Of a stretch of DNA of 64,000 nucleotides, positions 1 through 64,000 are shown piece after piece; position 1 is the first letter of the stretch; each line of letters begins with the position of its first letter. Origin of the DNA: an uncultured Chthonomonadaceae bacterium (lineage in GTDB: Bacteria > Armatimonadota > Chthonomonadetes > Chthonomonadales > Chthonomonadaceae); contig CAWFQB010000009.1 in NCBI GenBank assembly GCA_963817895.1, forward strand, positions 94,868 through 158,867, in the 5' to 3' direction. The notes beneath the pieces are model-generated. The model had not been told where the DNA came from. It did not search any database and saw only the letters and a list, made by a program, of their open reading frames with translations. The position numbers were made by a program, and so were the translations under genes.

Positions 1-165
1 CCGCTGGCTCAACTCAGGATGGTTGAGCAGCCCATTGAGCAGGCACAAGAATACGACGGGGCCGGGCAACCGTACATTAGGGTGTACATCTATTTCATAG
101 TGACACGCCAGTTGTTCCAAGCGTGTCAGGGGTACAAAGTCAAAGAGTTTTTTCAGAGCAATCAT
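1..165 (-). CDS. Probable IS4-family transposase, N-terminal part (runs off the window start)
   Basis: Manual translation from ATG 165 gives MIALKKLFDFVPLTRLEQLACHYEIDVHPNVRLPGPVVFLCLLNGLLNHPELSQR, which resembles IS4-type transposase N-termini. Not in the ORF track. Confidence 0.5.
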   Translation of the reverse strand, partial: MIALKKLFDFVPLTRLEQLACHYEIDVHPNVRLPGPVVFLCLLNGLLNHPELSQR

Positions 166-283
166 GCTCTGATTTTACAACCAACGGGGCGTACTCGCAA
201 GTGAACGAGCGGGCTTTCGACACTTATGCAGCAAGCAGCGCCCCTACAACGTACCCTGTCATTCTGCATTGACGCCACGCTAA

Positions 284-1584
284 GGGACTCTCAAGAATTA
301 AACTGTTCCATTGGCAACGGTGTCGGGTCGTATCTCGACGAACCACTTGTCCAAGCCGGGTAGTCGGCGTACCTGTGTCTCGACAGCCTTCATGGCTTTC
401 TGGCTCAACTTGACCCCGATGGCGTAGGTCGTTTCCAGCAACTCCACGCTCGGATGCTTTCCCTTCCAGGTCATGGAGCGGGCAAAGTTGACCACGGCGT
501 CTACACTGTCGAGCAAGTCGCCATTCCAATGGTTCTCCAGAACGCCCCAACAGCGTTCGATGGGATTGTACTTGCTGTGGTAAGGCGGATAGTACGCCAA
601 CTGGATGCTCAGCCCGGTTTCGGCGACAAACTGCACCAGCCGATGCAGGAACTGCGTACGTCGGCTGTGACACTCCGGGCCGTTGTCGAGGTTGAGGTGC
701 AGCGTCTTGATATGGGCGAAGCGGACACGATTGGCTTCCCACCAATGCTGCACAATGTCGGCCAGACAGTCACTCGTCACCTTGGAGGTCACCGCATACA
801 AGGCGAGTTCGTCTAAAGACGGCAACAGCAAGCCCGACCGGCGTCACCTGGGCGTCGGGATGAAAGTCATGGTCGGCGGCATGGACCTGCACCCGGTTCT
901 TGCCACCACGGGAATACTCGCCTACCTTGACGGTCGCCTTGGCATCCAGCGAGACCCGCAAGTCATCGGTTCGGCGTCGGCTTGCGGGTTGACCTGGCTC
1001 AAGTGGTCAAAGATGGCGTCGGTTTCGGCGATCTTTTTTTGGGTTGGCTCTTCTGCACCTTCTTGGGATGGTAGCCCAAGAAGGTTGAGCTTGTCGCCGA
1101 ATGGTCTCCTCACAGGGCAGTTCGGCGTCCGTATAGCCTTTTTGCGCAATCAATTGACGCCGCACTTCGGCAGCCGTCAAGCGGGTATAAAGCCGGTTGT
1201 TACGAAACTGCGGGTCGGTCTGGCTTTGCCCATCGACAAGGGCACGGATGTCGTCAAGCAGATGCGGCAAATGCGCTTCGGCAGGTTTGCGTCCGCGCAG
1301 AGCGAAACGCATCGACACAGGTGAAGCCGCTACGCAGTTCATGGGTGCCTTTGCGAATGGTATCGCGGTTCCAGCCGAGTTCGCGTTGGGCGAGGCGCTG
1401 CCCGCCTGCGCCGAGTTCTGCGACGATGCGTGCCATGAACAGGCGGCGGGCACTGCCTTTGAGCGTCTGGGCGGTTTCTCTGAACACGGACTTGAGACTA
1501 TCCGTAAGTTCCACTGAGCCACTCCTGCGTTATATTAGCAGGTTCTTCCATATTTAGTGGCATACTTTAATCTTTGAGAGTCCC
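284..1584 (-). mobile_element. ISAzo13-family insertion sequence, about 1.3 kb
   Basis: Imperfect 27-bp terminal inverted repeats (GGGACTCTCAAGAATTAAACTGTTCCA versus reverse complement GGGACTCTCAAAGATTAAAGTATGCCA). TAA is duplicated at 281-283 and 1585-1587. Confidence 0.9.
298..1514 (-). CDS. ISAzo13-family DDE transposase (several frameshifts)
   Basis: Fragments LKGSARRLFMA, SQTDPQFR, RVSLDAKATVKVGEYSRGG, DNGPE and YYPPYHSKYNPIERCWG are spread over ORFs 1254..1514, 1007..1522, 922..1149, 770..961 and 298..831. Confidence 0.9.
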
Positions 1585-2349
1585 TAAATGCGCCCTCCGT
1601 TCACGCGCACCCATTGCCCGGTGACAAACCCCGACAGGTCGCTGGCGAAAAACAGCGCGACATTCGCCACATCCTGCGCGGTTCCCAATCGCCGCAGCGC
1701 GGTTGTATCGGCAATGTTGCGCTGTCCCTCGGTATACGCGGCGGGGTTTTTGTTCGGGTCTGTGCCATCCTTGTGGGTGTGGCCGGGACTGACGACGTTG
1801 ACGCGAACGCCTTTCGGCCCGATCTCCTGCGCCAAAATGCCTGCGAGATGATTGACCGCCGCCTTGCTCGCGCCATACGCCGATAAGCCTTCCAGATAAT
1901 CGTGTCCCGCGCCCGACGACAGAAAAATAATACTGCCGCCCGGTCGCATTGCATTCGCCGCCGCCCGCACCACATAAAACGCGCCATGCACATTGACCTC
2001 GAACGGCTTCTTCCAATCCTCCGTCGTCATGCCCATCAATGGCCCTCCCGCGCCCGCAGCGGCATCCAAAACGAGAATATCCAGCGCGTTGTCAAACTTA
2101 TCCAACGCCTGCTGCACGGCACCGAACGCCTGCGCTTCGTCCGCAATGTCGGCTTGCAGCGTAAAGTGTTTCGGGCGTATCGGGCAGGGCGCGGAGTTCG
2201 GCAAGCGTTTGTTCCGCCGTCTGCGCGTCACTACGATAAATCGCGCCAACCCGCGCCCCCGCCTGCGCCAGAGTCAGACTAATCGCCTTCCCAATGCCTC
2301 TCGTTCCACCCGTAATCAGCGCGTTTTTGCCTGTCAAATTAATGTTCAT
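1584..2349 (-). CDS. Short-chain dehydrogenase/reductase, FabG-like (one frameshift near 2170)
   Basis: TGGTRGIG nucleotide-binding motif (ORF 2098..2349), YGASK catalytic motif, VRVNVVSPG and VTGQWVRVNGG (ORF 1584..2249). Confidence 0.9.
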
Positions 2350-2366
2350 TTTGGCTTAACCTTGTT

Positions 2367-2675
2367 CTACAGTGAGCGTTCCTGCCTTCGGAGTTGTTCT
2401 TCCGACGAAATTTCTCGCCAATTTCGCTCTTTACGTTCCCACAGTTTGTGACACGTACCGCAGCGAAACTCATCAATGCCGATAGGCCATGATAAAACAG
2501 GCGGGAAGACAATGCTGGCTTCTCCGTGGGCCTGACATTCGGGACACCGGGTAAGTTTTCGCGCTAGGAAAATAATCAGCATTAACAAACCGATGCCGAT
2601 TACAGCCGGAAGCAGCCAACATAATACAAGACAACCGCCAATGTTGTGAAAAAGCATACGTATTTTGAACACCAT
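2367..2675 (-). CDS. Hypothetical membrane protein with a possible zinc ribbon
   Basis: Hydrophobic N-terminus followed by CPEC and CGTC. Confidence 0.5.
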   Translation of the reverse strand: MVFKIRMLFHNIGGCLVLCWLLPAVIGIGLLMLIIFLARKLTRCPECQAHGEASIVFPPVLSWPIGIDEFRCGTCHKLWERKERNWREISSEEQLRRQERSL

Positions 2676-2790
2676 ACCGCGATTATGATCCTGTAATTAG
2701 AACGGTCCGCAAAATCTACTGTGGCAGTCGGATAAATCCTCAATGGGGCGTCCAGTAGCAGCGTCGAATAGTACGTGGCGCGCTCTTCAC

Positions 2791-3588
2791 CTACTGGCCG
2801 CGCAATTTGTCGCGCATCTCTGCCAATTTCTCTGTTGCGTGTGTGTTGTACGGGTTTAACCGCACTGCCAGCGTGTACTCCTGTTGTGCCTTTGGCAAGT
2901 CGCCGCGCACCTCTGCTATATCACCGATATCCATGTGCGCTTCTGCCTGTGTCGTTACGTCCGCTCGGTCACGCGCAGCCTCTAAGAAGTAGCCTTCGGC
3001 CTTATCATAGTGCTTCTTCTCTGCGGCGAGCGCTCCCAGAGAGAGCGAGACGAACCCCTGTTTGGGGTCCAGAGCAAGGCTTTGTTTATATGCGGTCTCC
3101 GCCTGATCATAGTGCTTCATACCCCACTCACAGTTCCCCATTTCCCGGTACGCTACGCTCGCTATCATAGGCTGCATTTTGACCATAGGAGGAATGTGCC
3201 CGAACGCCTCTACTGCTTCGGTGAGCCGACCACATCCCATAAGGCTGTATCCCAGGTATCGGTACACCTGCCATTGTCCCAGGTGCAGATGCAGTCCCGT
3301 GTGGAAGGCATCAACAGCATCCGTGTACCGCTTGTCACGGAAGTAGGCCACGCCGAGCGTGAAGTACGCACTCGCGTCCGAGGGGCGGGCGCGTACTTTT
3401 GCCAGCGCGTTGCTTACTGTTGGTATCTTGGAAGGCACGTACACTCGGTCGGCAATCAGGGGATATGACTTCATCGGGGCGGGGGCGTTCTGCGTCGCCA
3501 TGCCACTCTCTCGTTTCCCGCAACCCAAGCCAGACAATACCAAAGCGCAGGCGCAAGTGGCAATCATTCCCTGTGGTGTAAGTCGCAT
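2791..3588 (-). CDS. TPR-repeat lipoprotein
   Basis: Lipobox-like LSGLGC after a signal peptide. Repeated TPR patterns such as AYFTLGVAY, AETAYKQSLALDP and AVRLNP. Confidence 0.8.
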   Translation of the reverse strand: MRLTPQGMIATCACALVLSGLGCGKRESGMATQNAPAPMKSYPLIADRVYVPSKIPTVSNALAKVRARPSDASAYFTLGVAYFRDKRYTDAVDAFHTGLHLHLGQWQVYRYLGYSLMGCGRLTEAVEAFGHIPPMVKMQPMIASVAYREMGNCEWGMKHYDQAETAYKQSLALDPKQGFVSLSLGALAAEKKHYDKAEGYFLEAARDRADVTTQAEAHMDIGDIAEVRGDLPKAQQEYTLAVRLNPYNTHATEKLAEMRDKLRGQ

Positions 3589-3863
3589 ATCCATCTCTCC
3601 CATGTACGGCGTCCAGAGGGCGTCCGTGTCCATCCATACGGACAACCCAAGTTGCTACCTTGATTTCTGAATTTGAAGCTATCAGGCGCAAAGTGCTACT
3701 TTTGGTATACTACTATCTCAAACACGGTTTAAGGTAGCAACTTGGGTTACGGATAATATTTTACATTCGTTAAATTGTATACTCACATGTGGATTGCCAT
3801 TTGTCGGGAAAGTAGGCAACGGCTTTATTGAGAATACCGTACTAAAATTACATCAGCAGCAGA

Positions 3864-4557
3864 ATGTTTCAGGAAGAGGTTTCGTGTGGCAGACAAAAAC
3901 GTATCTGTAGCCAACATCAGCCAATTAACAGTCCCATTCGTTGGGTTGGGGGCAAGTCGCGCCTGCGCAAGCAGATTATTCCCTTACTGCCTCCGCATAC
4001 CTGCTATGTGGAACCCTTTGCCGGGGGCGCGTGGGTGCTATTCGGCAAGCCGTCGAGTCCTGTGGAAGTTCTCAACGACGTAGATCAGGAACTCATCAAC
4101 TTTTTCCGCGTCGTGAAGAACTGCCCTGAAAAGTTAATCCAATCCTTTGAATGGGAACTGGTTGCCCGCGCCGAATTTCAGCGACTTGCCGGTCTTGATC
4201 CCGCCGAACTTGATGAAGTGCAGCGCGCCCACCGCTTCTATTACCTCATTATGGCGGGATGGGGCGGGGAATTGGACTACCCGCGCTTTCAAACCAGTAT
4301 CACGGATGGCGGCGGCGGCAATCGTCTTATCGGCGCGTTAAAGACGCTGCAAGAGCGTTTGAAACCGGTGCATGACCGTCTGCGCTCCGTCATTATCGAA
4401 TGTCTGGATTGGCAGCAGTGCCTCGACCGCTATGACCGACGGAAATACGCGCGTCCTCAATCGCGAAGTGTTGATTGCCAACTTCAACCTGCGCGAACAG
4501 AAACCCTCCATGGACGAAGAGAAATCGCAGGCCATTCTCACTCTGGATGCGGCGTAG
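3864..4557 (+). pseudogene. Dam-like (D12 class) N6-adenine DNA methyltransferase with an internal deletion
   Basis: SPIRWVGGKSRL, YVEPFAGG and EVLNDVD are present. After IIECLDWQQCLDRYDR the DPPY motif is absent, and the typical C-terminus (EVLIANF) follows directly in another frame. Confidence 0.8.
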
Positions 4558-4589
4558 CAGGCAAACCGCTTAAACACAGCACAATCCCA

Positions 4590-4644
4590 CGTCCGAAGGA
4601 CGTTTAGCGGAACGCTACACAGACGGGTACGTTCTCTGTACCCG
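4590..4644. repeat. 55-bp three-hairpin dispersed repeat, copy 1
   Basis: CGTCC-GAA-GGACG, TAGCG-GAA-CGCTA and GGGTAC-N7-GTACCC. Aligns without gaps to the reverse complement of 54574..54628. Confidence 0.85.
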
Positions 4645-4675
4645 AAACGCATGGCTCCTCCTTCATCCTTCGCTA

Positions 4676-5938
4676 TCACGCATCCAAAATCAATATCCAA
4701 TCCGGGCCACTCGGAACCGGGGGCGTGAATTCATGCGTGGTATTGGGATAATCGCCGCCGGGTGTTACTTTGCCGCTGCGCGGATCGTACCATGAGGCGC
4801 GGAGGGAGTTGCCCGCCAGTCTGCTCAGGTCAATGCCTGCGGTCTTGTGCAGGGGGAAATACACAAAAGCGTAATGGCCGTGTTCGTCCCGCGTGGCCTG
4901 CAAATGCTCCATGCCCTCGCCCTGCCCGGACGCAATCAAACTCTGGTCGGGAATACGGGACAGAAACGGACGCGACTCCAGCAGATGCCGAACATGAAGC
5001 ATCTGGTTCGCGCCCGGCAATACTAAAGCGTCCTTCCAATCGGTACGCGCCGAAGAAACCGCCGGGAAATCCGCCGCGCCCAAAAACTGCCAGATGTCGT
5101 GACAGCCATACGTGTGCCCGCAGGCTCCCGCGAACAGGTCCCAGTACGCGAATTTGCGAACGTCGTGGGCGTCCAGAAAGCCGTTCTTCGGATCGAAGCT
5201 GCTCGGATGGTCTTCGTAGCCGGGTTCCGCGTCCAGACACGGCTTTGTGGGCGACAGCGCGTAATCGTGAGCAATCGAGTTGTAGCAGTCCCGGTTACGA
5301 ACATGCCCCGTCTGGTACATGTTGAAGTCCAGCCAGTCGGCATGATGAAAATATTGCGACGAGGTTTGCTGCCCCTGCGGATGAAATGTTTGCAGATGCG
5401 CCCCGCCGTCGCCCGCCTTCAACCCCGCCGCCATGTTCCGAATAATGGCTGTATGCGTCTCGGTTTCAACCGGACGGTCCCCGCCAAGTATCCAGATAAT
5501 GGGTTTGTCGCGATAACGTTTGCCCAAAAACTCGCCCCACCCGAAAGCGTTTTCGGGCGTGAACAACTCCGGCCCTGCGCCCCACTTTTTGTTCCACTTG
5601 TCGCCCCACGTCGGCAGCATCCCCGTCCATATCTTATGCGAGGCGGCTTTATCTACAATATAATCCACATGCTGAAAGTACGCTTCCACAGGCTGCTTGA
5701 CATCGTTGTTGACCAGCGGCAGATGCCCGTACGGATTGGGCTTATCGAAGCCATGTTCAGCAAGAACAACGGCCTGAATCACGGTAAAGCCCTGCTTCGC
5801 CCGCGTCTGTAGATAGTGATCGGCCTGTTCGCGGTTCAGCCGGTGAAACAGTTCCCATGCGGTATCGCCCAGATAAAAGAACGGCGTCTGGTTCTCATAC
5901 ACCAGAAAACGCTTGTTGTCGCTCACGCGCAGTCGCAT
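4676..5938 (-). CDS. DUF4038 / GH140 apiosidase-like glycoside hydrolase with a C-terminal collagen-binding-like domain
   Basis: PFFYLGDTAWELFHRL, QGFTVIQAVVLAE, IIWILGGDR, KPCLDAEPGYEDHP, GHTYG and WYDPRSG. Confidence 0.85.
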   Translation of the reverse strand: MRLRVSDNKRFLVYENQTPFFYLGDTAWELFHRLNREQADHYLQTRAKQGFTVIQAVVLAEHGFDKPNPYGHLPLVNNDVKQPVEAYFQHVDYIVDKAASHKIWTGMLPTWGDKWNKKWGAGPELFTPENAFGWGEFLGKRYRDKPIIWILGGDRPVETETHTAIIRNMAAGLKAGDGGAHLQTFHPQGQQTSSQYFHHADWLDFNMYQTGHVRNRDCYNSIAHDYALSPTKPCLDAEPGYEDHPSSFDPKNGFLDAHDVRKFAYWDLFAGACGHTYGCHDIWQFLGAADFPAVSSARTDWKDALVLPGANQMLHVRHLLESRPFLSRIPDQSLIASGQGEGMEHLQATRDEHGHYAFVYFPLHKTAGIDLSRLAGNSLRASWYDPRSGKVTPGGDYPNTTHEFTPPVPSGPDWILILDA

Positions 5939-5953
5939 CGTTGCTCCCTCATC

Positions 5954-5978
5954 AGGTTGTTAGTTGTTAGTTGTTAGG
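5954..5978. repeat. Heptamer tandem repeat (GTTGTTA)3
   Basis: aggttgttagttgttagttgttagg. The same unit occurs at 48216..48290. Confidence 0.8.
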
Positions 5979-6013
5979 TCAATGCGGGTACGCGGCGTTG
6001 GGGAAGGCTGTTC

Positions 6014-7216
6014 TTATGGTTCGCTGATAACGCCAAGGAACAGCAGCGCATCGGAATCGGAATTTACAATCGCGCAAACAAACGGGCGGTCTGCGACAAA
6101 ATTAAAGCGCGGCGCTTCGACATAGGCGCAGCCGGCAGTCATTTCGATTGCGGTAACAGCCGCCGCCTCTGTGCCTTTCTCATTAACTTCGACAAAGGCG
6201 CGATGTTTGACGCCGGTGAGGAAGAACTCCTTTGCCAATCGCTCAAAATCTGCCTGCGGCCACTCAAACGCTATGCCCATTCCCATGTTTGCAAGAGGCT
6301 CACGTAGTTCTACCGCGTAATCAAGGCGGAAACGCGGCAGGGCGATGTCGCCCTCACACTCCTGCATCTGCGTTCGATAGTTATTCCAATTTTCCGGCGT
6401 GAGTTGGGTCAAAAACCTGTCCATGCGGGTTTTAGGGTCCGGCAGCAGTATCCGCATGTGAAACCGTTCGCCTTTGTAGGGCAATTGAACGGCCTGAAAG
6501 TTTTTACCCTGATGATACAAGTACGCGCCGCCCTGACGCATTTGCGGACACGTTAGTTTTCTGCCGTCTTCACAGGCGAACAGACAGTAGCGCGTCAATC
6601 CTTTCTCAAATGGATCACGCCACAGGCCTTTGAAATAGATCGCGTTGAGCAGAATGGCATCGGTATCCGCCATGTCCTCATCCCTGACAATGGAGGGTAT
6701 TTTGCCGTTCGTCGCCTGCGAAACCCACTGGTTGATAGACGCTGCGGTTTCCGGCAACACGCCGACTTCCGCGCGATAAATCTCCTTCAAACCGCTCACC
6801 ACTTCCGGGTTGAACACGAACGGCTTGCGGACAAACAGAGCGTTCGCGATACGCGCCTGAACGCCCTCCTGCGTCGCGTCGAAACTTTGCAGCAGTTTGG
6901 CATTGAATTGGTTCAGGGCTTCCAAAGTAGTGTCGCCAAGTTGAAGCGCCTGCGCCATTGCCTGCCGCGTTGTGCCGCCCGCGCCGTTGTACACCATTTG
7001 CAGCGCGAGCGCAATGCTGACGGGCGAGAAAAATACGCTCTTGCCCTGCTGTTGTTTGCGCAGTTGGGCAAGCAGAGCGAATCCGAAAGCATTATTGGCG
7101 GCTGTCAATTGCGCGTCACCATCCAACAAATCAGTAGTACCTTCCTGATTGGAGGATTGCTGAGAATCTTGCTGCTCGTGCCAGGGCCAAAATCGTGTCC
7201 TTGAATGGTCAGCCAT
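6014..7216 (-). CDS. Serpin-family protein
   Basis: FFSPVSIALAL, INQWVSQATNGKI, LLNAIYFKGLW, hinge EVNEKGTEAAAVT and FVADRPF. Confidence 0.95.
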   Translation of the reverse strand: MADHSRTRFWPWHEQQDSQQSSNQEGTTDLLDGDAQLTAANNAFGFALLAQLRKQQQGKSVFFSPVSIALALQMVYNGAGGTTRQAMAQALQLGDTTLEALNQFNAKLLQSFDATQEGVQARIANALFVRKPFVFNPEVVSGLKEIYRAEVGVLPETAASINQWVSQATNGKIPSIVRDEDMADTDAILLNAIYFKGLWRDPFEKGLTRYCLFACEDGRKLTCPQMRQGGAYLYHQGKNFQAVQLPYKGERFHMRILLPDPKTRMDRFLTQLTPENWNNYRTQMQECEGDIALPRFRLDYAVELREPLANMGMGIAFEWPQADFERLAKEFFLTGVKHRAFVEVNEKGTEAAAVTAIEMTAGCAYVEAPRFNFVADRPFVCAIVNSDSDALLFLGVISEP

Positions 7217-7313
7217 GTTCGTTTCGCCTCCCTGATATGGATATGCGACGTACTGGAAACGCGCGTTTGTTCGCCAACCGGCAAAACTAACGACCAGCCA
7301 CTAACCACCCACT

Positions 7314-8237
7314 TCACGCTTCCAGATAGCGAATATCCTCTTCGGTCAGCGTGACGCCGATGGCGGGCAGGCTGGATTCCAGTTCCTCCACTGTGCGCGG
7401 GCCGAACAGGGCGAAGACCGGAAACGGCTGATGCAGCACATACGCGAGGGCGATGTTGTTGGCCGTCGCGCCGTGTTTTGCGCCGATCTCCTGCGCGCGT
7501 TTCAGGCGTTCCCAGTTCTGGTCGCTGTAAAAGATGCGCTCCACATCCGCGTTGGTATGTACATCCGGCGTATAGCGTCCTGTGAAAAAGCCGCTGGCCT
7601 GCGCCGACCAGGGAAAGAGGGGGAACTGGTGTTCCTTATGCCACGCTTTGCCCGCCTCATCCAGTGTCACGCAACCCGCCCACATCGGGCCGGAGGGGAC
7701 GGCAAAACTCAGGTGTGGACTGCTGGCGACGAAGGGCTTCAAGCCGTACATTCCGGCGTAGTTATTCGCTTCCTGTATGCGTTTGGTTGTCCAGTTGCTG
7801 CCGCCGAACGCCCGAATTTTGCCCAACCGGCACTGCTCATTCAAACACTCCACAATCGGGCCGACAGGAACGTTCGGATCGTCGCGGTGCAGCAGGTACA
7901 GGTCAATGGTTTCGATTTGCAGCCGATTCAGGCTTTCGGTCAAATCGGCCAGTATCGCTTCCGGGTTGACGCGCGAACCATTGCTGTCGTGGTGCGCTCC
8001 CTTGTCCAGAACAACCATCTTCTCGCGGTTATTGTCCCGGTTGAGCCAGTTGCCGACTGCCCGCTCGCTTTTGCCGCTCCCATAAATATGCGCCGTATCC
8101 AGGCACGTTCCGCCCGCCGCCACAAACGCATCCAGCAGGGCGTTCGTCACGTCCTGATTGTCCGGCGAACACGCCATTGTGCCAAGTACCAGTTCCGAAA
8201 TCGGCTGTTCCAGACCGTCTACGCTGCCGTGCTTCAT
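7314..8237 (-). CDS. Aldo/keto reductase
   Basis: LVLGTM, DTAHIYG, SLNRLQIETIDLYLLHRDD and GKIRAFGGSNW. Confidence 0.92.
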   Translation of the reverse strand: MKHGSVDGLEQPISELVLGTMACSPDNQDVTNALLDAFVAAGGTCLDTAHIYGSGKSERAVGNWLNRDNNREKMVVLDKGAHHDSNGSRVNPEAILADLTESLNRLQIETIDLYLLHRDDPNVPVGPIVECLNEQCRLGKIRAFGGSNWTTKRIQEANNYAGMYGLKPFVASSPHLSFAVPSGPMWAGCVTLDEAGKAWHKEHQFPLFPWSAQASGFFTGRYTPDVHTNADVERIFYSDQNWERLKRAQEIGAKHGATANNIALAYVLHQPFPVFALFGPRTVEELESSLPAIGVTLTEEDIRYLEA

Positions 8238-8374
8238 TTGAACTCCTTATGGTAAACTTACGGAAGATTTGATTTTCATTATGGCACGATTTTGGGCGTT
8301 GCAAGTGAAGGAGGCAACAAGCAATCAGAATAAGGCTACGAAGGGTTGTCGCTAAACAGGCGCGGAAATGGGAT

Positions 8375-9193
8375 ATGGCACGAAGTATGAGCATACGAAA
8401 TAGTACGACAATGCGGGTAGCGGTCACTCTGGCGCTGACAACGCTGACGGCAGGAGGCATTATTCGGCTGCGCTTGCCGGTCGGAGTGAACGCGCAGCAG
8501 CAAGCGAAAGAGCGCGCGCTGACGCCGCCGGGCATGGTGTACGTGCCGGGTGGCGAGTGTCTGCTCGGCAGCGATGACCCGGACAAGGACGAGGATATTG
8601 CGCCGCTGCACCGCGAGAACGTGCCCTCGTTTTATATGGATCGGACGGAAGTGACCAATGCGGAGTACAAGCGCGTCGTGCCGTCTCACGAGTTTCCGCT
8701 TGGGGAAGCCAATCTGCCGGTCACGAACGTAATCTATGCGGAAGCCGAGGCATACGCGAAAAAGGTGGGCAAGCGGTTGCCAACGGAAGCGGAGTGGGAA
8801 AAGGCGGCGCGTGGCACGGACGGCAGGAAGTTTCCGTGGGGAAACGACTTTGATGCCAATCGAGTTGCAAGCCGCGCCCACCCCGGCAAAACCCTGACTT
8901 CGCGCCCGTCCATGGTGAAAAAGCCCGGACAGTGCGCTATCGGCACATCGCGGGTTCGCCCGGTGGGAAGCGTCCCGTCCGGCGTCAGTCCCTACGGCTG
9001 CGTGGATATGGCGGGCAATGCGTGGGAGTGGGTACAGGGCTTCAATCAGGGGAACCAGCAGCAACGTTTGTTACGGGGCGGGGCTGTCGGCTACGGTCAG
9101 CGCGACCTGCGCACGTATTCTCACGCCATCGAAGGCGCGGAAGCAACGTGACGCGACACCGGATTTCGCTGCGCGAAATCAATCAACAACTGA
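8375..9193 (+). CDS. FGE-sulfatase (SUMF1/EgtB/PvdO) family exported protein with an in-frame TGA at 9149-9151 (possible selenocysteine)
   Basis: MVYVPGG, FYMDRTEVTNAEY, KRLPTEAEWEKAARG, DMAGNAWEW and RGG. The conserved terminal GFRC lies in frame after the TGA (T*RDTGFRCAKSINN*). The family call is firm; the end coordinate depends on readthrough. Confidence 0.85.
9162..9180 (+). promoter_or_regulatory. Candidate bacterial SECIS hairpin
   Basis: Perfect 8-bp stem GATTTCGC/GCGAAATC with loop TGC, starting after a 10-nt spacer downstream of the in-frame TGA. Confidence 0.5.
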
Positions 9194-9240
9194 ACCTACA
9201 AAGTTGGTACAGATGTTCTTTCCATCAATCCTGACACGGG

Positions 9241-9278
9241 AAAAGCCGCTTGAAGCACTGGCTTCAAGCGGCTGTTTC
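9241..9278. terminator. Bidirectional intrinsic terminator between the FGE gene and the tRNAs
   Basis: AAAAGCCGCTTGAAGC-actg-GCTTCAAGCGGCTGTTT. Confidence 0.75.
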
Positions 9279-9292
9279 AACTACAAACAAAG

Positions 9293-9367
9293 GGCGACTT
9301 ACCGGATTTGAACCGGTGACCTCCTGCTCCACAAACAGGCGTTCTAACCAACTGAACTAAAATCGCC
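9293..9367 (-). tRNA. tRNA-His(GUG)
   Basis: Cloverleaf with G-1 and C73, anticodon loop TTGTGGA and T-loop TTCAAAT. CCA is not encoded. Confidence 0.93.
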
Positions 9368-9419
9368 ATAACACCTCAAGTATGCCATACTACCGAATAT
9401 CTGTCAAGAAAAATCTCAA

Positions 9420-9494
9420 TACGCCCGGAGGGACTCGAACCCCCGACCTTGAAGGTAGAAGCTTCTTGCTCTGATCCAACTGAGCTACGGGCGC
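9420..9494 (-). tRNA. tRNA-Arg(UCU)
   Basis: Acceptor stem GCGCCCG/CGGGCGT, anticodon loop CTTCTAC and T-loop TTCGAGT. Confidence 0.9.
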
Positions 9495-9528
9495 GTAAAA
9501 ACAGAAGTAAATAAATTTACCATAATTA

Positions 9529-9600
9529 AGCGGGAGACGGGAATCGGACTCGCGGCAATTTGCTTGGAAGGCAAGGCACTTACCATTGAGTTACTCCCGC
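9529..9600 (-). tRNA. tRNA-Gly(UCC), atypical or degenerate
   Basis: Acceptor stem GCGGGAG/CTCCCGC with U73 and anticodon loop CTTCCAA. The T-loop is TCCGATT, the T-stem has an A-C mismatch and the D-stem is imperfect. Confidence 0.75.
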
Positions 9601-9773
9601 AAATGTATTATCTTATAATATAGCACGGAACCGGCTCTACGTCAAGCGTTTTGTGAAATCCGCGCGTTTTGTTCCGGCAGAGCGCGCGTCTTCATTTCGT
9701 TTGACAGGAACCGGTTCCGTATAGTTGCGCCACAGTCCAACTATTTTCACCCTCAACTATCAACTGTCATCTA

Positions 9774-10125
9774 TCAACTCCTCAAGCGGCTTTGGCGGCG
9801 CGTTTGCGGGCGCGGGGGCGAGACGGGTTCCGCCGCCAGCACGGGAACCAACTCGGTCGGGCCAACCGGCGTCAGTTCCGACAGGCAGCGATCCACGCAC
9901 AAAATCTGGCGCGTCACCGTAAAGTCGTGTTCCAGCGTGTGCAGGGGCAGGCCATGCAATGCGTCGCGGAACCGCTCATATTCCAGCGAGGCCGTTTGGT
10001 ACAAGCGCAGGGCTTCGGCGCGTTCGCCCATCAATGCCCGCGTCCGCGCAGTCCGCGACCTGTTCGCAAAGATTATCGTAAACATCCCCAAGCGTCAGTT
10101 CCGTTGTGAATTCTTCTTCGTTCAT
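9774..10125 (-). CDS. Hypothetical protein (probable frameshift near 10025)
   Basis: MNEEEFTTELTLGDVYDNLCEQVADCADAGIDG joins ERAEALRLYQTASLEYERFRDAL across ORFs 9976..10287 and 9774..10091. Confidence 0.5.
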
Positions 10126-10485
10126 GGTTGCTGTCCCCATTCCAGACCCTGCTTCCCAACGGAAACAGGGCTGCAAAACCCTTCGCAAACGCCATTTCGC
10201 GCTGCTGCAATCGGCAGGAATTTTACTCACATTTACAGAACTACAAGCCGGAACCAAAAACCGGAAAACAAAAATTTCAGCATACAAAAATCAACGAAAA
10301 TCTTGCAAGTCAGGGTACAATAACGCGGCAAGCGGGTTCCCTATTTGCCCCTGCCCAACCAGTATTCTCTTATTGTATTATCCTAGATGGCCGGTGAAAA
10401 CGCAATTTTTCTCCCGCGTTTTACGTGATAGCAGGGTCGGGCTGGCCTTCCAAAAGGACGCCCTGAACTTCCGGCGGAGTAGATC

Positions 10486-11246
10486 ATGTCCGAGCAGGCA
10501 TTACCAGAAGCGAGTTCCCCATTGGGGCTGGCCGGGTTCCAAACCGAGGGGCGAACGCGCGAACCGCAAGTCGAAGCGCAGGTGCAGCGCCTGCTGCATA
10601 CGCCGCAACACCGCGTTCTGGCGCGAAGCCCGGCAAGCGGATCGCAAATCCTCCGAATGGGTGCAGGAAGAGACGCTCGTTTGTATGCTGCGCATCTGGA
10701 ACCGGAGTCGCGAACCGAGCGGATAAGGAAAATGCGTGGCATATAGCCGACCTGCTTCTGGAACGCAGCGCGCGGTTCGTGCATCAGCATGTCAGCTGCT
10801 GGAAACTGTCGCCCCAACACGTAGACGACTGCAAGCGCGACATTCAGGTGCAGATGCTGCAAGACCTGTTTAATGACAGCCGGGGTTGTGAGTTCTGGGA
10901 AGTGCGCTTCTGGCTGTGTCTGAAACGGCGATTGCTCAACATCGTGCAGAAATACCGGGGCATGGCGCAGGCCGAATTCGCGCCCGCGCCCCTCGAAGAT
11001 GAAGAGGGACACGCGACTGACTATTTTGAGCGCGTGGCCGATGGCGAAACCCTGTCGGCGCACGAGCGCGTGGAGGTGCGCGAAGCCCTGCGCGTCCTGC
11101 CCGAACAGGAACGCAAAGCCTTCGTCCTCTACCACTACGAAGACTGGTCACAGGAACAAATCGCGGAAACCCTACAGGTCACGGATAGAACCGTCCGCAA
11201 CCTGCTGTCACGCGCGCAAAAACGACTGGAAGAATGGCGGACGTAG
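10486..11246 (+). CDS. Atypical sigma-70 (ECF-like) RNA polymerase sigma factor with an N-terminal extension (about two frameshifts)
   Basis: Region 4 is LRVLPEQERKAFVLYHYEDWSQEQIAETLQVTDRTVRNLLSRAQKRL. A region-2-like segment contains DDCKRDIQVQML...FWEVRFWLCLKRRLLN. An RBS (GGAG) precedes ATG 10486. Confidence 0.8.
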
Positions 11247-11451
11247 AGGAAGAGAGAGAAAAGGCGACAAGTTGAAGAGGCGATTTTTACCATCTGTTCT
11301 TTATCTCTTTCTTGGCTGTTCTCCTTTTCGTCCTTGGTGGTGAAAATTTTATGTCACCTTTCCGGTTTCGTTTCACGCGGCATAGTAGCCCTATCAGCAA
11401 GCCGCAATGCGCGGTTTAGAATTTTAATTGAGCAAGACAAACGGGTGATCC

Positions 11452-12107
11452 AATGAACCAGTATCAATACCGCCGACACAGAGCGGCAGCAGAACGAAAA
11501 AGACATAATTTTTGCCGATTGGAGCGAAGACCGGCAGAGCGCCACGCCGCAGACCTTGCGCGACATGGCTGAACCGATATCCGCAGTATGCCGATGAATT
11601 GATTGGCTGGGCGGCGGACGCGCCCACACTGGAATGCGCGCTGGAAAATGCTGACGCCGGATTTAGCGGGCGGAAGCGCATACGCTGGCAATCGGGCGCA
11701 ATGTTCTGGCGGAAATGCGAACGCGCTATTTTGCCGCGCTGGAAACCGCGCCGCAAGCCCGCCATCGAAGATCTGATTCAGGCCGCAAAAGCGCAGGGAT
11801 TGACGCCCAAAACGCTTGCCGCGCAAATCGGCGTGGGCTTGCCGCTTAATCGCCAAATTGCAGCAGCGATTGATTCGCCTGTCCACCATACCCGAAGAAC
11901 TGGTAAACCGGCTGGCGCAGGCGCTGGATACGGGCGCGGAACAGGTACGCGCGTATCTTGGCGCGTCCCACCACGCTGGCGGCGGGAGCGAGCTACAAGT
12001 CCGATGGCGTCCCGCAGGCGGCGCAGGCGGAAGATTTTGACGCGGCGGTTCGCGCCTGCACGGATATGAACGCGGAACAAAAACAGTTCTGGCTGGAACA
12101 AAAGTAG
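11452..12107 (+). CDS. Hypothetical regulator with an N-terminal WLNRYPQYADEL motif and an XRE-like HTH (several frameshifts)
   Basis: Reassembled by frame-walking: ...EKDIIFADWSEDRQSATPQTL..WLNRYPQYADELIGWAA...AAKAQGLTPKTLAAQIGVGLPLIAKLQQRLIRLSTIPEELVNRLAQALD...GASYKSDGVPQAAQAEDFDAAVRACTDMNAEQKQFWLEQK*. Confidence 0.65.
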
Positions 12108-12262
12108 AGCGAGACCAAAGGCAGTTCGGTAACTAAAGAAGTTCTCGCAACTTTAGGAGAAAGGAAGACGGAGGTTGGGGGCTATTCGGGTAAAATATGA
12201 TATACTCTGCGTGTCTGAAACGGTCTCTGCACGTTTGTTTAAATTTGGTTTTCAGGAATGTC

Positions 12263-15200
12263 ATGCCCGATTGGAACGCCCTGCGCCGCCGCGCTTACGA
12301 ACAGCATTTGCAGTTGCGCGTCTTTCTGCCCCAAGACGCGCCCCTTCTGCCGCCCGCCGAAAGCCTGCTGGAAGCGGCGGAAACAGCGACGGATGTAAGC
12401 CGCGTGGCCGTGCCGCCCGGAGATGGCCTGCTGGCGGGCGCTCATGCCGTGCTGGATTGCGACATTCCGGGCATCTGGTACGCGAGTGGGCCGTCCGTCA
12501 GCCGTTCGCGGCAGTTGTTCGCGCAGGCGCACGAGTTTGCGCATTTCTGGCTGCATCCCGAAATCGGACACGACCAGTGCTTTGCCGATGATACGCCCGA
12601 CGCTTTTGCCCCGCCCTCCTTCCGCCTGCCCAACTCCCAACTTGCCGAAGGGTACAGCCACAAAGAGCGCCGCGAATCCGAAGCCAATCTCTTCGCGGCG
12701 GAACTGCTGCTGCCCGGCCCCATTCTGCGCCAACTGTTCCTCGAACACGGCTGGAAAGCCAGCCGCATCGCCGCCCACTCCGGCCTGTCTCTCTCCTGCG
12801 TCCTCACGCAACTGGCAAGCGCGTTGCTGTTAGGGGAAGAAAAGGAGAAGAGGAGACAAGGACAGGGAACAGGGAAAAGCAGCAATTCGACAATCCACAA
12901 TCCACAATCCACAATCAATTCATCCTTCAATCCTTCAATCCCTCATCCTCGACTTGACACAGCCAACGCGCCGCCGCGCATGTCGAACACGGGCCGGTTC
13001 TGGTGGATGCGGGGCCGGGAACGGGCAAAACGCGGACATTGATTGCGCGTATTTTGTTTTTGCTGACGGAGCGGAATGTTGCGCCGGAAAACATTCTCGC
13101 GCTGACGTTTTCCAACAAAGCGGCGGAAGAGATGCACACGCGGCTGCGGCAGGCGGTGGGCGATCTGGCGGACCGGGTCTGGATCGGCACATTCCATGCG
13201 TTCGGCACGGGAACTGCTGCGCAAAGAGGGAACCCGCATTGGCCTGCCTCCCGCGCCCGAACTGCTGGACACGCCGGACGCCATCAAACTGCTTCAGGAC
13301 AATCTGGATCGGCTGCATCTGCATCATCTGGAATACCTCAGTTTTCCCATTCTGCCCTTTCCCGACATTCTGAATTGCATTTCCCGCGCCAAAGACGAAC
13401 TGAAAACGCCGCAGGATTATGCCCTTGCCGCGCAGCAGCAACAGATCGCGGTAGACCCACACGCGAAAAAAGCGGAGTTGGAAAAGCATCTGGAAAACGC
13501 CGCTAAATCGCAGGAGGTGGCGCATGTCTATGCCGTGTATCAGGAGTTGCTGAAGCGGGAGGGCAAACTGGATTTTGGCGACCTGATTATGCGGAGCGTG
13601 GAACTGCTGGATACGTGCCCCGACGTTCGGGAGCGATGGCAGGCGCAGTACCCGCATATTCTGGCGGACGAGTATCAGGACATCAACCGGGCAAGCGCGC
13701 AATTGGTGCAGCGATTGGCGGGAGACGGGAAAGGGATTGTGGGCGGTCGGGGATTTGCGGCAGGCGATCTATCGGTTTCCGGGGCGCGTCGTCCGCGAAC
13801 GTGCGCAAGTTCCACGAGGATTTTCCGGGCGGGCAGCGTATTCAGCTGGAACGCAATTATCGTTCCCGGCCTCGCTTGTCGCCATGTTCGGCGCGTATGC
13901 GAGTGGCATGGCAGGCACAACCGCAACGTTTTCCGACTGGCAGCCGCAGCGTGAATCAGCAGCGATCTAACGGAGAAAATCCCGCTGTACTGGTTGCGGT
14001 TGCCGACAATGAGGACGCGCAGGCGGCGGGATTGGCAGATGCATATTCGGCAGGCGGAAGCAGGCGGCGTTCCGCTGCGCGATCAGGTGATTTTGTGCCA
14101 GACACATCGGCAGGCGGCGGGATTGGCCGAACTGCTCGGCGCGAACGGGATAGAAACGCAACACGCAAGCGGGTTGTTCGAGCGCGAAGAAACCAAAGAC
14201 CTGCTGGCGTGGCTTGCGCTTGCCTGTGAGCCGGAGGGCAGCACACTGGCGCGAGTGGCGCGTTTTGCCGAGTACGATGTGCCGCAATCCGATGTGTTGA
14301 CGTTGCTTGCCAGCGGCGCGCGACGCGGCGTAAGCAGTTTCCCGCCGCGCTGCTAATGGCAAACGAATTAGCGGAAGTGTCGGAACAGGGGCGGCAGGGC
14401 TTTGCGCGGATGTGGCGGCATCTGGAACCGTATCTGTATCATGGCACGGCGTGGACACTGCTGGCGGGCTATCTATTTGAGGCAAGCGATTACCTGCTTC
14501 CCCTCCTGCGCGACGAATCTGTAGCGGGACGGCAAAAACTGCTTGCCGTTCACGAACTGCTGGTCGTTGCGCTGCGACTGGCAAAACGTTTTGAAGTGGA
14601 AGAGAATCAGCAGGCGGCTTTGCTGAAACATCTGCGCTTTCTGCGGACATGCGGGCAGGAAAAAGCCCTGCGCGTATCAGGGGATGACGCGGAACTGGAC
14701 GGCGTTCGCCTGATGACCGTTCACCGAAGCAAGGGACTGGAATTCCCGATTGTGTATCTGCCTAATCTGGTAAAAGGGCAGTTTCCGCCGAAGAAGCAGG
14801 GGCGCATGGTGTCGCCGCCCGCCGCGATGGCTGAACGAGTCGACCGTAGAAGACGGCGAAGAGGAGAACAGCGAAGCGGAGTGCCTGTTCTTTGTCGCCC
14901 TGTCCCGCGCTCGCGACATGCTGGTGTTGTCGCGCCCCCTGACATGGAACGGCAAACCCGCGCAGCCAAGCCCCCTTCTCACGGATTGCGAGGCCGCGCT
15001 ACGCGCCTGTGACGCGCAAAATATGCGTATGGGAAACTAGCCCTCAACCCCCAACCCTTCTCCCAAAAAGCGTGGGAGAAGGGGAGTGCGTCAGTGGACG
15101 GTGAGACGCTGCCTCAAGTGCAGCTGTTGTTACCTTACGCAAGACGCGGAGTCCAATGCGAATGGAGAGCTTAATGCGAACGTGATAAATCACGCGCCTA

Positions 15201-15965
15201 CGAATGAGGTTGCGCATATGTTGCGGAAGCGACTCTGAGGATGTGTCACCTTTGCAAGCGAACCTTTGACGCTTTCCGCTTCGGCGGTGGAGCAGTATCG
15301 CAGGTGTCCGCGCCAGTATTATTATCAGCGGGTGTTGAAGCTGCCGCAGAGCGGGGAGGAGGGGGCGTACCTGACGTTTCACAACAGCCTGCAAGAAACC
15401 GTCGGCTGGCTGCAAGCCGAACGCGCCGAGGGTCGGACGCCAACCGAACAGGACGCGCAGGACAGGCTTCACGACAGTTTGGAACGGAAAACGCGATGCG
15501 CCCAACACGGCCCATGCGCGGGTGCTGAAGGAGAAGGCATTGGGACTGTTGGCAGCCGCGCACGACAGCGTGCCGGGCGTCTCCGAAGCAGGCCGGGGCG
15601 TGGAACTGACGGCGCAACTGGAGCATGGCGCGGTAAAAGTGCGCGTGGATTCGGCGGAACAGGACGCGAACGGCGAATGGCGGCTCACAACCTACAAAGC
15701 GCAGCGGGACAAGGACGACCACACGAACCCGCGTTTGTCGCTCGCCCGCCACGCCGCCCGCCAACAATCCGACCGTCCCGTACAGATCGTCTTAGGATAC
15801 ATGGACAATGGCGAACAGCGCGAAATCGAGGAAAAGCCGCGCTACGAACCCGACCGTATCGCCAAGTACAATGAAGCGCTGAAGGCCATCCGCGAAGAAC
15901 GGTTTGAACCCAGTCCCTCGCAGGAGTGCAATTCCTGCCCCTTCTTCCTAATCTGCCCATTATAA
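12263..15965 (+). CDS. ImmA/IrrE (M78) metallopeptidase - UvrD/SF1A helicase - PD-(D/E)XK-like Fe-S domain fusion (many frameshifts)
   Basis: Peptidase motifs FAQAHEFAH and ESEANLFAAELLLP. Helicase motifs AGPGTGKT, LTFSNKAAEEM, TFHAF, DEYQD, VGDLRQAIYRF, LERNYRS, LMTVHRSKGLEF and LFFVALSRARD. C-terminal LSASAVEQYRRCPRQYYY...CNSCPFFLICP. A single polypeptide is inferred; the last domain (15266..15965) could be a separate gene. Confidence 0.8.
15038..15087. repeat. REP-like palindromic element, copy 1
   Basis: TAGCCCTCAACCCCCAACCCTTCTCCCA-n-TGGGAGAAGGGGAGT. Near-identical to 22395..22446. Confidence 0.85.
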
Positions 15966-15974
15966 GCGAAGCGT

Positions 15975-16400
15975 TCAGGAAGCCTCTGCTGTTGGGGAGT
16001 TTTGCCGCCACTGTATCAGGGTTTCCCCTGCAACGCCTGCGCCAATTCCAACCGCGTAACAAACCATATCGCCCCACGCAAACCCGGAACCCAACACCAG
16101 ATGCCCAAGAGGAACCGCGCGTATCGCGTCTATCCAATCCGCATGGTACAACTGACTGAACTCAATCAACACGCTGAACGTCAGCGCGAACGTTGCCGTC
16201 CATAACGTACTTTTGCGCGGAAACAGCAGCCCGCCCAGCACGAACACCATCAGCGCCCACAACGCATCGCCCGCGCTTTTCCGCAACAGGAGCGGCAAAA
16301 CGTGGGCATACCGTCGCGACGCCAACCCCAACAGCATCACGCCTGCCGCGGCCATACTATACGTCATCCGGTTGCGCTGCTGAGTCACAATACCATTCAA
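15975..16400 (-). CDS. DUF2809-family membrane protein
   Basis: LGLASRRY, AGDALWALMVF, IEFSQLYHADWIDAIR and LVLGSGFAWGD. Confidence 0.85.
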   Translation of the reverse strand: MNGIVTQQRNRMTYSMAAAGVMLLGLASRRYAHVLPLLLRKSAGDALWALMVFVLGGLLFPRKSTLWTATFALTFSVLIEFSQLYHADWIDAIRAVPLGHLVLGSGFAWGDMVCYAVGIGAGVAGETLIQWRQNSPTAEAS

Positions 16401-16520
16401 AAATTCACCACCTGCCGCGCTGGTAATAAGATTGCTGGACTGCGACCACTATCTGACTATCAATTCCGTGCCGGCTGTTCTCACGCATGTTATAATGTCG
16501 GCTTTTTTCGCGCGCGACAA

Positions 16521-17162
16521 TTATCGACACATGCGTTTACGGCGAGAGAGAAAGCCTGCACCCATAAATCCCATGCTGGCAAGCAGCGCCATAGCGCCGG
16601 GTTCAGGAGTTAAGGCCGGACTGACAAAGGTAAGAGCGATGTTATCTACACCAAAATCGTTGTCCGTGCCATTGCGTTCGGCAGCCAGCGAAATCGTGAC
16701 AGAAGCAGCGGCAGCGACGAAATCAACAGAAAAGTGGTTAAAGGCGGTATTCGGAACGCCGGGACTTTCAAACACAAACGCGCCGTCTACCGCCGCGCCA
16801 AAAGATTGAGTCGCGCCGGTGTTCTGCCCGACGTACACCGTGCGATAATCGCCGGACAAGTTGTACGTGCTTCCTACAGATAGGCCGGAGACGACCTGCG
16901 AGATCGTTGAATCTGTGGCCGCGTTTCCGTTGTCATTCAGAATGAAAAAATTGTCCGGGTTGCCGCCCGAGGTACGGTGACCACCTGCGCCATCAATGTG
17001 AATGGAAGTCCACCCGCCACCTGTTCCATTACTTGGCACGAAAGTGTTGAAGTCTCCATTTACAATCATCTGAGCGTGGGTGGGCGCGGCAAAGCTGACA
17101 GCGGTTGCCGCGCTCAAACCAATGAGCAGCAGGGGTTTGCCGCGAGAAATATTGTGAATCAT
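16521..17162 (-). CDS. PEP-CTERM sorting-domain exported protein (DUF642-like beta-sandwich)
   Basis: Signal peptide ending THA, IVNGDFN, GVDNIAL, and C-terminal TPEPG plus a hydrophobic helix plus RRK. Confidence 0.85.
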   Translation of the reverse strand: MIHNISRGKPLLLIGLSAATAVSFAAPTHAQMIVNGDFNTFVPSNGTGGGWTSIHIDGAGGHRTSGGNPDNFFILNDNGNAATDSTISQVVSGLSVGSTYNLSGDYRTVYVGQNTGATQSFGAAVDGAFVFESPGVPNTAFNHFSVDFVAAAASVTISLAAERNGTDNDFGVDNIALTFVSPALTPEPGAMALLASMGFMGAGFLSRRKRMCR

Positions 17163-17285
17163 CAGGAGTTCCTTCGGCGCGTCAGGTCATGATAGAGAAA
17201 TCCTATCGAGATATTAGCGGAGCAAGCAAAGCGATTGCCGCAATGTATTCGGGGCGCGGGTTCGCTTCTACCTTACTGGAGTTAT

Positions 17286-17301
17286 TGCAAGAATCATGCC
17301 A
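17286..17301 (-). promoter_or_regulatory. Sigma-54 (-24/-12) promoter of the PEP-CTERM gene
   Basis: The minus strand reads TGGCATGATTCTTGCA, about 125 bp upstream of the start codon, with an AT-rich tract further upstream. Confidence 0.7.
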
Positions 17302-17509
17302 CAATGCGCTGTTTGGATGAAAAAATAATAATTTTTTACAAATAAGGACAAGAATGTTTTTTCGAAATAAAATTATGTGATAGTGTCATCCACAAAGCAA
17401 AATGAGTTGTTTTGAATGTAGTTGGCACATTCTTAAAGCGGAGTGGAAGAGGGCCTTCAAATGGATTGTTTCGGATATGAAAGCCCTTTTACGCTATACG
17501 CTTTTTCCT

Positions 17510-18676
17510 TTAGTGTTCCGGCGCGGCCCACTGGCGGCTGGCGGCGGATTTTTCTACCGCGTCGAGTACGGCCTGGTTGCGGTAGCCGTCGCCGAAGTCG
17601 GGCGTGAAGGGCGTGTTGTTGCCGATGGCTTCCATCAGGTTTTTGATCATGTTGATGAAGGTATGCTCGTAGCCGATGATGTGCGCGACTGGCCAGTAGG
17701 CGTCCATGTAGGGGAAAAAGTTCTCGGTGGCCTGAATGGTGTGGAAGCCCTGCAAGCCCTGCGGATCGTCCACCAGATAGATTTCGATCTCGTTCAGGCG
17801 TTCCAGATTGAATAAGATGGAACCCTTTTCGCCGTTAATTTCCCACCGTTTGTAGTTTTTGCGGCCCGGAGCCAGTCGCGTGGACTCGAATGTGCCGGTC
17901 GCGCCGTTTTCAAAGCGGGCAAGGAACGCGGTAATGTCGTCAACCGTCACATCGCCCATCTCCTCAGACGATTTGAAGCCGGAAAGCCCGCCCTCGGTAT
18001 CCGCCAGCAGGGGACGCTTCTTGATGTAGGTTTCGCTCATGCCGCACACATCCGCGAACTCGGTTCCCATCACCCATCGGGCGGTGTCAATCAGGTGCGC
18101 GTTCAGGTCGCCGTGGGAGCCGCTGCCCGCGATGTTCTTATCCAGCCGCCAGACCAGCGGAACGGCGGGGTCCAGTATCCAGTCCTGCAAATAGGTGCCT
18201 CGGAAATGGCGGATTTTTCCCAGTTTGCCGTCCGCAATCAATTGGCGGGCAAACGCGATGGCAGGCGCGAAGCGGTAGTTGTGGCAGATGCCGTTGATGA
18301 GATGCGTTTCCTGCGCGATTTGATAGGAGGCGCGGGCGTCATCCAGACTGGTGGCAAGCGGCTTTTCGCACAGAACGTGCTTGCCCGCTTTGAGCGCGGC
18401 CTGCGAAATCAGAGCGTGGCTGTCGTTGGGCGTCCCGATGTCAATCAGGTCAATGTCGTCGCGGGCGATCACGTCTTGCCAATTGGTCGCGGATTCCTGC
18501 CAGCCGTAAAGTTCGGCTGCGGCTTTCACTTTATGTTCGCTGCGTCCTACCAGCACTTTCATCACGGGTTCGACGGGCAGATCGAAGAACCGGCCCACCT
18601 GCCGGTACGCGTTGCTGTGCGCCTTGCCCATGAATTGATAGCCGATCAAGGCGACGTTGACCTGTTTTTTTGCCAT
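17510..18676 (-). CDS. Gfo/Idh/MocA-family oxidoreductase
   Basis: VALIGYQFMGKAHS, GKHVLCEKPLA and GSHGDLNAHLID. An RBS precedes ATG 18676. Confidence 0.93.
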   Translation of the reverse strand: MAKKQVNVALIGYQFMGKAHSNAYRQVGRFFDLPVEPVMKVLVGRSEHKVKAAAELYGWQESATNWQDVIARDDIDLIDIGTPNDSHALISQAALKAGKHVLCEKPLATSLDDARASYQIAQETHLINGICHNYRFAPAIAFARQLIADGKLGKIRHFRGTYLQDWILDPAVPLVWRLDKNIAGSGSHGDLNAHLIDTARWVMGTEFADVCGMSETYIKKRPLLADTEGGLSGFKSSEEMGDVTVDDITAFLARFENGATGTFESTRLAPGRKNYKRWEINGEKGSILFNLERLNEIEIYLVDDPQGLQGFHTIQATENFFPYMDAYWPVAHIIGYEHTFINMIKNLMEAIGNNTPFTPDFGDGYRNQAVLDAVEKSAASRQWAAPEH

Positions 18677-18912
18677 TGAATTTTCTCCTGTGTTCTGAAA
18701 TCCACTTGCGAATGTGGTACTGCTGCAAAATATGCGGAAAAGGTTGTTTGTTCTTGCTGAAGAGACAACGAATTTGTAGCCGTTGCCGTACATACATTCG
18801 ACATTTGAGCGGCAAATCCTGCAAAGATTAGTGGTATAAATAAAGCGAACGGGAATTTGATTGGCAAAGGAAGGGATATGTGTAACGTCAGGAGCATGGG
18901 AGAGAGGAGCAG

Positions 18913-19740
18913 CTATTGCCGGGATAACTTGCGATACGCAGCCGGGGAGATGCTCCGATGTTGCGCGAAAACCCGCGAAAAGTAGAAGCGGTTGCTGAAG
19001 CCGGAACGCGCCGCAATCTGGTCAATGCCCGCGTCCGTAAAGGCGAGGCATTGCGCGGCAAAGGTCAGGCGACGTTCCAATACGTACTGTGCAGGCGTTT
19101 GCCCGACACACTCCCGAAAGCGGCGCAGAAAATGATTGGCGCTGAACCCGCAGCAGTTCGCCAGTTGCTCATTGGAAAGATCGCTGGCAAGGTTGTCTTC
19201 AATGGCCTGTAACGCGGCGGCAATGGGTTCCAGCGCGGTCAGCGACTGTTCGGCTAAAAGCGCCTGTTCGGGCGGCATAGCCTCGAACACCAACGCCAAA
19301 CTCTGGCAGAGCAGGGCTTTTATCCGGTATTGCAGCGGCAAACCGATAGGTTCTTCCCGGCGCAAAATAACGCCGAGCGCGTCCAGGGCAGATTCCATAC
19401 CTTCGGCAACAGGAATGGGAACCACGCCGCAAAACGAGCGTCGCAGCAGGAGGGGCGGCAATCCAACAGGGACGAAGTGAACATAAAGGTGTTCAACGGG
19501 CTGTGTCAGGCGGGCATTGAAGCGAGCGCCGGCAGGCACAAAGTAGCACCGTCCCGCTTCCAATTCAAGCGTTCGGTCCTCTAACTCCAGATAGGCCCCC
19601 GCCCGGTCGTTGCGATAAAATCGCCAGTACGTGTCCTCCAAACCGTCGTAGCGCCATTTTTCTAACCACATGGCGCGGGCTTCAAACAGGCGCACTTCGC
19701 ACCGATCCTGTATCCGCGTATTGTCTCGCCTTTTTTGCAT
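18913..19740 (-). CDS. AraC-family transcriptional regulator
   Basis: C-terminal double HTH (LANCCGFSANHFLRRF and IAARSGFSNRFYFSRVF...SPAAYRK). Confidence 0.92.
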   Translation of the reverse strand: MQKRRDNTRIQDRCEVRLFEARAMWLEKWRYDGLEDTYWRFYRNDRAGAYLELEDRTLELEAGRCYFVPAGARFNARLTQPVEHLYVHFVPVGLPPLLLRRSFCGVVPIPVAEGMESALDALGVILRREEPIGLPLQYRIKALLCQSLALVFEAMPPEQALLAEQSLTALEPIAAALQAIEDNLASDLSNEQLANCCGFSANHFLRRFRECVGQTPAQYVLERRLTFAAQCLAFTDAGIDQIAARSGFSNRFYFSRVFAQHRSISPAAYRKLSRQ

Positions 19741-19954
19741 GGTCCTATCCTTTTCCTACACTTTTCGTATCCTTTGTCGGGTTGCCTGTCCTGTCTCCTA
19801 CTCCCTCTCCCCTGCGTTCGCCTCCTTAAATTTTTCCTGATCGTACAATTCTATACAAATGTGCCGGTTTACTGCATTGAATTTGGACAATTTGCTCTGT
19901 ATACTGAATTCAGCGATGGCAATGGATTAAAAACTCAGGAAAAAGGAGAAGAGC

Positions 19955-21764
19955 ATGAAACGCGGGCTACATTTATCGGGAACGGCGGGGCTGCCCATAG
20001 CGGCAGGCGCGTTGTTTATGGCGCTTGTGGCGGCAGTTCCGCATCCGGCCAGAACTGCGCCTGTTTCCCCAACCCTGTGCGCTGTGGACGCGAACACTGT
20101 GGAGCAAACCCTGTTCGTTGCGCCGAATGGCAATGACGCCAATTCAGGAGATCAATCGCGATAAGCCGTTGCGAACCATTCAAAAAGCGGTTGATGCGGC
20201 GGCAGGCAAAAACACGCGCATAATTCTTGCCGATGGCGATTACCGCGAGTACGCTACGGTGGGAGCCGGAACAAATCTGCTCATCGTGCAGGCGCAAAAC
20301 ATCGGCAAAGCCGTAGTTTCCGGTTCAGATGTGTTCACCGGCTGGAAGAAAGAGGCCGACCGGTATACGCATGAGTGGCCGAACAACTGGGGCGTCGGCC
20401 CGACCGGGTTCTTCGGCATAGACTTCAACGTACACGTTCTGGAACGCCGGCGCGAAAACATCTGGATCAATGGCGTTCGGATGCAGCAGGTTCTCAGCCC
20501 GTCAGAGTTGGGGCCGGGAAAGTTCCACGTCGTGGATAACACGGCGAACAATGGCAGGCTGACGCTGGTTCCTCCGGTTGGCGCGGACATGGCGACGGCA
20601 AAGATCGAAGTGGCGGTTCGGGGCGCGTTCCCGGCTGGTGGGCAGTACAACGAGGGCAAATCCCTGTTCGCCGTGAAAGATCACGGCAATCTTCAAATCA
20701 AAGGGCTGGTGTTCCAGCACTCGGCAAACTACTGGAATGCCAGTCCCGCGCTGTCCATTGAGGGTACTTCGCGCGACCCCAAAAACTTTCCAGGCGACAT
20801 TCTGGTGGAAGACTGCGTGATGACCCAAAACAACAGCGTGGGCTTCAGCGCGGGTTTCGTATCGAATCTCATAGCGCGGCGAATCCGGTGCAATGACAAC
20901 GGCGAACGGGGCGCGGGCAGCAGCGTGTTCCGCAACTGGCGCTTCGAGGATTGCGAGTTCAGCCGCAACAACTGGCGCTTTGGCGCGATTATGTACGGAC
21001 ACGACGCGGCGGGCTACAAAACATTCGAGGGCGGCTACTTCGGCGTCCCCTATCTGTCCACCGGGCTGACATTCGCGCGCTGCAAATTCGTGGACAACAA
21101 CAGCGTGGGCTTCTGGACGGATTATGGCGGACGCAATTTCACGTTCGACCGTTGCCTGTTCGCGGGCAATCAGCATGGCGCGATTGCGAGTGAAATGACG
21201 TATGGGCCGTTGACCGTGAAGAACAGCCTGCTGAAGAACAATCGCGGGGCCGCAATCATGGCGTACAACGCGCAGAACATCCGCATTGAAAACAGCGTGT
21301 TGTACGGCAGTTACAAAGGGCCGATGTGGGGGGAAGACGCTGCGCTACTGTGCTTCCATTCCGACCTGCGCAACGACGAGGGCGGCAAAGACACGGTGGA
21401 AGCGGACGAGCCGGACAAATTTACCGGCTTTCAAATTTCCGGCTCAACCCTGATCGCCAACCGTCCCGACTGCGAGTTGTTTCTGGAGGGCAAGGAAGCC
21501 ACGTCGCGCTTCGCCAAACAAACGTTCGTAACAAACGTGAAATCCGATCATAACCGCTGGTTCCGGCGCAGGGGCGCGAATGACCCCGCGAATGACAAAG
21601 CGTTCTTCAGCACAATGCTGTTCAACAACTATCTGGACAACCACCCGGACATCACGTTCCGCCAGTGGCAAATGCTGACCGGGCAGGATATGGCTTCAAT
21701 TTACGCCGATGTATCCGACGCGGAACTCGACGCTTCCCCTGTGCTGACCAAACCCGCGCCCTAA
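19955..21764 (+). CDS. Secreted right-handed parallel beta-helix protein, polysaccharide lyase/hydrolase-like (frameshift near 20155)
   Basis: Signal peptide, LFVAPNGNDANSG joined to KPLRTIQKAVD, and repeated Asn-ladder strands (CEFSRNN, FVDNNSVGFWTD). Confidence 0.8.
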
Positions 21765-22354
21765 CCTGCGATTGGACGCGCGGCCTCCCGCTTTGCCTGC
21801 TCCTGCTCCTGTGGGGATTGGATGCGGCGTATCAGGCGGGCGGGAACGCCGCCCACAAGAGTATATGGTTCCACATCGCGAGTTACCACTGCGCCCGCCG
21901 CGACGACCGCGCCGCGCCCAATCGTCACGCCCTTCAAGATCGTGACCCGAACGGCCAGCCAGACATCCTCCTCGATACGCACGGGCTTTGCATCCGGCCA
22001 TTCCGTATGGTTGCCAACGTCGTGAAAGTCCGTGTCCATAATCAGGGTGTAGTTACCAATCAGGCAGTTCGCGCCAATCGTAACGGATTCCTGCGCGCAA
22101 ATAGATGTGCCGCCATTGATGAACACGTTGTCGCCAATAGTCAGTACGCCATTCGGCAAGGATACCAGTTCTACAGGCACATGCGTCCCTTTGAGGCGGA
22201 CGCGATTGCCTATATACATTTTGCCGTGATTCTCCACGAGGATACGGCCATAGATTTGCGTGAGTTTGCCAAGCGAGGTACAACCGCGCAACGCATATCT
22301 GGCCCGAAGAACCGCCTTGATTTTGTAGTATTTGTCGCGAATTGTTGCCAGCAT
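21761..22354 (-). CDS. Hexapeptide-repeat O-acetyltransferase
   Basis: IGDNVFIN, DTDFH, ILKGVTIGRGAVVAAGAVVTRDV and GGVPAR. Confidence 0.9.
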   Translation of the reverse strand: MLATIRDKYYKIKAVLRARYALRGCTSLGKLTQIYGRILVENHGKMYIGNRVRLKGTHVPVELVSLPNGVLTIGDNVFINGGTSICAQESVTIGANCLIGNYTLIMDTDFHDVGNHTEWPDAKPVRIEEDVWLAVRVTILKGVTIGRGAVVAAGAVVTRDVEPYTLVGGVPARLIRRIQSPQEQEQAKREAARPIAG

Positions 22355-22394
22355 ATCTTGTTACGTAATTCTAATTTCCTTCGCCTGCTGAAAA

Positions 22395-22446
22395 TAGCCC
22401 TCAACCCCCAACCCCTTCTCCCAAAAGAGCCTGGGAGAAGGGGAGT
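22395..22446. repeat. REP-like palindromic element, copy 2
   Basis: TAGCCCTCAACCCCCAACCCCTTCTCCCA-n-TGGGAGAAGGGGAGT. Confidence 0.85.
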
Positions 22447-22533
22447 CGCTCGTGTTCATGCTCTCAGGCGAACGGAACTCATGAGGACTAACCTGCATTT
22501 TAACCGTACCCATACCTGACCTGCCGGAATGTC

Positions 22534-22563
22534 ATTCGCGTTTATTCGCGTTCATTCGCGGCT
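22534..22563. repeat. Decamer tandem repeat (ATTCGCGTTY)3, copy 1
   Basis: attcgcgtttattcgcgttcattcgcggct directly after the leuB stop. A second copy lies at 48709..48738. Confidence 0.8.
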
Positions 22564-23664
22564 CTACTGACTCAACGCCGTGATGACAGCCTCGCCCATT
22601 GCCTTCGTTCCCAATATCGGCGTTCCGGGCGCGGCAATGTCGGCGGTGCGGTGTCCCGCGTTGAGCGTATTCGCCACTGCGGTTTCTATTTGCGCGGCGG
22701 CGGCTTCCTGTCCGAGCGAATGGCGCAACAGCAGGGCTGTGGAAAGAATCGTCGCAAGCGGATTGGCGATATTTTGTCCCGCAATCGTGGGCGCGGAACC
22801 GTGTATCGGCTCATACAGGCCGAACGTGCCGGCCCCGTCCGCTGTAGGCGTCGCGCCCAGACTGGCGGAGGGCAGCATCCCCAAACTGCCCGTCAGCATA
22901 GCCGCTTCATCGCTCAGAATATCGCCGAACATGTTTTCGGTGACGATCACATCGAACTGGCGCGGGTCGCGCACAAGCTGCATGGCGCAGGTATCCACGA
23001 GCATGTGCGACAGTTCCACATCCGCATACTCCCCGCCGATCTCGGTACAAACTTCCCGCCACAATCGCGACGTTTCCAGCACGTTCGCCTTGTCTACGGA
23101 ACACAGCCGCTTGCCCCGCTTTCGCGCCGCCTCGAAGCCGATGCGGACAATGCGCTCAATTTCGGGGCGCGTGTATACGCAGGTATCAATGGCTCTGTTG
23201 CCGCCGTCCTCGCGTCCCTTCGGCTGCCCGAAATAGATGCCGCCCGTCAGTTCCCGCACAACCAGAATATCCAGTCCGCCGCTGACCAGATCGGGGCGCA
23301 GGGACGACACGCCTGCCAGCGCGGGAAACAGGGTCGCGGGGCGCAGGTTGGCGAACAAACCCAATTCTTTCCGCAAGGGCAGCAGCGCGCCCACTTCCGG
23401 GCGCAATGTGGGCGGCTGTATGGCGTCGTACTTCGGTCCGCCCACCGCGCCCAGCAGCACGGCGTCGCTTTGACGGCACAATTCCAGCGTTTCGGGCGGC
23501 AGGGGGTGTCCCGTCGCGTCATACGCCGCGCCGCCGACAAGCGCTTCCGTAAATGCCAGCGTAAACCCATGCTGCCCGGAAACTGCCTGCAACACCTTCA
23601 CCGCTTCAGTGACAATCTCCGGCCCGATACCATCTCCGGCCAATACCGCAATTCGATACGTCAT
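22564..23664 (-). CDS. leuB: 3-isopropylmalate dehydrogenase
   Basis: [45 protein letters not shown] and EPIHGSAP. Confidence 0.97.
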
Positions 23665-23721
23665 GTTGTTGTCTCTTCTCAGTTTTCATTATCGGCATTT
23701 CGCCGTATATCACAAGTATCG

Positions 23722-24201
23722 TCACAGGTCTAAATGTACCAGTTTGAGGAACGGCGCGAGGCCCATGGACTGCCAGAACGCGAGGGCGGCAGGATTGTTT
23801 TCCGCGATATACAGTTCAATCGCGGTCGCTTTGCGCGACACGCACCAGAGCCGCATCTCCTCAAAGAGCGCGGTGGCGACGCCCTTCTGACGCCACTCCT
23901 CACACACATACACATCGGAAATAAATCCATACAGGCCCGGAGAGGCTTTGGGCGGACGCTGCTGCACTTCCCCCAGCACATACCCGGCGAGTTCTCCTGT
24001 GAGCGTGGCTTCGGCAACCAGCACCATGCCGTCCCGTGAGCGCAGAACCTCCTGCACATGGCGGGCGTACTTTTGCTGCGCGTCCGGGGCAAGGGTGAAC
24101 CGCGAATCGAGCGCCTGATGCAGGCGCATCAACTCCAACCACAACTCGGCAATGACAAACCGCTCTGCCAGCCGCGCTTTTCGGATGTGAAAGCCGCTCA
24201 T
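23722..24201 (-). CDS. GNAT-family N-acetyltransferase
   Basis: ISDVYVCEEWRQKGVATAL and NPAALAFWQSMG. Confidence 0.88.
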   Translation of the reverse strand: MSGFHIRKARLAERFVIAELWLELMRLHQALDSRFTLAPDAQQKYARHVQEVLRSRDGMVLVAEATLTGELAGYVLGEVQQRPPKASPGLYGFISDVYVCEEWRQKGVATALFEEMRLWCVSRKATAIELYIAENNPAALAFWQSMGLAPFLKLVHLDL

Positions 24202-24575
24202 GTTCACCCCCACGTCGTTCACAGGCCGGGAACCCGCTCCCCGCTTTTTGTTTGCAGGCATTTATTCTCTTTTCTCGCCACTTCCTCCTGCAATCGAACG
24301 CGAATTTCCTTTTTCGCGCCGATGTTGTCACATTTGTCGTCGTGGTTAGTTGATTAGTACAGTGGGTAAGCAGGGTATAAGCGCAGTTGTTGCCGCGCGG
24401 AGTTTTAACCACCCCGTTACCCGGGAAACATTTGGAACATTCTCGTCCGGTTCTTACGTCCCTTAGATGAGAAACGATGCAATGTGTTTTCCGGTTCGGA
24501 CGTTCTGGAACTGCTGAAAACGCTTTGGCGTTGTTCGCGTCCAGACAGAGAAATGTTGCATAGAGGAGAACGAAT

Positions 24576-24869
24576 ATGTTACGCACAGCAAACGGCATTC
24601 AGAAAATAGCACTGGCAGCGGGCGCGATGTTCGCCATTGGCGGCGCGTTGCCCCTCGCGGCCTCCGCGCAGACGCACCACAGTTTCCTTCACCGCCACTC
24701 GAAAGCGGCGGGCGCTGTCGGCGGTTATGCAGCCTATCGCGCGGCCAAAAATTCGGGACGCAGCCGCATGGCGTCAGGTCGGCATCGCAACGTGTTTCAG
24801 CGACATCCGATGGCGACAGGCGTCGGCGCGGCGGTTCTGACCCATCATTTCGCCAAAAAACATAACTAA
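24576..24869 (+). CDS. Small secreted His-rich basic protein
   Basis: RBS GAGGAG, signal peptide ending ASA, and two internal repeats. Confidence 0.7.
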   Translation: MLRTANGIQKIALAAGAMFAIGGALPLAASAQTHHSFLHRHSKAAGAVGGYAAYRAAKNSGRSRMASGRHRNVFQRHPMATGVGAAVLTHHFAKKHN

Positions 24870-24964
24870 GGCGTGAGCGTGGTTTATCCGCGCCATCATC
24901 AGTCAAATCAGGGGCAATGCAGAAATCTGCATTGCCCCTGTTTCTTGCCAGCCTGCCATACAAT

Positions 24965-24992
24965 AAAACGCCGCTCGATTGAGCGGCGTTTT
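24965..24992. terminator. Bidirectional intrinsic terminator
   Basis: AAAACGCCGCTC-gatt-GAGCGGCGTTTT between convergent genes. Confidence 0.85.
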
Positions 24993-25013
24993 GTCTGAAA
25001 TCAACGCTGGTTT

Positions 25014-25553
25014 TTAATCTAACGGCGCGCCGAACATCGTGCGGACTCCGGCGCGGAACGAAACCGCGTTCGCGCTGTCGGGCATCTCTACCTTGAAGGG
25101 CGCGGACTGACCAGAGGGAAGCGGGTCGAAAGCGATCAGCGCGGACTCGACCTGAACCGCGCGGTTATGGCTGTCCAGCAGTTCTATGACGGCTTCGACA
25201 TTGGAAAATTTCTGGTGGCTGCGGTTGAATACGCTGCCAGTCACGGTGACAAACCCCAATCGGCGCTCCACATTGGCGTTAGCAATTAAAACCCTGCCAT
25301 TGGCGTTGGGCGTGGATACCATGCGCAGGAAGGAAGTGGCTGCCGCGTTCGCGCTGCCGATGCGAACGCCCAGCGCGGTGCAGGCGCTCATGGTCAGACA
25401 TAATGCGCTCATGATCGCAATCGCGCGCAGGGGCTTCGTTCGTCGCCGCGTTCGGCGCTGCGGCGAAAGGGCGGGCGTGGAAACCGGCTCCTGAAATTCT
25501 ACTGGTTCTTGCCAACGTAATGGAACGCTCATGCTTGTTACCTCATCCTCCAA
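25014..25553 (-). CDS. FxLYD-domain membrane-anchored protein
   Basis: Basic stretch and TM helix, then VTGSVFNRS...VIELLDSHNRAV...PLPSGQSAPFKV. Start codon uncertain. Confidence 0.7.
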   Translation of the reverse strand: MEDEVTSMSVPLRWQEPVEFQEPVSTPALSPQRRTRRRTKPLRAIAIMSALCLTMSACTALGVRIGSANAAATSFLRMVSTPNANGRVLIANANVERRLGFVTVTGSVFNRSHQKFSNVEAVIELLDSHNRAVQVESALIAFDPLPSGQSAPFKVEMPDSANAVSFRAGVRTMFGAPLD

Positions 25554-25860
25554 GTAGTCGCGGAAGCGGCGTCAACTGCAACACAGCCCTCAAGAACCCC
25601 GGTTGCAAAGATAGTGTATCAAATAACACGCATACTTGTCAACCCTTTTTTGTCCTGAAAGCGCCTACTCTTATCTGCAAGACGCTTCAATTTCGTTTCA
25701 AGTTCCGACAAGTATGGTATTGTTACTCTACGGGTAGTCCCATTACAGGAAAGCGTTCGTACAATTAGTATGACATTTTTTCTACAGTCGAGTCGAATCT
25801 CAGAAAAAGATTCTTTTTCGCGTGTTTCTCTGGCGGTGTAATTCGACGAGGAGTTTGATT

Positions 25861-25940
25861 ATGCCGCGTAAAGATACTATTTACGAAGCCGTTAAGAACG
25901 CCCTTGTCAAAGATGGCTGAACAACCACGCGCAATCCGTG
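25861..25940 (+). pseudogene. XisH-family (fdxN element excision factor) 5-prime remnant
   Basis: RBS GAGGAG, then MPRKDTIYEAVKNALVKDG*TTTRNP. This matches the XisH N-terminal pattern (MxxKDxxHxxVKNALxKDGWxITxDP) with Trp changed to TGA, and the gene is then truncated. Confidence 0.7.
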
Positions 25941-25942
25941 TA

Positions 25943-26179
25943 TTATTTCGTTTCTTTATCGGCAGTCAAATAGCCGACAAAGAGGCTCAGGAGAAAAGCA
26001 CAGAAGAGTCCAATGTTTGACAACGCAACGTGAGAACTGTAGTTTGTAGTGGCTGGCGCAATGAGCAGCAGGGAGATTACGAGCATTCCAATGCCCTGCA
26101 TTTGAACGTTCTTTTGCATCATAACCCGCACAATTGGTATGTTTTTGAGGCGCCTAATGCGAATTCCAATTTTATCCAT
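25943..26179 (-). CDS. Small two-TM membrane protein
   Basis: 78-aa ORF with an RBS and two hydrophobic helices. Its 3-prime ~115 bp is duplicated at 33401..33516. Confidence 0.6.
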   Translation of the reverse strand: MDKIGIRIRRLKNIPIVRVMMQKNVQMQGIGMLVISLLLIAPATTNYSSHVALSNIGLFCAFLLSLFVGYLTADKETK

Positions 26180-26275
26180 GCTACTCCAACTAACCTCTCA
26201 TACCCTTGATGTTTACAAATCGCACTTCGGTTCAAGGCTGCGCGGTATCATTGACTAATTCACTGTCGCACATTT

Positions 26276-26797
26276 CTACAGTTCCAAATTTCCCAATGCA
26301 GACTGTACCTGTGGATTTTCGTAACCTTCATCTATAGGCAAGTCTTTGCCGCGCATAGCCTTCCCGGAGAGGCAGTCACAACATTCGTTTTCGGCAATGC
26401 CTGCGTGTCCTTTTACCCATTCAAAGGTTACTTTTTGCCTTGCGCACAGATCGAGAAGACACGCCCACAGGTCGGGATTTACCGCCGCATCCTTTTTGTT
26501 CCGCATCCAGTTATTCCTGCGCCAGCGTTCCGCCCAGCCGAGCATAATGGTATCCGCGAGGTATTTTAAATCAGTGTAAATAGTGACGGCGCAACGATAA
26601 CGCAGGGCTTCCAGACCGGCAATAGCCGCCATGATCTCCATGCGGTTGTTAGTCGTTCGCCGAAACCCGCCTGACAGTTCCCGCCGCTTCTCGCCGTACA
26701 GCAGAACCACGCCATACCCGCCCGGTCCGGGGTTGTCCATGCAGCCGCCATCCGTGTACATCGTGACCTGCTTGAGTTCGCTGTCGCCGTCCGCCAA
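26276..26797 (-). CDS. rnhA: Ribonuclease HI
   Basis: YTDGGCMDNPGPGGYG, TTNNRMEIMAAI, IYTD, NPDLW and WVKGHAG. TTG start inferred from a GGAGG RBS. Confidence 0.92.
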   Translation of the reverse strand: MADGDSELKQVTMYTDGGCMDNPGPGGYGVVLLYGEKRRELSGGFRRTTNNRMEIMAAIAGLEALRYRCAVTIYTDLKYLADTIMLGWAERWRRNNWMRNKKDAAVNPDLWACLLDLCARQKVTFEWVKGHAGIAENECCDCLSGKAMRGKDLPIDEGYENPQVQSALGNLEL

Positions 26798-26880
26798 TTC
26801 ACAGCCTCCAACACTGGAAAATACTTCCCATCCGCGCCATACAGCCCCCACAATCTATGACTGCGCATATTCATCTGGAA

Positions 26881-27567
26881 TCACTTTTCCATTTTCAACG
26901 GCAATCGGGGAACAGAGTTGAGCGTTTCAAACAGCAGAACTACCGGTTCCCCGCTTTTCCTTCTCCCCTTTTTGATTGTTGGTGGGACGAATCCTGCTTC
27001 CATACTCTGCACCCAACGGACCAGTTTTCGCGCGTCGAAATGCAGCCCGCTTAGGAGAGAGGAATCGGGGCTAAAGGAGAGTTCCAATCCTGTCTCTTCC
27101 GTTTCCATTTCGCTCCGGAAAGGGGCTAACGGTTCACCACAACGATACTCCTGAATCCAGCAGGCTCCCTCGTGGAAGTTACGGACACAAAAACATTCAC
27201 TGAGGGCATTTACAACCGTTACCCCTATCCCGCAGCATGACCGCTTGAGGCGAGGATTTGCTTTATTGTTGCGGCAGGCGTATAATTTCGTGAATTGCGC
27301 TTCCGCAGGTATATACCCGGCGGCAGTCGGCGTCATGGAAAGCCCGCGTCCGTTATGGCGGACGGTAACGCTGCAATCAGGCGAAACGGATACTCGGACT
27401 TGTGCGCAGTAGCCACTCACGGCTTCGTCAATGGCAAGGCACAACGCTTCCTGAATCAAACGGTTGAGTAGCGCAGGGTCATCAAGTTTGCCCACGTACA
27501 TCTCAGGCCGACGGCGGATTGCCTCCTGTGTAGATAAAACTTTGATTTCATAATCTATGTAATACAT
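26881..27567 (-). CDS. Stand-alone degenerate GyrB/ParE-like GHKL ATPase domain
   Basis: IKVLSTQEAIRRRPEMYVG, EALCLAIDEAVSG, VTVRHNGRG and GIGVTVVNALSE. Only 228 aa, with no transducer or TOPRIM domain. Confidence 0.8.
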   Translation of the reverse strand: MYYIDYEIKVLSTQEAIRRRPEMYVGKLDDPALLNRLIQEALCLAIDEAVSGYCAQVRVSVSPDCSVTVRHNGRGLSMTPTAAGYIPAEAQFTKLYACRNNKANPRLKRSCCGIGVTVVNALSECFCVRNFHEGACWIQEYRCGEPLAPFRSEMETEETGLELSFSPDSSLLSGLHFDARKLVRWVQSMEAGFVPPTIKKGRRKSGEPVVLLFETLNSVPRLPLKMEK

Positions 27568-27619
27568 TACATCCTATTCTTTATCGTTGTGAGTTGTGGT
27601 GTGTTGGCGGGGTGTCAGG

Positions 27620-28387
27620 TCAGGAAGGCGATTGGGAAATCAGGGTGAAAATTCGATGCAGAATACTCATATCGGGGTTGGGAAAGCGGGTTTGAAGCAG
27701 CGCCTGCAATTCTGCATCAAACACGGCGACTTGCTCCGGGGACAAACTCGCGCTGATTCCCACGCTGGCGCGAATACGGCCCCGCCAACTCTCATGCGTG
27801 TAGGGTACGGGAACATCATAGGTGAAACTTTCAATGTTGGTAAATCCCGCTTCAGCGACATCCCGAAACCACTGTTCATAAATGCCACAGCCACCGCCCA
27901 AGTTCCAACTGGGATTGTGCGCCATAATCAGATTTTCGGTCAATTCTACAACATTGTCTTTCAGCGGCAGCCAATCCAGATGCGCAATGACGAGCAGGCC
28001 GCCGGGTTTGAGGATACGCTTCACTTCTTCCGCCGCAACGGGGCGGTTGAACCAGTGCCAGCATTGTCCGGCAGTCACCACATCCGCCTCATTGTCCGGC
28101 AAACTCGCTGCTTCAGCAGTGGCGTTTCGATATTCGACCTGAACATTGACTTGCTCGTCCAGACGGCGAGCGGCTTCCAGCATGGGCTGCGCGGGATCAA
28201 TGCCGATCACGCGACAGCCCTGACCGGCAAAACTCCGCGCCAACGTGCCGGTTCCCGTTCCTAAATCCACAATGCGCTGGCCCACACTTCCGATACCAAA
28301 TGTGGCTAAACGCGCAAACAAGGAAGGCGGAAACCCGGCGCGAAACTGCGCGTAATCCTTTGCGGTCTTGCCAAAATCAGCCTGCAT
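27620..28387 (-). CDS. Class I SAM-dependent methyltransferase
   Basis: DFGKTAKDYAQFR, VDLGTGTG, AGQCWHWF and RILKPGG. Confidence 0.9.
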   Translation of the reverse strand: MQADFGKTAKDYAQFRAGFPPSLFARLATFGIGSVGQRIVDLGTGTGTLARSFAGQGCRVIGIDPAQPMLEAARRLDEQVNVQVEYRNATAEAASLPDNEADVVTAGQCWHWFNRPVAAEEVKRILKPGGLLVIAHLDWLPLKDNVVELTENLIMAHNPSWNLGGGCGIYEQWFRDVAEAGFTNIESFTYDVPVPYTHESWRGRIRASVGISASLSPEQVAVFDAELQALLQTRFPNPDMSILHRIFTLISQSPS

Positions 28388-28491
28388 AAAATTCTTCCTT
28401 CCCACTGAGTAATTTGCCTGCCAAGCGCCTGTTCCTATGTTCCCCGCGCCATTCTGGTATACTTTACGTAACAAAAAGAGACACGTTATAA

Positions 28492-32424
<3,933 letters not shown>

Positions 32425-32445
32425 CCAAATCAAAGCAATGGCGAA

Positions 32446-32487
32446 AAGAAGGAACTGCCTCTAAATATGAGAGGCAGTTCCTTCTTT
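32446..32487. terminator. Intrinsic terminator hairpin
   Basis: AAGAAGGAACTGCCTCT-n-AGAGGCAGTTCCTTCTTT. Confidence 0.8.
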
Positions 32488-32587
32488 CTATGTTAAGCGT
32501 CATCGTCTCACCTTCAACCCGCCCGAAGCGCGCCACCTTACCGAATTCGCCGTCTCATAACGAACGTGACAACCTGTTTGGTGGATT

Positions 32588-33016
32588 TCAGATAGACCAA
32601 TCCTTGAATTTAAGGTTAGGAACACGGGAGAAATGTTGTGTATTTCTCGTCAAAACCGTTGCGTCGTTGGCAAGGGCAATTGCGGCGATTTTGAGGTCTT
32701 GCGTGCCGATGCGGATGCGTTGGCTCTTGAGGTCATCGAAATGCGCTGCCGCCTGCGCATCAAAAGGAAGCACGGTCATAGCGCAATAAATGGCGAGAGT
32801 AGTCGCAAGAGAATTGTAAGGCGCGATAAATCCCGTTCCGGTCTGCATACGCGCGATTTCTGCCATCCAGCCGCGCATTTGTTCCTCATAAACGACAACA
32901 CAGGTGACGACACTCTCTTCGGGAACGGCGCTGAGACGCAACTCCAAACGCAGGGCATTCGCGCCGCCACGCCGTAAGAGACTCATATGATCCGTGTCGA
33001 GGAGATATAGATTCAA
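32588..33016 (-). CDS. vapC: VapC-family PIN-domain toxin
   Basis: YLLDTD, EEQMRGW, DLKIAAIAL and TRNTQHFSRVPNLKFKDW. Confidence 0.9.
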   Translation of the reverse strand: MNLYLLDTDHMSLLRRGGANALRLELRLSAVPEESVVTCVVVYEEQMRGWMAEIARMQTGTGFIAPYNSLATTLAIYCAMTVLPFDAQAAAHFDDLKSQRIRIGTQDLKIAAIALANDATVLTRNTQHFSRVPNLKFKDWSI

Positions 33017-33241
33017 TTACTCGTTTCCCTCATCATCGGCGGGACGGTCAGCGTTGCGCCACTCCTGACCAAGCCGAACCGCCTCATCAAAATGGGGGTT
33101 GTTGGCGTCAATTCCGACAAACCATCGCCAGCCGCGCTTCTTCGCGGCAGATTGTTGCGCTTGTTCCGCTAACTGTTCCTGTACTGTCAGGAGGGTGCTT
33201 TCCAACTTCTGAACGCGCGTTTCCAGAGTTTCCGTTGCCAT
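33017..33241 (-). CDS. Probable antitoxin of the VapC toxin
   Basis: Small coiled-coil protein immediately upstream of vapC, with FDEAVRLGQEWR and an acidic tail. Confidence 0.75.
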   Translation of the reverse strand: MATETLETRVQKLESTLLTVQEQLAEQAQQSAAKKRGWRWFVGIDANNPHFDEAVRLGQEWRNADRPADDEGNE

Positions 33242-33400
33242 GCGTAGATTGCTCCTTTCATGCGGATGATCGAATTATACCATAGCCGCTACTCGCTGGA
33301 CAAACATGAATTTTACGCAGCGCCGAAAACAGCAGAAAGCGACAGGGACACAAAGCCCATAGCAACCCCTCATCTTTCAGGGGGTCCGCGCTGATAGGCT

Positions 33401-33516
33401 TTACTTCTTTTCTTTGTCAGCAGTCAAATAGCCGACAAAGAGGCTCAGGAGAAAAGCGCAGAAGAGGCTAATGTTTGACAACGCAACGTGAGAACTATAG
33501 TTTGTAGTGGCTGGCG
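33401..33516. repeat. Diverged copy of 25943..26058 (3-prime half of the small membrane-protein gene)
   Basis: Long identical blocks such as GCAGTCAAATAGCCGACAAAGAGGCTCAGGAGAAAAGC and AATGTTTGACAACGCAACGTGAGAACT. Confidence 0.9.
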
Positions 33517-33728
33517 AAATTAAACGATTTACCTGCAAAGAGACAGCAGGCGCGAATATTTTCAGGAGTCAAGCCTGTATACTCATTGAGAATCTCCTGT
33601 TCTGAGGCTCCATGCGCCAGAAGGTTCAAGATGTATTCTACAGTCAGGCGCGTTCCTTTAATGACGGGTTTGCCTGCCATTACCTTTGGGCTGCACACGA
33701 TGCGTTCCAACAATTGATGATCGCTCAT
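33495..33728 (-). CDS. DUF433-family antitoxin-like protein (C-terminus runs into the duplicated segment)
   Basis: RIVCSPKVMAGKPVIKGTRLTVEYIL...EILNEYTGLTPENIRAC. Confidence 0.85.
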   Translation of the reverse strand: MSDHQLLERIVCSPKVMAGKPVIKGTRLTVEYILNLLAHGASEQEILNEYTGLTPENIRACCLFAGKSFNFASHYKL

Positions 33729-33864
33729 ACTCGCCTCCTCCTCTCAGTAATGATGCTGCCAGTATAACACGAGACATTACGACTGTCAATCAAGCGACGA
33801 TACGCAGATGAAAAATGCCCCTTCTTCAAATTGAAAGAGGGGCATTACAACAAGGCGCAGTTCA

Positions 33865-36736
33865 TCAGGGAGTTGGGGTTGCCAAGTCGCCAAAGTAAAA
33901 GTAGAGCGTTCGATAGTAGAGCGCTTTCTCGTAAGCGGCGGCGGGATTGTTGGGTTCGCCCTCCGGGCCGGTGTCGGCGGGTTTGCTGAACTTCGTGCCA
34001 ATCGGCGCGATGCCGTCCAGCAGGGAGATGTCACCGGACGGATACGCGGCTACGGCTGTGCGCGGGTCGCTCGCGTTGCGGGGCGTGAACAGGCGCAGAA
34101 ACAGATTGTCCTCTTGCGCCACAAGCGTAATCAGCCCCTCGGTTGTTTGCAATTGCGCCCAGTGGATGCCAGCGTGATAACCTTTGAATTCAGGATATAC
34201 GAACGGGTCTGAGCCGGTTGCCGTGTCGTTGCAGGCTTTTGTCCAGAACGTTTGTGATGACGCCCCGCATCCGGTTTTTGTACACGCGGTACGGCCCCTG
34301 TCCGAGCCATTTGATGCCCTTGACCTGCTTTTCGGGGTAATCGAAGTTGACGCCCATGAAGTTTTGCGAACCGGAAACGTCGTATCGATACTGCAATTCC
34401 AGCCAGCCATTCCCATCCAGCCGCCACGTCACGCCATTAAGATTGCCGTCATACTTCGCCTCGACCTTGTAGGCGTCGCCGTCGCGTCCGTGTGATAGCG
34501 ATACGAATGTCGCCGTTCCCGACGCCAGTGTGGGGCCGTTGTGGAGGGAAATCGGTTTGCCGCCGTGCTGTACGCCAGTCAAGCGGCCTGTGCTTTTGCT
34601 GATGATAACAGCCGTTCCGTTCGCCGTCATGGTGACGCTATCGGCATCTTCAACAGCAGTAACAGCCATTCCCCCGGACGCGGTTTTCACGATCTGTTTC
34701 CGGTGGTCAGCGGCTTTTTTGATTGTCCATACCCATGTGTACAGTTCGTGGCCGGCAGGGTCATTGGCGGTCAGCGCCAGCGCGTCGGCAGTCTGCCAGT
34801 TGGCGGGCAGGCGCAAATCAAGCATACCCTGCTGCCCCGGCGCGATGTCGGGACTGCTGATGTTGCCCCGCGCCATGATTTGGTTTCCGATTTTACGGTC
34901 GGCGGGCGCGGGATAGTCGAGCAGTTGCCATGCGAAGCGGCACTGACTGGCATTGGTGAAAGCGTAGTGGTTGGCGATGGCGACCTGCCCGGTGAAGTTC
35001 GCTGGAAAAGTACGGTTCAGATTTTCATAGTCCGTCACCTGAATGGGCGACCATATTTCTTTGATCGTGTAGAAACTGCCCTCTTTTTCCCGGTACGGGC
35101 CGACAATGCCGTCCGGGGCCGCGTTGCCCGCCGTATCCAGAAACCCGTTGCGGTCCAGTCGCACAATGGCCTCATCCAGAAACGCCCAGATAAAGCTGCC
35201 TGCCGAAAGCGGCTTGCTCATCATCAGGTTCCAGAAGTCGTTCAGGCCCGCGCCCGCGCCGCCGTCGTACAGGCCATGATTGAATTCCGTCGGCATGAAA
35301 ATGTCTTTGCCGTTGAGCAGGCTTGCCGTTGTCTGATAGTTCTTGTAGTGTCCCGTGTTGATGCTGCTGAACAATCCCCACGGATGCAGGACTTTACGTT
35401 GCTGTATATCGTTTTCGGGGAACAGGTGATCCAGTTCCGTATTCCAGCCGCCCTCGTTGCCATTGTCCCAGAACAGAATCGCGGGGTGATTGACATCGCG
35501 AACAACGGTTTCCACCGCCAGTTTCGACCCTATACCCGTGTCGTATTTCTTCTGCCAGCCGCCAAGCTCATCCAGCACATAGATGCCCAGCGCGTCGGCG
35601 GAATCCAGAAAATCCTGATCGGGCGGATAGTGCGACATCCTGACCGCGTTCATGTTCATCTCTTTCATCAGCGCTATGTCGGCGCGGTTGATGGCGGGGC
35701 TTGTGGTACGCCCCGTATCCGGCCAGAAACTGTGGCGGCACGAGCCTTTCAGGATGATTCTCGCGCCGTTCAGATAGATGCCGTCGCCCGCCCGCACTTC
35801 AATCGTCCGAAAGCCGAACCGCTGCGTGACGCGATGTATTTCGCGCCCCTTTTGCAGCAGTTTGAAAGTGACCTGATACAGGTTGGGGGTTTCGGCAGTC
35901 CACAATTGGGGCCAGTCTGTCTGCGTATGCAGGGTGGTTTTCGCGGTTGCGGCGTAGGCGGTTGGTCCGGCGGGAAAAGGCACAGACACGGGCATTGCGG
36001 CGGCAAGGCTTTGCGTAAACGGTTTGCCGACAGGCTTGCCGTCCAGTGTGGCAATCTGCGCTGACAGCGTATCGGCGGACGATACGCCATTGGTATAAAT
36101 GTCCGCGTCGAATGCGCCATTCGCCTGCGCGTTGATTGCCACGCGGTCTATAGCCTGCATTGGCATGGCTTCCAGATACACGGGGCGATAAATGCCGCCG
36201 AAAATCCAGTAATCCGACAGCCGTTCCGCCCGGTTGACGGACGTATCGGCGGAATCCTTGCTGACGGCCACTTCCAGCAGGTTGGGCTGTCCGTAGTGAA
36301 GAAGTTTGGTAACATCGTACTTGAAACGGTAAAACGCGCCCTGATAAATCGGCCCGACGGATACGCCGTTGATACGCGCGTCCGTGTCGGTCATAGAACC
36401 TTCAAACACGAGGAACGTCCGCCGGTCACGCCACGCGGCGGGGGGCGTAAAGGCGCGTTTGTACTGTCCGCGCTCGTTGGGCGCGGCGTTGTAGCCATAG
36501 GTATATGTGCCGAAGCCCTGCATTTCCCAGTTGGAGGGTACGGGAATGGTCGTCCAGTTACCGCTTTTGCGCCCGCTTGTACACAGAAAATCCCAATTAA
36601 CCGTGTGGTCTTTATCCGTGCCGGACAGGTAAAGTTTCTCGGTAGTGGCGGCGGAAGCCAACGCGCCCCGGTTGGGCGCGATTCCGGTAAAAAGGGCGAG
36701 GCACAGCAACATAAAGGGGAGGCCCATCCGTTTCAT
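33865..36736 (-). CDS. GH2 beta-galactosidase-like hydrolase (frameshifts near the 3-prime end)
   Basis: VPSNWEMQGFG, KGSCRH, MNAVRMSHYP, WDNGNE and PTEF. The C-terminus continues in ORF 33865..34416 (YPEFKGYH). Confidence 0.92.
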
Positions 36737-36778
36737 GGTAGAGATTCAACTCCTTCGAGTTCAACTCACAATTCCAAC

Positions 36779-37762
36779 TCATAACGTTTTGGCGAGAACA
36801 GCGAGCAGCGACTTTTCTCCGGGGGCGTCGTTGTCCAGCGACCAGATCATTACACCGCCCAAATTCTGCGTTTTCACGTACTCGGCTTTGGCGCGTATCG
36901 TGGACAGCCCGTTGTACCAGATCGTCGTTCCCGCCTGATCCCGGTTTTCCGCGCCGGGGTATGTGGTAACGATTTCCGAGTACGCATAGCCATCCTTGCG
37001 AAACGCGCTCCCGAACCCGTACCCGTAGAAGGGGATACCCAACACGGCTTTTGATCTGGGCAGGCCGCGCTTCAGCCAGTAAGCCACGCTGCTTTTCGCG
37101 TATTCCAGTGAGGAGTGCTGCCCCGGCGCGTTGGGATTCCAGTAGCCCGTCGCGTCATACGCCATGATGTTGATCCAGTCGAAGCAGGCAAATACGCTAT
37201 CGGGAACCATGCTGCCGCCATAGCCCTGCGACAGCGCGGACGTCAGCAACTTGCCTTTGGGCTTCAGCGCGCGAGACAACTCCTGAATAAACGCGCCGTA
37301 ATCTTTGTTGATAGCCGGCCCCTCCAGATCCACGTCCAGCCCGTCGAAATGATGCTGTGTCACATACGCGGCCAGTTTCGCCACAAACCCGGCGCGTTTG
37401 GCGTCCGTAAGCAGATCGAAATACCGAGATAGCAGGATTTTATCGCCCGCAACCGCCCCGCCGCCAATGGAAATCAGTATGGGGACATGGTGTTCATGCG
37501 CTTTTGCAATCAGAACATCATCCGTCGCGTGAAAGGACAAATCGCCCCCGGAGTTGCTCGGATTTTCAAAAGCAACGTTGATATGCGTGATGTGGGCGTA
37601 ATCTATGGTGGCGGCAAAAGTCTTTAATTCTCTCCAGTTAGGCGCGTACGCCACTATTTTGCTTTTCATGGGCGCGGCAGGTTTCGCAAATGATGCCGCT
37701 GCCGTAAACAGAAAAACCGCTGCCGCAGCAAGCGTGGGTGAAACATTCAATTGTATTCTCAT
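36779..37762 (-). CDS. GH18 chitinase-like glycoside hydrolase
   Basis: ISIGGG, catalytic FDGLDVDLE, NIMAYD, LGIPFYG and LGGVMIW. Confidence 0.93.
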   Translation of the reverse strand: MRIQLNVSPTLAAAAVFLFTAAASFAKPAAPMKSKIVAYAPNWRELKTFAATIDYAHITHINVAFENPSNSGGDLSFHATDDVLIAKAHEHHVPILISIGGGAVAGDKILLSRYFDLLTDAKRAGFVAKLAAYVTQHHFDGLDVDLEGPAINKDYGAFIQELSRALKPKGKLLTSALSQGYGGSMVPDSVFACFDWINIMAYDATGYWNPNAPGQHSSLEYAKSSVAYWLKRGLPRSKAVLGIPFYGYGFGSAFRKDGYAYSEIVTTYPGAENRDQAGTTIWYNGLSTIRAKAEYVKTQNLGGVMIWSLDNDAPGEKSLLAVLAKTL

Positions 37763-37917
37763 ATTCTGGTACTCCTCAAACAACATTATAACTTGACTGC
37801 TTCATTGTAGCACACGCGCTTGATGGCATTGATGAACAACTTGAAACGCGCCGCGCTTCCAAACCGTAAAGAAGCGGGTGTTCCGGTTGAACAACTACAC
37901 GCTAAAGGTTTTGATGA

Positions 37918-39267
37918 ATGAATAGATTTTTGAAATTCGGCAGGCGGCTTATGCCTCTTCTGCTCTGCATTACGCTGATGGGTTCCGGTTCGGCCTTTGC
38001 GCAACGCGCCGGTTCTTCCCACCTGAATACGGCTATGCGCCACCGCCTGTTCGATCTGGTATGGACGCGAGTTCGGGACAGTTTTTATGACGCGAAGATG
38101 AACGGCGTGAACTGGAACGCGGTTCGCAAACGCTACGAGCCGAAAGCCCTGAAAGCGCCCGACGATGCCGCTTTTTATCTGACGCTCAACCAGATGCTCG
38201 GCGAACTGGGACAATCGCATCTGGGCGTTCAGGGGCCGGAAGAGGCGCGGGACATGCCCTCAAACAAGTCCAAAACAGGAGAGGATAAGCAGGGCGAAAC
38301 CGGAATTACCGCCCTGCTGATTAGCAATCAGGCCGTGATTACCCGTGTGGCCGCTAATTCGTCTGGCGCGGACGCGGGAATCAAGCCCGGACAAATTCTG
38401 ACGGCTGTTGACGACAAGCCGCTACAGCCGCGCTTGAAGCGCATTTTCAGCCGCAAACCTGGATTGCGAGAAGGCGAACAGCGCGTGGCGGTGTGGGCTT
38501 TGGCGCGTGGATTGCTGGCCGGGCCGGTAGGCCAAAAGGTCAAAGTGACGGTCACAAGCGGGGAAGAATCAGCGCCTAAAACGGTCACGGTCACACGCCG
38601 CGCCCCTTCGGGCCAAACCCTGACGTTCGGCGCGCTGCCGCCCATCCCGTCCGAAGTGGAAACTCGAACGCTGGCAAACGGCATCGGCTATATCCGATTT
38701 AACATATTCCTGACGCCCCTCCTCGACCCCATTCGTAAAGCGGTGGGAGATATGGCAGCAGCCAACGCGCCCGCCATTATTCTCGACCTGCGCGAAAATC
38801 CGGGCGGGTTGGGCGGCATGGCTCCCGCCATTGCGGGCATGTTCGTCAGCGGTCCGGCCAATCTCGGCGCGATGAAGATGCGCGCGTCCGAACTCAAATT
38901 CCCCATTTTCCCGCAGCCGCCCCATTTCACCGGGCCGCTGGTGATTTTGACGGACGAAGCCTCCCTCAGCACTTCGGAGATACTCGCGGGCGGGATGCAG
39001 GAGATCAAACGCGCCGTTGTGATAGGCAGGCAGACGGGCGGCATGGCGCTGCCCTCGCTGGTGGAGGAATTGCCCGGTGGCGGCGAGTTTCAGTACATCG
39101 TCGCGGATTTCCATACGCCCAAAGGCTTTCGGATTGAAGGCAAGGGCGTAACCCCGGATATTGCTGTCGCGCTGACGCCCCAACTGTTGCTGGCCCATCC
39201 CGACCCCATTCTGGATGCGGCCCTCGCCTACCTCGCCAACCCGCAGCCAAAAACCGCCGCGAAATAA
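37918..39267 (+). CDS. S41-family peptidase with a PDZ domain
   Basis: Signal peptide, MLGELGQSH, IGYIRFN, IILDLRENPGG, SLSTSEILAG and IEGKGVTPD. Confidence 0.9.
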   Translation: MNRFLKFGRRLMPLLLCITLMGSGSAFAQRAGSSHLNTAMRHRLFDLVWTRVRDSFYDAKMNGVNWNAVRKRYEPKALKAPDDAAFYLTLNQMLGELGQSHLGVQGPEEARDMPSNKSKTGEDKQGETGITALLISNQAVITRVAANSSGADAGIKPGQILTAVDDKPLQPRLKRIFSRKPGLREGEQRVAVWALARGLLAGPVGQKVKVTVTSGEESAPKTVTVTRRAPSGQTLTFGALPPIPSEVETRTLANGIGYIRFNIFLTPLLDPIRKAVGDMAAANAPAIILDLRENPGGLGGMAPAIAGMFVSGPANLGAMKMRASELKFPIFPQPPHFTGPLVILTDEASLSTSEILAGGMQEIKRAVVIGRQTGGMALPSLVEELPGGGEFQYIVADFHTPKGFRIEGKGVTPDIAVALTPQLLLAHPDPILDAALAYLANPQPKTAAK

Positions 39268-39318
39268 CGCTTTGAGGTGAACACAACATCTTTATCCAAA
39301 TTACAAAGGAACCCCTTC

Positions 39319-40122
39319 ATGCAGATACGAAAGACAAACAGAACCGCGTCAACCTCACTCTTCATTATAAGCCTCGGCATCGCCCTGCTTCCCGCCGCGC
39401 TTGCCGTTCACTCCGCGCAGGCGGAACCCGCGCTTCCGACCGCAGACAAAGTATTGAACGACTTCATAGCGGCAAGCGGCGGCAAAGCCGCTTACCTGAA
39501 AATCAACAGCACGGAAATCCACAGCGCGTTTCTGCTGAAAGCGCAGAAGATCACGGCAGACGTTGTAACCAAAGCCAAAGCGCCCGACAAAATCTACGTG
39601 TCGCAGTCCATTGCGGGCTTCGGCAAGGTAGAACAGGGCTATGACGGCAAAATTGGCTGGTCACGCGACCCTCTGCATGGCCTGCGTACCTTGACCGGGA
39701 AAGAACTGGAACAACTGCGAACTCAGGCGCGGTTCAATGCGCCGCTCTACTGGAAAGAACTCTATACCAAATCGCAAATGCTCGGCCTGCGAACCGTGAA
39801 CGGCGCAAAGGCGTATGCCATACGCCTGACCCCGGCCAGCGGACAGCCGAGTACGCAATACTACGATGTGAAAACCAAACTTCTGGTTCGCGTGGATCAG
39901 ATCGCGGAATCGCCGGAGGGCGCGATCCCGACCGAAGCGTACCTTTCCGATTACCGCGTTGTGGACGGCATTAAAGAGCCGTTCAGCGCGCGACAGGTGG
40001 CAGTGGGAACCGGGGAGGCGGCCATTACAACCACTAAAATTCAGAACAATGTGGCTATTGACAACGCTATTTTCGCCAAACCCGCCGACACCGCCGCGCC
40101 CGCGCCAAAATCCGCGAAATAA
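39319..40122 (+). CDS. Exported protein with a LolA-like / outer-membrane lipoprotein-sorting-type fold
   Basis: Signal peptide, FIAASGG, QGYDGKIGW, YYDVKTKLL, SDYRVVDGIKEPF and NVAIDNAIFAKP. Confidence 0.65.
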   Translation: MQIRKTNRTASTSLFIISLGIALLPAALAVHSAQAEPALPTADKVLNDFIAASGGKAAYLKINSTEIHSAFLLKAQKITADVVTKAKAPDKIYVSQSIAGFGKVEQGYDGKIGWSRDPLHGLRTLTGKELEQLRTQARFNAPLYWKELYTKSQMLGLRTVNGAKAYAIRLTPASGQPSTQYYDVKTKLLVRVDQIAESPEGAIPTEAYLSDYRVVDGIKEPFSARQVAVGTGEAAITTTKIQNNVAIDNAIFAKPADTAAPAPKSAK

Positions 40123-40221
40123 CTATTGAAGCCCGCAACGTCAGCCGAACATATATAACTAAAGACGCGGGTCGTTTGCCGCATAATTGGCGCAGTGGAA
40201 TAGAGAGGGAGAAGGTTTGCT

Positions 40222-40959
40222 ATGCTGTTACCCCGTTACTTAGAGCGCGACTCTCGTATCCGGCGACGCAGAATTTTGCCGCCGTGCAGCCTGCTGTTGC
40301 TGTTCGCGCTGCCCTGGTCGTTTCTGGTCAACGGCAAATCCGGTTCGCTGCCGCCCATCGAGCATAACGGCGAACTGTACGTGCCTGTTTCCGCGCTGAA
40401 AGCAGCGGGGGCGCAGGTGAGCGTACAGGGGCATGAGGTTCGCATCCAGTTTCTGCCGTATCAGGGCGGCGCGAACCAGATGGAGGGCGTGGAGGGGCCA
40501 GCCAATACGTGGCTCAACAACGGCGTGTGGCGAACCCGCGTTTTGAAAGTGGAACCAACGGTTGATCCGTTCGACGCGAACAAACCCGGTTATAACGTCA
40601 CGCTGGAATTGCGCAATGCGTCCACGAAATCCGTTTCACCCTTTATAACCGGAGTAGAATACCCGCAGTTATTCGATGCCGGGGAGGTCGCGCTGAAGGT
40701 GGACGAGGGGGCGTGGCAAACGCGCCTTCAGATGAAGGAGATGCTGCAAGGGGGCGGTATCACGGCCACCATTCCGTTTTATTACCCGCACGGCACACCA
40801 TCAGGGGACGTAAAACCCGCCGCAAAACTGGTAGTGCCGATCAATACGGGTTCCGGCCTGCTGCGCGATACGGGCCTGAAATACGCGGTGAAAGCGCCCA
40901 CGTTCCGTATCCGGCTTCAGACAGAAGAAAAAGCCGTTCCAAAAGAACCGACGCCGTAA
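40222..40959 (+). CDS. Hypothetical exported protein (N-terminal frameshift likely)
   Basis: PIEHNGELYVPVSAL resembles a copper-amine-oxidase N-terminal stalk, followed by an Ig-like domain. Confidence 0.6.
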   Translation: MLLPRYLERDSRIRRRRILPPCSLLLLFALPWSFLVNGKSGSLPPIEHNGELYVPVSALKAAGAQVSVQGHEVRIQFLPYQGGANQMEGVEGPANTWLNNGVWRTRVLKVEPTVDPFDANKPGYNVTLELRNASTKSVSPFITGVEYPQLFDAGEVALKVDEGAWQTRLQMKEMLQGGGITATIPFYYPHGTPSGDVKPAAKLVVPINTGSGLLRDTGLKYAVKAPTFRIRLQTEEKAVPKEPTP

Positions 40960-40975
40960 AACATCCGAAATGCCG

Positions 40976-41020
40976 GACAGCGAGAGGAGGGTAAACGATT
41001 GTTGCCCTCCTCTCGCTGTC
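40976..41020. terminator. Hairpin between convergent genes
   Basis: GACAGCGAGAGGAGGGTAA-n7-TTGCCCTCCTCTCGCTGTC. Confidence 0.65.
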
Positions 41021-41131
41021 TGCCTGCTTTACGGAAACATCTGACTTGCAGAAGTTTCCTGAACGGCTGCCGCGCCGCTTTTCAACGCCCGCTATGGACG
41101 TGGCCGCGCTGTTGGCGGCATGAGGTCGCGG

Positions 41132-41893
41132 CTATTTGTCAACGGTTTTCATCTCCACATTGACTTTCATGTTCATTTTCTGCGCCTGGCCGGGTATCGC
41201 CATCGTCATGTTGGAAGTCATGGTCATGTTGTTGAGAGAGCCGTCCGCGAGATTGTAGTAACTGGTTCCGGTTCCGGTCATGGTGGCGGTTCCCGTGCCG
41301 GAGACTTTCATCGCCATTGCCGCGAACTGCTTTCCGCCCACCGTTTTGATGCCCAGGAAGGTGCTGGTCGCCTTCATCTGAATGTTCTGGTTCATCTGCG
41401 CCATGGTTTTGTTGGCGGTGAAGCTCTCCCCTACTTTCAGCGGCTTTGCGGGCAGTGTGCCGCTCATGTTCTCCATGCCCATGCCTGCCGCCGCCCCCTG
41501 CGCCTTCCCCACAACCTGGCCCCGGTCATCAACGGTCATTTGCGTGGTCTGCGGCTTGGACATCGCCTGGCCGTTCATGGTCATCGCGCCAACGTCCGAC
41601 TTCACGGTGGCTTTGTTTCCCTGAACGCTTACAACCGTCATAGAAATCGGGGCTACCATGCTCATCGTCATGGGCTTGGTGGAAGACGGGCCGGCTGCGC
41701 CGGGAGGAAGCGTGGTAGTGGTGGTCATCTGGTAATGCGTGGTTTTGCCTTTGGCGTACTTCACGCGGAACAGGTAGCCATCCCCCACCTTCGTCACCTG
41801 CGCGTTCGCGTTTGCCGTCGCCAGCAGTCCCGCGCCCCCAGCCATCAGACAGGCTATCAGCGGTCGAACTCGTACCCTTGTATTCTGTTTCAT
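41132..41893 (-). CDS. Hypothetical secreted Met/Thr-rich beta-sheet protein
   Basis: RBS GGAG, signal peptide ending ANA, and LPAKPLKVGESF. Confidence 0.75.
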   Translation of the reverse strand: MKQNTRVRVRPLIACLMAGGAGLLATANANAQVTKVGDGYLFRVKYAKGKTTHYQMTTTTTLPPGAAGPSSTKPMTMSMVAPISMTVVSVQGNKATVKSDVGAMTMNGQAMSKPQTTQMTVDDRGQVVGKAQGAAAGMGMENMSGTLPAKPLKVGESFTANKTMAQMNQNIQMKATSTFLGIKTVGGKQFAAMAMKVSGTGTATMTGTGTSYYNLADGSLNNMTMTSNMTMAIPGQAQKMNMKVNVEMKTVDK

Positions 41894-42039
41894 AGGTTCT
41901 CCAAAAGAAATGAAAGCATTGTCGCGCAAAGCGCGGCGGCATTCCTGTGTCCAGTTACCGCGTCGGCTGCGATTATCTCGCCTCAATTGCATCCTCCTCT
42001 ATTTTAACACAGGCGCGGCAAGCCGTCAACCTGTTTAGC

Positions 42040-43282
42040 CAGGGCCGGCGCATCTAAAATAGTTTGACACAGGAAGTTGGAGCCTCAAAGTTGAATGACG
42101 TGCCATTCCCCTTTGAGGAGCCTGCCTAATGTCTACGTCTGCTTTTCCCACCCTTGTGGAGTGCCTGTCAGACTTGCCTGATCCGCGCGTAGAGCGCACC
42201 CGTCTGCACTCGTTGATGGACATCCTTGTAATTGCCATTTGTGCCATCCTCTGTGGAGCCGAAGGCTGGGACGATATGGCTGCCTTCGGCGTTGCGAAAC
42301 GCGACTGGCTGCCAGAACGCCTGGAGTTGCCCAACGGCATTCCCTCCGCCGACACGTTTCGGCGCGTGTTTGCCCGATTGCAACCGAGCGCGCTGCAAAC
42401 CTGCTTTCGGCTATGGACGCAAACCCTGCATCAACTCACCGCAGGCGAAATTATCTCTCTGGACGGCAAAGTGCTGCGGCACAGTTTCGATCTCGCCTGC
42501 GGTCAGAGTGCCATCCACCTGATCAGCGCATGGGCGGGCCGCGCGCGTCTGGTGTTAGGACAAGTCAAAATCGTGGAGAAAACCAACGCAATTCCGATGG
42601 TTCCCGCCTTGCTGCGCCTTCTCGCCATCACGGGCTGCATCGTGACTACGGATGCGATGAGTTGTCAGACCGCTAGGGTGGCGCAGATTGTTCAACAGGA
42701 GGGCGACTATGTAATTGCCGTCAAAGACAACCAGAAGAACCTCCATCACGACATACAAGCCCGCTTCGCTTATGCCGAGGAGAAGCTCTGGCGCGACATG
42801 AACCATAGTTGCCATACCACGAGCGGGCGCGGACATGGGCGCGCAGACATACGGCGTTGTGACCTGCTCACCCTCGACCTTGACGACCTGTGTTGGGGCA
42901 ACGCGCAGCAGGATGGAAAGGCTTACGCAGTCTCGCCCGTATCACCTGCACCCGGCAAGTCGGCGACAAGAGCAGCGAGGAAGCGCGTTACTTCATTAGC
43001 AGCATACCCCACGAGGCAAAGAAAGTTCTCAAAGCCGCGCGGCAGCACTGGGGCATTGAGAACCGCCTGCACTATGTCCTGGATGTCAGCCTTAACGAAG
43101 ACGCCTGCCGCATCCGCACAGAACATGGAGCCGAGAATATGGCTGTTCTGCGCCACATCGCGCTCAACCTGATCCGGCAGGAGAAGACCTGTGAGCGTGG
43201 GATCAAGGCGCGGCAGAAGAAAGCCGGATGGGACAACGCCTATTTAGAGCAAATTCTCCTCAGTTAAGATGCGCCGGCCCTG
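42040..43282 (+). mobile_element. ISAs1-family insertion sequence
   Basis: Perfect 16-bp terminal inverted repeat CAGGGCCGGCGCATCT at 42040 and 43267..43282. No target duplication is visible. Confidence 0.92.
42129..43267 (+). CDS. ISAs1-family transposase (frameshift near 42900)
   Basis: LPDPRVER, NGIPSADTFRRVF, SLDGKVLR, VTTDAM, YVIAVKDNQ and RQHWGIENRLHYVLDV. Confidence 0.95.
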
Positions 43283-43329
43283 CGCGACTGATTCAGTGCA
43301 ATCATAAGGAGAACAAAACGGCATGTTGG

Positions 43330-43917
43330 CTATAATCTTTTCTCAACAGGCCGTATAAGCTGTTCGGACGGCGTTTCACAATGATCTTTAGCGGCCCGGA
43401 GAAGAATTTGTTGTTCTTCAACAGGCTGCTTTGAAGCGCGCAGCAAGTTTTCTGAAATGTCCTGCCGCATCTGCCATGTTCCACTCACGCCTTGAAACTG
43501 TACTTGCTGTCCGCCCGGCAAGATCAAATACACAGGTTCCATATACCATCTTCCACTGTAGCATTCTATCTTTGTCTCCCACCGGCCCTGATAAGAAATG
43601 GCTGGATGCGGGAGTTCTTCGGGCAACGTTTCTTCATAAACATCCGCGAGGTACTCCGATAGAGACTGAGATTTGCCGTCATAATGTGTAGAAAAAACGG
43701 GCATCTGTTTGACAAAATTTATGAACTTGCTCCAACACCGGCCTTCCAACGTTCCCACGCCCGGTACTCCTGCAAGCGGGTCTTCACAAATTGTTCCTTT
43801 GAAGCGTCCGAGATGACACTCCTCAATTTGTACGCTGAAGGCAACTGGTTTTCCCAAAATGAGCGAGCCGGAAGCGTTCGTATAGGCATATTCGCCGCGC
43901 CAACAGCCTTTCCACAT
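43330..43917 (-). CDS. Hypothetical protein with a C-terminal LLRA-type repeat tail
   Basis: RBS AGGAG. 195 aa, with tail NLLRAS...ILLRAA...QLIRP. Confidence 0.65.
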   Translation of the reverse strand: MWKGCWRGEYAYTNASGSLILGKPVAFSVQIEECHLGRFKGTICEDPLAGVPGVGTLEGRCWSKFINFVKQMPVFSTHYDGKSQSLSEYLADVYEETLPEELPHPAISYQGRWETKIECYSGRWYMEPVYLILPGGQQVQFQGVSGTWQMRQDISENLLRASKQPVEEQQILLRAAKDHCETPSEQLIRPVEKRL

Positions 43918-44026
43918 AGCAGTGTTTCTCCTGTAAAGTCAACTTTGTTCGTATAGGAACACTGCCCAATGAAGGATAAATTCATTGGGCAGTGTTGGTG
44001 TAAACAGGAACGGCAAGCAGGCGTAT

Positions 44027-46165
44027 CTATTCGCGGATGCGGAAACTGGAGGTGTCGGCATCGCCGGGGAGCGGGAGCGCGTCCTGAACGGGCATGTTCA
44101 TGCGGCGTCCGCCGTTGGGAGTGCCGCCCTCGACGTACTGGCGCAGGCCGTCGCTGATCGCTTGGGCCACGCGCTGCTGAAAGTCGCCATCAATGAGGTG
44201 ACGCCGATCCTGCGTGTTGCTGATGTAGGCCACTTCGACGAGAATGGCGGGCATTTTGCTGGCGCGAAGCACGGCAAGGCCGCTGTTGTACAAAATGCCG
44301 TCTGAAAGCGCGCCCTTGCTCGGTACGCCCGATACGGCCACAATCGCCTGCTGGACGCAATTGGCGAGGGCGCGGCTGCTCGGATCGCCCATGTGATAGT
44401 ACGTGCTGGTTCCCCGGCTTTCGCTGGTGAACGAGTCGTTGTGGATGCTCACGAATAGGTCGGCGTTGATGTCGTTGGCGAGGTACGGGCGGTCGTAGAG
44501 GTTTACGTCCACGTCCTTATCCCGCGTCATCACCACTTTCGCGCCCGCCGATTCCAAAATCTCGCGCAGTCGCAGCGAAATTTGCAGCGTGATGTTCTTT
44601 TCCTGATAGCCGCCCGCCGTCGCGCCCGTTGACGAGCCACCGTGTCCGGCATCCACGACAATCACCTTATCCGCAAGCGCGCCGGTCGCGCTGCGGGGCA
44701 GGCGCAGGTCTACGGATATTTTGTTCGCCTGATTGTTGACTGTGAAGCCCACAAACCGGGACGTGTCAATGGTTACGCGGGTCAGGGGTGGCGTGTCCTG
44801 CACCAGTTCGGCGTGAATGCCGTTGAGCAGGGGATGCGACAGGGTTTGATCGGCGGACACGCCTTCCGGCAGATGCAGCAGGGCGTTGGGAATGTCTACC
44901 GCCAGTTTGCTGCCCTCCAGATAGTGAATGTACGTTCCCGCCGCGCCGCTGGTTGAGATGTCCAGATGAACGCGAGTATCGCCGTCCGGCACAAGCGCAA
45001 GGCCGCGCACTTCGATGGGAATATTGCGGTTCACAGCCCCACTCCGCGAGGGCGATTTGCCCCGGATGGAGGGCCGCGTAGAAGCATTTCCCGCTGTTGA
45101 TTTCGGTGGCGTTGTGGCATTGTCCAGGGCGTTGTTTCCGGTTTGAGGTGTCGGATTGGCGGCATTGCCCGCAACCGTTTTATCGGCCTGATCCGCGCCG
45201 ATGCCGCCCGGATGCTGCACAAGCGGCGTAGTATCGCCCTGATCGCCCGATCCACCCCCATTGGGACGCGGCAAGGGAGAAGGGGCGTTGGCGGCGATTT
45301 TATCCGTGTTTTTTTGTCCGCTTCCGGCCTTGTCGCTGCTCTTCTGCCCGCCCGCGCTTCCTGCCTGAGTGGTATTCGGACTGGACGCGACGCTTTTGCC
45401 ACTCTTGTCCTGTTTCGGATTTTGCGCCACAACGGTTTTGCCGCCCGATAGTTCCGCTGCAATCGTCAGGCTGTGGTTGGCGATGCCGTCCTGCGCCTTG
45501 ACGCGCATCCCGTCCGGCAGTTCGGCTACAATCCGCGCCGTGTCAATGCTGTACTGCGCCGCCCGCACTTTGGGGATGAATTTCTCGTTTCCCGCAAGCG
45601 GCATGGGCGCGGGCTGAAACTTCTCGTCCACGTCCGCGCCCACGCAATCTATGTAGCCACGCAACGGCTTTTCATTCATAACCATGCTCACCTGATAGGG
45701 AACCGGGAAACTGGTTGTAACGCGAACCACATTGTTTTGCAGGCGCACATCCGTAACCCGCGCCAGCAGATATACGGTATCGCCTTTGGAACCGGGAATC
45801 GGCTTGTTGTCGCGTCCCATTTTTTCCGTCCGCACAACGACCGCGTTCGCCATCCGCGCGACTTCCGACAGGGCCAGCATGGATTTGCCGTTGGGGCGGG
45901 CAAAAGCGATGTCCTGCTGCTTGTGGGTCAGCGGCATGGTGATACGCGCTGTTTCTCCTTTTTGGTCTGGCTTGCCCTCCATTCCAATCGCGCTCAGGGC
46001 TTCGAGGGGAATGAACGTTTCGCTGTTGTCAGCAATCGGCATGGTTTTACAGGCCACTTCATGCCCGCCGACCCGCAAATGAACCGGCGTCAGCGGGCCA
46101 TCCGCTTTAGCCTGCGCGCCCCAGCCAAGCGTGGTCAGCGCCGCCAGCAGAAGGCTGTACCTCAC
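44027..46165 (-). CDS. N-acetylmuramoyl-L-alanine amidase (AMIN-like domains plus Amidase_3)
   Basis: IVVDAGHGG, EKNITL, VVMTR, LFVSIHND and PAILVEVAYISN. GTG start after AGGAGAG. Confidence 0.92.
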   Translation of the reverse strand: MRYSLLLAALTTLGWGAQAKADGPLTPVHLRVGGHEVACKTMPIADNSETFIPLEALSAIGMEGKPDQKGETARITMPLTHKQQDIAFARPNGKSMLALSEVARMANAVVVRTEKMGRDNKPIPGSKGDTVYLLARVTDVRLQNNVVRVTTSFPVPYQVSMVMNEKPLRGYIDCVGADVDEKFQPAPMPLAGNEKFIPKVRAAQYSIDTARIVAELPDGMRVKAQDGIANHSLTIAAELSGGKTVVAQNPKQDKSGKSVASSPNTTQAGSAGGQKSSDKAGSGQKNTDKIAANAPSPLPRPNGGGSGDQGDTTPLVQHPGGIGADQADKTVAGNAANPTPQTGNNALDNATTPPKSTAGNASTRPSIRGKSPSRSGAVNRNIPIEVRGLALVPDGDTRVHLDISTSGAAGTYIHYLEGSKLAVDIPNALLHLPEGVSADQTLSHPLLNGIHAELVQDTPPLTRVTIDTSRFVGFTVNNQANKISVDLRLPRSATGALADKVIVVDAGHGGSSTGATAGGYQEKNITLQISLRLREILESAGAKVVMTRDKDVDVNLYDRPYLANDINADLFVSIHNDSFTSESRGTSTYYHMGDPSSRALANCVQQAIVAVSGVPSKGALSDGILYNSGLAVLRASKMPAILVEVAYISNTQDRRHLIDGDFQQRVAQAISDGLRQYVEGGTPNGGRRMNMPVQDALPLPGDADTSSFRIRE

Positions 46166-46645
46166 CCGAACCCCTCTCCTTGCCGCTCCTGCGTCGCTAA
46201 AAGAGGGGCTTTTTTTGTATAGATGATGTAAAGCGCCGACGCCGTTTTCCTTGCGGAACGGAGCGGCAAAAGGAGTCACAGAATCAGCGCAGGGTTTGTT
46301 GTTGAATTGCATGGTGAAGCACCTACCTTCGGGGCGGAAACATCCGGCTTGAAACTTAGTTCCAAACGTCGGATAATCGCCCGATCTCTGTTCAAGATGG
46401 CGGACGCTGAATAGCGCGTAATGAAGCGGAAACGTTCAAACCAACGGAAATGTGACACAGCGGACTGCGGCACGGGAAAGTGTCAAGGTATCAACAGGAA
46501 TTGTAACAAGCGAGTCGGCAGCGAGGCGCAAACTCATTCTAAACGGACGACAGCAAGCGGGAAAAGTTACCTGCCCTGCGCAAGTATAACCTACTTTTCC
46601 CGCTATTGTCCATATTTAAGTGAAAAAGATAAACAGCGTTGCTTC

Positions 46646-48202
46646 TTACCACCGTTCGCAGACGGATTTGGCCTGCATGAACAAGCCTAAGTAGTCGCGC
46701 CCACCGGCTTTGCTGTCCGTGCCGCTCATGTTGAAGCCGCCGAAGGGTTGCACATCCACGAGTGCGCCCGTGCATTTGCGGTTCAGGTACAGGTTGCCGA
46801 CGTGGAATTCGTGACGGGCGCGTTCCAGATGGTCGCGGTTGTAGCTGAACACGGCTCCAGTCAGGGCGTAATCGGTGCTGTTGGCGATTTCCAGCGCGTG
46901 GTCGAAGTCTTCAGCGCGAAGGACGGCGAGAACCGGGCCGAAAATCTCCTCCTGCGCGATCCGGGCGTGGGCGTCCACATCGGCGATAATCGTCGGATGG
47001 ATGAAATAGCCGCCTTCGAGCATGTCTGTGGACTCGTCGCCGCCCAGCACGATTCGCCCCTCGCCGCGCCCGATAGCGATGTACTTCAAAATTTTCTGGT
47101 ACGCGCCCTCGTCTATCACCGCGCCCATATAGTTGTTGAAGTGGCTCGGATCGCCAATCGTCAGTTTGGAAGCCCGCTCTACCACTTTCGCCAGCAGCGC
47201 GTCATAGATTTTGGTATGCGCGATCAGGCGGGAACAGGCGGAACACTTTTGCCCCTGAAACCCGAACGCCGAAGCCACCACGTCCATTGCCGCCGCATCG
47301 AGATTGACATCCTCATCTACAATAATGGCATCTTTGCCGCCCATCTCCAATATTCCGCGCCGCAGGAACTTCTGCCCCGGCTGATGAATTGCAATGCGCT
47401 CGTGAATGCGCAGCCCGACCTCCCGGCTGCCGGTAAACGACACAAAGCGCACATCCTTGTGTCCCGTCAGGGTTTCGCCCACGATTTCGCCCGGTCCCGG
47501 CGCGAAGTTGACCACGCCCGGCGGCAGATTGACGGACTCGAACAGTTCAAACAGTTTGGCCCCGATAACCGGAGTTTGCTCTGCCGGTTTCATAATCACG
47601 GTATTACCGGTGACAATCGCGGCTGCCGTCATGCCGCACAAAATGGCGAGCGGAAAGTTCCACGGGGCAATCACCGCACCCACGCCAAGCGACAGATATC
47701 GAACCTCGTTTTCCTCGCCCGGATACGGCGTTGTCGGGTGCGAACCGCCCAACCGTACCGCCTCACGCGCGTAAAATTCCAGAAAGTCAACGGCTTCCGC
47801 CGCGTCCGCATACGCCTCGTTCCAGCTTTTGCTGGCCTCGTAAACCATCCACGCGGAAAACTCGTAAATCCGCCGCCGCATTATCGCCGCCGCTTTGACC
47901 AGATAGCGGGCGCGAACATCGGCGGGCGTTCGCGACCATTGCGGGAATGCATCCACCGCCGCCTGTACCGCCTGATTGGTGGTTTCCTCCGTGCCGTCGT
48001 ACACATATCCCACGATCTGACTCATGCGCGCGGGATTGCGGCTTGTCGTCTTGTGTTCCGTCTCAATCGGTTCGCCGTTGATAATTAGCGGGTACGCGCG
48101 CCCCATTTCATGCGCCACTTTCGCCAGCGCCTCCTCCATCTTGCGACGCGGACGCTCCTCATTGAAATTCACATAGGGTTCGTTTTGAAACGGAGTAAAC
48201 AT
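46646..48202 (-). CDS. pruA: L-glutamate gamma-semialdehyde (P5C) dehydrogenase
   Basis: PFQNEP, EAVDFLEFYAR, PWNFP, EMGGKDA, SAFGFQGQKCSACSR and QPFGGFNMSGTDSKAGG. Confidence 0.95.
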   Translation of the reverse strand: MFTPFQNEPYVNFNEERPRRKMEEALAKVAHEMGRAYPLIINGEPIETEHKTTSRNPARMSQIVGYVYDGTEETTNQAVQAAVDAFPQWSRTPADVRARYLVKAAAIMRRRIYEFSAWMVYEASKSWNEAYADAAEAVDFLEFYAREAVRLGGSHPTTPYPGEENEVRYLSLGVGAVIAPWNFPLAILCGMTAAAIVTGNTVIMKPAEQTPVIGAKLFELFESVNLPPGVVNFAPGPGEIVGETLTGHKDVRFVSFTGSREVGLRIHERIAIHQPGQKFLRRGILEMGGKDAIIVDEDVNLDAAAMDVVASAFGFQGQKCSACSRLIAHTKIYDALLAKVVERASKLTIGDPSHFNNYMGAVIDEGAYQKILKYIAIGRGEGRIVLGGDESTDMLEGGYFIHPTIIADVDAHARIAQEEIFGPVLAVLRAEDFDHALEIANSTDYALTGAVFSYNRDHLERARHEFHVGNLYLNRKCTGALVDVQPFGGFNMSGTDSKAGGRDYLGLFMQAKSVCERW

Positions 48203-48215
48203 GATGGGTTCCTTT

Positions 48216-48290
48216 TAGGTTGTTAGTTGTTAGTCCATTCACCTGAGTGGCGTAACCTAAAGACCTAACAACCTAACAACTAACAACCTA
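48216..48290. repeat. Inverted heptamer-repeat element
   Basis: 18-bp perfect inverted repeat TAGGTTGTTAGTTGTTAG / CTAACAACTAACAACCTA. Confidence 0.8.
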
Positions 48291-48659
48291 TACAGCTTCC
48301 ACGCGCATACCGACGCGCAAAGCCGTTCGCGTCAGGGTTCCGGCGGGGAGTTCTACAATGGTTTTGGCCCGCCATACCGGGCCACAGGCGCGACAAGAAT
48401 GGAGACGGGAAACGGTTCGCAGGATGCGGCCCTCCCCGTCGAGAAACAAAACATCAATCGGAAAGCGGACGCCGAACGTATGAATAGCATTGCACGAGCG
48501 CAGCCACAGCCCCGTGTCTGACGGAAATTCGCGCCTTCCCATCAGGCCAACGGTTTGCTGCCAGAGTGTCGCGGCGATTTCCAGGCGCGGCACGAGTATC
48601 TCCCCGGTTTGCGCATCGCGTAACTGTTTGGACGACGTATTCATGCCTCCTCGTTCCAT
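48288..48659 (-). CDS. DUF192-family protein
   Basis: VGLMGR, IHTFGVRFPIDVLFLD and IVELPAG. Confidence 0.88.
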   Translation of the reverse strand: MERGGMNTSSKQLRDAQTGEILVPRLEIAATLWQQTVGLMGRREFPSDTGLWLRSCNAIHTFGVRFPIDVLFLDGEGRILRTVSRLHSCRACGPVWRAKTIVELPAGTLTRTALRVGMRVEAV

Positions 48660-48708
48660 TCACCATTATATTCTTCAGTTCGCAGTGATTATGCCTGCCT
48701 GAACTCCT

Positions 48709-48738
48709 ATTCGCGTTTATTCGCGTTCATTTGCGGCT
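48709..48738. repeat. Decamer tandem repeat, copy 2
   Basis: attcgcgtttattcgcgttcatttgcggct. Confidence 0.8.
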
Positions 48739-48767
48739 AAATTTTCCTCATCTTGCGGCGACAGGGC

Positions 48768-49853
48768 TTACCGTTGCGTTTCAATGCGGAGCGTTTTTCC
48801 GTCAGAGATAGCGGTAATGTGTCCTCGCTCGTCGGTGCGCAGGATTTCTGCGCCTGCGGCTTTCAGTCGTTCCAGGACTTGCGGGTGGGGGTGCCCGTTG
48901 CGATTATTCGCGTCTACGGAAATTACGGCATAGCGCGGTTTCACGGCCTGCAAAAACCGGGCGGACGTGGACTGCCTGCCGCCGTGATGCCCCACTTTCA
49001 ATACGTCGCAGCGCACATTCTGGCGACTGCGCAACATCTCGTTTTCCGAATCCGTCTCGGCATCGCCGGTTAGTAGAAACGACGTTTTACCGTATTCGAC
49101 GCGCAGTACAAGGCTCGTGTTGTTGACATTCGCTAGGGGCAAATCAGAGTAGAAGGACTCCATTTCGATGTTTTGCTCCAATTCACCTTGCCTAAATGAC
49201 CAGGCATAGGTCTGTTTAGGAGTTGGGGCCAACGCCAGCAGCGTAACTCCATCTCCGCAATGCAGTTTCCAGCCGAGACTGCCGACTGCACAGGGAACAT
49301 TCCGTTTTTCCGCTTCTGCCCGATACCGCTTATACGTCTTTGCGGTTGAATCCAATCCATTATCCACCAACTGCGCGACCGGCAGATTTTGCAGCAGAGT
49401 GGCCGCGCCGCCAACGTGGTCGGGGTGCGGGTGCGTGAGCAGCAGCAAATCAATGCGCTTGCATTTACGGCTGCGCAGGTAGGGCAAAACAACCGTTCGG
49501 CCCCGGTCATTGCCGTTGCTCAGGGTTCCGCCCGTGTCCACAATCAGGGTTTTGCCGGATGGTGTTTCCAATACTATCGCGTCGCCCTTGCCCACATCCA
49601 GAAACGTTACGCGCAGGGGCGACCTCTGCGCCACATTGCGCGGAATTGCCGACGCCACTGGTCCAGAACGCCCCTGATGATGTATTGCCCCGAACGCGAA
49701 CAGAACGCCCACCATCAGGCAAAACGCCTGCGCCCACATTTGCCGCCTTCTGCCGGAATGGAAACACGCCTGCCCTACAAGCCACAGGCTAGCCACAACA
49801 ATTCCCGCGTTGGGATACGCCCGCGCCCATTTACGCAATTGTGTCACGTTCAC
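48768..49853 (-). CDS. ComEC/Rec2-like metallo-beta-lactamase-fold hydrolase
   Basis: FLDVGKGDA, THPHPDHVGG, NNTSLV, LLTGDAE, LKVGHHG and RTDERG. The GTG start overlaps the upstream stop. Confidence 0.88.
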   Translation of the reverse strand: MNVTQLRKWARAYPNAGIVVASLWLVGQACFHSGRRRQMWAQAFCLMVGVLFAFGAIHHQGRSGPVASAIPRNVAQRSPLRVTFLDVGKGDAIVLETPSGKTLIVDTGGTLSNGNDRGRTVVLPYLRSRKCKRIDLLLLTHPHPDHVGGAATLLQNLPVAQLVDNGLDSTAKTYKRYRAEAEKRNVPCAVGSLGWKLHCGDGVTLLALAPTPKQTYAWSFRQGELEQNIEMESFYSDLPLANVNNTSLVLRVEYGKTSFLLTGDAETDSENEMLRSRQNVRCDVLKVGHHGGRQSTSARFLQAVKPRYAVISVDANNRNGHPHPQVLERLKAAGAEILRTDERGHITAISDGKTLRIETQR

Positions 49854-52800
49854 GATGTTTCCCGCCCCTCCCGCGCCTGCGTATTTTGCAGCGCATACTC
49901 TGCCGCCTGCTCCCAATCCAGGGCATGTCCCTCTTCCCACGCCCCTGCAAAGGTGGCTGCGCCAAGCGCCGAACGAACCTGCTCTGCTTCGCGGTTGTAG
50001 TTCTCTTGTTCTACAACAGTCAGCGCAGCCCCGATGCTTTCGCGCAGCGCGGCTGCGGCTCCCCACAGTCGCGCGGCCTTTTCGCCTTCTGACTGCATGG
50101 CGAAAATCGCTGCCAGATCATGTATATTCCCCGCTATCCCTTCCCTGTCTTTCAGTTCAAGAAACAGGCTCAGGCTGTCAGTCAATTGTTTCCGCGCGGT
50201 CGCGTCCTCATCTAAACGGCGCGACACATCAGCCAGGCGGTTGAGCGACGACGCGATGCCTTTTTTATCCTCAAGTTCCCTAAAAATTGTCAGGCTCTCC
50301 TCAAATAGCGGACGCGCCGCCACAATGCCGCCCTCCCCCAGCGCTGCCAGACCCAGGTTGTTAAGAGACCACGCGACGCTGGCCCTGTGTCCTATTTCCC
50401 GTCGAATATGCAGGCTCTCTTCATGCAAAGCGCGCGCCGCAGGATAGTCGCCCTGCGCATACGCCAGACCGCCCAGGTTACTGAGGGTGTACGCGATGCC
50501 CTGCTTGTCCTTCAATCGCTGCCGGATAGCCAGACTCTCTTCCAGCTGCGTTCGCGCAAGTTCGTAATCGCCCTGTAATCGGGCCAGATTGCCCAGGGAG
50601 GAGAGCGTCAGGCTTAATCCCTGCTCATCCTCCAACTCGCGATAAATCTGGAGGGACTCTTCTCCTAACGTTTTCGCCTGGGCGTACCCCCCCTGTTCCC
50701 GAAGAATGTTGCCCAGATTGCCGAGAGATTTGGCAATGCCCTGTTTATCGCTTATCTGCCGGTACAGGCTCATACTCTCCTGATGCAAGGACCAGGCGGC
50801 GGCAGAGTTGTTGCGGTGACGCGCCAGATTACCCAGATTGTTGAGGACCGACGCCATGCCGCGCTTGTTCTCCTGCTTCCTGTAGATAGCAAGGCTCTCC
50901 TCATGGAACGTCCGGGTGGTGGCATAATCCCCCTGATTCAGCGCCAGCGCTCCCGCCCCGTTCAACGCTGTTGCCCGCGCTTCAGTCTCCTCGCGCACTC
51001 CTTCCCGGTTTAATGCCGTTCCAAGATACTGCCGCCCTTCGCTGATACGCCCCCGCATTTTCCAGTACCACCATAACGCGCCCGTCAAACGCAGGCCCCA
51101 TTCCGCTTCCGATGCGTCCGCCGCGCTCCATGCCAGCGCAGCCTGTAGATTGCCATAGTCCATTTCCAGCCGCTCCAGCCACGCCGACTGCCGCGCGCCT
51201 CTTAACTCCGGCGCAATTGTTTCCGCCCAAACCGTGAACCAGGCCAGATGCCTGTCTCGCAATGCTTCTGCTTGTCCGCTTGCCTGTAGTTTTTCCGCCG
51301 CGTACTGCCGAACCATTTCCAGCAAACGATACCGTCCGTCGCCTGCATCCTGTGCCTCAAACACCACCAGCGACTTATCTACCAGCGAGGTCAGCGCGTC
51401 CAGCACGAACAAAGGATGAAGGATGAAGGATGAAGGATGAATAGGAGCGGCATTATCTTCATCCTTCATCCTTCCGCCTTCATCCTTTGCTATGGCTTCT
51501 GCCGCTTCCAGCGTCCAGCCGCCGGAGAATACGGACAGGCCGCGCAGCAGGCCGCGCTCCGGTTCGCTTAACAGGGTGTAAGACCAGTCCAGGGTGGCCC
51601 GCAGCGTCTGCTGGCGCGACAGCGCGGTTCGGCTTCCTCCGGTCAGCAATGCCAACTCGTTGTTGAGGCGGGCGGCGATTTGTTCGACTGTGATGGACTT
51701 GACGCGGGCGGCGGCCAACTCAATGGCGAGCGGAAGCCCCTCCAATCGGAAACAGATGTCGGCAATGGCCCGCGCGTTGCCGCCGGTCAGTTGAAACGAC
51801 TTTTGGACGGCCTGCGCCCGCTCTACGAAAAGCCGCGCGCCCTCGTAGCCCGCAAGGACGCGCATAAGCGTCGTTTGTCCGTGCGGCAAATGGTCGGGAT
51901 TGGGTACGGCAAGGCAGGGTACGGCCCAGGCCGTTTCCCCGGTGATCCCCAACGCTTCCCGGCTAGTGGCTAAAATGCGGATGCCTTCACACTCCCGCAA
52001 AAGATGCTGCGCAACCCGCGCGCTGGCTTCCAGCAGGTGTTCGCAGTTGTCCAATACCAGCAGCAGCCGCTTTTTTCGCAGGTGTTCCACAACGCTTTGC
52101 AGCAAAGACCGCCCCGGCTGCTCCTGTGCGCCCAGTACGGAAGCGATCTGCGCCGGGATGCGTTCGCCGTCCGCCAGAGCCTCCAATGCCACGAGCCACA
52201 CGCCATCCGTATACTCGCCGACGGCTTCCCTCGCGACCTCGAGGGCGAGTCGTGTTTTGCCGATACCGCCCATGCCCGTCAGCGTCACCAATCGGGAACG
52301 CCGCAGTCGCGTCATCACCTCCTCGCGCTCGTCCTCCCTGCCAACCAGATCGGTAAGGGAGTGCGGCAGATAGCCCATTACTTTTGGCGGGGCCAGAGGT
52401 TCCCTGCCTGAATTGGCGGATACGCGGGGCGGCTGCCGCGCTTCCATCCGCAAACGCTCGTACAGCGCGCGCGTCTGCGCGTCCGGCACGGCATTGGGGT
52501 CGTCGCGCAACAGGGCAATCAGGTCGCGATACGCCTGTAATGCGGCATTGTGGTCGCCGTTCCCGGCAAGCGCCTGCATCCATCCGCGCCGCGCCGCTTC
52601 CCGCAGTGGTTCCACCGTGACGGCTTTCTGGTAATAGCCTGCTGCCGCGACATAATTTTGCTCCGACAGGGCCGCATCTCCCAGTTTTTGCAGCGAGCGA
52701 AGACAATTCTGTTCGCGAATGTTCCGTTCCTGAAACACCCACTCTTCCAAACAGCCCTCCAGCAATGGCCCGCGATACAGCGCAATGGCCTGTTCCAATT

Positions 52801-53171
52801 CCTCCTGCTTCCCATTGGAAATGGCGGTATCAAAACGCAGAACATCCACAACCGCGCCGGTAAAATCCATCCGCAGCGTGGGGCGCGTGGGCGACTGCAA
52901 ACGCGCGGCTTGACTGCCCAATCCGTTGCGCAGTTCGCTCAGAACCGGGCGCAGGTTGGCAAACGCCTGCGTCTGATCCAGGTCGGGCCAGAGCGTCGCG
53001 GCCAGCCATTCCCGCTCCACAGGACGGTCATGGCGCAGGGCAAGGAGCGCCAGCAGCCAGAGTCCCTTTCGGGAACGCATACGCGGCAGTTCCTGCCCGT
53101 CCACCAGCGCCTGCATCGGTCCGAAAAGCGTGACGACAAGCGGCGCGTTCTGCATTTCCGGCATGGTCATG
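49850..53171 (-). CDS. AfsR/SARP-like STAND regulator (wHTH-BTAD-NB-ARC-TPR)
   Basis: LYRGPLL (BTAD), TLTGMGGIGKTRLA, LLVLDNCEH, ATSRE, LEGLPLAIELAA and many TPRs. Confidence 0.92.
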
Positions 53172-53383
53172 GCTGTAATTCTCCCTTCTGGCCGCAACAT
53201 GGCGCGAATGACGTTTCACACTGCAAACATTCGGGAAACAGGAACGTTTTTCCTGCTCTATGGGAACGTTACGGACAATACGCGCCCCGCACAATAGGGT
53301 TGTCATTGAGCAGCGTCGGCTTTTCGGCGCAACAGGAAGAATTTGACAAGAGTTTACGCGGAAGAATTTGAAAGGAGATTGTT

Positions 53384-54217
53384 ATGACTGACAGCGCTAC
53401 CCATTCGGCGACTGCCGGAACTATCGTTCTTATACACGGACTGTGGATGACGCCCCTGTGCTGGGAACACTGGATTGCGCGCTACGAAGATAAGGGCTAT
53501 AAGGTTCTTGCCCCCGGGTGGCCCGGCATGGACAGAAGCGTGGAAGACATCCGCCGCGATCCGTCCAATCTCGCCGGACTTGGCGTGACGGAAATCGTGA
53601 ACCATTACGAGCAGATCATCAGGAGTTTGGATACGCCGCCGATTATCATGGGCCATTCGTTCGGTGGCCTGTTCACGCAGATTCTGCTGGATCGGGGATT
53701 GGGCGCGGCAGGCATCGCGCTCGACTCCGCTCCCGTCAAAGGCATCCTGCTGCTGCCGTTTTCCTCCCTGCGGGTTTCGTTTCCCGCTCTCAGCAACCCG
53801 TTCAATTACCATAAGGTAGCCGGACTTACGCCGAAACAGTTTCATTACGCTTTCGGCAACCTGATGAGCGAGGAGGAGTCCCGGCAGGTGTATGACCGTT
53901 ACGCCGTTCCCGGCCCCGACCACGTTTTGTTTCAGGCGGGCCTTGCCAACTTCAACCCTCATGCGGCGACAAGCGTGAATTTCGACAACCCTGACCGCGC
54001 GCCTCTCCTGCTCGTTGCAGGCGGCAAAGACCACATCGCTCCGGCATCTGTGACCCGCGCCAACTACCATCTTTACAGCCACTCCCGCGCCATCACGGAC
54101 TTCAAGGAGTTCCCGAACCGTTCGCACTACACGCTCGGCGAACCCGGATGGGAAGAGGCAGCGGATTACGCCCTCGAATGGGCAGCAGACCACCGCGCCG
54201 CCGCATTAAGCCATTAG
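53384..54217 (+). CDS. Alpha/beta hydrolase
   Basis: IHGLW, GHSFGG nucleophile elbow, GGKDH and NRSH. Confidence 0.9.
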   Translation: MTDSATHSATAGTIVLIHGLWMTPLCWEHWIARYEDKGYKVLAPGWPGMDRSVEDIRRDPSNLAGLGVTEIVNHYEQIIRSLDTPPIIMGHSFGGLFTQILLDRGLGAAGIALDSAPVKGILLLPFSSLRVSFPALSNPFNYHKVAGLTPKQFHYAFGNLMSEEESRQVYDRYAVPGPDHVLFQAGLANFNPHAATSVNFDNPDRAPLLLVAGGKDHIAPASVTRANYHLYSHSRAITDFKEFPNRSHYTLGEPGWEEAADYALEWAADHRAAALSH

Positions 54218-54233
54218 AAGCAATTCCATGCAA

Positions 54234-54266
54234 ATAGGGGCGTGATGAATCACGCCCATGATCTAC
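54234..54266. repeat. GTAG-class REP-like palindrome
   Basis: ATAGGGGCGTGA-tgaa-TCACGCCC. A related GTAGGCGCGTGATTTATCACG lies on the minus strand at about 15181..15201. Confidence 0.55.
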
Positions 54267-54315
54267 ATCACGCCTATGATGCCCGTTACATGCCGGTTAT
54301 GAAAGGAAAAACAAA

Positions 54316-54555
54316 ATGGATACCCCTGTATTGCTTCCCAACAACACGCTGATAACGGCGACGCCCGAAGAGGGACGCCAGCTTGCCGTCCATATCGCTC
54401 GCCTGATTGTTAAATTCACGCAGCCGGACGAGAACAAGCGCAAAGAGATTCGCGAAGTCTACGCGAATGACGCGGGGATGCTGATCGCCATTACGCAGGT
54501 CGTCGCCACGGAGTTCGCCACCATTGCCGCCGCCAACAACTACTGGAAACCCTAA
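54316..54555 (+). CDS. Hexameric tyrosine-coordinated heme protein (HTHP)
   Basis: TLITATPEEGRQLA, TQPD, YANDA and VVATEFAT in a 79-aa protein. Confidence 0.88.
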   Translation: MDTPVLLPNNTLITATPEEGRQLAVHIARLIVKFTQPDENKRKEIREVYANDAGMLIAITQVVATEFATIAAANNYWKP

Positions 54556-54657
54556 GAGCCTCTCCCAATAGGCCGGGTACAGAGAACGTACCTGTCTGAG
54601 TGGCCTACGGCCAGGCGTCCTTCGGACGCAAATGCAATCGCCTATTGGGATAGGCTC
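54556..54657. mobile_element. 102-bp MITE with 18-bp terminal inverted repeats and a TAA duplication
   Basis: GAGCCTCTCCCAATAGGC versus reverse complement GAGCCTATCCCAATAGGC (17 of 18 match). TAA at 54553-54555 and 54658-54660. Confidence 0.85.
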
Positions 54658-54730
54658 TAAGCCGCGCGAAAATTTCGGGTTGTAATTGCTCAGGCTGAGT
54701 AATTCAGCCTGAATTGCTCAGGAGGTTGTT

Positions 54731-55723
54731 ATGAATGGACAGGATGCGATACCGGAGAGTGTCTTCGCAGGAAAGATGCGGGCCGCGCGCGTTCACAAAT
54801 TCGGGGGATTGGACGCGCTGGCGTGTGAAATGATACCGATTCCCACGTCGGGGAACGGGCAGGTTTTGGTTCAGGTTCGGGCGGCGGGAGTCGGCCCGTG
54901 GGATGCCCTGATCCGAACCGGAAACAGTGGGCTGGGCCATACGCTGCCGCTGACGCTCGGCTCCGACTTTTCCGGCGTGGTAGTGGAAGTCGGGCCGGAT
55001 GTTTCCGGTTTCCACAGTGGCGACGCGGTTTTTGGCGTCACCAACCCGCAGTTTATCGGGGCGCAGGCCGAATACGCTGTCGCGAATGTGGACATGATTA
55101 CGCATAAACCGGAGTGGATGAGTGATATTGAAGCGGCCTCCCTGCCGGTTGTGGCGATGACGGCCTGGCAGATGGTGTTCGAGCATGGACAGGTGAAACC
55201 CGGACAGCGCGTATTGGTACATGGCGGGCGCGGGCAATGTCGGCGCGTATGCCGTTCAGTTCGCGAAATGGGCGCGGAGCCGAAGTGATTGCCACCGCGT
55301 TCCCGAAGACATCGAATATGTCTACAATCTGGGCGCGGATCAGGTATTGACGCGCAAGCGGTTTGCTTTGAAGAGCGCGTGAAGGATGCAGACGTTGTGC
55401 TGGATACGGTCGGGGGCGAGATGCTTGATCGTTCGTTTGCGGTTCTCAAACCGGGCGGCGTTCTGGTGTCTCCGGTCGCAATGCCGGATCAGGAAAAGGC
55501 GGCGCATGACCTTGTCCGCACCGCCTTCTTCTATGTGAAAGTAACGACGGAAGCGCTGAACAGGGTGGTTCAGCGGCTTAATGAGGGTCAGCTTGTCACG
55601 CAGGTCGGGGAAATCCTGCCCCTGACCAAAGTGCGACTGGCCCATGAAATGCTGGCCGGCAAGCCCCACAACCGGGGCAAAATCGTCTTGATGACGCAGC
55701 GAATAACTACGGATACTATCTGA
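54731..55723 (+). CDS. NADP-dependent quinone oxidoreductase, MDR family (frameshifts at about 55230-55340)
   Basis: VQVRAAGVGPWD, LGSDFSGVV, AASLPVVAMTAWQ, GQRVLVHG, DVVLDTVGG and GKIVL. Confidence 0.9.
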
Positions 55724-55803
55724 AAAGTCTGGTCGCGAAAACAACAGCGAAAACGCGCTATGAATAGCAGGCCAGGCGCGACGCGCAGCAAATCAGAGAA
55801 ATA

Positions 55804-56991
55804 CTACTGCCATTCGAGGCAGGCGCGTAGGTAGTGGTTGTAGCGGGGGTTGCGCAGTTTTTTCAGGGCTTTGGCTTCGATCTGGCGGATGCGTTCGCGG
55901 GTGACGCGGAAATGCCGCCCGACCTCTTCCAGCGTTTTCTGGCAGCCGTCTTCCAGCCCGAAGCGCATAATCAGCACATCCTTTTCCCGCGTGGTGAGGT
56001 GGTTAAGGATGTCTTCGATGCGTTCGCGCACCATGCGATGCGTGGCGGCGTCGGAGGGCGCCAGAACGCTCGTGGTCTTCTACAAAATCAGACAGATGGC
56101 TGCCCTCTTCCTCGCCGATGGGTGTTTCCAGAGAAATAGGTTCCGGGGCGACGCGGATGATTTCCGACACGCGCTCCACTGTGACCTCTAACGCGCAGGC
56201 GATCTCTTCCAGCGTGGGTTCGCGGCCCTTTTCCTGCAAAAGTTGCCCGGAAGTTTTCATCAGCCGGTTGATGGTTTCCACCATGTGAACAGGGATGCGA
56301 ATAGTACGCCCCTGATCGGCAATGGCGCGGGTGATCGCCTGCCGTATCCACCACGTCGCGTACGTGCTGAACTTGTAGCCCCGGCGGTAATCGTACTTTT
56401 CCACGGCGCGTATCAGGCCGAGATTGCCCTCCTGAATCAAGTCGGGAAACGCCATGCCGCGCCCGCTGTACTTTTTGGCGATGCTGACCACAAGGCGTAA
56501 ATTGGCCTGCGTAAGCGTGTCTTTGGCGCGTTTGGCGGCGCGGGGGTCTTCCTTTTCGCGTTCGATGCGCTTGGCGAGGCAGATTTCATCCGCAAGGGAG
56601 AGCAGGGGCGTTTTGCCGATTTGCCGCAGCCAGCAACGGACGCTGTCGTCGAGCGCGAGGCTGTCCGGGGGCGCAACCTCCTCTTCGGCGGGTTCCGGTT
56701 CCTTGCCGAGCAGGGGGGCGGCATGTCGGACAGGCGCAGGGGCGGGGCGTCGTTATTCGCGGCAAGGCGCGGCACCACTTCAATGCCCTCCTGCGCGAAA
56801 AAGTCCACAAGGTCATCCACGGGATCGCTGTCGCCCTCCGCGTGGCTCAGGTCGTTTCGGCCCAGATTCGAGCCTAAACGGTCTTGGATTTCCTCGTAGG
56901 TAAGGAAACCGCGATCCCTGCCCTGAATCAGCAGGTGGCGCAATTCCTCCGTCCCTGTGGCCGTGTCAACGGCGATGCTGGTAACGCCCAC
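55804..56991 (-). CDS. rpoD: RNA polymerase sigma factor RpoD/SigA (frameshifted read)
   Basis: Region 1.1 [66 protein letters not shown], and [27 protein letters not shown]. Lies downstream of dnaG. Confidence 0.93.
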
Positions 56992-57086
56992 TGCGACACT
57001 CTCCTTTTACGCGCTTGCTTATTTCGGAACCACTCTGTAACGAGCGAAATGTGGTGGAGGCAATGTCTTGAACGCGCATTATGCGG

Positions 57087-59354
57087 TTACGCGCCCTCGT
57101 TGTGGGGGGTGAACCGCGCAATTCGCGCATCTTTTCCTGATACTGATGGATGGCAATCTTCTGCTGTTCGGGCGACAGGTGTTCCAGTTGCAGCAGCACC
57201 GCGCTATCGGCGCGTAACTCCTGTTCGGCGCGGTGCTTCTTCAATCGCCCGATACAATTCACGATGATCGCTTCGTTCAAACGCTCATTCGACGCCAGAA
57301 ACGGAGAATCCTCCAAGACTTCGCGAATAAATTCAGAGAATTTTGCGGGAACAGGGGTGTTCGGTGTTCGGTATTCGGTATTCGGTTGTGATGAAGCCTC
57401 TCCTTCTCGTATCTCGTATCTCGTATCTTGTATCTTCTCCTCTTCTCCTCTTTTCCTTGTCTCCTCTTCTTCGTCTTTTGCCTGATGCAGAATAGGAAGC
57501 GGGTCAACGCCGCCCTCCATATTCGACGGGGTGCGGGCGATGATTTCAAACAGGCGCTGGCCGTTGGGCGTTATCAGCCACTCGGCGCGGACGTTACTCA
57601 GCACGAACACGCGCCATTCGGGGCTGAAAACCGCGCGCAGCAGTTGCCGTTCCGCTTTTTCCACACCCGAAAGCAGGGGCGAGTCGGTCGAGGGCGGCGT
57701 GGGATCGCTGATCGGGCGAGGCGGATATTTCCCTTTGCCGCCGTAGCCGTTGCCATTATAATTGTTTTTGCCGTAGCCGTTGCCGCCGTTGCCATTTTTG
57801 CCGTAGCTGTTCCCGTATCCTCCATTTCCGTTGCCGCCGCTTTGTCCGCCCCGGTCGTCTTTGCGGATTACCTGTTGGGTGTTGGGCCAGGGTCCGGGCG
57901 GGCGGTTGCCCCACTGGTTCGGGTCGGGGCCGCGAAACGCGGGGGGCGGCGTGTCCTGCAAGGGCTGCTGATTGGCCTGCTCCGTGAGCGGAAAGCCCTG
58001 ATCGCGGGGTGAGCGGGCGTTGTTGGTCTGGCGGGCGTAGGTTTCCGCGTCCGTCAAAATCGAATTGATGGCGCGTCCCAGATCGTAATTATGAAGCGGG
58101 CTGAGAAAGGCGAACTTTTGCGCATACAGGTCGCGCCGGGTAGACTGCTGCACGGTTGCCAGAATGGGAATCAGTTCGGCAAGCGCGTCCGCCCGCCCCT
58201 GATCTGTTTGCAGGTTGTGGCGGTGAATGGCGAGTTCCATTTGAAAATCTACGCGGGGAATGGCGTTGTCGAGCGCGGCCTGAAACAGGGCCGCGCCATT
58301 GGGCCGGTCGCGCAGGATAGAGTCGGGGTCGTCGCCGTTGGGCAGGCGGGCAACGCGCACTTCGGCCTTTTCTACGCCCATCTCTTCCCGATCTTTGCGC
58401 GCCTGTCAAAGCGGCGCTGATACCCGCCCGGTCCGCGTCGTAGCACAAAATCACGCGGGGATTGTAGTTTTTCAGCATTTTCGCGTGCTGATCGGTCATG
58501 GCCGTGCCGAGTGTCGCCACGCACTGCGTAAAGCCTGCCTGATGCGTGGTAACAACGTCCACGTAGCCTTCCACGAACACGGGCGGCGTGTCGCCGCCGA
58601 TCTTATTTTTAGCGAAAAACAGCCCGTACAGTGTCTCGCTTTTATGAAATATCAGGGAGTCGGGCGAGTTCATATACTTCGGCGGATCGTCGTCCATTGC
58701 CCGCCCGCCAAACCCGATAACGCGCCCCTGCCTGTCGTGAATGGGAAACATCGGGCGATTGCGGTAAAAGTCGTAATAGCCGCCGTTATCGCGAGTTCGC
58801 ACCAGGCCGATTTGGGCGGCCAGTTCCATATCGGCGTCTATGTCGGCGCAAATGGGTGACAAACGCATCCCATTCCCCCGGCGCGAAGCCGATTTCCCAC
58901 TGCTCCTGCGTGGATTTGAGTATGGCGCGTTTGCCAGATACTCTTTGCCCTCCGCGCTGCGGGTCAGATTGTCCTTGAAAAAGCCCACCGCCAGCCGATT
59001 CAGTTCCAGCGCCTGTTCGCGTTCGCTCGCCTTTTGCGGATCAACAGCCTTGCGCTCGAACGCTATCCCCGCCCGCTTCGCCAGATATTCAAGGGCTTCG
59101 ATAAAATCAAGATTCTCTTTCTTCTGAATGATCGAGAAAATGTCGCCCTTTTCCCCGCACGACCAGCACGTATAACTTTGAAATTGCGGGCTGACGTTGA
59201 AGGAGGGCTTTTTGTCGTTGTGGAAGGGACACAGGCCCGAAAAGTTCTTGCCCGTTTTTTTCAGCGTGGTATACTGCCCGACAATATCCACAATGTCGGT
59301 GCGGGCGCGTACTTCTTCTTTTATATCTTGCAGGCTGCGTTCAAATTCCGGCAT
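57087..59354 (-). CDS. dnaG: DNA primase (frameshifts; long low-complexity C-terminal insert)
   Basis: GLCPFHNDKKPSF and CWSCG zinc finger, GFGGR, KYMNSP, VEGYVDV, ATLGTA, CYDAD and DPD. The stop at 57087 is inferred across a homopolymer indel. Confidence 0.93.
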
Positions 59355-59396
59355 TTTGGGTTACTTTCACCACAGAGACACAGAGACACAGAGGTT

Positions 59397-60764
59397 TCAC
59401 AGCTGATAAATCTCGCGGTACTTCGCGTTCAGGTAGTCCATGTAGTAGCGCGACGTGAGCGGTTCTCCGGTTGCTTTTAGGACCAGTTCTCTGGGCAGGT
59501 ACTTGCTGCCATGCGCGTGAACGTTGGTTCGCAGCCAGTCCAGAATTGGCATAAACTCGCCTTCCGCCATCTGCTCATCGCGGTCGGGAACGGCCTGCCC
59601 GATATGATGCCACAATTGCGCTGAGAGGAGGTTGCCGATGGAATAGGTGGGGAAATAACCGATGAGTCCCGCCGACCAGTGTACATCCTGCAAGCAGCCG
59701 TCCGCGTCCGAGGGCGGCGTCATGCCCAGGTACTCCTCCATTTTGGCGTCCCAGGCATCCGGCACATCGCTTACGTCCAGCGTTCCTTCCAGCAGGGCGC
59801 ACTCCAGTTCAAAGCGCAGCAGGGTATGCAGGTTATACGTGGCTTCGTCGGCTTCGATGCGGATGAGGGACGGGGTGACTTTGTTGATGGCGCGGTAATA
59901 CGCTTCCGGCGTGGCGTCGGCAAAGGCGGCCGGGAACGCCTGCTGCAATTGCGGGAACAGGTACGTGGTAAACGCGCGGCTGCGCCCGACAAGGTTTTCC
60001 CACAAGCGAGACTGGCTTTCGTGGACGCCCAGACTGGTTCCTCCCGCAAGCGGCGTACCCTCGAATTCGGCAGGCGAACCCTGCTCATACATGGCGTGTC
60101 CCGCCTCGTGCATGGAGGCGTAAACGGACATGCTCAGATAACGCGGATCGAATCGGGTGGTGATACGCACATCGTCACGGCTGAAGTTGGAACAGAACGG
60201 ATGCTCGGCCACGTCCTGCCGCCCCCGCGTCATGTCGAACCCGATGGCTTTTACAATGTCGAGCGTGAGTTTGCGCTGCGCGTCAACGGGAAAATCGCCG
60301 TGAATCAGGCTGTCGTCAACGGGCGCTTTGCTTTGCGCGATGGCCTGTATCAGCGTTACGAGTTGCGGCTTCAACTCGGCGAACATGGCGGCGACATCGG
60401 CCTGTTTGGTTCCGGCCTCATACTGGTCAATCAGGGCGTCATACGGGTGCGCCTCATAGCCCAGATGTTCCGTCGCCTGACGAACCAAATCCAGCATCTT
60501 TTCCAGATTGGGCGCGAAAAAATCGAAATCCGACATTTGCCGGGCGCGTACCCACACTTCCTGCGACAAAGACGAGTGGCGCGAAATCTCGACAACGAGG
60601 GCTTCGGGCAGTTTGGTCATGCGGTCATAACTGCGGCGCAGGCGGGCAAGCATCCGTACTTCGTCGCTGTCGGCATTCTGCCCCTGTGTTTCGGCTTCGG
60701 CTCTGGAAAGCAGACTTCCCATCTCGTCGCTTGTCTGCATCTGGTACAGCAGTTGACTGATTGT
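59397..60764 (-). CDS. M32 (carboxypeptidase Taq-like) metallocarboxypeptidase, 5-prime truncated
   Basis: HPF, DVRITTR, HEAGH, HESQSRLWEN, IRIEADE, GCLQDVHW and GYFPTY. The N-terminus is missing at the junction. Confidence 0.92.
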   Translation of the reverse strand, partial: TISQLLYQMQTSDEMGSLLSRAEAETQGQNADSDEVRMLARLRRSYDRMTKLPEALVVEISRHSSLSQEVWVRARQMSDFDFFAPNLEKMLDLVRQATEHLGYEAHPYDALIDQYEAGTKQADVAAMFAELKPQLVTLIQAIAQSKAPVDDSLIHGDFPVDAQRKLTLDIVKAIGFDMTRGRQDVAEHPFCSNFSRDDVRITTRFDPRYLSMSVYASMHEAGHAMYEQGSPAEFEGTPLAGGTSLGVHESQSRLWENLVGRSRAFTTYLFPQLQQAFPAAFADATPEAYYRAINKVTPSLIRIEADEATYNLHTLLRFELECALLEGTLDVSDVPDAWDAKMEEYLGMTPPSDADGCLQDVHWSAGLIGYFPTYSIGNLLSAQLWHHIGQAVPDRDEQMAEGEFMPILDWLRTNVHAHGSKYLPRELVLKATGEPLTSRYYMDYLNAKYREIYQL

Positions 60765-61500
60765 TCGTCTGCGGCGGCATCGATGTGCGGGCGGCCGTGT
60801 CACGCGAAGGTGCTGGCGGCGCTGCGGCGCTTCGCCGAACGTCGCGTCCCGCTGGGCGCGCTGTGCACCGGCGGCTATGCGCTCGCCAAGGCCGGGCTGC
60901 TGGAGAAGTATCGCGCCACGATCCATTGGGAGAACCTTCGGCACTGCGAGAGGAATTCCCCCGCATTCTGCTCAGCAACCAGCTCTTCACCATCGACCGC
61001 GACCGCTTCACCTGCTCCGGCGGCATCGCGCCCCTGGACCTGATGTTGCACCTGGTGAAGACGAAACTGGGCGCGCGGATCGCGCAACTCATCTCCGAGC
61101 AGTTCATCGTCGATCGAATCCGCAATGACCGCGACCGGCAGTACGTCCCGCTGCGCGCGCAGATCGGCGTCGGTCACGAGAGGTTGATTCACGCCGCGCA
61201 ACTCATGGAGCAGAACATCGAGAAGCCGCTGTCACTCGATGAGATCGCCGGCCGCCACTGAGCTGTCGCGACGCCAGATCGAGCGGCTGTTCAAGCGCGC
61301 ATCTCAACTGCGTACCGAAGCGCTACTACCTGCAGATGCGGCTGCGGCGCGCCCGCGAGCTGTTGCTGCAGACCTCGATGCCGATCATCGACATCACCAC
61401 CGCTTGCGGCTTCCGGTCCCCGCCGCACTTCTCCAAGTGCTACCGCGGCGCAGTTCGGCTACCCGCCGAGCGCCGAGCGCCAGACCGCCGGGCGCAAGTC
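60761..61500 (+). CDS. GlxA-family (DJ-1 plus AraC) regulator, GbdR-like, 5-prime truncated and frameshifted
   Basis: LFVCGG, GALCTG, ATIHWEN, DRDRFTCSGG, MEQNIEKPLSL and LRRARELLLQT. End approximate. Confidence 0.88.
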
Positions 61501-61687
61501 GGCGGCAGCGCCCGGCCCGGCGGTGCTGCCGGCAGCGGCCCATCGATTTTGGGACGCTGCCCGGCGCTCGCCTGCAATTCGGCACGTCGCTGGCGGGCCG
61601 GCCTGTCGCGGCAGACATGCCCCGGTCGCAAGGCGCTAGTCCCACGCCACAGGCCCGCGCATAACAATTGCGCGCAGCGGGAGACCT

Positions 61688-62395
61688 ATGGCAGACCAGG
61701 CCGAAGGCGAATTTGATCTTAAGACTTAAGCGACGAGGAGCTCGTCGAGCAGGTCCATGACGACCTATACAACGGACTGAAGAGCGAGATCGAGGAGGCG
61801 ACCCGCATCTTTCTCGCGCGCGGCTGGGGGCCGAGAAGGTACTGAACGAGGCGCTGGTCGAAGGCATGCGCATCGTCGGCATCGATTTCCGCGACGGCAT
61901 CCTGTTCGTGCCCGAGGTGCTGCTCGCCGCCAACGCCATGAAGGCGGGCATGGAGATCCTGCGGCCGCTGCTGGCCGAGACCGGCGTCGAGCCGATCGGC
62001 AAGATCGTGATCGGCACCGTCAAGGGCGACATCCACGACATCGGCAAGAACCTGGTGTCGATGATGCTCGAGGGCGCCGGCTTCGAGGTCATCGACCTCG
62101 GCATCAACAACCCGGTCGAGAAATACCTGGATGCGCTCGAGAAGCACAAGCCGGACATCCTCGGCATGTCCGCGCTTCTCACCACGACGATGCCCTACAT
62201 GAAAGTCGTGATCGACACGATGAAGCAAAAGGGCATCCGCGACGATTACATCGTCCTGGTCGGCGGGCGCGCCGCTCAACGAGGAGTTCGGCAAGGCGGT
62301 GGGCGCGGACGCATATTGCCGCGATGCCGCGATCGCCGTCGAGACCGCCAAGAGCCTGATTGCCGCGCGCCGCGCCGCGCGTCGCGGCCGCCTGA
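61688..62395 (+). CDS. Corrinoid (B12-binding) methyltransferase-system protein (frameshifted)
   Basis: HDDLYNG, GILFVPEVLLAANAMKAGM, GTVKGDIHDIGKNLV, GMSALLTTTM and GADAYCRDA. Confidence 0.9.
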
Positions 62396-62408
62396 GGCGA
62401 CTACGCTC

Positions 62409-63025
62409 GTGGACAGCCGGTCGCGGCGCACTGGTGATTGCCTGCGGGGCTCTGGCACGGGAGATCGCCGCACTGCGCCGGGTAAACGGCTGGACGCAGC
62501 TCGACGTGTGCTGTCTGCCCGCCGGAGCTGCACAACCGGCCCGAGCGCATAGCGCAGGCGAAGTGCGCAAAAAGATCCGCATGCACCGCGAGCGCTACCT
62601 GCGCATCTTCGTCGCCTACGGCGAGTGCGGCACCGGCGGCGGCCTGGATGCCGTGCTGCGCGAGGAGGGCGTGGAGCGCATCCCCGGTGCCCACTGCTAT
62701 GAATTTTTTGCCTCGCCGCAGGTGTTTGCCGCGCTCGCTGAGGCAGAGCCTGGCACGTTTTATCTTACCGATTTTCTGGTGCGCCATTTCGAGCACCTGG
62801 TGATCGCGCTCACTGGGGCTGGACCGGCATCCGGAGCTTGCGCCGCTGTATTTCGGTAACTATCGCCGGGTCGTCTATCTGGCGCAGGCACCCAGCGAGA
62901 GCCTCGCTCGCCGCGGCGCAGGCCGATCGCCGCGCGCATGGGACTGCGAGTTCAAATTGCAGTTCACCGGTTACGGCGGGCTTGCTGCCGGACTGCAGCG
63001 ATTTGTGCCGGCGAAAGGAGGATAG
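62409..63025 (+). CDS. DUF1638-family protein (frameshifted)
   Basis: LVIACGALAREI, FVAYGECGTGG, PGAHCYEFF and GTFYLTDFLVRHF. Confidence 0.8.
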
Positions 63026-63031
63026 CAGCGC

Positions 63032-63379
63032 ATGGCAAGCCTGATCGTCATCTCCTGGCGCGATATTCCGGCGCAAGTGCTCGCCAAGCGCGGCCGCGAA
63101 ACTGTCAAGGTGCAGCTCAGCGCGCGTTTTCAGGAAGCGGTGGATCGGGCGGCGATGCGCGCCGGCAAGGGCAGCTCGGACGCCTATCTTGCCGACTGGC
63201 GGCGCGTGCCGCGGGATTGCGGTGAGGATCTGCAGGCGGAGGCGGCCGCGGAGGCGGCGCGGCTCGAGGCCCGCTACAGCGATGAGGATCTTGAGCGCGT
63301 GATCCGCGCCAAAGGCATCGATGAGCGCAACGCACGCCCTGAGGACCGCGCGGTTTCAGCGGAATCCGAGGCGCCCTGA
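63032..63379 (+). CDS. Virulence-factor-domain (PF13769-like) small protein
   Basis: WRDIPAQV, RFQEAVDRAAM and DAYLADWR. Confidence 0.8.
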   Translation: MASLIVISWRDIPAQVLAKRGRETVKVQLSARFQEAVDRAAMRAGKGSSDAYLADWRRVPRDCGEDLQAEAAAEAARLEARYSDEDLERVIRAKGIDERNARPEDRAVSAESEAP

Positions 63380-63855
63380 TGTACGCCGTGCGTCTTTGGT
63401 CCACGCGCCATGCGCGCGGGCTTGCACTTTTTTACCGTCTGTTCGAGTCCATGCTGGTGCGTCTGCACAGTGTGGCAAGCGCGATCGGCTACACGCCCCT
63501 GGAGCGGCCCGTCGCCGCGGTTGAACGCGCCGTCAAGGGGTTTCTGTTTGACTGCCAGATGTGCGGCCAGTGCGTGCTCAGCTCCACGGGCATGTCCTGC
63601 CCGATGAACTGTCCGAAGAACTTGCGCAACGGACCCTGCGGCGGCGTCCGCGGCGACGGTCGCTGCGAGATCAGGCCCGAGATGCGCTGCGTCTGGGTCG
63701 AGGCGTATCAGGGAGCCCAGCGCATACCCGGCGGGGTCGCCGCAATGCAGGGCCTGCAGCATGCCGTCGATCGACGCCTGCAGGGAACCTCGTCGTGGCT
63801 GCGCGTCATGCGCGAAAAGGCCGCACCGATTGCGCGCGGTTGCCGTGATCTTTGA
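63379..63855 (+). CDS. Methylenetetrahydrofolate reductase C-terminal-domain (MetV-like) protein
   Basis: FDCQMCGQC, CPMNCPKNLRNGPCGG and CVWV. Confidence 0.88.
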   Translation: MYAVRLWSTRHARGLALFYRLFESMLVRLHSVASAIGYTPLERPVAAVERAVKGFLFDCQMCGQCVLSSTGMSCPMNCPKNLRNGPCGGVRGDGRCEIRPEMRCVWVEAYQGAQRIPGGVAAMQGLQHAVDRRLQGTSSWLRVMREKAAPIARGCRDL

Positions 63856-64000
63856 GGACGAGCCGGTTCCGGGCTACCCGCTGCCGATTCTGCCCGGGCA
63901 CACCTCGCCCGGCCGCCTGGAGCGGGTGCTGCGCGCCGGAGTGTTCGCCGTGACAGCGGAACTTGCGCCGCCCGATTCGGCCGATCCGGAAGATGTCTAT
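63845..64000 (+). CDS. Methylenetetrahydrofolate reductase, N-terminal part (runs off the window)
   Basis: GTG start, then SPGRLERVLRAGVFAVTAELAPPDSADPEDVY. Confidence 0.8.
   Translation, partial: MIFEDEPVPGYPLPILPGHTSPGRLERVLRAGVFAVTAELAPPDSADPEDVY

Follow-up and report, generated by a model that had tools for sequence, protein, structure and literature searches.

A candidate DNA-damage switch combining a sigma factor, an XRE-type partner and a peptidase-helicase fusion in Armatimonadota

To our knowledge, few bacterial DNA-damage switches have been recognized, namely LexA/RecA, IrrE/DdrO and the WYL activators. Among the last, mycobacterial PafBC acts with the primary sigma factor and governs, in parallel with LexA, a repair regulon with its own promoter; we know of no protease step in it. 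In Deinococcus, the IrrE peptidase carries HTH and GAF-like domains and the RDRM operator is palindromic. AddAB and AdnAB combine UvrD with an Fe-S PD-(D/E)xK domain. The IrrE (PprI)/DdrO system pairs an M78 peptidase with an XRE substrate, DdrO, reported to be cut at L106-R107, and in the texts cited IrrE responds to zinc and PprI directly to ssDNA (PMC5552922, PMC7907104, PMC10904395). For the CapH/CapP pair, cleavage of CapH at F82-R83 and activation of CapP by ssDNA are reported (10.1101/2022.04.27.489752).

The cassette considered here, consisting of an ECF-like sigma factor, an XRE-like partner and a peptidase-helicase fusion, resembles each of these systems in part. As in IrrE/DdrO, an M78 peptidase is encoded with an XRE-type protein, and the predicted regulon, drawn from motifs only on the cassette side and uneven among families, overlaps the RDR regulon as given in the texts cited at ligT-recA, ssb, gyrA, gyrB, ruvB, recQ and recD. 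In Deinococcus a repressor leaves its operator, whereas the cassette has a dedicated sigma factor and a directional -35/-10 promoter; its motif is bipartite and non-palindromic and does not match RDRM-type control, its peptidase is part of one protein with a helicase and an Fe-S domain, and its hosts carry LexA and belong to another phylum. With CapH and CapP, as described in the sources cited, it shares the XRE fold, an aromatic-basic cut site (a candidate one in the cassette) and a place upstream of Bub operons. CapP, however, stands alone in a local arrangement with CapH/CapP divergent from the operon, while the cassette peptidase is helicase-fused and co-directional and here appears to act genome-wide. 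The sigma2-sigma4 fold, the sigma-partner gene pair and a self-directed promoter recall ECF sigma factors with soluble anti-sigma factors of the RseA-sigmaE type, but the cassette has no membrane anchor, a soluble M78-helicase protease and a long N-terminal extension. It has the general architecture of AddAB/AdnAB with a degenerate nuclease site, and addA and addB models score far below cut-off. It is like PafBC in its predicted LexA-parallel regulon, but does not use a WYL activator and the primary sigma factor. The word 'helicase' is absent from the main texts of 10.1101/2022.04.27.489752, PMC13373217 and PMC11601596, which thus make no mention of the fusion, and the part of the supplement covered in the ECF classification (PMC7826278) holds no group with this context. 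Neither the fusion nor the regulon is described in the literature searched; Table S1 in Lau et al. and that in the Bub paper may bear on novelty.

The account favored here, with moderate confidence, is that three proteins form a DNA-damage switch that acts through a sigma factor of its own. In the resting state the partner would keep the ECF-like sigma factor inactive, probably by means of its N-terminal helical domain, and its XRE domain and linker would expose a CapH/DdrO-like cleavage site. The UvrD motor of the fusion would load on ssDNA, gaps or DNA ends, aided by a non-cutting Fe-S nuclease-fold domain, and the DNA-loaded helicase would switch on the attached M78 peptidase. Cleavage of the partner at a Y/F-R/K bond would free the sigma factor, which would then transcribe from TTTCCG-N19-AGT promoters. 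In Armatimonadota the output would be a regulon on the chromosome that takes in genes for recombination, repair and topology together with nuclease, CRISPR, restriction and transposon genes, running in parallel with LexA. The motif would also serve the switch's own genes, its sites there implying feedback, and in other phyla this switch, carried on mobile islands, would drive Bub-type operons. Architecture, conservation, catalytic residues, the promoter motif and the ties of that motif to the cassette and to repair genes are established computationally; reading of the motif by this sigma factor, the anti-sigma role of the partner, its cleavage and gating by the helicase are the putative steps.

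The sigma factor and its partner

In the window, which is the whole 64,000-nucleotide stretch of DNA analyzed, the sigma gene (10486-11246), the partner gene (11453-12107) and the fusion gene (12263-15965) lie on the + strand where the sequence-only reading had placed them, but none is a single ORF because frameshifts split each: two near 10609 and 10709 in the sigma gene, eight in the partner gene and 14 events in the fusion gene. All the profiles that it had suggested running were matched, namely Sigma70_r4_2 (E 6e-17) in the sigma gene and Peptidase_M78, UvrD-helicase, UvrD_C and PDDEXK_1 in consecutive pieces of the fusion gene. The sigma-70 protein is ECF-like, ~255 aa long and extended at its N-terminus by ~75 aa. 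In all three intact sigma orthologs TIGR02937 scores above its cut-off (53.2, 48.0 and 52.0 bits vs 42.9). The structural model matches sigmaE (Foldseek E 7e-5), AlgU and SigH, with predicted sigma2 and sigma4 domains as in ECF (group 4) sigma factors.

The partner, of ~215 aa, has 1,721 representatives at E<=0.001. Its model (pLDDT 89) comprises an N-terminal helical domain, an XRE HTH, a conserved linker and short C-terminal helices. The CapH N-domain (7t5u) can be aligned to residues 107-172 with an rmsd of 1.6 Å over 61 residues and a Z of 7.8, which, being under 8, is middling. By fold search the middle domain is predicted to resemble the XRE domains of CapH, ImmR and DdrO, in line with the XRE-like character first proposed, and suggests DNA binding, a point against the preferred account. 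A Tyr-Lys bond at 11994-11999 (+ strand) is a candidate cut site because the aromatic-basic dipeptide is conserved, like CapH F82-R83 and judged also by the DdrO site: in the aligned partner relatives Y/F occurs in 153/158 and R/K in 144/158. The N-terminal helical domain is the candidate sigma-binding part. One relative carries a zf-HC2 anti-sigma finger at the partner N-terminus; fold searches, which placed the XRE domain only and barely tested the N-domain, matched it to no known anti-sigma fold, and all its matches in the Atlas search were under 0.9.

The partner might instead be a plain CapH/DdrO-like DNA-binding repressor, seated at the sigma promoters or the sigma gene, whose cleavage derepresses while the sigma factor is never sequestered. 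The nearest XRE domains are those of such repressors (CapH, ImmR, DdrO), Lau et al. (10.1101/2022.04.27.489752) report 24 CBASS systems with capH and capP beside a sigma70-family gene, and three genomes hold a second, shorter partner copy that has no N-domain. This alternative is nevertheless unlikely, since the 49 sites compared share no second operator outside the -35/-10 boxes and the conserved extra N-domain is absent from CapH. The partner gene is, moreover, co-directional with the sigma gene, the stop and start codons of the two often overlap, and the pair remains together when the fusion relocates: of four genomes with an unlinked fusion, three have the sigma and partner genes together elsewhere.

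The peptidase-helicase fusion

The fusion begins with an M78 (ImmA/IrrE/CapP-type) zinc peptidase domain (12263-12832; PF06114 E 5e-13, 49.5 bits vs a cut-off of 22) whose HExxH motif lies at 12530-12544. An SF1A UvrD/PcrA-like helicase follows (12950-15000; PF00580, PF13361; Walker A 13012-13032, Walker B 13667-13681), then a PD-(D/E)xK-fold domain with four Cys (15266-15965; PF12705), all on the + strand. HEFAH, EANLF, Walker A, Walker B and the four Cys are all found in the window fusion. The peptidase motif and Walker A/B noted earlier are thus present. Invariant in 59/59 are the peptidase H, E and H with the downstream Glu zinc ligand and, in the helicase, the GK of Walker A, the DE of Walker B, the Q of motif III and the R of motifs IV and VI. 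Helicase motifs I-VI are intact, which places the protein in SF1A (UvrD/PcrA), and it scores under the equivalog cut-offs for pcrA, uvrD and rep and is therefore no ortholog of them. The C-terminal domain had been read as AddAB-type; its four Cys, invariant in 59/59 and presumably an AddB/Cas4-type Fe-S staple, agree with this, but its nuclease motif is degenerate. The motif II Asp is kept in 43/59, the motif III Lys position is K in only 7/59, and the window fusion has T-Y-K at the catalytic motif, where the acidic residue is absent. An active nuclease at the C-terminus was rejected, as the PD-(D/E)xK catalytic residues are unconserved and only the four Cys are kept; the domain is probably not a nuclease.

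The M78-peptidase/UvrD/Fe-S fusion is matched in 53/61 genomes, nearly always in single copy; leaving this genome aside, 42 of 52 matched genomes have an open frame of at least 1,000 codons. Peptidase and helicase therefore form one polypeptide in relatives, contrary to the refuting case of separate unlinked ORFs; the predicted co-occurrence of the three genes also holds, their order being kept in 34/40 loci. Among the best 80 loci listed for the fusion alignment, 10 held the peptidase domain and most were ordinary helicases. The tree mostly tracks host family (20/22 f1 rows in one clade, f14 5/5, f29 5/5). New here is that the cassette appears, within Armatimonadota, to be a regulator resident on the chromosome.

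A second alternative accepts the sigma regulon and makes the helicase a repair effector that only travels with the peptidase, the switch being free ssDNA or zinc with no role for the motor. It fits the intact helicase motifs, the reported responses of IrrE to zinc and of PprI directly to ssDNA, and the place of the fusion itself downstream of a sigma site in this genus. It is distinctly improbable given that the fusion persists in different phyla, its linker staying short (35-75 residues between the end of the peptidase and Walker A), that cassette genomes have an ordinary PcrA-like helicase as well, and that on islands non-repair operons are under cassette control. DNA is most likely sensed by the helicase, after which the XRE partner would be cut at the conserved Y/F-R/K and the sigma factor freed.

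Whether the copy in this assembly is a recent pseudogene is a separate question. The triad carries ~24 indels within 5.2 kb, against none in a nearby dehydrogenase gene, and only ~3 others of the tested genes are broken. Decay is still a rather unlikely explanation: the indels are mostly single-base insertions, the aligned codons have no in-frame stop, recN, radA, ruvB and polA are likewise found in split pieces, and this genome retains many strong promoter sites (94 scoring >=17, against 15-30 in shuffles). Identity to intact orthologs is 88% for sigma, 90% for the partner and, over the corrected alignment, 89% for the fusion (P0001, 1,214 aa), near that of intact neighbors. The join of peptidase and helicase in the window hinges on a missing base near 12960, and 3/14 frameshift events of the fusion fall in the poorly conserved linker. 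The ~24 frameshifts are probably consensus errors, and this genome's own copy may be dead. No RNA run is among the sequencing runs listed, of which four, with shares of 0.06-0.07, represent relatives.

The promoter motif and the predicted regulon

A bipartite, directional and non-palindromic ECF-type motif of fixed spacing, TTTCCG-N19-AGT, accompanies the sigma gene in 35/53 sigma loci; the pattern was picked after inspecting upstream sequences. The sigma factor is inferred to read it. In the window one site (11359-11386, + strand, PWM score 24.0) precedes the partner and fusion genes. Two genomes of this genus share that position; for the majority of other genera the site lies before the sigma gene. 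Another (10240-10267, - strand, PWM score 24.8, the 4th best of the genome) faces a small divergent gene (9774-10125, - strand, ~115 aa, one frameshift, window match E 6e-11) that has homologs in 16/60 Armatimonadota loci searched and no family in the Pfam search. Related loci hold 13 reverse-strand sites of this type, and an ATG peak lies 5-9 nt downstream of the motif (25/244 sites).

The motif is enriched only where the genome has the cassette. Strict matches number 248 in 18 cassette genomes vs 81 for reversed-pattern controls, and 29 vs 46 in 12 genomes without it, counts that overstate independence as the genomes compared are kin. It precedes ssb, thpR-recA, ruvAB, recQ, recN, radA, recD2, recJ, gyrA/B, topA and polA as well as ung/UDG, mutL and PARP. 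Repair or topology genes follow 41/244 sites (36 when five doubtful ones are left out) vs 0/29; ~190/244 stand before genes of another or unknown kind, and 75 fall within long frames. With sites scoring >=12, cassette genomes exceed those without at polA (3/18 vs 0/12), ssb (9/18 vs 0/11), recA (7/18 vs 0/12) and ruvB (5/18 vs 0/12), or 24/72 vs 0/47 loci pooled; G009, of the same family but without the cassette, has no site at any of the four. The predicted regulon is not uniform: strict sites number only 1-4 in three f3 genomes, the motif is missing at ssb, recA, ruvB and polA in the three f29 genomes, and G000 has none at mutL, recQ, recN, radA, ruvA or topA. One regulon gene is a tentative Rad52/Sak-like candidate, with no Pfam or PDB match and an Atlas Sak match of only 0.87.

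A replacement of LexA was rejected: lexA is present in G000, in 17/18 cassette genomes and in 11/12 without the cassette. The motif is found upstream of lexA in 0/18, and LexA could carry much of the damage response. The sequence-only reading had proposed a self-contained damage or phage response. Its link to DNA damage agrees with the sigma-type promoter before repair genes, but the response is not self-contained because the predicted regulon is genome-wide and no defense operon lies alongside.

Bub-type operons and the reach of the switch

The cassette stands before Bub-type (ubiquitin-like) operons, co-directional with their genes, in 6/6 proteobacterial loci, one Chloroflexi locus and one Armatimonadota locus. 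A -35 element identical to this one, or nearly so, directly follows the fusion and precedes the Bub genes in other phyla, and the -10 there is altered. Plasmid records matching at E<=1e-80 number 83, and the one inspected holds the full cassette. In the window and genome, profile and locus searches found no defense operon adjoining the cassette; PADLOC-DB 2.0 (2023 library) gave only generic helicase matches (GajB, RTasHel) and none for the partner. That invading DNA, such as phage or plasmid ends, is the natural trigger and defense the main output, with repair genes secondary, is the least probable alternative, for although these islands, the plasmid records and motifs before cas3, cas6, restriction and tnpB genes (nuclease and other transposon genes being further targets) speak for it, Bub-type genes occur at only one of the Armatimonadota loci (L065) and not in G000, and ssb, recA, ruvB, recQ, gyrA and PARP are the commonest targets.

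In the text of PMC13373217 about half of 544 Bub operons are without an assigned regulator (219 + 59 assigned; our own sum), and PMC11601596 reports no phage protection by Bub in E. coli. Bub operons that need a private sigma factor and a DNA trigger could stay silent when cloned without the cassette.

In this bacterial group, the switch under the preferred account appears, from the distribution of its motif, to control core DNA-repair genes chromosome-wide, beyond any neighboring defense operon. Since its promoter, regulon and cut site are all predicted, it is open to direct testing. The chances seem about even that it represents an undescribed class of damage response, in which a DNA motor gates its own protease, an XRE-type anti-sigma factor is destroyed and a sigma factor is freed to serve, in four or more Armatimonadota families, a repair regulon independent of LexA, and that this portable switch is also the missing regulator of many Bub/Bil operons. 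If true, helicase sensing would be coupled to sigma-factor release.

Anatomy of the cassette

The three genes of the cassette are encoded on the + strand of the window, at 10486-11246 (sigma gene), 11453-12107 (partner gene) and 12263-15965 (long fusion gene), and are thus co-directional, as claimed by the sequence-only reading. Each is split by frameshifts (2, 8 and 14, respectively, as counted by frameshift-aware alignment against intact relatives). Pfam models for Sigma70_r4_2, Peptidase_M78, UvrD-helicase, UvrD_C and PDDEXK_1 are matched in the expected order. The shifts are for the most part single-base insertions, and the window genes share 88-90% identity with intact relatives, the aligned codons being free of in-frame stops. 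These frameshifts are read as consensus errors; that the copy is instead a recent pseudogene is possible, and the zero shifts of a nearby gene speak in its favour. Both inter-domain linkers (12830-12950 and 15030-15260) contain low-complexity repeated DNA, of the 'caatccacaatccacaatc'-like repeat type and as a short GC-rich inverted element, and the second stretch also matches the window near 22387.

The peptidase, helicase and Cys-containing C-terminal domain first noticed in the window are upheld by comparison of 59 fusions, in all of which the HExxH residues, the third zinc ligand, Walker A, Walker B, the arginines of motifs IV and VI and four C-terminal cysteines are invariant. Since catalytic and motor residues are conserved throughout, the peptidase and ATPase look active. 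The last domain, in which the four cysteines are kept and the position of the nuclease lysine varies, seems to be an Fe-S module without cutting activity.

The sigma protein scores over the cut-off of the ECF superfamily, carries an N-terminal extension and resembles sigmaE and SigH in fold. The partner, modelled with a pLDDT of 89, begins with a helical domain, continues with an XRE domain and a coil, and ends in a short helical tail. In one relative its N-terminus bears a zf-HC2 finger, a mark of anti-sigma factors. The predicted XRE domain aligns with CapH, ImmR and DdrO (Z 6.7-7.8). Among 158 aligned relatives, the coil shows Tyr or Phe in 153, followed by Arg or Lys in 144; the published cleavage sites are F82-R83 for CapH (Lau et al., 10.1101/2022.04.27.489752) and L106-R107 for DdrO (PMC5552922, PMC7907104, PMC10904395).

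Distribution and genomic context

Of the 61 genomes of the order, 53 match the peptidase domain, almost always in single copy. In 42 of the 52 matching genomes other than the window's own, it lies in a frame of at least 1,000 codons, which confirms peptidase and helicase as one polypeptide in relatives. Most of the 45 longer database proteins retrieved contain all three domains, and the named ones belong to Chthonomonadaceae. The order sigma-partner-fusion, whose conservation had been proposed for checking, is kept in 34 of 40 loci selected by their fusion; two others end at a contig edge and four are unlinked, with the sigma-partner pair located elsewhere in three of these four genomes. Across Armatimonadota the partner is matched in 47 of 251 genomes, concentrated in four families (13/14, 9/10, 11/11 and 10/14). 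A FastTree tree of the 59 fusions groups largely by host family, with exceptions, and so fits long chromosomal residence of the cassette. Three loci hold a second, shorter partner copy devoid of the N-terminal domain, and one of them an additional sigma-partner pair.

Beyond Armatimonadota, Chloroflexota and Proteobacteria also carry the triad. All six proteobacterial loci have multi-ubiquitin, E2-like, JAB, ThiF or DUF6527 genes downstream (Bub-type genes), as does the one plasmid record inspected. Among Armatimonadota loci such genes are found at L065 only, and none were found in the window's genome. The genome G227 (L065 and G227:C1:2009588) has a Bub-type operon behind the triad, a second fusion gene and a second sigma-partner pair, making it a possible link between island and chromosomal forms of the cassette.

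The promoter motif and predicted regulon

Inspection of upstream regions revealed the motif TTTCCG-N19-AGT, present with near-fixed spacing in 35 of 53 sigma loci. A further 13 opposite-strand occurrences at sigma loci often face a small divergent gene; in the window, one site precedes the partner gene and another a divergent gene. Counts of the strict pattern are 248 across 18 cassette-bearing genomes, against 81 for the reversed control, and 29 against 46 across 12 genomes that lack the cassette. Sites outside long frames number 169/244 versus 9/29 in controls, and the window's genome has 94 sites scoring at least 17 versus 15-30 in shuffles. An ATG peak 5-9 nt downstream (25/244 sites) fits leaderless starts. 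In several cassettes of other phyla the fusion is followed by a -35 element identical or nearly identical to this one, with a CGAT-type -10. The motif has a direction and two parts, and the 49 sites examined share no further element; this favours a sigma promoter over an operator and speaks against the rival view of the partner as a repressor.

By the authors' own reading, with first ORFs outside family scans named via clusters, 41 of 244 sites (17 genomes) precede repair, recombination or topoisomerase genes (36 when five doubtful cases are set aside) versus 0/29 in genomes without the cassette. Starting from the genes, polA, ssb, recA and ruvB have a site at 24/72 loci with the cassette versus 0/47 without; any p-value is inflated by kinship among the genomes. 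In 40 regions of the window's genome, picked from 70 top-scoring sites, polA, ssb, recJ, the recR and recA operons, uracil-DNA glycosylase and PARP lie downstream, along with unrelated genes. When genes were located there by queries from other genomes, gyrA, gyrB, recD2 and ruvB had sites scoring 12.8-18.0 (background 1.6% at 12 or more), and mutL, recQ, recN, radA, ruvA and topA had no comparable site. Another genome (G084) has 22 sites, including before thpR-recA, recD2, recN, radA, ruvAB, recQ, ung, topA and PARP. The regulon is uneven, being weak in part of host family f3 and different in f29 (sites before mutL, recJ and nucleases).

LexA is also encoded in genomes with the cassette, and no sigma-type site lies upstream of lexA. 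Six loci of family f1 and five of f3 conserve CAGTAGAC there, followed by GTAC-rich or GTACAC boxes, a candidate lineage-specific LexA box; f29 has a different element, CCGAACATCTGTT. Sigma-type sites also precede WGR-PARP genes (four genomes, two families), cas3 and cas6 (five loci, four families) and an unnamed protein in four genomes (L087:2150-2998 on contig C14 of the window's genome), for which kinship to Sak/Rad52-like annealing proteins is a weak lead. The position of sites upstream of TnpB, IS200, IS1595 and IS3-type transposon genes at eight loci suggests damage-induced mobility. At two loci a second M78 peptidase, in the window's genome with a weak HTH match beside it, follows a site, hence a possible regulatory cascade.

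A proposed switch and its relatives

Most likely, the partner, a candidate anti-sigma factor, would sequester sigma; the helicase module would recognise ssDNA or DNA ends, whereupon the peptidase fused to it would cut the partner, and sigma would transcribe the regulon. CapP (Lau et al.) and PprI (PMC5552922, PMC7907104, PMC10904395) have been shown to be activated by ssDNA, and the fusion may be too. In other rival schemes, the helicase would act as effector, or foreign DNA would be the trigger.

The triad would work like IrrE/DdrO, whose regulon has recA, ssb, gyrA/B, ruvB, recQ and recD in common with the predicted one (same three papers), and in a similar manner to CapP/CapH. It belongs to neither system: its peptidase is part of a fusion, it has a different geometry and its output is a sigma factor. 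The nearest prior hint comes from Lau et al., who mention a sigma gene adjoining capH and capP at 24 CBASS loci; the literature searched, most subscription papers lying outside it, nowhere describes the fusion or regulon. The genes first noticed in the window are confirmed, and the DNA-damage switch proposed from them is partly supported and extended: the triad is a variation on the M78/XRE switches, its new feature being a repair regulon predicted to span the genome.
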